A stretch of 8,059 bases of DNA, taken from a virus. Its lineage: Duplodnaviria > Heunggongvirae > Uroviricota > Caudoviricetes. The translations under genes were made by a program, and so were the position numbers. Below are positions 1 to 8,059 of the stretch, piece after piece. The notes beneath the pieces were generated by a model, which saw only the letters and a program-made list of their open reading frames with translations, did no database searches and was not told where the DNA came from. Each line of letters starts with the position of its first letter. The first letter of the stretch is position 1. Where the stretch lies: IMG/VR virus record IMGVR_UViG_2576861205_000005. One strand, 5' to 3'.

Positions 1-1
1 A

Positions 2-1816
2 TACAGCGTGTGGGGGCTGAAGCTGCCGACGCTGCGCCAGCGCCTGTTCCGCTGCGTGAGTATCCGTGAGAACGATGACGGCACGTATGCCATCACCGCC
101 GTGCAGCATGTACCGGAGAAAGAAGCCATCGTGGATAACGGGGCGCACTTTGACGGTGACCAGAGCGGCACGGTGAATGGTGTCACGCCGCCAGCAGTGC
201 AGCACCTGACCGCCGAAGTCACTGCAGACAGCGGGGAATATCAGGTGCTGGCGCGATGGGACACACCGAAGGTGGTGAAGGGCGTGAGCTTCCTGCTCCG
301 TCTGACCGTAACAGCGGACGACGGCAGTGAGCGACTGGTCAGCACGGCCCGGACGACGGAAACCACATACCGCTTCACGCAACTGGCGCTGGGGAACTAC
401 AGGCTGACAGTCCGGGCGGTAAATGCCCGGGGGCAGCAGGGCGATCCGGCGTCGGTATCGTTCCGGATTGCCGCACCGGCAGCACCGTCGAGGATTGAGC
501 TGACGCCGGGCTATTTTCAGATAACCGCCACGCCGCATCTTGCTGTTTATGACCCGACGGTACAGTTTGAGTTCTGGTTCTCGGAAAAGCGGATTACCGA
601 TATCAGGCAGGTTGAAACCACAGCCCGCTATCTTGGTACGGCGCTGTACTGGATAGCCGCCAGTATCAATATCAAACCGGGCCATGATTATTATTTTTAC
701 GTTCGCAGTGTGAACACCGTTGGCAAATCGGCATTCGTGGAGGCTGTCGGTCGGGCGAGCGATGATGCGGAAGGTTACCTGGATTTTTTCAAAGGAGAAA
801 TCGGGAAAACACATCTGGCCCAGGAGTTGTGGACGCAGATTGATAACGGTCAGCTTGCGCCGGACCTGGCTGAAATCAGGACGTCCATTACGAATGTCAG
901 CAATGAAATCACGCAGACCGTCAATAAAAAACTGGAAGACCAGAGCGCGGCAATCCAGCAGATACAGAAAGTTCAGGTTGATACAAATAATAACCTGAAC
1001 AGCATGTGGGCCGTGAAACTGCAGCAGATGAAGGACGGACGCCTTTATATTGCGGGTATCGGAGCCGGTATTGAGAATACGCCAGCAGGTATGCAGAGTC
1101 AGGTGCTTCTGGCTGCTGACCGGATTGCGATGATTAATCCTGCGAATGGCAACACAAAGCCGATGTTTGTTGGTCAGGGCGATCAGATATTCATGAACGA
1201 AGTGTTCCTGAAATACCTGACGGCTCCCACCATTACCAGCGGCGGTAATCCTCCGGCATTTTCCCTGACACCGGACGGGCGGCTGACGGCGAAAAATGCC
1301 GATATCAGCGGTAACGTGAATGCGAACTCCGGGACGCTCAATAATGTCACCATTAACAAGAACTGTGTCATCAGAGGGAAACTGTCTGCAAACCAGATTG
1401 AAGGCGATCTCGTTAAAACAGTGGGTAAGGCTTTCCCCCGGGACTCCCGTGCACCGGAACGGTGGCCATCAGGGACCATCACCGTCAGGGTTTATGACGA
1501 TCAGCCGTTTGACCGGCAGATTGTTATTCCGGCGGTGGCATTCAGCGGCGCTAAACATGAGCGGGAGAATAACGATATTTATTCGTCATGCCGCCTGATA
1601 GTACGGAAAAACGGTGCTGAAATTTATAACCGTACCGCGCTGGATAATACGCTGATTTACAGTGGTGTTATTGATATGCCAGCTGGTCGCGGCCACATGA
1701 CGCTGGAGTTTTCGGTGTCAGCATGGCTGGTGAATAACTGGTATCCCACAGCAAGTATCAGCGATTTGCTGGTTGTGGTGATGAAGAAAGCCACCGCAGG
1801 CATCAGTATCAGCTGA
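2..1816 (+). CDS. J: Tail tip / host specificity protein J, C-terminal portion (5'-partial; the frame is open from the first bases of the window)
   Basis: A 602-aa ORF, open to the window edge, lying immediately upstream of lom-stf-tfa. The translation has Ig/FN3-like repeat character (e.g. ...[10 protein letters not shown]...[22 protein letters not shown]...), as expected for lambda J family central and C-terminal domains. The track's start at 8 is only the first in-frame GTG; the real start is upstream of the window. Confidence 0.85.
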
Positions 1817-1834
1817 ATTTTATAACCCATATAC

Positions 1835-1862
1835 GGGCGCCAGAAATGGCGCCTTTTTTATT
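1835..1862 (+). terminator. Rho-independent terminator between J and lom
   Basis: GGCGCC (1836-1841), loop AGAAAT, GGCGCC (1848-1853), followed by TTTTTTATT. Confidence 0.7.
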
Positions 1863-1883
1863 GCAGAAAAGCGAGAGGTAATT

Positions 1884-2483
1884 ATGCGTAAATTATGTGC
1901 AGCCATTTTGTCCGCAGCCATCTGTCTGTCCGTATCCGGTGCGCCTGCATGGGCGTCTGAACATCAGTCCACACTGAGCGCGGGGTATCTTCATGCCCGT
2001 ACGAACGCTCCCGGCAGCGATAATCTGAACGGGATTAACGTGAAATACCGTTATGAGTTTACGGACGCGCTGGGGCTGATTACGTCCTTCAGTTATGCCA
2101 ATGCTGAGGATGAGCAAAAAACGCACTACAGCGATACCCGCTGGCATGAAGATTCCGTGCGTAACCGCTGGTTCAGCGTGATGGCGGGGCCGTCTGTACG
2201 CGTGAATGAATGGTTCAGCGCGTATGCGATGGTGGGTGTGGCTTACAGCCGTGTGTCGACTTTCTCCGGGGATTATCTCCGCGTAACTGACAACAAGGGG
2301 AAAACGCACGATGTGCTGACCGGAAGTGATGACGGTCGCCACAGCAACACCTCTCTGGCGTGGGGGGCTGGCGTGCAGTTTAACCCGACCGAATCCGTGG
2401 CCATTGATATTGCTTATGAAGGCTCCGGCAGTGGCGACTGGCGCACTGACGGTTTCATCGTGGGTGTCGGTTATAAGTTCTGA
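1884..2483 (+). CDS. lom: Lom/Ail/PagC-family 8-stranded beta-barrel outer membrane protein (prophage lysogenic-conversion gene)
   Basis: 199 aa. N-terminal signal peptide MRKLCAAILSAAICLSVSGAPAWA. C-terminus ...SGSGDWRTDGFIVGVGYKF with the terminal aromatic typical of OMP barrels and of lambda Lom. GAGAGG ribosome-binding site 5-10 nt upstream of the ATG. Position between J and stf is as in lambda. Confidence 0.9.
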   Translation: MRKLCAAILSAAICLSVSGAPAWASEHQSTLSAGYLHARTNAPGSDNLNGINVKYRYEFTDALGLITSFSYANAEDEQKTHYSDTRWHEDSVRNRWFSVMAGPSVRVNEWFSAYAMVGVAYSRVSTFSGDYLRVTDNKGKTHDVLTGSDDGRHSNTSLAWGAGVQFNPTESVAIDIAYEGSGSGDWRTDGFIVGVGYKF

Positions 2484-2509
2484 TTAGCCAGGTAACACAG
2501 TGTTATGAC

Positions 2510-2537
2510 AGCCCGCCGGTTCAGGCGGGCTTTTTTG
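2510..2537 (+). terminator. Rho-independent terminator downstream of lom
   Basis: AGCCCGCC (2510-2517), loop GGTTCA, GGCGGGCT (2524-2531), then TTTTTT (2531-2536). Confidence 0.75.
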
Positions 2538-2547
2538 TGGAGTGGAT

Positions 2548-5526
2548 ATGGCAGCAGTAAAAATCTCAGGTGTGCTGAAAGATGGTGCGGGAAAACCAAT
2601 ACAGAACTGCACTATTCAACTGAAGGCAAAGCGTAACAGCACCACGGTACTGGTGAACACGGTGGCCTCTGAAAATCCGGATGAAGCCGGGCGTTACAGT
2701 ATGGACGTTGAGTATGGTCAGTACAGCGTCACCCTGCTGGTTGAAGGTTTTCCACCTTCACATGCCGGGACCATTACCGTCTATGAAGGTTCCAGACCAG
2801 GTACGCTGAATGATTTTCTCGGTGCCATGACGGAGGATGATGTCCGACCGGAGGCACTGCGCCGCTTTGAGCAGATGGTGGAAGAGGTGTCACGTAACGC
2901 CTCCGCGGTTGCACAGAATACGGCAGCCGCGAAAAAATCAGCCAGCGATGCCAGTGCATCAGCCAGCGAGGCGGCAACTCATGCAACCGATGCTGCAGCC
3001 TCAGCACGTGCCGCCAGCACGTCAGCCGGACAGGCCGCGTCGTCGGCTCAGTCAGCGTCTTCCAGCGCAGGAACGGCATCGACAAAGGCCCGTGAAGCAG
3101 CAAAAAGTGCTGCTGCTGCAGAGTCATCAAAAAGCGCGGCAGCTACCAGCGCCAGTGCCGCGAAAACGTCAGAAACGAATGCCGCAGCGTCACAACAATC
3201 AGCAGCCACTTCTGCATCCACCGCGACCACGAAAGCGTCAGAAGCAGCCACTTCAGCACGGGATGCGTCGGCTTCAAAAGAGGCGGCAAAATCATCAGAA
3301 ACGAACGCAGCCTCGAGCGCCAGCAGCGCAGCTTCCTCGGCAACGGCGGCAGCAAATTCTGCGAAGGCGGCAAAAACGTCCGAGACGAACGCCAGGTCTT
3401 CTGAAACGGCAGCGGGACAGAGCGCCTCAGCTGCGGCAGACTCAAAAACAGCGGCTGCATTATCTGCCAGTGCCGCGTCAACAAGTGCCGGGCAGGCCTC
3501 AGCCAGTGCCACCGCCGCCGGAAAATCGGCAGAAAGTGCTGCATCGTCTGCTTCAACAGCCACAACGAAGGCTGGCGAAGCCGCTGTACAGGCCAGCGCA
3601 GCAGCGAGGTCTGCTTCCGCAGCGAAGACATCCAAGACGAACGCGAAAGCGTCGGAAACCAGCGCAGAATCCTCAAAAACGGCTGCCGCATCGTCCGCCA
3701 GTTCGGCGGCGTCATCGGCATCATCTGCGTCTGCTTCAAAAGATGAGGCGACCAGACAGGCGTCAGCAGCAAAGGGCAGCGCCACGACGGCATCCACGAA
3801 GGCGACAGAGGCAGCTGGCAGTGCGACGGCGGCAGCTCAGAGCAAAAGTACGGCGGAATCCGCGGCAACGCGCGCTGAGACAGCGGCAAAACGGGCAGAG
3901 GATATTGCATCCGCCGTGGCGCTTGAGGATGCGAGCACGACGAAAAAGGGGATAGTACAGCTCAGCAGTGCGACTAACAGCACTTCCGAGTCACTGGCGG
4001 CAACGCCAAAAGCCGTTAAGGCCGCGTATGAGCTGGCTAACGGGAAATACACCGCACAGGATGCAACGACAGCACAGAAAGGGATAGTTCAGCTTAGCAA
4101 CGCGACCAACAGCACATCTGAAATGCTGGCGGCAACGCCAAAGTCGGTAAAGGCAGCCTATGACCTTGCTAACGGGAAATATACTGCTCAGGACGCTACG
4201 ACAGCACAAAAAGGAATTGTCCAGCTCAGTAGTGCAACCAACAGCGCATCTGAAACGCTTGCCGCGACACCGAAAGCAGTGAAAGCAGCTAATAATAATG
4301 CGAATGGTCGGGTACCTTCTGCCCGTAAGGTGAATGGTAAGGCGCTTTCAGCGGATATAACACTGACGCCGAAAGATATTGGTACGCTTAACTCAACAAC
4401 AATGTCATTCAGCGGTGGTGCTGGTTGGTTCAAATTAGCAACGGTAACCATGCCACAGGCGAGTTCTGTTGTTTCAATTACGTTGATTGGTGGTGCGGGA
4501 TTTAACGTGGGGTCACCTCAACAGGCAGGTATATCTGAACTTGTTTTGCGTGCAGGTAATGGTAATCCGAAGGGGATTACTGGTGCTTTATGGCAGCGCA
4601 CATCGACAGGGTTTACAAATTTTGCCTGGGTCAATACATCTGGTGATACTTACGATATTTACGTTGCAATCGGAAATTATGCGACTGGTGTAAATATTCA
4701 ATGGGATTATACCAGTAATGCCAGCGTGACGATTCATACGTCACCAGCATATTCTGCTAATAAGCCGGAAGGGTTAACGGACGGTACAGTTTATTCACTC
4801 TATACGCCATCAGAGCAGTTTTATCCGCCTGGCGCACCAATCCCGTGGCCATCAGATACCGTTCCGTCTGGCTATGCCCTGATGCAGGGGCAGACTTTTG
4901 ACAAATCTGCATACCCGAAACTTGCAGCCGCTTATCCGTCAGGCGTGATCCCTGATATGCGTGGCTGGACGATTAAGGGCAAACCCGCCAGTGGTCGTGC
5001 CGTATTGTCTCAGGAACAGGACGGCATTAAATCGCACACCCACAGCGCCAGCGCATCCAGTACGGATTTGGGGACGAAAAACACATCGTCGTTTGATTAC
5101 GGAACCAAATCCACGAATAACACCGGGGCGCATACGCACAGTCTGAGTGGCTCTACGGGGTCTGCCGGTGATCATACTCATGGTAATGGTATTCGTTGGC
5201 CAGGAGGCGGCGGTTCTGCGTTAGCATTTTATGATGGCGGTGGGTTCACTTATGTCCAGGATTCACAGTATCAAGTAAGCCCGGGGACTTCTTCCCGTAG
5301 ATCGTATTATCAACGTATTCAGACACAGTCAGCAGGTGCTCATACCCACTCGCTGTCTGGTACTGCAGCAAGTTCTGGCGCACATGCACATACTGTAGGT
5401 ATTGGTGCGCATACGCACTCCGTTGCGATTGGTTCACATGGACACACCATCACCGTTAACGCTGCTGGTAACGCGGAAAACACCGTCAAAAACATCGCAT
5501 TTAACTATATTGTGAGGCTTGCATAA
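2548..5526 (+). CDS. stf: Side tail fibre protein (lambda Stf family), long variant with expanded Ala/Ser-rich shaft, tandem 44-aa repeats and His-x-His-rich C-terminal tip
   Basis: The ORF track starts at GTG 2542. I prefer ATG 2548, which has GGAG 5 nt upstream and gives [27 protein letters not shown]..., matching my recollection of the lambda Stf N-terminus. C-terminus ...[31 protein letters not shown]. The stop overlaps the tfa start (TAATG). Confidence 0.9.
3943..4290 (+). repeat. In-frame tandem repeat inside stf: 2.7 copies of a 132-bp (44-aa) unit
   Basis: Units begin at 3946, 4078 and 4210 (period exactly 132 nt). Encoded peptide is KGIVQLS(S/N)ATNS(T/A)SE(S/M/T)LAATPK(A/S)VKAAY(E/D)[15 protein letters not shown]. 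Copies differ mostly at synonymous positions; the third copy is truncated. Confidence 0.9.
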
Positions 5527-6110
5527 TGGCATTCAGAATGAGTGAACAAGCACGGACCATAAAAATTTATAATCTGCTGGCCGGAACTAATGAATTTATT
5601 GGTGAAGGTGACGCATATATTCCGCCTCATACAGGTCTGCCAGCAAACAGTACCGATATTGCACCACCAGATATTCCTGCTGGCTTTGTGGCTGTTTTCA
5701 ACAGTGATGAGGCATCGTGGCATCTCGTTGAAGACCATCGGGGTAAAACGGTTTATGACGTAGCGTCAGGGGACGAGTTATTTATTTCTGAACTCGGTCC
5801 GTTACCGGAAAATGTTACCTGGTTATCGCCGGAAGGGGAGTTTCAGAAGTGGAACGGCACAGCCTGGGTGAAGGATACGGAAGCAGAAAAAATGTTCCGG
5901 ATCCGGGAGGCGGAAGAAACAAAAAACAACCTGATGCAGGTAGCCAGTGAGCATATTGCGCCGCTTCAGGATGCTGCAGATCTGGAAATTGCAACGGAGG
6001 AAGAAACCTCATTGCTGGAAGCCTGGAAAAAGTATCGGGTGTTGCTGAACCGTGTTGATACATCAACTGCACCTGATATTGAGTGGCCTACGAACCCTGT
6101 CAGGGAGTAA
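5526..6110 (+). CDS. tfa: Tail fibre assembly protein (lambda Tfa family)
   Basis: 194 aa, [44 protein letters not shown]..., the same length and near-identical start to lambda Tfa as I recall it. Start overlaps the stf stop. Confidence 0.9.
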
Positions 6111-6159
6111 TCATTGGGATTATGCCGCAGCACGTCTTAAGCGAGAACGTGCTGCGGTT
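5946..6159 (+). repeat. Direct repeat copy 1 (tfa 3' end plus downstream hairpin), left flank of the cargo gene
   Basis: agtgagcatattgcgccgcttcaggatgctgcagatctggaaattgcaacggaggaagaa...cctgtcagggagtaatcattgggattatgccgcag...gtgctgcggtt recurs at 6995-7209 with scattered substitutions. Confidence 0.9.
6125..6157. terminator. Perfect 11-bp stem / 11-nt loop hairpin between convergent tfa and methyltransferase genes; putative bidirectional terminator or recombination-associated structure
   Basis: CCGCAGCACGT (6125-6135), loop CTTAAGCGAGA, ACGTGCTGCGG (6147-6157). There is no T-run immediately after the stem, so the terminator role is uncertain. It lies inside the direct repeat. Confidence 0.45.
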
Positions 6160-6164
6160 GGATG

Positions 6165-6833
6165 CTATTTTTTCCCTGAAGCGGAAAACATTACTACAGT
6201 ACCTTGAACCTTGGTTTTAACATTCTCGAAATGCTCTGAGAGTATATGTGTTAAGCCTTCTTCGGAATCTTTTGTGTTTGAAAAGATGCCTTTCTGATTG
6301 TAAATGCGCATCAGTTTTTGACCGAAGCTATTGTGCACAACTCCATCGCCAAGAATTGTGGCTCCGTATAGAGTTCCATCGTCAGTTAAGGCCTGCGCCG
6401 CATTGCGTATTACACAGCTTTTTGTAGATATATTTCCAGGCAGGCAGTGAAGAAGGTAAAACATGGAAATGGAATCAAATTGACCATGTAACGCCGCGGG
6501 ATAAGGTTCAAAAACATCATGGCTAATTTTATGTTTAATTTTTGATTCCCCAGCCCTTGTAGATGCCGCGTTCAGGCTAGCTTCGTTCAAATCCATTAAA
6601 GATATCAGACTACTCTCAGGTACGTGAGTAAGGTAAAACCCAGTTCCAACACCAATATCCAGATGGTTGTTACCTACATGTTCCAGAAAGTGTGGAAGAA
6701 GGTGTTCCTTTGTAGGACATCCCCATGCAAGCCGATTTGATACTCCCAAAACCCACCAGTCATAAAGCTTTAGGGTAAGTGGTGTGTAAATTTTAGCCCC
6801 ATCATCTGTGTTTTTTTTCATTGATTTCACCAT
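6165..6833 (-). CDS. Class I (Rossmann-fold) SAM-dependent methyltransferase, small-molecule/RNA/protein type; prophage cargo (moron) gene
   Basis: 222 aa. Motif I HLDIGVGTGFY; acidic post-I residue in ISLMD; motif II-like FDSISMFYLLHCLP; motif III-like LTDDGTLYG. Upstream YDWW...RLAW spacing resembles UbiE/COQ5-type enzymes. No DPPY/NPPY or PCQ DNA-methyltransferase motifs. Opposite strand to all phage genes. Start is ambiguous: the first ATG (6831-6833) has no Shine-Dalgarno, whereas the in-frame ATG at 6819-6821 (Met5) has GGTG upstream. Confidence 0.75.
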   Translation of the reverse strand: MVKSMKKNTDDGAKIYTPLTLKLYDWWVLGVSNRLAWGCPTKEHLLPHFLEHVGNNHLDIGVGTGFYLTHVPESSLISLMDLNEASLNAASTRAGESKIKHKISHDVFEPYPAALHGQFDSISMFYLLHCLPGNISTKSCVIRNAAQALTDDGTLYGATILGDGVVHNSFGQKLMRIYNQKGIFSNTKDSEEGLTHILSEHFENVKTKVQGTVVMFSASGKK

Positions 6834-6889
6834 GTTATAGTTTTATTTGTGAATTAAATCAATTATGGCGATGAATTACAAGGGGTTAA
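6834..6889. promoter_or_regulatory. AT-rich divergent intergenic region; candidate promoter(s) for the methyltransferase (minus) and the tfa-C fragment ORF (plus)
   Basis: 56 bp of AT-rich sequence (ttatagttttatttgtgaattaaatcaattatgg...) between two divergent starts. No -35/-10 was confidently assigned. Confidence 0.3.
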
Positions 6890-7159
6890 ATGCTGCCGCA
6901 GCATAGCGATATTGAAATAGCCTGGTATGCTTCGATACAGCAGGAGCCGAATGGCTGGAAGACCGTCACCACACAGTTCTACATCCAGGAATTCAGTGAG
7001 TATATTGCGCCACTGCAGGATGCTGTAGATCTGGAAATCGCAACGGAGGAAGAAAGATCGTTGCTGGAGGCATGGAATAAATATCGGGTATTGTTGAATC
7101 GTGTTGATACATCAACTGCACCTGATATTGAGTGGCCTGCAAATCCTGTCAGGGAGTAA
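6890..7159 (+). pseudogene. Truncated/chimeric tail fibre assembly protein: novel 35-aa N-terminus fused to the conserved Tfa C-terminal ~54 aa
   Basis: [37 protein letters not shown] then [52 protein letters not shown], against tfa ...[58 protein letters not shown] ribosome-binding site 4 nt before the ATG. It may still be expressed. Confidence 0.6.
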
Positions 7160-7209
7160 TCATTGGGATTATGCCGCAGACACGTCGTATGCAGGAACGT
7201 GCTGCGGTT
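6995..7209 (+). repeat. Direct repeat copy 2 (tfa 3' end plus degenerate hairpin), right flank of the cargo gene
   Basis: Homologous to 5946-6159. The hairpin here carries a 1-nt bulge (CCGCAGACACGT ... ACGTGCTGCGG, 7174-7207). Confidence 0.9.
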
Positions 7210-7273
7210 AGTTTGTGAGCTTTCGATAGTGGTTGTTATTTTTGCCCTTATTTGTTCCGGAGGCCATGGTTCA

Positions 7274-7444
7274 ATGGTCCGTCTGCCCCCTGTGGTGATG
7301 TCAGCAAAATCAGCCACTGCGCGAACCACAATAGCCCGGGAAGATGCTGAAGATCACCAGGTAAAGCTATCAGCGCAGAAACTGGAAGAACTGCTCGCAT
7401 CAATGGTTAAGGATGAGGTTGATCGCAATGATGGGATTTATTGA
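7274..7444 (+). CDS. Hypothetical small protein (56 aa), prophage-end ORF of unknown function
   Basis: GGAGG at 7259-7263, 10 nt upstream of ATG 7274. Product MVRLPPVVMSAKSATARTTIAREDAEDHQVKLSAQKLEELLASMVKDEVDRNDGIY. The stop overlaps a 14-codon ORF (ATGA junction at ~7428-7444). The longer track ORF from 7163 begins inside the tfa repeat, so I do not take that start as real. No family recognised. Confidence 0.25.
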   Translation: MVRLPPVVMSAKSATARTTIAREDAEDHQVKLSAQKLEELLASMVKDEVDRNDGIY

Positions 7445-7559
7445 CGTCAGCGAGAGCAGAAGGAAGAACTGAATAACCTGAATGATTTACGCTCAATCAG
7501 AGCGATGATGATTGGCAGTAATTAGCGGTCAATTTCGGTTTTTTTGGCTGTGCGCTCCC

Positions 7560-7756
7560 CGCCCAGCATTGCGCGTCAATTAGCCCCAAAAAAACGAAAA
7601 AGTTACAATCAAGTAAAAAATTCCTTCTGCAAAACTAAAAAAGATTTCAATAAAATCAGACAGTTAAAAACATAAAAAAAAGGTACAAAAAAACATCTCA
7701 AAGTCTTGTTTTTTGCTTCAAATACAATTGGTTATTGTGTTTTTTGAAACCTACCA
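7560..7756. other. AT-rich non-coding tract at the prophage end; candidate attachment-site arm (attR-type P arm) abutting the host ompW fragment
   Basis: About 200 bp with long A/T runs (cccaaaaaaacgaaaaagttacaatcaagtaaaaaatt...cataaaaaaaaggtacaaaaaaacatc...) and no ORF of 60 aa or more on either strand, immediately before the ompW-like reading frame. Confidence 0.4.
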
Positions 7757-7873
7757 GTCTGGTACATGGATATTGATACCACTGCCAATTATAAACTGGG
7801 CGGAGCACAGCAACACGATAGCGTACGCCTCGATCCGTGGGTGTTTATGTTCTCAGCAGGATATCGTTTTTAA
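7757..7873 (+). pseudogene. ompW: Displaced 3' end fragment of outer membrane protein W gene (ompW/yciD), at the prophage-host junction
   Basis: Translation ...VWYMDIDTTANYKLGGAQQHDSVRLDPWVFMFSAGYRF* matches the OmpW C-terminal beta-strand as I recall it, including the terminal aromatic. An in-frame TGA lies just upstream (7742-7744) and the sequence before ~7757 is AT-rich and non-coding, so only the 3' portion is present. Exact breakpoint not determined. Confidence 0.65.
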
Positions 7874-7887
7874 TTCCGCACAAAAAT

Positions 7888-7907
7888 GACCCCGTAATTA
7901 CGGGGTC
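7888..7907. terminator. Bidirectional Rho-independent terminator between convergent ompW fragment and downstream minus-strand gene
   Basis: GACCCCGTAATTACGGGGTC perfect palindrome, with AAAAAT upstream and AATAAGG downstream. Confidence 0.8.
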
Positions 7908-7931
7908 AATAAGGACATGGTATAAAGGGTA

Positions 7932-8059
7932 TTATTTCTTCGCTTCTACGCCATCAGTTTCAGAGCGAATTAAGAATTTCTCAGTTGTTTGCGGAATATG
8001 CTGAATTAGCCAGTCGGCCATGTGCTTTTCATCATTTAAAATCGCTTCGATAATCGGAA
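7932..8059 (-). CDS. yciE: 3' end of a convergent host gene, probably the DUF892/ferritin-like protein YciE (5'-partial; continues beyond the window)
   Basis: Minus-strand frame open to the window edge, ending ...PIIEAILNDEKHMADWLIQHIPQTTEKFLIRSETDGVEAKK* (stop is the reverse complement of 7932-7934). Convergent with ompW, as in the E. coli ompW-yciE arrangement from memory. Name assignment is from recollection only. Confidence 0.5.
   Translation of the reverse strand, partial: PIIEAILNDEKHMADWLIQHIPQTTEKFLIRSETDGVEAKK

What the first reader, a model, noticed from the sequence alone, without database searches (positions are those of the whole stretch)
4290..5460. Mosaic receptor-binding half of stf: lower-GC central module and His-x-His-rich tip with a Gly-rich variable insert
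After the repeats the gene shifts composition: sampled 60-nt stretches are ~37-50% GC against more than 60% in the Ala-rich shaft. It encodes a segment ([27 protein letters not shown]...[33 protein letters not shown]...) that differs from the lambda Stf sequence I recall, then rejoins a conserved ...[10 protein letters not shown]...[59 protein letters not shown]... block. The tip carries HTHS/AHTHS/AHAHT/SHGHT repeats flanking a Gly-rich insert ([60 protein letters not shown]). This resembles the hypervariable segments between conserved His-rich strands that hold receptor specificity in T4 gp37-like fibres, so it suggests an exchanged specificity cassette with a distinct receptor.
Basis: partly seen in the sequence, partly recalled or inferred. 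Interest (0 to 1): 0.5.

Follow-up and report, generated by a model that had tools for sequence, protein, structure and literature searches.

The report
Mosaic prophage side tail fibre tip
The outer half of this E. coli prophage side-tail-fibre gene is a patchwork of separately exchanged modules ending in a T4-gp37-type histidine/iron needle whose receptor-touching tip has been swapped; this is real, but it is the ordinary, already described way these fibres evolve.

Summary
The window is the lambdoid J–lom–stf–tfa region of an E. coli prophage. The same stf allele is about 99% identical in many E. coli chromosomes.

After three 132-nt fibre repeats, stf has these parts:
- a linker plus a ~150-aa jelly-roll β-sandwich (nt 4300-4830), 14% identical to Ur-λ Stf but 85% to the Stf of the P1-like phage JL22
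- a collar and needle, 75-93% identical to λ Stf and to T4 gp37 (PDB 2XGF, E=6e-83), with all seven His-x-His motifs in register
- a 53-aa, 21%-Gly head (nt 5182-5340) between His-x-His motifs 3 and 4, where T4 carries its OmpC/LPS-contacting residues

Breakpoints are sharp at about 4295, 4830, 5130-5175 and 5330-5400. All combinations of sandwich and head occur. An O157:H7 prophage Stf is 100% identical in sandwich and collar but 21% in the head. Phage 204576 shows the reverse.

The two swapped modules have low GC3 (0.34 and 0.32, against 0.50-0.56 in the flanks). The shaft's >60% GC is an Ala/Ser/Thr codon effect (GC2 0.81, GC3 0.50).

The family and its variable specificity domain are already published. 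The receptor of this head is unknown. This is an ordinary, uncharacterised member of a known family.

The parts
2542..5526 (+). stf, the side tail fibre gene. It is 994 codons from GTG 2542. The probable real start is ATG 2548, preceded by GGAG at 2539-2542. The amino-acid numbers in this report count from 2542.
3926..4299 (+). Three tandem 132-nt (44-aa) Phage_fiber_2 repeats. The conserved end of the last repeat (…[11 protein letters not shown]) is the first exchange junction, at about 4290-4301.
   Evidence: The junction corresponds to the engineered λ Stf fusion point R393 (PMC11338833).
4300..4374 (+). Linker, aa 587-611 ([24 protein letters not shown]). JL22 similarity begins only after this linker, at about 4377.
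4375..4830 (+). Central module, aa 612-763: a globular jelly-roll-type β-sandwich with GC3 0.34. It is 14% identical to Ur-λ and 85% to the P1-like JL22 Stf over the whole central segment (aa 587-763). The sandwich itself (aa 612-763) is 100% identical to the O157:H7 EC4115 prophage Stf. No Pfam family covers it.
4831..5049 (+). Collar domain (PF07484), aa 764-836, including HxH 1 (5035-5043). A sharp junction lies at 4817-4831, at the motif [10 protein letters not shown].
5050..5181 (+). Ascending needle strand, aa 837-880, with the FDYGTK unit, HxH 2 (5131-5139) and HxH 3 (5173-5181). Similarity to fibres carrying other heads decays from about 5130.
5182..5340 (+). Head (distal tip) cassette, aa 881-933: 53 aa, 21% Gly, 8 aromatic residues, GC3 0.32. 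It takes the place of T4 gp37 residues 932-965. It is 15-26% identical to the heads of λ, T4, O157, JL22 and PhiR26_1, and 96% to the head of phage 204576.
5341..5523 (+). Descending needle strand, aa 934-994, with HxH 4-7 (5341-5349, 5383-5391, 5410-5418, 5437-5445) and the invariant C-terminus [16 protein letters not shown].
5526..6110 (+). tfa, the tail fibre assembly chaperone gene (Caudo_TAP). Its start overlaps the stf stop (TAATG at 5524-5528). The protein is 88-97% identical to Tfa of fibres that carry other heads.

Best explanation
Nucleotides 4290-5526 encode the distal, host-recognising half of a lambdoid prophage side tail fibre. This half was assembled by homologous recombination at short conserved junction sequences. 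After the Phage_fiber_2 repeats come a linker and a globular jelly-roll β-sandwich 'knob'. Next is a collar. Last is a T4-gp37-type needle, in which each chain runs out along the needle, forms the head at the far end, and runs back. By homology to T4, the seven His-x-His motifs per chain (three outbound, four returning) would coordinate seven metal ions on the trimer axis. The 53-residue Gly- and aromatic-rich head between motifs 3 and 4 would be the surface that touches the bacterial receptor. The conserved downstream Tfa would fold the conserved needle whichever head it carries.

The sandwich and the head are two separately exchangeable cassettes. Recombination in the conserved flanks (repeat end, collar start, His-box strands) re-assorts them among lambdoid, P1-like and T-even fibres and so changes host range.

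Shown here: the module boundaries, the homology, the re-assortment and the composition. Inferred from homology and the literature: trimer and iron binding, the head as receptor-binding site, and the chaperone role. Unknown: the receptor.
For: - **Context.** The gene order is J–lom–stf–tfa, with phage_tail_N, Collar and Caudo_TAP domains. The same allele is 99.2% identical in many E. coli chromosomes, and matches covering ≥80% of the gene occur in 1271 of 5426 genomes.
- **Homology to the solved gp37 tip.** E=6e-83. Identity is 84% in the collar, 77% and 75% in the two needle strands, and 15% in the head. The seven HxH motifs match T4's at 883, 915, 929 | 966, 980, 989, 998.
- **T4's receptor contacts lie in the replaced segment.** These are I933, N937, G938, G940, G942, G943, K945, S947, Y949, I951 and Y953. 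T4's tip is also Gly-rich (PMC6957217; 21% Gly in both heads).
- **Re-assortment.** The O157 EC4115 Stf is 100% identical in the sandwich and collar but 21% in the head. Phage 204576 is 29% in the central segment but 96% in the head. JL22 is 85% in the central segment and 19% in the head. λ matches neither.
- **Sharp boundaries.** In 30-nt windows, identity jumps from about 40% to 97-100% at 4830/4831. It changes at about 4295, and it decays and recovers at about 5130-5175 and 5330-5400.
- **Many alternative heads.** At least 15 unrelated head cassettes of 38-59 aa occupy the same site in database relatives.
- **Composition.** Both cassettes have low GC3 (0.34 and 0.32, against 0.50-0.56).
- **Chaperone.** Tfa is 88-97% identical regardless of the head.
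- **Published precedent.** The family, with conserved flanks (T4 812-931 and 966-1026) and a variable specificity domain (932-965), is described in PMC9659904. Engineered λ Stf chimeras are fused at R393 and S528, close to the natural junctions (PMC11338833).
Against: - Nothing here tests binding, trimerisation, metal content or expression.
- The AF2 monomer model of aa 747-994 was unusable (pLDDT 46.6), so the fold of this head is unknown.
- The tools gave no residue-level alignment for the sandwich's structural matches, so its role is open.
- The prophage end shows decay (tfa remnants downstream), so the fibre may no longer be used by a viable phage.
- Low GC3 could reflect constraints other than foreign origin.
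Confidence: 0.85

Rival explanations
1. The central jelly-roll sandwich (aa 612-763) is itself a lectin-like receptor-binding site, for example for O-antigen, capsule or the LPS core. The fibre would then have two specificity determinants, and the central module rather than the head would be the main host-range cassette.
For: - Foldseek finds the fold in EPS depolymerases and tail fibres of many phages (63 hits at E≤1e-3).
- It is exchanged independently and has foreign-looking GC3.
- It occurs joined to several different tip types.
Against: - It lies proximal to the collar and needle, tens of nanometres from the tip. In T4 and λ the tip makes the contact.
- Its core is highly conserved from E. 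coli to Salmonella and Pseudomonas, unlike a typical specificity surface.
- β-sandwich knobs in fibres are often purely structural.
- No ligand-site residues could be identified.
Confidence: 0.25
2. The compositional shift is only a by-product of amino-acid content and says nothing about exchange.
For: The shaft's 61% GC comes from GC2 of 0.81. Its GC3 is 0.50, the same as the N-terminus (p=0.61).
Against: GC3 still drops to 0.34 in the sandwich and 0.32 in the head, against 0.52-0.56 in the adjacent segments (p=4e-4 to 6e-3). Those are exactly the two segments that comparative mapping had independently marked as exchanged.
Confidence: 0.08
3. The head differs because of rapid in-place point-mutation divergence under diversifying selection, not because of cassette replacement.
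For: Tips of receptor-binding proteins are classic targets of positive selection. Similarity decays gradually over about 40 nt at each edge.
Against: - Heads differ in length (34-53 aa between the motifs) and cannot be aligned (z 0-2.9).
- The same head is 96-100% identical in fibres with a different central module.
- A search of 1.84 billion representatives found only copies 94-100% identical and no intermediates.
- The O157 allele is 97-100% identical on both sides of a 21%-identical head.
Confidence: 0.04
4. The gene is a relic in a decaying cryptic prophage and no functional fibre is made, so the mosaic is history rather than current function.
For: The prophage end carries a tfa fragment, a DUF4376 pseudogene and a disrupted ompW. 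Lab λ itself carries a frameshifted stf.
Against: The 994-codon frame is intact, is translationally coupled to an intact tfa, and is conserved at ≥99% in 33 records and 95-99% in 1191 records. J and lom upstream are intact within the window.
Confidence: 0.15

Closest known systems
Ur-λ side tail fibre Stf (P03764; orf-401 + orf-314 of λ PaPa) with Tfa
   Same: Same locus (J–lom–stf–tfa). The N-terminal tail-attachment domain is 82% identical, the collar 93%, the needle strands 86% and 90%, and Tfa 94%. Same overall plan: Ala-rich coiled shaft, fibre repeat, distal gp37-like needle (PMC12617516).
   Different: λ has one fibre repeat, not three. Its central segment is unrelated (14%). It has eight HxH motifs instead of seven, and a 45-aa head that is 26% identical. 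λ's receptor is OmpC. The receptor of this fibre is unknown.
T4 long tail fibre gp37 receptor-binding tip (PDB 2XGF, residues 785-1026)
   Same: E=6e-83. Collar, needle and all seven iron-binding HxH motifs are in register. The C-terminus is identical ([11 protein letters not shown]). The Gly-rich head lies between motifs 3 and 4.
   Different: The head is 53 aa, against 34 aa in T4, and is 15% identical. Everything upstream of the collar is unrelated. The chaperone is of the λ Tfa type rather than the T4 gp38 subgroup (PMC9659904).
'T4- and λ-based RBP family' (ΦNP ORF6 and more than 200 phages; Magaziner & Salmond 2022, PMC9659904)
   Same: The published definition fits exactly: about 215 conserved distal residues, with divergence confined to the position of T4 932-965, and a tfa/gp38-like gene immediately downstream.
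   Different: This head cassette is not among the members named in the sections of that paper that were read. Only 2 of 50,697 phage records carry it. Known receptors in the family are OmpC (λ, T4) and LPS Glc-II (ΦNP). A λ-like Stf, that of Gifsy-1, binds LPS core Gal II. Its tip type was not checked here.
O157:H7 EC4115 prophage Stf (WP_000279120.1)
   Same: Repeats 99%, sandwich 100%, collar 100%, descending needle strand 97%.
   Different: The head is 21% identical and shorter. This is a natural head-swap partner.
Stf of the P1-like phage JL22 (UOL50985.1)
   Same: The central segment (aa 587-763) is 85% identical in protein, with 92% DNA identity from nt 4377. The collar is 99%.
   Different: The N-terminus and shaft are unrelated (18-22%), the head is 19%, and the virion is a myovirus. 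This shows that the module crosses phage families.
C-terminal jelly-roll β-sandwich of Pantoea stewartii WceF (PDB 6TGF) and of phage tailspikes and EPS depolymerases
   Different: Only 12% sequence identity. In WceF the domain follows a catalytic β-helix. Here it sits between fibre repeats and a collar. Which WceF residues align was not reported by the tool.

Membership tests
gp37/λ-Stf-type needle receptor-binding tip (T4- and λ-based RBP family) | Significant sequence homology across the ~215-240 distal residues to the solved gp37 tip | tested here: met
   phmmer against PDB 2XGF gave E=6.1e-83, aligning aa 747-994 to chain residues 15-242. Segment identities are 84%, 77% and 75%.
gp37/λ-Stf-type needle receptor-binding tip (T4- and λ-based RBP family) | Collar domain (PF07484) immediately before the needle | tested here: met
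   Pfam Collar covers aa 764-811, E=6.5e-12, 45.7 bits against a cut-off of 24.
gp37/λ-Stf-type needle receptor-binding tip (T4- and λ-based RBP family) | His-x-His motifs on both needle strands, in register with T4's seven iron sites | tested here: met
   Seven HxH motifs at aa 832, 864, 878 | 934, 948, 957, 966 align with T4 883, 915, 929 | 966, 980, 989, 998.
gp37/λ-Stf-type needle receptor-binding tip (T4- and λ-based RBP family) | Divergence confined to the head segment (T4 932-965) between conserved flanks | tested here: met
   The head is 15-26% identical while the flanks are 75-100% identical, against five comparators. At least 15 alternative cassettes occupy this site.
gp37/λ-Stf-type needle receptor-binding tip (T4- and λ-based RBP family) | Tail fibre assembly chaperone gene directly downstream | tested here: met
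   tfa at 5526-6110 matches Caudo_TAP at E=1.3e-44, and its start overlaps the stf stop.
gp37/λ-Stf-type needle receptor-binding tip (T4- and λ-based RBP family) | Homotrimer with metal ions on the axis and the head at the distal apex | tested here: inconclusive
   Only a monomer prediction was possible, and it failed (pLDDT 46.6). This needs a trimer prediction or an experiment.
gp37/λ-Stf-type needle receptor-binding tip (T4- and λ-based RBP family) | The head mediates receptor binding | not testable with these tools
   Inferred from T4 mutagenesis (PMC6957217) and from ΦNP and λ.
Lambdoid side tail fibre (Stf) | N-terminal tail-attachment domain (PF08400) and an Ala-rich coiled shaft | tested here: met
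   phage_tail_N covers aa 5-137 at E=4.6e-69. This domain is 82% identical to λ. The shaft is 39% Ala.
Lambdoid side tail fibre (Stf) | Gene order J–lom–stf–tfa in a lambdoid prophage | tested here: met
Mu/P1-type invertible tail-fibre segment (considered) | Inverted repeats flanking alternative fibre-tip/tfa sets, plus an invertase | tested here: not met
   No inverted repeats of ≥24 nt occur in 3800-8059. The tfa remnant is in direct orientation, and no invertase ORF is present in the window.
T2/K3-type gp38 adhesin (Gly-rich motifs flanking hypervariable segments; considered) | A separate adhesin protein bound at the fibre tip, with specificity carried by gp38 rather than by the fibre | tested here: not met
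   The downstream gene is a λ-type Caudo_TAP chaperone, 94% identical to λ Tfa. The Gly-rich variable segment lies within the fibre itself.

The most novel reading that the evidence does not exclude
This fibre carries two independent recognition modules. One is an unusually large (53-aa) Gly- and aromatic-rich head. It has no diverged relatives anywhere in 1.84 billion representative proteins, it folds differently from the T4 and λ heads, and it binds a receptor other than OmpC. The other is a lectin-like jelly-roll sandwich, not covered by Pfam, that binds a surface glycan. Re-assortment of the two cassettes would then generate combinatorial host ranges.
Probability: 0.15. Interest if true: 0.45.

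Novelty: new member of a known kind. Interest (0 to 1): 0.2.

Why it matters
The result is mainly a tidy worked example. It gives nucleotide-level junctions (about 4295, 4830, 5130-5175 and 5330-5400) at which nature swaps Stf modules. It also supplies natural near-isogenic pairs for mapping specificity: the window allele against the O157 allele differs essentially only in the head, and the window allele against phage 204576 differs in the central module. That is useful for people who engineer λ-based delivery particles, who already fuse at λ Stf R393 and S528. It also flags a widespread fibre β-sandwich domain that has no Pfam model. It does not change how tail-fibre evolution is understood.

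Tried and rejected
- **AF2 monomer model of the collar–needle–head (aa 747-994) with a 21-sequence alignment.** Mean pLDDT was 46.6 and pTM 0.17. It was unusable, so no fold search was run on it. An intertwined trimer cannot be modelled as a monomer.
- **Pfam scan of the central module at E≤1.** No family matched. PHROGs gives only unnamed or 'tail fiber' families.
- **Head cassette alone against 1.84 billion representatives.** Only near-identical copies were found. Several 'representatives' are chimeric ORFs that begin with unrelated N-terminal sequence unlike any part of Stf. I did not use their lengths as evidence for different fibre architectures.
- **tblastn of the head against 50,697 phage records.** Only two prophage-derived records matched.
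- **Literature search for 'His boxes'** (the term I recall from Tétart and co-workers for recombination at conserved gp37 motifs). It is not in the searchable library, so that link rests on my own knowledge.
- **Invertible-segment hypothesis.** Rejected: no inverted repeats and no invertase.
- **gp38-adhesin-type reading of 'Gly-rich motifs flanking hypervariable segments'.** Rejected: the variable segment is inside the fibre, and the downstream gene is a λ-type chaperone.
- **Rfam scan.** Nothing lies in 4290-5460 on either strand. The short ORFs overlapping the region in other frames have no support.
Full report
**What the window is.** The window holds, on the + strand:
- the 3' end of gene J (8-1816)
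- lom (1884-2483; Ail_Lom, E=2e-126)
- a 994-codon ORF (2542-5526)
- tfa (5526-6110; Caudo_TAP, E=1e-44)

Downstream lie a SAM-methyltransferase gene on the − strand (6165-6833) and a C-terminal tfa fragment (6890-7159). The large ORF carries Pfam phage_tail_N (aa 5-137), three Phage_fiber_2 repeats, Collar (aa 764-811) and Phage_fiber. It is therefore a lambdoid side tail fibre gene, stf.

A megablast of stf finds it in 5049 of 5426 complete E. coli genomes in some form. Matches covering ≥80% of the gene occur in 1271 genomes, and many chromosomes are 99.2% identical across the whole gene. In strain HS13-1 the prophage sits next to an ompW remnant, yciE and trpA. The likely start codon is ATG 2548, behind GGAG and the lom terminator. 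Residue numbers below count from the ORF-lister's GTG 2542, which is +2 relative to that start.

**Checking the compositional claim.** Windows of 200 nt give 0.59-0.64 across 2900-3900 and 0.415-0.505 across 4200-4900. Splitting GC by codon position changes what they mean:
- The shaft (aa 138-455; 39% Ala, 25% Ser, 12% Thr) has GC2 of 0.81 but GC3 of only 0.50. That GC3 is indistinguishable from the N-terminal domain (0.53, p=0.61). The '>60%' is thus an amino-acid effect.
- A true dip at synonymous sites exists in two places. The sandwich module (nt 4375-4830) has GC3 0.34 and the head (nt 5182-5340) has GC3 0.32.
- The neighbouring segments are higher: repeats 0.52, collar 0.56, ascending needle strand 0.55.
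- Fisher tests: central against upstream p=4e-4, central against collar p=9e-4, head against collar p=6e-3.

These two low-GC3 segments are exactly the two that the comparative mapping below identifies as exchanged.

**Mapping the mosaic.** I rebuilt Ur-λ Stf (774 aa) from λ orf-401 and orf-314. I then compared the window Stf segment by segment with six fibres. The 'central' column is the whole segment aa 587-763. One search split it into linker (aa 587-611) and sandwich (aa 612-763), which is why the O157 cell shows both values.

| Comparator | N-term | Shaft | Repeats | Central (aa 587-763) | Collar | Needle (out / back) | Head |
|---|---|---|---|---|---|---|---|
| Ur-λ | 82% | 55% | 34% | 14% | 93% | 86% / 90% | 26% |
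| P1-like phage JL22 | 18% | 22% | 18% | 85% | 99% | 61% / 72% | 19% |
| Phage 204576 | 91% | 95% | 44% | 29% | 99% | 95% / 100% | 96% |
| PhiR26_1 | 91% | 94% | 67% | 23% | 100% | 89% / 95% | 19% |
| O157:H7 EC4115 prophage | 91% | 94% | 99% | linker 96%, sandwich 100% | 100% | 86% / 97% | 21% |
| T4 gp37 799-1026 | not present | not present | not present | 3% (17 aa aligned) | 84% | 77% / 75% | 15% |

All four combinations exist: sandwich with or without this module, and head with or without this cassette. The two cassettes therefore assort independently.

At the DNA level the boundaries are sharp:
- Identity in 30-nt windows jumps from about 40% to 97-100% at 4830/4831 against 204576, PhiR26_1 and λ.
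- It falls at about 4290-4301 against PhiR26_1.
- It begins at about 4377 against JL22.
- Around the head it decays over 5130-5175 and recovers over 5330-5400.

The junctions lie in conserved sequence: the end of the last fibre repeat ([11 protein letters not shown]), the start of the collar ([10 protein letters not shown]), and the His-box strands. Engineers fuse λ Stf chimeras at R393 (just after λ's single repeat) and at S528 (just before the collar) (PMC11338833). Those are in effect the same joints.

**The tip.** The last 248 residues align to the crystal structure sequence of the T4 gp37 receptor-binding tip (2XGF) at E=6e-83.
- Seven His-x-His motifs (aa 832, 864, 878 | 934, 948, 957, 966) are in register with T4's seven (883, 915, 929 | 966, 980, 989, 998). 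In T4 these coordinate seven iron ions along the needle (PMC6957217).
It has 53 residues here, 34 in T4 and 45 in λ.
- In T4 this segment (932-965) is the ball-shaped head. It contains every residue shown by mutagenesis to contact LPS or OmpC, and it is noted there to be unusually Gly-rich. Both heads are 21% Gly, against 7.6% for the whole Stf.
- Among database relatives, at least 15 unrelated cassettes of 38-59 aa (counting the bounding HxH motifs) occupy this site. This one is the longest intact one.

This cassette is common in E. coli chromosomes: 720 of 5426 genomes carry it at 95-100% identity. It is rare in phage records, with 2 of 50,697. It has no diverged relatives among 1.84 billion representative proteins, where only copies 94-100% identical were found. 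Tfa is 88-97% identical whichever head the fibre carries. This fits a chaperone that acts on the conserved needle, as proposed for this family (PMC9659904).

**The central module.** No Pfam model matches aa 583-770 even at E≤1. PHROGs matches only unnamed or 'tail fiber' families.
- Relatives occur in E. coli, Salmonella (45-60% identity) and one Pseudomonas protein (40%). They share a strongly conserved core (MPQ…GG.G.N.G…[20 protein letters not shown]…[10 protein letters not shown]).
- In those relatives the module is joined to different upstream and downstream modules, including collar/gp37-type needles and Gp34_trimer- or gp37_trimer-type ends.
- An AF2 model (pLDDT 72 overall, about 85-90 in the core) is an all-β sandwich of about ten strands.
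- Foldseek against viral models finds the fold in 63 fibres, spikes and EPS depolymerases at E≤1e-3.

I read it as a shuffled globular 'knob'. A lectin-like secondary binding role is possible but unsupported, because the module sits proximal to the needle and its core is conserved.

**How it most likely works.**
- Shown: the module map, the homology, the independent assortment, the composition and the conserved chaperone.
- Inferred from T4, λ and ΦNP: three chains form a fibre whose distal needle is clamped by axial metal ions bound to the HxH motifs. The head at the apex makes the reversible first contact with the cell. Tfa folds the needle. Recombination in the conserved flanks swaps the head, and separately the sandwich, among lambdoid, P1-like and T-even phages.
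- Unknown: the receptor.

Reported receptors for related fibres are OmpC (λ, T4), LPS Glc-II (ΦNP) and LPS core Gal II (Gifsy-1 Stf). A new head makes a different receptor or OmpC allele plausible. However, the λ and T4 heads are themselves unrelated (z≈0) and both use OmpC, so sequence difference alone does not prove a different receptor.

**Comparison with what is known, and verdict.** This is a member of the published 'T4- and λ-based RBP family'. That family has conserved flanks, a variable specificity domain at T4 932-965, and a downstream tfa/gp38-like gene (PMC9659904). Every sequence-level defining feature was tested and met.

Two alternatives were tested and not met:
- A Mu/P1-type invertible segment: no inverted repeats of ≥24 nt and no invertase.
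- A T2-type gp38 adhesin arrangement.

Horizontal exchange of tail-fibre modules between unrelated phages, and recombination at conserved His-containing motifs in gp37, are long established. I recall this from Haggård-Ljungquist 1992, Hendrix & Duda 1992 and Tétart 1998. I could not retrieve those papers here.

- There is a single head domain, not several hypervariable segments.
- The GC contrast with the shaft is mostly an amino-acid effect.
- The claim of a distinct receptor is untested.

The finding is an uncharacterised but ordinary member of a known family, so interest is low.

Noticed in passing
window 5934-6159 and 6983-7209 (flanking 6165-6833): The minus-strand SAM-methyltransferase gene lies between two direct copies (86-89% identical) of the 3' end of tfa. 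The second copy belongs to an 89-aa C-terminal Caudo_TAP fragment (6890-7159). This looks like a cargo cassette inserted by recombination within tfa. PhiR26_1 has the same arrangement, where the gene is annotated YbcY-like.
   Followed up: partly
window 5869-6067 (+): A full-length Rfam hit to IS009 (RF02111; 223.8 bits against a gathering score of 117) lies entirely inside the tfa coding sequence. The 'sRNA' family therefore appears to be modelled on prophage tfa sequence.
   Followed up: no
window 1003-1816 (J C-terminus): λ J matches window 1-833 at 95% and 1003-1353 at only 77%, and does not match 1354-1816 at all. The receptor-binding end of the central fibre J is therefore also non-λ and may not use LamB.
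   Followed up: no
window 2510-2550 and 5524-5528: A lom terminator hairpin with a T-run lies at 2510-2537. The stf start is probably ATG 2548, with GGAG at 2539-2542, rather than GTG 2542. The stf stop and the tfa start overlap as TAATG, which suggests translational coupling.
   Followed up: partly
window 2542-2952 (Stf aa 1-137): The N-terminal tail-attachment domain is only 91% identical to that of alleles (such as HS13-1) that are 100% identical over aa 138-994. This suggests another exchange boundary near aa 137.
   Followed up: no
alignment A2 (relatives of aa 747-994): Six relatives with an extra FDYGTK unit on the outbound needle strand also carry an extra GIGAHxH unit on the returning strand. 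Needle length therefore seems to change in paired modules. λ Stf has eight HxH motifs, against seven here and in T4.
   Followed up: no
window 2837-3955 (+), 3048-3797 (−), 3143-3910 (−): Long ORFs of 249-372 aa lie in other frames and on the opposite strand across the Ala-rich shaft. They are artefacts of GCN-rich sequence. λ's annotated antisense 'orf206b' lies at the equivalent place.
   Followed up: no
window 7500-7800: GC falls to 0.29-0.36 near the end of the window, beyond the tfa remnant. In HS13-1 this corresponds to pseudogene fragments (DUF4376, ompW) at the prophage-chromosome junction.
   Followed up: no
database proteins P0037, P0189, P0237, P0240, P0242: Several database 'proteins' that carry this tip are chimeras. 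Some begin with unrelated N-terminal sequence fused to the Stf C-terminus, and P0037 is an in-frame N-terminus-to-tip deletion. They are probably assembly or gene-calling artefacts across repeated prophage sequence.
   Followed up: partly

Follow-up and report, generated by a model that had tools for sequence, protein, structure and literature searches.

How did a methyltransferase gene come to lie between two direct copies of the 3' end of a tail-fibre-assembly gene (tfa), each followed by a hairpin, and what part do these copies play in its gain or loss? The stretch of phage DNA analysed here (8,059 nt, IMG/VR record IMGVR_UViG_2576861205_000005, hereafter "the window") is the right end of a prophage resembling lambda that occupies the ompW site of an E. 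coli of the UTI89/ST95 type. The module is 100% identical in UTI89, S88, and APEC O1. The repeats are an ordinary scar of phage recombination: the methyltransferase gene ybcY is enclosed by a complete tfa on one side and, on the other, by what remains of the 3' end of a second tfa. The features of the locus are collected in Table 1.

Table 1. Features at the right end of the prophage (window coordinates).
Feature	Positions	Strand	Remarks
tfa, complete lambda-type tail-fibre-assembly gene, 194 aa	5526..6110	+	Pfam Caudo_TAP, E=1e-44
Repeat copy A	5946..6159	+	Last 55 tfa codons, stop, 14-nt spacer, hairpin; weaker homology from 5934
Hairpin A	6125..6157		Perfect 11-bp stem; between the stops of the convergent genes tfa (6108-6110) and ybcY (6165-6167)
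ybcY, class I SAM-dependent methyltransferase, 222 aa	6165..6833	-	Pfam Methyltransf_12/23/25/11
Spacer travelling with ybcY	6834..6994		Promoter-like hexamers and first 35 codons of the tfaX-like ORF
tfaX-like ORF, 89 aa	6890..7159	+	3' stub of a second tfa fused to spacer-encoded residues
Repeat copy B	6995..7209	+	tfa 3' end, stop, hairpin; weaker homology from 6983
Hairpin B	7174..7207		Stem of hairpin A with one bulged A
DUF4376 gene, 3' remnant	7250..7507	+	aa 119-204 of 207, internal stop
Partial ompW, without N-terminus	7748..7873	+	Right prophage/chromosome junction; UTI89 annotation mapped onto the window
yciE	from 7932	-	After the partial ompW; UTI89 annotation mapped onto the window

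The tfa repeats are beyond chance. A repeat finder pairs 5934-6130 with 6983-7179 (197 nt, 89%) and 6131-6159 with 7181-7209 (29 nt, 86%), a 1-nt indel separating both matches, and BLAST of copy A against copy B returns 89.8% identity over 215 columns. In a MAFFT alignment, homology is unbroken from ~5946/6995 to 6159/7209 and the sequence outside is unrelated; at the protein level, a weak homology reaches a few codons further left, to ~6968. The direct repeats of the tfa 3' end and hairpin reported in the preliminary description are thus real, being ~90% identical with one indel. It had also placed the methyltransferase and its promoter region between the copies, and nothing else is found there but the minus-strand 222-aa ORF and the 161-bp spacer. 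Third codon positions account for 14 of the 22 differences between copies A and B, and pN/pS is 0.22. The copies are two tfa alleles that diverged as working genes, and not a target-site duplication, because their differences are mostly synonymous.

The upstream tfa covers profile positions 1-130 of Caudo_TAP (PF02413) with 151.9 bits, above the gathering score, shares 94% amino acid identity with lambda orf-194, and is annotated in UTI89 as a tail fiber assembly protein. The Rfam family IS009 (RF02111), a putative sRNA, also matches the copy-A region (5869-6067) with 223.8 bits for a gathering score of 117, and the copy-B region (6913-7116) with 112.5 bits, just under that score. The sRNA status of IS009 is doubtful, however, because the family coincides with the tfa coding sequence. 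Downstream of copy B, the DUF4376 remnant is recognised by tblastn (60% identity, E=4e-27) and annotated as a pseudogene by PGAP. An intact homologue in another locus (L066) harbors the Pfam DUF4376 domain and sits after a tail-fibre gene; in other prophages, the DUF4376 gene occupies the position of tfa, directly 3' of the tail-fibre gene. The remnant is a third stacked chaperone-gene stub.

In hairpin A, the stem strand CCGCAGCACGT (6125-6135) pairs with ACGTGCTGCGG (6147-6157). The folding energies are -28.9 kcal/mol for hairpin A and -26.7 kcal/mol for hairpin B (z = -3.8 and -3.2, respectively), and the homologous lambda hairpin displays a compensatory change from C-G to A-T. The distance from hairpin A to the ybcY stop is 5 nt in all of 92 loci compared. 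An Rfam search at the hairpin yielded no known RNA, the only match being CssrB, below threshold (29.9 vs 76 bits). In the window, hairpin A has no U-run on either strand and a simple terminator scan makes no call; in other contexts, a U-run comes after the same hairpin on the minus strand. The earlier suggestion of a terminator fits these observations, and hairpin A may be inferred to be a terminator at the boundary of two transcription units.

Phage records name the cargo YbcY, and its nucleotide identity to the ybcY pseudogene of K-12 is 99%. Its G+C content is 0.41, against 0.50 for tfa and 0.48-0.49 for the downstream sequence, and chromosomal, non-phage homologues are found in Enterobacter. 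YbcY resembles UbiG, juvenile-hormone-acid methyltransferases, and thereby small-molecule O-methyltransferases, only weakly. A defence system or a DNA methylase was considered and dropped, given this similarity and the lack of any meaningful PADLOC hit or of any NCBIfam hit near the cut-off. Between the window and a locus in P2 context, pN/pS of ybcY is ~0.7, a value that does not clearly evidence selection on the cargo.

The spacer carries promoter-like hexamers on the minus strand (-10 TATAAC at 6839-6834 and -35 TTGATT at 6862-6857, with an alternative pair at 6889-6862), in numbers no higher than in shuffled sequence. In K-12, RNA polymerase holoenzyme and H-NS bind the ybcY/tfaX spacer, and the same hexamers have been predicted (PMC3946193). 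Phage records show the spacer nowhere but beside ybcY or a ybcY remnant. A literature search for this repeat structure met with ybcY and tfaX solely in screens for promoters and sRNAs and in Poteete 2004.

Copy B lies within an ORF of its own, similar to tfaX, and the question arises whether this second copy is merely left over or kept for a function, either as a small protein, TfaX, corresponding to the C-terminal domain of Tfa, or as an sRNA, the putative IS009. The ORF passes the Caudo_TAP score with 88.3 bits, over positions 75-130 only, and so represents a fragment; PGAP labels it "incomplete, missing N-terminus". A function would be in line with the intact 89-aa frame preceded by a plausible Shine-Dalgarno sequence (AAGGGG), which is present in 64 of the 92 loci as well as in a version only 83% identical, with the annotation "protein TfaX" in K-12, with RNA polymerase binding on the tfaX side of the spacer and, for an RNA, with the IS009 matches given above. 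However, the ORF is broken in at least nine different, independent ways in other loci (premature stops, frameshifts, and fusions), K-12 included, where it counts 61 aa. Its spacer-encoded N-terminal part has a pN/pS of ~0.56, and exchange with working tfa genes accounts for the low pN/pS of the C-terminal part. An RNA function is further weakened by the sub-threshold score at copy B and by the overlap of the IS009 family with tfa coding sequence. A functional TfaX or RNA is therefore unlikely, and the ORF is most likely a pseudogene. No full-length Tfa with the spacer-encoded N-terminus exists among 5.8 billion proteins, which contain just stubs and fusion ORFs; a tblastn search of phages for the parent tfa gave a weak extension to residue 9 in the P2-like phage RE2010, unconvincing once aligned.

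The module is widespread. Of 5426 complete E. coli genomes, 3844 (~70%) carry ybcY with its promoter spacer, at 4893 places, all with at least 95% identity. The diversity across loci, expressed as anchored, ungapped per-segment identities, was followed in IMG/VR and GTDB loci, which form a redundant and E. coli-biased sample. Over the 92 loci, ybcY is at least 97.5% identical and the junction between the spacer and the truncated second tfa (tfa') is the same in every one. The invariant unit is the hairpin, ybcY, the spacer, and the start of tfa', rather than the 215-bp repeats, and the identity of the junction indicates that this junction formed once, long ago, before entry into the prophage of the window. 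The flanks are far more variable. To the left, some of the 92 loci have a complete tfa. Others have tfa stubs, truncated at no fewer than three different points, to which other tail-fibre modules or a pin fragment are fused, and in still others only the hairpin is left, with pin+ynaE or an IpaH-type effector gene before it. To the right, the stub is mosaic and continues into DUF4376', appY-ompT, hydrolase-ompT, or IS elements. P2-like prophages have the module too, where it follows H-G or gpD. Between the window and such a P2-context locus, pS is 0.014 for ybcY, 0.278 for tfa, and 0.42 for the C-terminal part of tfaX.

Prophages devoid of cargo bear directly on the role of the repeats. In 20 complete E. 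coli genomes, a single tfa with its hairpin is joined directly to the sequence that follows position 7210 in the window, at the same ompW site that carries ybcY in about 380-437 genomes. This is the arrangement that the preliminary description had anticipated for relatives without the methyltransferase. In each of the six empty-site genomes examined, the single tfa is an A/B mosaic followed by hairpin B. The proposal that the repeats mediate loss or exchange of the cargo is borne out by these chimeric genes, which show that gain or loss of the cargo occurs through the repeats. The same polymorphisms segregate in copies A and B, so that the 20 empty sites at ompW fit an ancestral state as well as a deletion. 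No locus was found with both copies and no trace of cargo in between: among 141 adjacent direct pairs, 138 have ybcY, and of the three odd ones L225 retains a ybcY fragment, L142 and L204 consisting of tfaX and then another tfa ~4 kb on. Furthermore, Poteete et al. (2004) observed Red-mediated recombination involving the last 200 bp of lambda tfa and both DLP12 copies (PMC545071).

Taken together, a mosaic joint at the prophage's right end, made of the moron ybcY and an allelic tfaX stub and spread by homologous recombination, is in our view the probable origin of the locus. ybcY would be a leftward gene, transcribed from a promoter of its own within the 161-bp spacer and ending at a stem-loop that would also close the rightward tail-fibre operon. 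The right-hand repeat would come from a second tfa allele, of which the 3' stub tfaX remains, and would have been made once and long ago. In the founding join, we infer that a phage arm composed of tfa, hairpin, ybcY, and promoter was linked to the middle of another phage's tfa by illegitimate recombination; the faint protein similarity left of 6983 blurs its exact breakpoint. Homologous recombination within the hairpin and the conserved final 150-215 bp of tfa would afterwards have spread the nearly invariant core, given it new flanks, and caused its gains and losses, probably through unequal crossover between phage or prophage genomes, or through excision as a circle and re-integration via the repeats. 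Recombination at the tfa repeats is itself shown by the comparative patterns and by published experiments, and recombination among tfa genes of different phages, as first proposed from the window, is supported. That both repeats include the hairpin would be explained by the origin of the distal part of copy B in the tfa-hairpin-DUF4376' end of the resident prophage. The DUF4376' stub would be an older scar of the same kind, so that the locus would form a stack of 3' stubs from successive replacements of tail-fibre modules.

Two other explanations invoke a dedicated element. ybcY could have entered as a mobile cassette or transposon whose insertion duplicated a target of ~215 bp, namely the tfa 3' end and hairpin, a possibility that had also been raised in the preliminary description. 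The position of the cargo, exactly between direct repeats, and the existence of a one-copy "empty site" would suit it. Yet the copies are just 90% identical, with a synonymous bias that makes them two alleles and no fresh duplication, and there is no integrase, transposase, or terminal inverted repeat in or beside the cargo. The left copy is missing in some loci and in others is cut short at various points or parted from the hairpin by other genes, and the core stays intact. The right junction is the same in all loci regardless of context, and copies A and B recombine independently with other alleles. No element is known to us that makes a 215-bp target duplication. Insertion of this kind is largely refuted and very improbable. 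A remnant of an invertible tail-fibre region of the Gin/Cin/Pin type, the second tfa being an alternative chaperone gene, finds some echo in the related phages PhiR68_2 and Kati, in which tfa and ybcY are separated by a serine recombinase gene of the PinQ/PinR type, and in the pin fragments fused to tfa stubs in some left flanks. But the copies are direct and not inverted, none of 231 loci has an inverted tfa pair, and the window contains neither an invertase, nor significant inverted repeats around the region, nor a gix-like crossover site at up to 3 mismatches. Copy B is moreover without a partner tail-fibre C-terminal segment. On orientation, site, and invertase, this explanation is rejected, as exceedingly improbable.

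A bolder extension of the mosaic joint would hold that the tfa 3' end and hairpin are a selected "portable homology arm", that is, a recombinase-free cassette system working across unrelated phage families, possibly with a working TfaX peptide or RNA as a variant. This is unlikely; if true, the arm would allow ybcY to leave as a circle and to enter any phage whose tfa is of the lambda or P2 type, and other cargo abutting the same hairpin, such as IpaH-type effectors and pin-ynaE, would perhaps be mobile likewise. With the mosaic joint as such, the locus, in which a cargo of almost no variation lies amid far older mosaic parts of a conserved structural gene, is a clean and quantifiable case of temperate phages gaining and shedding host-derived genes, and the occupied and empty versions of one prophage provide a natural system for recombination-driven cargo turnover. 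Annotation also benefits: tfaX-type ORFs and the DUF4376 fragment can be labelled as stacked 3' stubs, and IS009 matches as tfa coding sequence.

The repeat layout is already known, being catalogued as tfaD-ybcY-tfaX in K-12, and it reveals no new mechanism. The DLP12 prophage of K-12, tfaD-ybcY-tfaX(-appY-ompT), shares with the window the gene order, the orientation of ybcY opposite to tfa, the nearly identical ybcY, a left copy 97% identical, the hairpin-ybcY spacing, an identical spacer/tfa' junction, and an N-terminally truncated direct tfa (tfaX) downstream. In contrast, ybcY is a frameshifted pseudogene in DLP12 and intact in the window. The short tfaX of DLP12 diverges ~145 nt into the repeat and is followed by appY-ompT without a second hairpin, whereas copy B of the window spans the stop codon and hairpin before the DUF4376 stub and the ompW junction. 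Phage lambda also possesses a tfa (orf-194) and a homologous hairpin, differing in the loop besides the compensatory pair, followed by leftward accessory genes (ea47). With one tfa and no ybcY, it represents the unduplicated version of this boundary between late operon and b region, its homology to the window stopping at ~7213.

Lambdoid morons, a concept of Hendrix and Juhala, are autonomous promoter-gene-terminator units of lower G+C, located between sequences that are adjacent in relatives, and their transcription does not depend on the late operon. In the window, the flanks are those adjacent in the 20 genomes without cargo, and the G+C of ybcY is lower; the spacer would hold a candidate promoter, with hexamers at the level of shuffled sequence, and the hairpin 5 nt past the ybcY stop would be a candidate terminator. 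Most described morons, however, are not enclosed by long duplications of part of an adjacent structural gene. Another parallel is virulence cargo near tail-fibre genes, such as the sopE cassette, which Salmonella phages of both the P2 and the lambda type share, and the effector loci in lambdoid prophages of O157. Such cargo lies just 3' of the tail-fibre and chaperone genes and moves from one phage family to another, unrelated one. Similarly, ybcY is found both in lambdoid and in P2-like prophages, and beside an IpaH-type effector, but it is a different gene with no virulence role known. Finally, in PeSL, which are units of ~50 bp with promoter and hairpin present many times per genome, short stem-loop regulatory repeats flank variable genes and offer homology for gene insertion, deletion, or swap. 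These promoter/stem-loop elements have been termed "mobile regulatory cassettes" in T4-type phages (PMC2839356). In the window, the homology is instead the 3' end of a conserved gene with a putative terminator, in two copies.

The window is 100% identical over its 8059 bp to the right end of a lambda-like prophage carried by UTI89, S88, APEC O1, ATCC 11775, and many other E. coli, which is integrated at ompW. Some relatives (L104, L106) have genes of the Rha and Ash families between the DUF4376 stub and ompW'. The product of stf is 994, 1008, or 1056 residues long in otherwise near-identical prophages, and the repeat region of this gene (2926-4321) therefore expands and contracts. A 45-residue "hypothetical protein" listed by RefSeq, overlapping the tfa end, hairpin A, and the ybcY 3' end, is most likely a spurious call.

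Features of the prophage right end, in window coordinates
Feature	Coordinates	Strand	Remark
J C-terminal part, then lom			left part of window, ahead of stf
stf	2542-5526		side tail fibre gene
stf short repeats	2926-3810	+	many, Ala/Ser-rich
stf internal repeats	3926-4321	+	three 132-nt units
tfa	5526-6110		tail-fibre-assembly gene
IS009 (RF02111) match	5869-6067	+	tfa 3' part, copy A
Copy A	5946-6159		tfa 3' end and hairpin A
RefSeq 45-aa ORF	6083-6220	+
Hairpin A stem	6125-6135, 6147-6157
ybcY	6165-6833	minus	class I SAM methyltransferase
Spacer	6834-6994		161 bp
tfaX-like ORF	6890-7159		short, tfa-like
IS009 (RF02111) match	6913-7116	+	tfaX stub
Copy B	6995-7209		tfa stub and hairpin B
40-nt motif	7210-7235		degenerate version
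DUF4376 pseudogene	7250-7507	+
ompW, partial (3' end)	7748-7873	+	right prophage/chromosome junction
yciE			last gene, after partial ompW

Copies A and B each comprise the last 55 codons of tfa, the stop codon, a 14-nt spacer, and a hairpin. They align continuously at ~90% identity save for one 1-nt indel, while the flanks beyond them are unrelated, and only the methyltransferase and the 161-bp spacer lie between them. The direct repeats recognized in the preliminary description are thus real, as is the perfect 11-bp stem of hairpin A. Two origins had been offered for them, recombination between phages or a cassette that duplicated its target. The coding parts of the copies differ at 22 positions, 14 of which are third codon positions, with a pN/pS of 0.22, indicating divergence between functional tfa alleles rather than decay of an in-situ duplicate. 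Since, furthermore, the cargo comes with no transposase, integrase, or terminal inverted repeats, the target-duplicating cassette is ruled out, leaving recombination between the tfa genes of different phages as the supported alternative. A third reading, that of an invertible segment, is ruled out as well, as neither inverted tfa copies nor gix-like sites were found (tfa orientation was checked among 231 loci).

Loss or exchange of the cargo through the repeats, also anticipated, is borne out by sites devoid of ybcY. When the 7210+ sequence was appended to tfa with repeat A to make an artificial empty-site query, 20 complete genomes gave an uninterrupted match; a single tfa joined directly to this sequence hence exists. 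The first such query was at least 80% covered in 381 genomes, and, among the matches listed, all but two were in two pieces spanning ybcY; window 5526-8059 was at least 80% covered in 437 genomes. The six empty sites fetched all lie at the same ompW site. The 3' end of their single tfa is mosaic, combining variants of A type and B type, and hairpin B and the DUF4376 stub come next in every case. Such mosaics are the expected product of crossovers inside the repeats, in either direction; because the left copies of occupied loci are polymorphic for the same variants, the mosaics leave the direction, gain or loss, unfixed. Among the 231 loci, adjacent direct tfa 3' pairs enclose ybcY in 138 cases, with 3 odd cases lacking an intact ybcY; a clean locus with both copies and no cargo, the pattern that would dissociate the duplication from the insertion, was not found. 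Other derivatives include one locus without the right copy and one DLP12 remnant without tfaX. In phage Ayreon (L100, 2769-3117), where a tfa stub, the hairpin, and 36 nt of ybcY run directly into part of the spacer, ybcY has undergone an internal deletion in which the repeats played no role. In L225 (4505-5216), tfa is joined to a 167-nt internal ybcY piece and the latter to the distal segment of copy B; either a complex deletion or an artefact of assembly could account for this.

The 92 ybcY loci compared, taken from phage records, GTDB genomes, and IMG/VR, share an invariant core, in which 5 nt separate the hairpin from ybcY (at least 97.5% identical) and the spacer leads from there into the initial ~120 nt of the tfa stub (tfa'). 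The spacer-tfa' junction is identical in all 92, and was therefore formed once. To the left, most loci harbor a full lambda-type tfa; in others, a tfa 3' stub cut at differing points is fused to an unrelated tail-fibre gene (2G7b and Ayreon types) or to a pin fragment, or the hairpin alone follows pin and ynaE (PhiR68_2) or an IpaH-type NEL effector, itself preceded by a DUF4376 gene in the tfa position. This E3-ligase effector gene (L066, 4985-6628; also L087, L089, and L090), from Shigella flexneri and some E. coli, sits between the DUF4376 chaperone gene and the hairpin-ybcY-tfa' unit, so that the same hairpin also borders a type III effector. To the right, several tfa alleles contribute to a mosaic stub, which is followed by DUF4376' and ompW (as in the window), appY-ompT, a hydrolase gene and ompT, or IS elements. 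P2-like prophages also carry the module, near smpB after the H and G genes (L229-L231) or after gpD with a tfa stub only, the unit being followed by dinI (L228-L231). There, ybcY is 98.9% identical and the flanks 81-93% identical, indicating that the unit crosses phage families. Between the window and a P2-context locus, tfa has a pS of 0.278 and the C-terminal part of the stub one of 0.42, against 0.014 in ybcY; the core is thus much younger than its surroundings, the signature of a unit spreading by recombination in its flanks.

Hairpin B has the stem of hairpin A with a bulged A, and both fold far better than shuffled controls. In lambda, tfa is closely followed by a homologous hairpin that faces ea47, a leftward gene, and a compensatory C-G to A-T change preserves the stem. 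In at least eight other left contexts (IMG/VR), homology begins exactly at the stem base, preceded by an A-run; read on the minus strand, these display a stem followed by UUUUU, the canonical intrinsic terminator form for leftward genes, whereas neither copy in the window has a good U-run. Judging from sequence, the hairpin is best read as a putative terminator at the boundary of the rightward late operon and leftward accessory genes, its conservation allowing it to double as an edge for recombination. The conserved motif GGCTGGTGAACTTTCGATAGTG is often found to its right. A conserved 40-nt motif, GGCTGGTGAACTTTCGATAGTGCGAGTATTGAATGATTTC, often follows the hairpin at many otherwise different prophage ends (IMG/VR L112, 7191-7226; L118, L124, L129, L183), and its degenerate version follows hairpin B.

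Among 5.8 billion proteins, no full-length Tfa shares the spacer-encoded N-terminus of the stub, and the stub would therefore most likely have begun as an illegitimate join of a "...tfa-hairpin-ybcY-promoter" segment into the middle of another phage's tfa. The 89-residue ORF is intact in 64 of the 92 loci and elsewhere broken in at least nine different ways, K-12 included; its spacer-encoded part evolves almost neutrally (pN/pS 0.56, window versus P2-context locus), and the stub is very unlikely to be functional. Copy A is matched with 223.8 bits, and the stub with 112.5 bits, by Rfam family RF02111 "IS009", described as a putative E. coli sRNA; the latter score falls just under the gathering score of 117 (L005, 4857-5055 is also listed). 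As the family seemingly derives from tfa coding sequence, it is questionable whether it represents an sRNA. Further right, a third stub in the same orientation encodes the C-terminal 86 residues of a DUF4376 protein, with an internal stop. In other prophages, an intact DUF4376 gene (L066, 6808-7431; 207 residues) directly follows the tail-fibre gene, in the tfa position, which suggests that these proteins are an alternative tail-fibre chaperone class. The locus is hence a stack of tail-fibre chaperone-gene 3' stubs and, given the several independently truncated left stubs and that of DUF4376, such joins recur.

The methyltransferase is named YbcY in phage records. With its spacer, ybcY occurs at 4893 places in 3844 of 5426 complete E. 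coli genomes, each at 95% identity or more. Its sequence looks like that of a generic small-molecule methyltransferase; the resemblance to UbiG and juvenile-hormone-acid methyltransferases is weak, and signatures of defence systems or DNA methylases were not found. Enterobacter homologues (62-64% amino acid identity; L094-L097) are chromosomal and not prophage-borne, convergent with an M3 peptidase gene and adjoining a short-chain dehydrogenase gene; they may represent the host source. Together with the lower G+C of ybcY (0.41, versus 0.50 in tfa), these features point to a host-derived accessory gene. The predicted -10 hexamer of the K-12 ybcY promoter, TATAAC (6839-6834, minus strand), directly abuts the annotated ATG (6833-6831); use of this promoter would make Met5, encoded by the second in-frame ATG (6821-6819), the probable start of translation.

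It is standard for temperate coliphages to carry cargo after their tail-fibre genes and to have mosaic joints where conserved genes end. The K-12 cryptic prophage DLP12 has the same arrangement, tfaD, ybcY (a pseudogene), and tfaX, then appY and ompT. Beyond this known module, the present analysis defines the invariant core, contrasts its age with that of the flanks, counts the empty sites, and reads the locus as stacked chaperone-gene stubs. Independent experimental support for repeat-mediated exchange comes from Poteete et al. 2004 (PMC545071), in which the last 200 bp of lambda tfa recombine via Red with tfaR and with both DLP12 copies, there called ybcX (tfaD) and an "unnamed gene fragment" (tfaX). 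The element is an annotated K-12 module present in most E. coli, the two homology patches of which were the recombination targets of that 2004 paper.

Follow-up and report, generated by a model that had tools for sequence, protein, structure and literature searches.

An intact allele of Escherichia coli ybcY in the tail-fibre region of a lambdoid prophage as a predicted moron-borne methyltransferase

The methyltransferase gene that adjoins the tail fibre assembly gene in the DNA considered here (8,059 nucleotides from IMG/VR record IMGVR_UViG_2576861205_000005, hereafter the window) is, as judged from its sequence, an intact allele of Escherichia coli K-12 ybcY (b0562), i.e., a gene already known and not a new discovery. 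The explanation that we favor, with a probability of about 60%, is that intact ybcY is a moron-borne methyltransferase of the small-molecule or lipid type that benefits the bacterial host. Judged by similarity, the reaction would most likely be either the O-methylation of a carboxylate or the N-methylation of an amine, with a metabolite or xenobiotic as the substrate; DNA, RNA, and phage proteins are less likely targets.

Regarding the identity of the gene, the window copy and K-12 ybcY have 99% nucleotide identity, the same tfaD-ybcY-tfaX order, and the same flanking hairpin, and the protein is 100% identical to RefSeq WP_000240999.1, as annotated in ExPEC prophages. The initial annotation had presented the gene as undescribed, which does not hold because it is catalogued under these names and as phrog_2132, a PHROG entry labelled "unknown function". 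A literature search by gene names and WP accessions returned no functional data for ybcY. The two prophages occupy different sites, the window prophage being at ompW beside yciE-trp and DLP12, which carries the K-12 gene, at argU. K-12 ybcY is a pseudogene, in which a 2-bp deletion in an A-run removes the Met5 start codon; a frameshifted or nonconserved reading frame was one of the outcomes to be checked, and K-12 turned out to be an exception, the gene being conserved and intact in most related prophages. The broken K-12 allele has no known consequence.

The listing of open reading frames places a 222-aa ORF at positions 6165..6833 on the minus strand. The true start is probably the ATG at 6821 (Met5), because this residue is conserved in at least 90% of the YbcY sequences in the family alignment, the phrog_2132 profile begins at residue 5 (profile positions 1-218 match methyltransferase residues 5-222, E = 4e-157, in the PHROG profile search), and a Shine-Dalgarno-like GGTGA precedes it at 6830..6826 on the minus strand. 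In addition, the majority of the homologs begin at the equivalent of Met5. The coding sequence would then cover 6165..6821 (minus strand; 218 aa plus the stop), and the four extra codons of the maximal ORF, M-V-K-S (6822..6833, minus strand), which hold the GGTGA, are probably part of the 5′ leader. The ORF is no chance reading frame, since dN/dS is 0.11–0.22 against homologs that diverge by 10–35% in protein sequence and the phrog_2132 match is full length. The Pfam models Methyltransf_12/23/25/11 score above their gathering thresholds on the 222-aa ORF, and about 45 positions are at least 80% conserved in an alignment of 109 YbcY family sequences from diverse bacteria and metagenomes.

The encoded protein is predicted to be a soluble class I SAM-dependent methyltransferase of ∼24 kDa that belongs to a distinct family. 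The class had been recognized in the initial annotation, and it is borne out by the Pfam matches, by the sequence motifs, and by the AlphaFold2 model (pLDDT 93.4, pTM 0.89), which has the seven-stranded β-sheet of the α/β fold. Motif I, HLDIGVGTG, corresponds to residues 57–65, with G61, G63, and G65 at least 96% conserved; LTDDGTLY corresponds to residues 149–156; and D81, invariant in the 109 sequences, corresponds in the alignment to CysG Asp77, which binds the ribose. The Rossmann core is combined with a two-helix N-terminal lid (YTP..L..YD..VL..SN...W.CPT) and a C-terminal insertion (GATILG...YN.KGIF.N..D), a layout that, as modelled, is that of small-molecule or lipid methyltransferases. 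The profile and structure searches, in which a truncated fragment of a housekeeping enzyme might have come to light, instead describe a complete protein with a family of its own, and the likeness to UbiE/COQ5 that had been suggested could not be sustained, as no Ubie_methyltran or UbiG model was matched in Pfam or NCBIfam and the UbiG matches in the PDB (E ∼1e-3 to 1e-4) cover the core only.

The best profile matches in the PDB are CysG/BelI, NodS, and ToxA/XrdM, and the neighbors by fold or profile are small-molecule or lipid methyltransferases, namely CysG/BelI, JHAMT, PmtA, and NodS. The fold-similarity scores form a flat plateau, with the RNA-modifying enzymes CmoA, Trm9, and METTL6 at nearly the same Z. 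The Pfam matches are limited to the generic Methyltransf_11/12/23/25/31 and MTS, a search of a viral structure library gave generic methyltransferases only, and nothing significant came from searching the PDB profiles with the N-terminal lid or the C-terminal module by itself. Since these two parts are without a relative of solved structure, the substrate class is read from the architecture and from weak similarity.

[quoted passage not shown] Their identity to YbcY is 20–24% in the Rossmann core only, while the lid and the C-terminal parts do not align, and their genes reside in biosynthetic gene clusters, whereas ybcY is always solitary. The two CysG histidines align with the invariant H129-C130 of the YbcY family; an "hh" pair after β4 is common in the methyltransferase superfamily. 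Equating CysG Asp191, the third metal ligand, with the invariant D189 of the family found no support in hhalign, because the alignment is unreliable past residue ∼160, and no counterpart of the substrate-binding Arg22 of CysG was found, the lids being unalignable and no lid Arg or Lys reaching 80% conservation. The insect enzyme JHAMT, a carboxyl O-methyltransferase for a hydrophobic acid, is both the best single-sequence PDB match (7EC0/7EBS, E = 1.2e-3) and the top Foldseek match (E = 3.7e-11, 21% identity), with a TM-score of only 0.55; it is about 50 residues longer, and the likeness is limited to the core.

An alternative is that the protein methylates tRNA or rRNA, acting on the host translation machinery and conferring, for example, resistance to toxins, antibiotics, or competing phages. 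Resistance rRNA methylases are typically mobile, solitary, and self-promoted genes on plasmids and phages, and the median pI of the YbcY family, 8.75, would suit such an activity. We regard this reading as unlikely, as the pI of this particular protein is only 6.9, no RNA-binding extension or partner gene accompanies it, and no rRNA or tRNA methyltransferase family model was matched in Pfam or NCBIfam; furthermore, small-molecule enzymes typically have such an N-terminal lid that closes the pocket, and the family includes one fusion with a P450.

Another proposal is that the enzyme is a phospholipid or phospho-base N-methyltransferase of the PmtA/PMT type, which would act on phosphatidylethanolamine or phosphoethanolamine and alter the membrane of the lysogen. 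Phosphatidylethanolamine is the major lipid of E. coli, the top fold matches include several phosphoethanolamine N-methyltransferases, and the PDB profile match 4krh is the sole one that reaches the N-terminal lid (query residues 15–156). The NCBIfam match to PmtA is weak, NF045882 scoring 15.7 bits against a cutoff of 390; the sequence identities are only 16–18%, and the structural likeness (TM 0.67–0.71) falls inside the plateau, together with dozens of unrelated small-molecule methyltransferases. To our knowledge, no methylated phosphatidylethanolamine or phosphatidylcholine has been described from E. coli isolates with an intact ybcY, and this proposal appears to us decidedly improbable.

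The distribution of the gene bears on its age and on whether it is maintained. Copies with at least 95% nucleotide identity are present in 3,832 of the 5,426 complete E. coli genomes (∼70%), and they are spread across several prophage types, eroded remnants, and viable lambdoid phages; as the gene is present in only 15 of 50,697 phage records, most lambdoid phages are without it. These data do not agree with a recent foreign acquisition, as had been supposed from the base composition, and ybcY appears rather to be a long-circulating moron and no recent arrival in this prophage. An alternative is that the gene is a neutral hitchhiker or a decaying, functionless remnant, kept only by its linkage to the tail-fibre module and ompT, and the K-12 pseudogene, the shortened variants (e.g., the 161-aa and 130-aa clusters), a Rhodococcus equi relative without the SAM-binding motif, and the binding of H-NS at the promoter region would fit with it. 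The range of dN/dS given above and the conservation over the 109 sequences speak against such neutrality, as does the cluster of identical 222-aa proteins, i.e., the intact form, which is by far the largest with 6,589 member sequences; in addition, the gene is kept intact in heavily eroded remnants next to ompT that have lost most of the prophage. For these reasons we give neutral carriage little credit.

The architecture of the locus is consistent with a unit that is expressed and exchanged on its own. The upstream neighbor tfa (5526..6110, plus strand; phrog_105, E = 1e-100, and RefSeq annotation), which encodes the tail fibre assembly protein and is the donor of the repeat homology described below, ends 54 bp before the methyltransferase gene, and the latter lies on the strand opposite to J, lom, stf, and tfa, in accord with the earlier description of opposite-strand cargo just downstream of tfa in a lambdoid tail-fibre region. 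The GC content of the ORF is 41.1% (GC3 35.9%; 33–52% in 60-nt windows), and that of J, lom, stf, and tfa is 54.6, 55.3, 54.2, and 47.9%, respectively; the gene is therefore AT-rich as had been noted, whereas the ∼60% quoted for J is reached only in the initial ∼600 bp of the window. Genomic SELEX with the RpoD holoenzyme has assigned to ybcY a σ70 promoter, TTGATT-17-TATAAC, and the same publication flags an H-NS site in the K-12 ybcY/tfaX spacer (PMC3946193). The hexamers of this in vitro-mapped promoter are found at exactly 6862..6834 (6834..6862, minus strand), are the same in the window and in K-12, and lie in a 56-bp divergent spacer of 26.8% GC (6834..6889) between the methyltransferase gene and a tfaX-like ORF. 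A consensus scan returned a second, weak promoter-like site, TTAACC-16-CATAAT (6862..6889, minus strand), which would yield a leader of ∼34 nt that includes the Shine-Dalgarno element; this site is weak evidence, because consensus sites are no commoner than in shuffled sequence. From this arrangement, ybcY would be monocistronic, antisense to the late operon, and driven by its own σ70 promoter inside an AT-rich, H-NS-bound spacer, and the binding of H-NS suggests that it may be silent in laboratory conditions. Transcription of the intact allele would presumably take place from the lysogen, with a benefit to the host rather than to the virion.

On the other side of the gene, RNA folding locates a hairpin with an 11-bp stem (6125..6157) between the convergent stops of tfa and the methyltransferase, with −29 kcal/mol (z = −4.4) on the plus strand and −24.6 kcal/mol (z = −4.2) on the minus strand. 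No U-tract adjoins it on either strand, and it is a candidate bidirectional terminator or insulator that would separate ybcY from tfa. Beyond the divergent spacer, the 89-aa TfaX-type ORF (6890..7159, plus strand), which matches phrog_2341 over its full length (1–88 of 88), joins a unique N-terminus of ∼38 aa to a C-terminal part (∼50 aa) taken from a tail fibre assembly protein. The number of genomes in which the segment 6160–7209 is covered at 80% or more is 3,426, and the number for the methyltransferase by itself is 3,799; the two ORFs appear from these counts to travel as one unit. A repeat search revealed that this unit is bracketed by two direct repeats of ∼226 bp, the left copy consisting of the tfa 3′ end and the downstream hairpin (5934..6159, plus strand) and the right copy (6983..7209, plus strand) being 89% and 86% identical to it; their spacing of 1,049–1,050 bp delimits a cassette of ∼1.05 kb. 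The repeats would allow homologous recombination within the tail-fibre module to transfer the cassette, with ybcY and the TfaX-type ORF, from one lambdoid phage to another. A synthetic empty-site junction used as a query recovered only occupied sites in its best 25 matches.

With its predicted own promoter, antisense orientation, and deviant composition, the gene would behave as a self-contained moron. In this it is like the classical lambdoid morons lom, bor, and ompT, which are likewise independently transcribed inserts of deviant composition in the late or b region, and with which it shares prophages: lom in this window, and ompT together with bor in DLP12 and ev243. The products differ, as those of lom, bor, and ompT are outer-membrane proteins with demonstrated host phenotypes, whereas that of ybcY is a predicted cytoplasmic enzyme.

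The wider YbcY family occurs in at least 576 species, always as a solitary gene, in chromosomes, plasmids, islets, and IS-flanked segments without a conserved neighbor. About 30 loci were inspected through their gene calls and the flanking ORFs of 80 species-representative loci were clustered, and no operon partner recurs across genera. Three candidate partners were rejected: a short-chain dehydrogenase cluster from 12 loci, found at variable positions and at chance level; a cluster from 37 loci, which consists of antisense ORFs over the methyltransferase gene itself; and a CPBP/Rce1-like downstream gene of Yersinia and one Salmonella contig, for which tblastn gave a match at no other locus. 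One member is fused to a cytochrome P450 and one to RCC1, the other long forms having no second Pfam domain, and we take the fusions as no more than a weak hint.

These settings also bear on the position of ybcY by the tail genes. The tail-fibre association holds within E. coli, where tfa or a tfa fragment adjoins the gene nearly always, but not for the family, as tail genes are nearby in only 5 of 80 loci outside Escherichia and Shigella. The E. coli neighborhood might be explained by a protein methyltransferase that acts on the tail fibre, on Tfa, or on another phage or host protein. We hold this to be very improbable: on the opposite strand and with its own promoter, the gene is therefore outside the late operon, and the members outside Escherichia and Shigella occupy plasmids, islets, and native chromosomal sites. 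The association of ybcY with tfa follows instead from the tfa repeats that flank the cassette, and the solitary homologs on chromosomes, plasmids, and IS-flanked segments without a conserved neighbor argue that the function is not a phage function. Finally, a DNA methyltransferase or an anti-restriction or defence component can practically be discounted even though prophage cargo slots often hold defence or anti-defence genes, given that the 222-aa protein contains no DPPY, NPPY, or PCQ motif, as had been stated initially, that it matches no Pfam DNA-methylase family, that 218 aa leave no room for a target-recognition domain, and that the only match among the PADLOC defence models, mad2 (E = 0.009, 12.9 bits), is marginal, not significant, and without partner genes.

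Two relatives place the family on virulence elements. The Klebsiella pneumoniae protein BAH65943.1 (WP_011251259.1), from pK2044, is 65% identical from end to end, the lid and C-terminal motifs included; like ybcY, its gene is solitary, AT-rich, and located on a mobile virulence-associated element, but it is plasmid-borne, beside rmpADC and iro/peg-344, whereas ybcY is phage-borne. This homolog is known only from its statistical association with isolates that are hypervirulent, hypermucoviscous, or from liver abscesses, for which it serves as a marker (PMC5126061, PMC9372168, PMC9846069). Klebsiella papers name M. tuberculosis Rv1405c as an analogue. The second relative, the SAM-dependent methyltransferase pVAPA_0470 from the vap pathogenicity island of Rhodococcus equi, is 34% identical and is assigned to the family through its C-terminal module (hhalign 99.9%, E = 2e-37) and a lid remnant (the W.CP motif). 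Its gene is conserved in islands of the A, B, and N types, where it diverges from virR, and the literature suggests for it only "a potential regulatory role". Because its motif I is altered (GARSAW, versus GVGTGY in YbcY) and the invariant ribose-binding Asp is lost, it probably does not bind SAM.

A bolder idea may be built on these relatives, namely that YbcY is a mobile host-adaptation methyltransferase repeatedly recruited to virulence elements (lambdoid prophages with lom/ompT, the Klebsiella plasmid with rmpADC, and the R. equi vap island with virR), with an H-C...D metal site as in CysG/BelI, and that it forms a methyl ester of, or methylates in another way, a specific metabolite, lipid, or host-derived compound. 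We offer it as speculation that would probably not survive in this form; if it were true, the recruited activity would measurably alter fitness, signalling, or the envelope in the animal host.

As a discovery the gene matters little, being a catalogued gene of modest interest with the behavior of an ordinary prophage moron. Some value lies in the question of its substrate, since a selectively constrained, intact enzyme is present in ∼70% of E. coli genomes, and it may have escaped study because the laboratory strain K-12 is a natural null. Its close relatives in Klebsiella serve as statistical markers of hypervirulence. With the substrate identified, thousands of genomes could be annotated, and it would become clear whether the marker gene of Klebsiella plays a part or merely rides along.

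The open reading frame at 6165..6833 on the minus strand, listed at 222 aa, is present as the initial annotation claimed. Since it aligns with ybcY (b0562) of E. coli K-12 MG1655 at 99% identity, and the K-12 copy has an A-run short by a 2-bp deletion that destroys the Met5 codon, the window holds, judged by sequence, the intact allele of an already named and catalogued gene, which in K-12 is a pseudogene in the cryptic prophage DLP12 (order tfaD-ybcY-tfaX-appY-ompT). The feature is real and already known as a gene, and its description as undescribed does not stand: it has a name, thousands of genomes carry an annotation of it, and it is placed in the phage orthologous group phrog_2132 (PHROGs entry of "unknown function", E = 4e-157). 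Our search of the literature on ybcY found no reported function.

Of 5,426 complete E. coli genomes, 3,832 carry the gene at a nucleotide identity of at least 95%, in 4,877 places and with a maximum of four copies per genome. Positions 5400-7500 match the prophages of numerous B2/ExPEC strains at 100% identity, among them ATCC 11775 (where the gene is annotated as WP_000240999.1, "class I SAM-dependent methyltransferase"), S88, APEC O1, and NU14. Essentially full-length copies, with a protein identity of at least 98%, occur in fourteen phage records (ev243, 2G7b, the PhiR series, Kati, Turner, and phage 204576), and a fifteenth contains a fragment; the cargo region of ev243 reads tail fibre, methyltransferase, short tfa, alpha/beta hydrolase, ompT, int. 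Strain ABU 83972 has lost its prophage almost wholly and kept tfa'-ybcY-ompT, with ybcY intact. In E. coli O157:H7 ATCC 43888 (L014, 2589-6669), host genes (manganese catalase, yciE, yciF, and yciG) lie between prophage tfa and a methyltransferase-tfaX-IS66-hydrolase-ompT block, a layout that suggests rearrangement of an ompW-integrated prophage with a DLP12-like element.

The prophage of the window is itself integrated into ompW, because the prophage-host junction (7163-8059) contains an ompW 3' fragment (7748-7873) and the yciE 3' end (7932-8059, minus strand), together with a DUF4376 tail-fibre fragment at about 7256-7525. A repeat search placed a 15-nt inverted repeat (7533-7547/7586-7600) near the end. 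In ATCC 11775 the prophage stops at a truncated ompW adjoining yciE-yciF-yciG-trp. A homolog in Testudinibacter sp. (Pasteurellaceae; L018, 5001-6589) stands at the end of an AlpA-type island, also directly adjoining ompW; this shared context is probably a coincidence, and ompW may be a recurrent integration site. Further upstream in the window, central stf (2850-4000) encodes a long Ala/Ser/Thr-rich low-complexity stretch, which gives rise to several long spurious ORFs of 250-370 aa, some in other frames and some on the opposite strand.

The gene, which is antisense to J, lom, stf, and tfa, is separated by 54 bp from the end of tfa (5526..6110). Its GC content of 41.1% (GC3 35.9%) is below the 47.9% of tfa and the 54-55% of J, lom, and stf. 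The ORF layout and these figures bear out the opposite-strand, AT-rich gene downstream of tfa that had been described, whereas the value of about 60% GC given for J is true only of the first ~600 bp of the window, J overall being within 54-55%. It is bracketed, together with a divergent 89-aa TfaX-type ORF (6890..7159, plus strand) with which it forms one unit, by direct repeats of the tfa 3' end plus hairpin (5934-6159 and 6983-7209), found by repeat search to be 89% and 86% identical at a spacing of 1,049-1,050 bp. The 89-aa ORF joins a unique 38-aa N-terminus to the last ~50 residues of Tfa and is labeled a pseudogene by PGAP; it is a recurrent unit rather than random debris, since it matches phrog_2341 over its full length (88/88 positions) and in K-12 is served by a divergent promoter of its own, mapped by SELEX. 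The two genes usually travel together, as the unit 6160-7209 is covered to at least 80% in 3,426 genomes versus 3,799 for the methyltransferase alone. Homologous recombination in the tfa module, which recombines very readily, may be how the cassette spreads from one lambdoid phage to another; a synthetic empty-site junction used as query returned only occupied sites among the matches listed.

An 11-bp-stem hairpin lies between the convergent stop codons of tfa and the methyltransferase gene (6125-6157); it folds stably on either strand (z = -4.4 and -4.2) and has no adjacent U-tract. A PGAP call of 45 aa at 6083-6220 (plus strand), named "hypothetical protein", or "nucleocapsid protein" in K-12 derivatives, runs across the tfa stop codon and this hairpin into the methyltransferase gene at its 3' end, and is almost certainly spurious. 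The 3' part of tfa also matches Rfam RF02111 (IS009, a candidate E. coli small RNA) in full length at 5869-6067 (plus strand; 223.8 bits); as this match overlaps the left repeat, a second, diverged copy may lie in the right one.

The locus is autonomous. Its two genes are separated by a 56-bp spacer of 26.8% GC, to which genomic SELEX with the RpoD holoenzyme assigned, in K-12, a constitutive ybcY promoter (TTGATT-17-TATAAC), a divergent tfaX promoter, and an H-NS site (PMC3946193). The published ybcY hexamers are found in the window at 6862..6834 (minus strand), abutting the first ATG, and this again favours Met5 as the start. Because Met5 is conserved in at least 90% of the family, the phrog_2132 profile starts at residue 5, and a GGTGA element lies 5 nt 5' of its ATG, the true product is probably a 218-aa protein starting at 6821.

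The initial structural description of this product was right. The class I fold is confirmed by Pfam matches above gathering scores to the generic families Methyltransf_12/23/25/11, and a motif scan bears out motif I (HLDIGVGTG, residues 57-65) and motif III (LTDDGTLY, residues 149-156). AlphaFold2 models the protein with confidence (pLDDT 93.4, pTM 0.89), placing a pair of helices at the N-terminus ahead of a class I core of seven strands. When 1.84 billion cluster representatives were searched exhaustively, 1,326 clusters matched at E ≤ 1e-3, of which 197 reached E < 1e-30; almost all are ~220 aa long and align in full length, and one family member is fused to a cytochrome P450. In an alignment of 109 family sequences, D81, H129, G157, and D189 are invariant, motif I is conserved, and a lid motif (YTP..L..YD..VL..SN...W.CPT), YLLHCLPG after strand beta4, and a C-terminal module (GATILG...YN.KGIF.N..D) are evident. 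The best PDB matches of the family profile (CysG/BelI, NodS, ToxA/XrdM) cover the core only, and since separate lid and C-terminal-module profiles find no match among ~178,000 solved-structure sequences, the substrate-determining parts of the family are structurally uncharacterised. In CysG and BelI, both of them carboxyl O-methyltransferases, a His122-His123-Asp191 site holds a catalytic divalent metal (PMC11408123); the His-His pair aligns with invariant H129-C130 of the YbcY family, whereas Asp191 could not be aligned to invariant D189. This correspondence of residues is a lead, not a finding.

Relatives occur in at least 576 species (one genome scanned per species) of Proteobacteria, Acidobacteria, Cyanobacteria, Firmicutes, Actinobacteria, and Myxococcota. 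Because gene and flank GC are equal in Pseudomonas, Dyella, and other distant taxa, whereas in E. coli, Klebsiella, and Enterobacter the gene lies 4-11 points below its flanks, the family appears to be native to many bacteria and one AT-rich lineage of it to have turned mobile in Enterobacterales. The recent acquisition initially proposed is not borne out. The AT-rich lineage is found in E. coli prophages, a KfrA/CcdAB plasmid backbone, IS-flanked segments, and small islets. In seven Pseudomonas species (L055, L057, L058, L060, L063, L064, L067) a crotonase/enoyl-CoA-hydratase-like ORF of ~230 aa (about 4770-5480, plus strand) comes about 120 bp after the methyltransferase gene in the same orientation, a synteny seen only within the genus that may point to acyl or fatty-acid chemistry.

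Other relatives reside on virulence elements. Homologs 64-66% identical are carried by 603 Klebsiella plasmids, often in two copies (e.g., 2525-3178 of K. pneumoniae pvirulence_VBA34918, L029, and 5001-5654 of L021; 65% identical to the window protein over its full length). On pLVPK/pK2044-type hypervirulence plasmids the homolog lies directly upstream of, and divergent from, rmpA-rmpD, in a block iroN - peg-344 - rmpC - rmpA - methyltransferase. The Klebsiella protein BAH65943.1 is among the markers of liver-abscess, hypervirulent, or hypermucoviscous isolates in three genomic association studies, in each by linkage alone (PMC5126061, PMC9372168, PMC9846069); M. tuberculosis Rv1405c, an acid- and NO-induced, virulence-associated methyltransferase, is an analogue cited by the Klebsiella authors. 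On the R. equi vap island, pVAPA_0470 (10174-10998, minus strand, of pVAPA1037, L033), between vapG and virR, is a family member (hhalign, 99.9% probability), conserved in all three island types and suggested to have "a potential regulatory role" (PMC5434932). Its annotated start is probably wrong, since the open frame reaches ~47 codons further upstream than the RefSeq start, as far as MNIRDND..., and there keeps the W.CP lid motif. Its SAM motif is degenerate (GARSAW), and the loss of motif I and of the ribose-binding Asp suggests that it is probably a pseudo-enzyme.

With a probability of roughly 60%, we regard the gene as a host-benefit moron, a self-contained cargo gene with its own transcription unit, whose product is a cytoplasmic methyltransferase acting on a small molecule or a lipid. 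In the lysogen, transcription of the gene would start from its own H-NS-modulated sigma-70 promoter; we infer both expression of the intact allele and any benefit to the host. Because of the likeness to CysG/BelI, JHAMT, NodS, and PmtA/PMT, the putative substrate class leans toward carboxylate O-methylation or amine N-methylation. Foremost among the alternatives, and itself improbable, is an RNA methyltransferase. PmtA-like phospholipid methylation is less probable again; in NCBIfam the ORF gets only far-sub-threshold matches to CpaM, RquA, and PmtA (16-18 bits versus cut-offs of 175-390). Equally doubtful is a neutral hitch-hiker: the gene is under purifying selection, with dN/dS of 0.11-0.22 against copies 10-35% diverged in protein sequence, and the identical 222-aa protein forms a cluster of 6,589 members versus a few hundred for shortened forms. 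A protein methyltransferase acting on tail proteins is more improbable still; tail-fibre assembly genes lie near the homolog in 5 of 80 loci, in Escherichia and Shigella only, and clustering of all flanking ORFs of these loci gave no conserved partner across genera, so that function is independent of phage genes and of an operon partner. A DNA methylase or defence component is highly implausible, the ORF having no DPPY, NPPY, or PCQ motif, as initially noted, and no significant match to defence-system models.

The gene keeps some interest in that ~70% of E. coli genomes carry it, K-12 is a natural null for it, and relatives adjoin master virulence regulators in Klebsiella and R. equi.

Follow-up and report, generated by a model that had tools for sequence, protein, structure and literature searches.

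How does a short reading frame that carries only the C-terminal end of a tail fibre assembly protein (Tfa) come to lie about 1 kb downstream of a complete tfa gene, and does its product play any part in fibre assembly? We address these questions in a stretch of 8,059 nucleotides of viral DNA (IMG/VR record IMGVR_UViG_2576861205_000005), which we refer to as the window. A previous sequence-only reading had described an open reading frame (ORF) of 89 amino acids with an ATG start and an upstream AAGGGG, both of which are indeed present, and had proposed that it was either the remnant of a second tfa allele or an expressed mini-chaperone. We find that the ORF is a chimera of two unrelated phage genes and belongs to the TfaX family. 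It is probably a remnant produced as a by-product of recombination, one half of which forms the right-hand repeat of a cassette carrying a methyltransferase gene.

The window and the Tfa-derived part of the ORF

The window corresponds to the right end of a lambdoid prophage of phylogroup-B2-type Escherichia coli, with 100% identity over query positions 5526-7460; the hosts of matching prophages include MS8345, UTI89, APEC O1, S88 and the type strain ATCC 11775. Reading from the left, we find the 3' part of J (8-1816), lom (1884-2483), stf (2542-5526) and, on the plus strand, a full-length tfa (5526-6110; 194 aa), which is recognised by Pfam Caudo_TAP (E = 1.3e-44) and labelled 'tail fiber assembly protein' by PGAP. 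The start of tfa at 5526 abuts stf, so that the tail fibre gene lies directly upstream of the chaperone gene. Two kinds of repeat occur within stf, a tandem array of three 132-nt units (3926-4321) and long Ala/Ser-rich families (2926-3800).

Beyond tfa lies a minus-strand gene for a class I SAM-dependent methyltransferase of the ybcY family (6165-6833). It has Pfam methyltransferase domains and matches PHROG 2132 with E = 4e-157; NCBIfam and PADLOC returned only sub-threshold matches for it. A divergent spacer (6834-6889) separates this gene from the ORF, whose 89 codons occupy 6890-7159 on the plus strand. The AAGGGG motif, at 6880-6885, ends four nucleotides before the ATG. Further right, PGAP calls a plus-strand pseudogene fragment of tail-fibre-like type, with DUF4376 (7256-7525), which has an internal stop and is similar to the fibre genes stf2 and tail4 from SerU-LTIIb and Rac-SA53. 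Finally, a 3' fragment of ompW (7748-7873) is followed by yciE, and because these two adjoin each other we conclude that the prophage is inserted in ompW. Its attR presumably lies within the AT-rich stretch 7540-7750.

The 3' end of tfa is repeated, in direct orientation, within the ORF and beyond it. Positions 5934-6130 and 6983-7179 (197 nt) are 89% identical, far beyond chance, and after a 1-nt indel the repeat continues for another 29 nt at 86% identity (6131-6159 versus 7181-7209). The left copy (5934-6159, plus strand; repeat families D3 and D10) comprises the last 59 codons of tfa and 49 nt downstream, and the right copy (6983-7209, plus strand) comprises the Tfa-derived part of the ORF, which we denote tfa', and 50 nt downstream. 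Directly past the tfa stop codon there is a plus-strand hairpin (6124-6158) with a G+C-rich stem of about 11 bp (fold -29 kcal/mol, z = -4.3), in which a consensus scan called no intrinsic terminator. A second copy of the hairpin lies at about 7173-7208, in the right repeat.

At the protein level, 51 of 63 residues of the ORF product are identical to those of Tfa residues 132-194 (E = 1e-33). Caudo_TAP (PF02413) scores the ORF at 88.3 bits against a cut-off of 22.1 (E = 6e-25) and aligns its residues 31-86 with profile positions 75-130 of 131 only, in agreement with the earlier view that nothing but the conserved C-terminal segment of Tfa is kept. For residues 1-30 there is no match to this profile; that is, the fibre-binding N-terminal domain (positions 1-74) is absent. 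The ORF is, moreover, preceded by the opposite-strand methyltransferase gene and not by a cognate fibre gene. PGAP labels 6983-7159 as a 'tail fiber assembly protein' pseudogene without its N-terminus. The Rfam model RF02111 ('IS009', a candidate sRNA) also falls on these segments, with 223.8 bits on 5869-6067, in the 3' coding region of tfa, and 112.5 bits, just below the gathering score of 117, on the tfa' copy (6913-7116). RF02111 appears to describe the conserved tfa 3' end, rather than a separate RNA gene.

Codons 36-89 of the ORF and its stop codon (6995-7159, plus strand) correspond to Tfa residues 141-194. In these 54 codons common to both, tfa and tfa' differ at 18 of 162 nucleotides, which amount to 12.5 synonymous and 5.5 non-synonymous differences (dS = 0.44, dN/dS = 0.10). 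The residue changes are T to R, K to N, T to A, H to Y and A to V. The first three had been singled out previously as non-synonymous, which they are, yet most differences between the copies are silent. Because dS is 0.44 and dN/dS 0.10, with mostly silent differences, tfa' is a separate tfa allele; the pattern is that of two alleles that were both functional as they diverged, and not that of a local duplicate in decay. The earlier suggestion of a second, diverged allele is to this extent borne out. Its companion, a second fibre-specificity cassette, is not, as there is no inverted fibre segment.

These counts bear directly on the possibility that the 3' end of tfa was duplicated in tandem in place and decayed neutrally, the methyltransferase gene being inserted later. 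The copies are direct repeats about 1 kb apart, as such an event would leave them. We nevertheless regard this history as highly improbable: the differences are of the mainly synonymous kind seen between functional alleles of different phages, the flanks are mosaics of alleles across many backgrounds, and the methyltransferase gene together with the N-terminal part of the ORF forms a constant block in unrelated phages.

TfaX and the two parents of the ORF

The ORF, in fact, already has a name. Its residues 1-88 align with profile positions 1-88 of 88 of PHROG 2341 (E = 4.1e-61). In the DLP12 prophage of E. coli K-12 the gene order is tfaD, ybcY (minus strand, a pseudogene) and tfaX, and the K-12 tfaX sequence aligns to the window from the start of the methyltransferase gene, across the spacer and the same ATG, as far as codon 61. 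The next codon, 62, is TGA in K-12 where the window has TGG, and beyond it lies a different tfa allele. The ORF is therefore a member of the TfaX/PHROG 2341 family and the intact form of the K-12 DLP12 gene tfaX, which is already annotated. Its membership of the Tfa family is partial, by way of the C-domain alone, and so is that of PHROG 3893, by way of the N-terminal third alone. Literature searches on tfaX, ylcE and ybcY yielded incidental mentions only.

A 151-nt probe (6850-7000) that runs across the spacer, the N-terminus and the joint with tfa' detects this junction in 3451 of 5426 complete E. coli genomes (about 64%), mostly as one copy and with at least 95% identity in nearly all. The element is also carried by the isolated phages ev243, 2G7b, the PhiR26/29/30/49/68 series, Turner and Kati. 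Among representatives of one genome per species, the exact joint occurs in E. coli and E. albertii only, besides two short MAG contigs, and the E. albertii copy shows zero nucleotide differences from the window. Since the joint is restricted to Escherichia and the E. albertii copy is identical, we conclude that the element is young and spreads horizontally. The two MAG contigs, with tfaX of the 2G7b type and the K-12 type, come from bins assigned to Bacillus and Planococcaceae; they are likely to be E. coli or phage contamination.

The N-terminal segment had been described as new, and it had been proposed that it might be the end of a different tfa allele. Its length of 35 codons is correct, but it is not novel, and when the comparison is run the segment turns out to be the first 35 or so residues of an unrelated protein, that of PHROG 3893. 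With residues 1-38 as query, tblastn finds, besides identical copies, Klebsiella phages (Kp4882-3; 51% identity, E = 8e-6) and, more weakly and at a constant genomic position, HK225, HK140, mEp390, Eeyore, Flotzy, LLS and an Erwinia phage. All of these matches are N-termini of one small gene, which we refer to as gene X, with a product of 79 aa in Kp4882-3 and Eeyore and of 99 aa in HK225 (gp29). The same 38-residue query in hmmscan places ORF residues 3-37 on PHROG 3893 positions 2-36 (E = 5.7e-8), and hhalign, with a gene X profile built from 34 family members, aligns profile positions 1-36 with ORF residues 2-37 (95.9% probability, E = 5.7e-9, 53% identity). The alignment of the ORF with gene X ends at residue 37. 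Codons 1-35 of the ORF (6890-6994, plus strand), which we denote X', come from the 5' end of gene X.

The product of intact gene X is uniformly 79 aa long in Klebsiella, Raoultella, Enterobacter, Erwinia, Pantoea, Salmonella and E. coli, and NCBI records call it 'DNA polymerase V'. The family has no Pfam domain, and neither gene X nor the ORF has a match in NCBIfam or PADLOC. At its native loci, gene X is divergent from dinI, overlaps the start of a humD/umuD'-like gene, and has upstream of it a Shine-Dalgarno sequence and a canonical LexA box (TACTGTATAT…ACAGT; CTGT-N8-ACAG). In this part of the window, neither a box scan nor an alignment to native gene X loci reveals a LexA box near the ORF, the spacer included, and X' is followed by Tfa sequence and the hairpin, with no humD/umuD'-like gene. 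The ribosome-binding site and the ATG, by contrast with the LexA box, occupy identical positions in native gene X and in the ORF when the DNA is aligned, and both come from gene X. A confident AlphaFold2 model of gene X (pLDDT 88; H43-53, E57-59, E69-72) gave no significant Foldseek match in the PDB (best E = 0.06), the top rows being mostly winged-helix domains. Of this native fold, the ORF retains only helix 1, the hairpin and the beginning of helix 2.

The joint falls in the plus-strand interval 6983-6994 (ATCCAGGAATTC), where gene X (ATCCGGGAACTC) and tfa (ATGCAGGTAGCC) share microhomology. By DNA alignment it lies between GAATTC and AGTGAG (6994/6995), at codons 35/36, with Tfa-derived sequence from AGTGAG (6995) onwards; it is because of the microhomology that the repeat as called by the software begins 12 nt earlier, at 6983. 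The joint is common to all copies examined, and therefore the fusion arose once. In phage Ayreon, gene X is longer, decayed, in the same frame and unfused to tfa, which shows that the arrangement of methyltransferase gene and gene X predates the fusion. Ayreon was also considered as a representative of the state before insertion and rejected in that role: it arose by deletion and retains the final codons of the methyltransferase gene. In strain MLI106K4, the PGAP annotation has a frameshifted 'DinI family' pseudogene on the strand opposite X'. It probably stems from DinI annotations that extend too far and cross gene X in antisense, as they do in phage Eeyore.

We propose that a single illegitimate join, at the level of microhomology, would have linked codon 35 of gene X, a small SOS-regulated phage gene of PHROG 3893, to codon 141 of the tfa allele of another phage. 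The remnant would thereby have kept the ribosome-binding site and ATG of gene X while losing its LexA-controlled promoter region, its third helix and its wing, and it also lacks the fibre-binding N-terminal domain of Tfa.

The methyltransferase cassette and its tfa repeats

The block that extends from the region of the post-tfa hairpin through the methyltransferase gene and the spacer to X' is constant in all of the 80-plus loci examined, whereas the sequence to its left and right varies among loci. Its backgrounds include lambda-type stf-tfa regions, other fibre types (2G7b and a tailspike prophage) and P2-like prophages at smpB. For example, a P2-like prophage shows about 99% identity to the window across the methyltransferase gene and spacer (dS = 0.02; 55 of 56 nt in the spacer), but in the Tfa-derived part of the ORF dS jumps to 0.58, and this part matches the prophage's own tfa. 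The last 150 or so nucleotides of that tfa, in turn, switch to the left-copy sequence of the window. The 3' half of the left repeat accompanies the methyltransferase gene in other phage backgrounds, and in a P2-like prophage it is identical to that of the window.

The cassette is also polymorphic for its presence. At this very ompW/yciE site, EFF60 and 190693 harbour the same prophage in a form that has neither the methyltransferase gene nor the ORF, and in both of them tfa is joined straight to the DUF4376 fragment. Measured from the stop codon, the switch from left-copy to right-copy sequence falls at -15 to +20 in one of them and at -61 to -21 in the other. When 127 distinct contexts are compared, breakpoints cluster in the repeats: on the right, 51 of 82 lie within tfa' (7024-7138), and on the left, 57 of 115 lie within 5989-6149.

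Because there are cassette-free sisters, differing switch points, a P2-like mosaic and breakpoints clustered in the repeats, we infer that the 3' ends of tfa act as homology arms, both for the exchange of the cassette among tfa-bearing phages and for its loss. The Tfa-derived half of the ORF would then be the right-hand direct repeat of a cassette of about 1.05 kb, whose parts are the 3' end of tfa with its hairpin, a methyltransferase gene of ybcY type as cargo, and X'::tfa'. Crossing-over between homologous copies of the conserved 3' end of tfa would insert this cassette into tfa-bearing prophages, both lambdoid and P2-like, and remove it again; gain and loss may each account for any single event, as either direction fits. 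It had been claimed, too, that the second copy is not homogenised with tfa. This goes too far: identity between the two copies is patchy and other prophages carry mosaic alleles, which shows that recombination or conversion has occurred repeatedly within this segment.

Genomes of the O157 type have a katN/yciGFE-like block that separates tfa from the methyltransferase module. Phage Chlobot was considered as a second case of cargo bracketed by tfa and rejected, because only the region downstream of tfa is repeated there, and not the coding end.

It is important to distinguish a cassette of this kind from an alternative or invertible fibre-specificity cassette, of which tfa' would be the chaperone gene for a second tip. 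The known invertible segments (Mu G, P1 C and e14 P) combine inverted tip and tfa genes with a serine invertase. A tail-fibre-like DUF4376 fragment does lie downstream of the ORF, and a DNA invertase is found near gene X in HK225 and Eeyore. However, tfa' is direct rather than inverted, the ORF list contains no frame of invertase size in 6111-8059, and tfa' is preceded by gene X and the methyltransferase gene instead of a fibre tip. The DUF4376 fragment, moreover, abuts tfa itself in the cassette-free prophages. We judge this reading to be very improbable.

Expression, constraint and known systems

If the ORF is a by-product of recombination, as we prefer to think, its product would have no dedicated role in fibre assembly. 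The opposite view is that it is an expressed mini-Tfa, translated for instance from late mRNA, whose conserved C-terminal helices oligomerise with Tfa or with fibre intermediates, so that it serves as a helper or acts as a dominant-negative. The intact ribosome-binding site and ATG favour such a protein, and so does its length in most copies. Among about 77 copies sampled with the spacer DNA as anchor, 48 encode 88-89 aa; in 12, the Tfa end with its conserved PDIEWP is replaced by unrelated sequence, giving 101 or 110 aa, and nonsense or frameshift changes of independent origin truncate about 17. The ORF is, in other words, intact in about two thirds of sampled copies and broken or 3'-replaced in about one third. 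Forms without the PDIEWP end are thus very common (82 aa, 101 aa and the 61 aa of K-12), which speaks against a mini-Tfa. The independent knock-outs include W12*, W62*, at least two frameshifts and the insertion of an IS66-family element, which cuts the O157-type ORF to 82 aa and so gives the most widespread variant found. Per nucleotide, disruption is only about 2.5 times higher than that of the methyltransferase gene, a ratio that stems from few independent events.

Polymorphism in the X-derived codons consists of 5 synonymous and 8 non-synonymous or stop changes (pN/pS about 0.37). This does not differ from the methyltransferase gene (pN/pS about 0.52), and the similar counts may be compatible either with selection or with none. 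Another count of synonymous and non-synonymous changes, from loci with 100% protein identity over residues 1-55, is biased towards silent changes and was dropped. The P2-like copy, with 83% amino-acid identity, keeps exactly 89 codons, as a functional protein might; its low dN/dS, however, is explained by import from that phage's functional tfa.

Transcription of the ORF is a second consideration. On the plus strand upstream of it, a sigma-70-like scan gave no promoter or terminator signal above shuffled expectation, which again disfavours a mini-Tfa, and the sole promoter-like site in the spacer is on the minus strand (6889-6862). As in the late transcription of lambda, Q-antiterminated transcripts could run from tfa into the ORF. 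In K-12, RNA polymerase holoenzyme binds the ybcY/tfaX spacer in vitro (PMC3946193), and tfaX transcripts have been detected, with a 2.5-fold increase of ylcE/tfaX in mixed biofilms (PMC3646849).

Structure gives arguments in both directions. The AlphaFold2 model of the ORF, of moderate confidence (pLDDT 72.7), is a helix-hairpin-helix-helix, in which one helix continues across the joint and two helices correspond to the Tfa C-domain. In favour of a mini-Tfa, the C-terminal domain of Tfa is proposed to mediate trimerisation (PMC9608196, citing the work on phage Mu Tfa). According to the summary of that work in the same paper, fibre binding and trimerisation need the N-terminal domain and the first helix of the C-domain (PMC9608196). 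The ORF is missing the former, the fibre-binding part, and lacks most of the latter, about the first two thirds of this long helix being replaced by gene X sequence. On balance, we consider a working mini-Tfa unlikely. It is still less likely, and indeed quite doubtful, that the 89-aa chimera, made during late transcription, acts by way of the conserved oligomerisation helices of Tfa to hinder or promiscuously aid the Tfa-dependent fibre assembly of co-resident or superinfecting phages. If interference of this kind were real, the ybcY-tfaX cassette would be a portable module of competition between phages, which spreads by using tfa as recombination arms.

Returning to the recombination by-product, the feature is real, ordinary and already annotated, and what is new here is its two-parent origin and its role as a repeat arm of a cassette. 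A common prophage ORF now bears three annotations, 'tail fiber assembly protein', pseudogene and 'protein TfaX'. These can be clarified by regarding it as a chimera of two parents, whose start comes from an SOS-regulated small gene and whose body comes from a foreign tfa allele. It also offers an example of a conserved tfa 3' end serving as the recombination arm that moves methyltransferase cargo between lambdoid and P2-like prophages. Annotation and models of phage mosaicism can both make use of this result; no new biological system is indicated.

How, then, does the ORF compare with known systems? The last 54 residues are homologous to the C-terminal helical domain of lambda Tfa and phage Mu gpU (Caudo_TAP), and the hairpin that follows tfa is retained in the window's second copy as well. 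Unlike those proteins, the ORF lacks the variable N-terminal domain, does not stand behind a fibre gene, and takes 35 residues from another family. With that other family, PHROG 3893 (HK225 gp29), it shares the N-terminal 36 or so residues, the ribosome-binding site and the position of the ATG, whereas the native members have 79 aa, a LexA box, dinI and humD/umuD'-like partners, and a predicted winged-helix-like fold.

Pieces of the tfa 3' end are likewise kept at a module boundary, after exchange or deletion of a fibre gene, in K-12 tfaD and in unannotated form in mEp460 and Ayreon. The fragment in the window differs from them in being fused in frame to a translation start and duplicated beside an intact tfa. 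Other fusion proteins, for their part, join different Pfam domains to Caudo_TAP. The closest relative is K-12 TfaX (b0563, formerly ylcE), which shares the start codon, the spacer, the X'::tfa junction and a divergent neighbour of ybcY type, and which is nearly 100% identical to the ORF through codon 61. K-12 TfaX differs in ending at 61 aa, in the tfa allele that lies beyond, and in the state of ybcY, a pseudogene. Compared with DLP12, the window presents the intact 89-aa form, in a prophage that has J, lom, stf and tfa intact at this end.

Follow-up and report, generated by a model that had tools for sequence, protein, structure and literature searches.

A native 3′ end of ompW stranded at the right junction of a lambda-like prophage

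The window, that is, the whole stretch of 8,059 bases analysed here, covers the right end of a lambda-like prophage and, beyond it, host DNA. Its features are collected in Table 1; the gene order was assembled from the ORF list, Pfam scans, and the PGAP annotation of UTI89, whose corresponding region is identical or nearly so. The last phage-side coding trace is annotated as a DUF4376 remnant, and a Pfam scan of that remnant gave no match. Over positions 7300-8059, the window is 100% identical to B2/ST95-type ExPEC genomes (UTI89, S88, APEC O1, NU14, ATCC 11775, and others), and in the same region of UTI89, PGAP calls an OmpW fragment, then yciE, yciF, yciG, and trp. When the full 8,059 bases were compared with complete genomes, no exact match was found, the best reaching 99.1-99.2% identity over 99% of the length. 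One candidate cause may be the tail-fibre gene, which has 2,985 bp (994 aa) in the window versus 3,108 bp (~1,035 aa) in UTI89. For want of an exact match, the far junction in the strain of the window is assumed from UTI89. The window itself contains attR only, and attL, the integrase gene, and the chimeric ompW described below were read in UTI89 and other genomes.

Table 1. Features of the 8,059-base window (positions count from its first base).
Feature	Position	Strand	Basis or remark
Prophage late (right) end	8-7444	+	ORF list, PGAP of UTI89 region, Pfam (Ail_Lom, Caudo_TAP, Methyltransf)
Tail-tip gene J, 3′ part	8-1816	+	ORF list, PGAP of UTI89
lom	1884-2483	+	Pfam Ail_Lom
Side tail fibre gene	2542-5526	+	ORF list, PGAP of UTI89
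Tail fibre assembly gene tfa	5526-6110	+	ORF list, PGAP of UTI89
Class I SAM-dependent methyltransferase gene	6165-6833	-	Pfam Methyltransf
tfa 3′ fragment	6890-7159	+	ORF list, PGAP of UTI89
DUF4376 pseudogene remnant, last phage-side coding trace before the P arm	7163-7444		PGAP of UTI89; internal stop
P arm of attR, non-coding AT-rich phage DNA, ~310 bp	7445-7754	.	GC, contiguity in CP025907
Putative integrase arm-type site TCTGCAAAAC, single P-arm copy	7626-7635	+	Repeat search; ~130 bp left of the crossover
IHF-consensus-like site AATCAGACAGTTA, one mismatch	7654-7666	+	Weak annotation; others at 7696-7711
In-frame TGA closing the ompW frame on the phage side	7745-7747	+	Translation; PGAP pseudogene begins at 7748
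CAGT, mapped site-specific crossover interval, left edge of the att homology	7755-7758	.	att alignment
Native (host) copy of the 121-bp att homology	7755-7875	+	Last 39 ompW codons, TAA at 7871-7873, 2 nt
Host intergenic hairpin TGACCCCGTAATTACGGGGTCA between ompW and yciE	7887-7908	.	Terminator scan, folding
3′ end of host gene yciE (ferritin-like protein), convergent with ompW	7932-8059	-	PGAP of UTI89; cut by the window end

Some features of the tail-fibre region were observed besides. The side tail fibre gene encodes a very long Ala/Ser/Thr-rich low-complexity region and is overlapped by several long alternative-frame ORFs on both strands. The final ~58 codons of tfa are present twice (in 5526-6110 and 6890-7159), bracketing the minus-strand methyltransferase gene of lower GC, which looks like a cargo gene put into the tail-fibre module. 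The same region of E. coli U12A has an inverted tfa and a recombinase remnant as well, which suggests that the tail-fibre region is a decayed invertible segment.

At the phage-host boundary, a model that saw only the letters and their ORFs (hereafter the sequence-only reading) had described an AT-rich tract, an in-frame stop, a frame for the C-terminal end of OmpW, and a convergent yciE-like gene. All four were found. The window as a whole has a GC content of 50.9%, but its stretch 7560-7754 has 29.7%; the P arm as delimited here has 35.8%, with a minimum of 23.3% at 7600-7749. The P arm left of 7755 gave no match to uninterrupted ompW loci. Next to it, the frame closing at the TAA translates as …CVF-stop-NLPVWYMDIDTTANYKLGGAQQHDSVRLDPWVFMFSAGYRF-stop, the first of these stops being the TGA of Table 1. 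The 41 residues encoded by 7748-7873 match positions 155-195 of the 195 positions of the Pfam OmpW profile PF03922 (E = 3.9e-14), and PGAP annotates the same segment in UTI89 as 'OmpW family outer membrane protein, incomplete, missing N-terminus'. Since only this part of the profile is present and it follows an in-frame stop, it is a fragment of a PF03922 member, not a gene. The window ORF does not encode the full-length eight-stranded OmpW barrel with a signal peptide, and the stranded fragment (7755-7875) has neither a start nor a promoter of its own. On the minus strand, the yciE translation ends …EKFLIRSETDGVEAKK-stop.

The sequence-only reading had also proposed that the two convergent genes share a palindromic terminator. 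A palindrome with a 9-bp stem is indeed there, and it is also found in uninterrupted ompW-yciE loci. It folds on either strand (-16.2 and -16.3 kcal/mol, z = -2.7 and -3.4). On the other hand, a terminator scan scored it on the minus strand only, and a U-run follows the stem on the yciE strand alone, while the ompW strand has AAUAAGG there. The hairpin is a clear intrinsic terminator for yciE and for ompW a weak one at best; the proposed sharing is only partly supported.

Positions 7445-7931 are almost certainly the attR of a PPompW-type lambdoid prophage, and no observation spoke against this assignment. I made a five-way alignment of attR (the window), attL (UTI89), attB from an O2:H6 B2 strain, attB from K-12, and attP (Escherichia phage 204576, CP025907). 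In both attB sequences, ompW is uninterrupted and lies directly before yciE. The phage record matches window positions 7300-7875 at 96% and then diverges into other sequence; its order is P arm, a 121-bp ompW-like block, P′ arm, and int. Since the record is contiguous across the site, it holds attP. The alignment shows that attL is B plus P′ and attR is P plus B′. On the attL side of UTI89, yciC is followed by a complete 639-bp ompW (212 aa), 45 bp, and int and xis on the opposite strand, and then by a full lambdoid gene set running to J. The attL copy occupies 8408-8528 of the UTI89 locus (L003). The start points of the two ompW repeats are 47,079 bp apart in UTI89, corresponding to a ~47-kb lambdoid prophage. 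Thus an imperfect direct duplication of 121 bp from the ompW 3′ end flanks the prophage, as judged from the window attR and the UTI89 attL. The boundaries of the block in the window (7755-7875) equal those of a repeat_region of LC567822, 'duplication due to insertion of PPompW', 121 bp. When 7748-8059 was used as a megablast query, the alignment started at query base 8 (= 7755) in every non-lysogen listed. The nucleotide similarity therefore begins at 7755, two bases from the onset of ~7757 given by the sequence-only reading, and alignment to uninterrupted ompW-yciE loci shows that 7757-7873 is derived from ompW and that the breakpoint is 7754/7755.

Which of the two copies is native? The attR copy in the window is identical to the intact B2 ompW at 120 of 121 positions, to K-12 ompW at 116 of 121, and to the UTI89 attL copy at only 93 of 121. 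The UTI89 attL copy is identical to the attP of phage 204576 and to the attL of the O145:H28 PPompW, at 121 of 121 positions in each case. A 120/121 match to an intact ompW allele is, on this alignment, far beyond chance. Since the attR copy is host-type and the attL copy is phage-type, the stranded end is native and the phage provides the replacement. The host-type attR and phage-type attL segregate likewise in O145:H28. These results bear out the proposal that only a 3′ fragment of ompW lies in the window and that a phage-supplied end replaces it at the far junction: at the other prophage end of UTI89, the 5′ part of ompW is fused to a phage-type 3′ end, and no complete ompW lies immediately upstream of the fragment, the intact gene being 47 kb off. 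The wording that the native 3′ fragment had been displaced calls for one amendment: the fragment is native and next to yciE, but it has kept its place, whereas the remaining part of ompW now lies 47 kb off.

The ompW gene of the UTI89 lysogen encodes 212 aa, the same length as in K-12 and in the O2:H6 strain; the reading frame is kept, and PGAP annotates the product as OmpW. The UTI89 chimera differs from native OmpW by N185K, L188S, G190V, A191T, Q192T, Q193V, and H194K, so that two lysines are gained. Between the phage and host copies, 11 codon differences are synonymous and 7 are non-synonymous. All 7 non-synonymous codons fall in one 10-codon stretch (clustering bound P ~ 3e-4), while the flanking strand segments and the C-terminal …FMFSAGYRF are unaltered in the phage copy. 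Since the amino-acid changes are confined to one stretch with unaltered flanks, the phage copy has evolved as a coding sequence. Such a pattern is characteristic of a copy that selection has maintained for encoding a working barrel, and the chimeric OmpW is very probably made in the lysogen.

The 'Integration Hotspots' section of PMC3603311 sets icd, whose ORF length is preserved, against 'the second case', apparently ompW, which is disrupted. For icd, according to the citation of Wang et al. 1997 in PMC3603311, integration duplicates the 3′ end and leaves the ORF length unchanged. The sentence on the second case can be read as gene disruption, and this reading, together with the seven altered residues, might mean that integration inactivates ompW, by truncation or by a non-functional chimera, and that lysogens are effectively OmpW-negative. 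This is highly unlikely, since the attL ORF has the native length of 212 aa and is annotated by PGAP as OmpW, both flanking beta-strand segments and the C-terminal …FSAGYRF are unaltered, and 9 of the 9 altered codons outside the 10-codon stretch are synonymous, as under selection for a working protein. Moreover, other phage lineages keep conserved flanks around differing loops, and a terminator is provided by the phage. Judging from the lysogen sequences examined, in which the ORF length is preserved, disruption of ompW in the sense of PMC3603311 is unsupported.

Could the stranded fragment be expressed by itself? An ATG-initiated ORF does exist at 7766-7873 and would give a 35-aa protein (MDIDTT…GYRF). 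However, no Shine-Dalgarno-like sequence is found upstream of the ATG (ccagtctggtacATG), no plus-strand promoter-like site is found in 7560-7765, and the product has no signal peptide; what looks like a start codon is the codon of Met-178 of OmpW. The expression of such a small protein is thus very improbable.

The position of the exchange was mapped by comparing the two junctions with their parents. At 7754 and leftward, attR is phage-type (…AAACCTAC) and attL is host-type (…TAACATGT). At 7759 and rightward, attR is host-type and attL is phage-type at every discriminating base; there are 27-28 discriminating positions, from 7759 to 7855, and all of them segregate in this way. Since the type switches between 7754 and 7759, the exchange is mapped to CAGT, the first four bases of the 121 bp. 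The 7-bp overlap is probably CAGT(G/C)TG, in the middle of the attP palindrome TACCA-GTG-TGGTA. For the B2 host allele, the identity across the inferred exchange point is limited to the 4 bp of CAGT. This is less than the 7 bp of a lambda-type overlap and means that a mismatch at 7759 would have to be tolerated. Mechanistically, the 121 bp is not a recombination core; it consists of a short exchange site and ~117 bp of coding sequence that replaces the host's.

An exchange at any point of the 121-bp homology would in principle yield the same gross map, and attP and K-12-type ompW do not differ in the first 28 bp of the block. A crossover at the right edge would make the fragment at 7755-7873 phage-borne and leave the native end on ompW at attL. 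The chance of this is negligible, because the attR copy has 1 difference in 121 positions from the intact B2 ompW but 28 from attP, and the attL copy is identical to attP throughout, with the O145:H28 copies segregating alike; the comparison of the att copies refutes it. Equally negligible is the notion, resting on the bare presence of a gene fragment, that 7755-7875 is an ordinary decayed pseudogene or local duplication with a prophage merely nearby: it is refuted by the four att forms, since the host similarity breaks sharply at 7754/7755, which coincides with the attP sequence of an independent phage record, the prophage lies exactly between the two repeats, and attP has been confirmed experimentally for the PPompW family (PMC8112680).

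A different host junction was found in Escherichia albertii NBRC 107761 (NZ_BBMY01000048.1; positions 3440-3900 of locus L008). There, the block of 121 bp, with the same P′ arm, int, and xis, adjoins an unrelated gene, rlmC, which encodes the 23S rRNA U747 methyltransferase. The rlmC gene is truncated, and an ORF for a fusion of RlmC with the OmpW tail runs from 3520 to 3885 on the minus strand. The similarity to intact rlmC stops at …CTGCCAGT, and the join is at CCAGT. This join agrees independently with a crossover at CAGT. The E. albertii case looks like an insertion into a secondary site, which shares only ~5 bp with attP.

The integrase encoded at attL of UTI89 has a lambda Int arm DNA-binding domain (PF09003, E = 7e-22) and a catalytic domain (PF00589, E = 1e-16), and the neighbouring xis product matches PF07825. 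A repeat search revealed the 10-mer TCTGCAAAAC, which has one exact copy in the window, in the P arm, and three tandem copies in the P′ arm directly after the stop codon of the phage-supplied ompW end. A second P-arm copy was not found within 2 mismatches. Since the integrase has an arm-binding domain and the repeats occur in both P and P′, TCTGCAAAAC was read as the arm-type Int site, to which the integrase would bind. One-mismatch matches to the IHF consensus number nine in the window, three of them in the ~200-bp arm, a total that does not exceed what shuffled sequence leads one to expect. The three P′ repeats are followed by a phage-supplied perfect 12-bp hairpin with A and T runs on its two sides (-17 kcal/mol, z = -5.8), which could terminate both the chimeric ompW and int.

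The following course of integration is proposed. A lambda-family tyrosine integrase with an arm-binding domain would recombine attP with the host ompW, the exchange taking place at a short CAGT-centred site 39 codons before the ompW stop. Directly to the right of the crossover, attP carries a 117-bp diverged copy of the ompW 3′ end; beyond this copy come the three putative arm-type repeats and a strong bidirectional terminator hairpin. In the integrated state, the ompW promoter and the first 173 codons read into the phage copy at attL, so that the chimeric gene encodes an OmpW of full length (212 aa) with seven substitutions between residues 185 and 194. At attR, the 39 codons of the original gene end remain beside yciE as a non-functional fragment, behind the AT-rich P arm and an in-frame stop.

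Where does the altered stretch lie in the protein? The published topology of OmpW is an eight-stranded barrel with long extracellular loops and short periplasmic turns, and the OmpW protein matches PDB entries 2F1T, 2F1V, and 2MHL. By analogy with this topology, residues 185-194 would be the fourth extracellular loop (L4), between the last two beta-strands. One of the altered residues, Q192, is Q171 of the mature protein. A docking study placed Q171 in a fumarate side pocket that was said to compete with colicin S4; L28 lies in the same pocket, and the stretch 21-28 is unresolved in the crystal structure and was modelled as a loop.

The phage-borne end itself varies. When attL variants were sampled, including PSJ-22, UTAK-6, U12A (L012), 2012C-4227 (L013), and UTI89, at least three versions of the C-terminus were found, which differ only between the last two beta-strands, the strand flanks and the terminal …GYRF being identical. 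The native host loop is TTANYKLGGAQQHDS; the type 1 loop is TTAKYKSGVTTVKDS; the type 2 loop (PSJ-22, L010) is TTASYKFNGTPVKDS; and the type 3 loop (UTAK-6, L011), five residues longer and giving a 217-aa OmpW, is TTAKYKSDGRKLAKGSYSDN. Type 3 resembles the native divergent ompW allele at the attR of U12A. This likeness indicates that the phage copies probably come from ompW ends captured in other hosts. I searched for a native gene with the type 1 peptide AKYKSGVTTVKDS, using the exact back-translated peptide against one genome per species in 185,579 species, a search that misses diverged sources, and found none; the sole match was the prophage junction of E. albertii. With a synthetic chimeric query, a phage-type end directly beside yciE without a prophage was not found in any of 5,426 genomes, and the best full-length match (94.8%) was an ordinary host-type ompW. 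Since no such scar allele was found, it seems that prophage loss restores the host allele, or that recombination between the 77%-identical repeats is rare.

If the loop aids colicin S4 binding or the adsorption of OmpW-dependent phages, integration would alter susceptibility without an exclusion gene. Lysogeny by ompW phages would then amount to receptor conversion, the phage 3′ end rewriting the last exposed loop of OmpW. This appears rather unlikely, and the loop variation fits neutral carry-over from earlier hosts equally well, as type 3 resembles a native divergent allele. About a third of E. coli strains may make an OmpW with a phage-written surface loop, which might alter their sensitivity to colicin S4 or phages.

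The attR region of U12A (25840-26220 of locus L014) differs in other respects. It has the divergent native ompW end (…DTEVKYKSNGAVLPAGRYSDNVRLDPW…), and it lacks yciE, yciF, and yciG, the ompW fragment abutting trpA. The prophage has extra Rha and ash genes before attR, and its P arm beside the core (AAACATGTCGGT) resembles ompW itself.

The junction in the window is the published PPompW/OI-57 integration site with its 121-bp att and is thus already known. Nakamura et al. (2021, PLoS Pathog, PMC8112680) described the 121-bp att of PPompW, sequenced attP after mitomycin C induction, and showed excision, as induced attP, for O145:H28 members. O-island 57 of EDL933 is located at ompW, and an Stx2e prophage is bordered by a duplicated 126-bp C-terminal fragment of ompW (PMC9729726). 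The prophage studied here shares with the PPompW prophages of STEC and EPEC (LC567818-LC567841) the target gene, the boundaries of the 121-bp duplication, the attL copy base for base, the int-xis order at attL, the P′ repeats, and a lambdoid genome of ~44-48 kb. The P arm beside the core is only ~90% identical to that of PPompW. The host background differs, being B2/ST95-like ExPEC here and STEC for PPompW, and so does the right arm, which has tfa, the methyltransferase gene, and the DUF4376 remnant here but the nleG effector locus and internal attB-in-PP sites in PPompW.

In phage 21 and e14, which integrate at icd, the 3′ end of the gene is replaced by a diverged copy that the phage brings, with the crossover at the 5′ border of the homologous block, and the native end becomes a pseudogene. 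The ompW case resembles them in its lambdoid integrase, in the use of the 3′ part of a protein gene, in the kept ORF length, and in the native end left at the far junction. It also has the hallmark of the icd type, namely a crossover at the 5′ edge with the whole attL block derived from the phage. The target gene and the integrase specificity are different. Furthermore, the icd replacement is mostly synonymous, whereas seven amino acids change here in a probably exposed segment of an outer membrane protein.

Lambda likewise has a tyrosine integrase with an N-terminal arm-binding domain, an excisionase, an AT-rich P arm, the order attL-int-xis…J-attR, and three P′ sites, P′1-P′3, like the three found here. 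It differs in the core sequence and the target. Here, ~117 bp of coding sequence lie between the crossover and the P′ sites, and one P-arm repeat was found, compared with two in lambda. The logic is that of integration at the 3′ ends of tRNA and tmRNA genes: because a copy of the target's 3′ end travels with the element, integration would regenerate a functional gene. Since the target is protein-coding, unlike tRNA and tmRNA, the replacement can change the product and does so.

How common is this arrangement? The attL-type junction, consisting of ompW, the phage end, and the integrase gene, was found at a query coverage of at least 80% in 1,715 of 5,426 complete E. coli genomes (about 32%), and the attR type of the window was found in 554 genomes. 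Bobay et al. listed ompW among the most occupied prophage hotspots (PMC3603311). Since ompW is among the busiest of these hotspots in E. coli, the correct reading of the junction affects many genomes. The OmpW 'pseudogene' beside yciE marks a prophage boundary, not the loss of OmpW; the presumably working gene is 47 kb away.

The family includes a member that has lost its mobility. At the attL of E. coli 2012C-4227 (540-900 of locus L013), the P′ arm has two of the three TCTGCAAAAC repeats, and the adjacent integrase gene is frameshifted and interrupted by IS600. The frameshift and the IS600 insertion make this an immobilised prophage.
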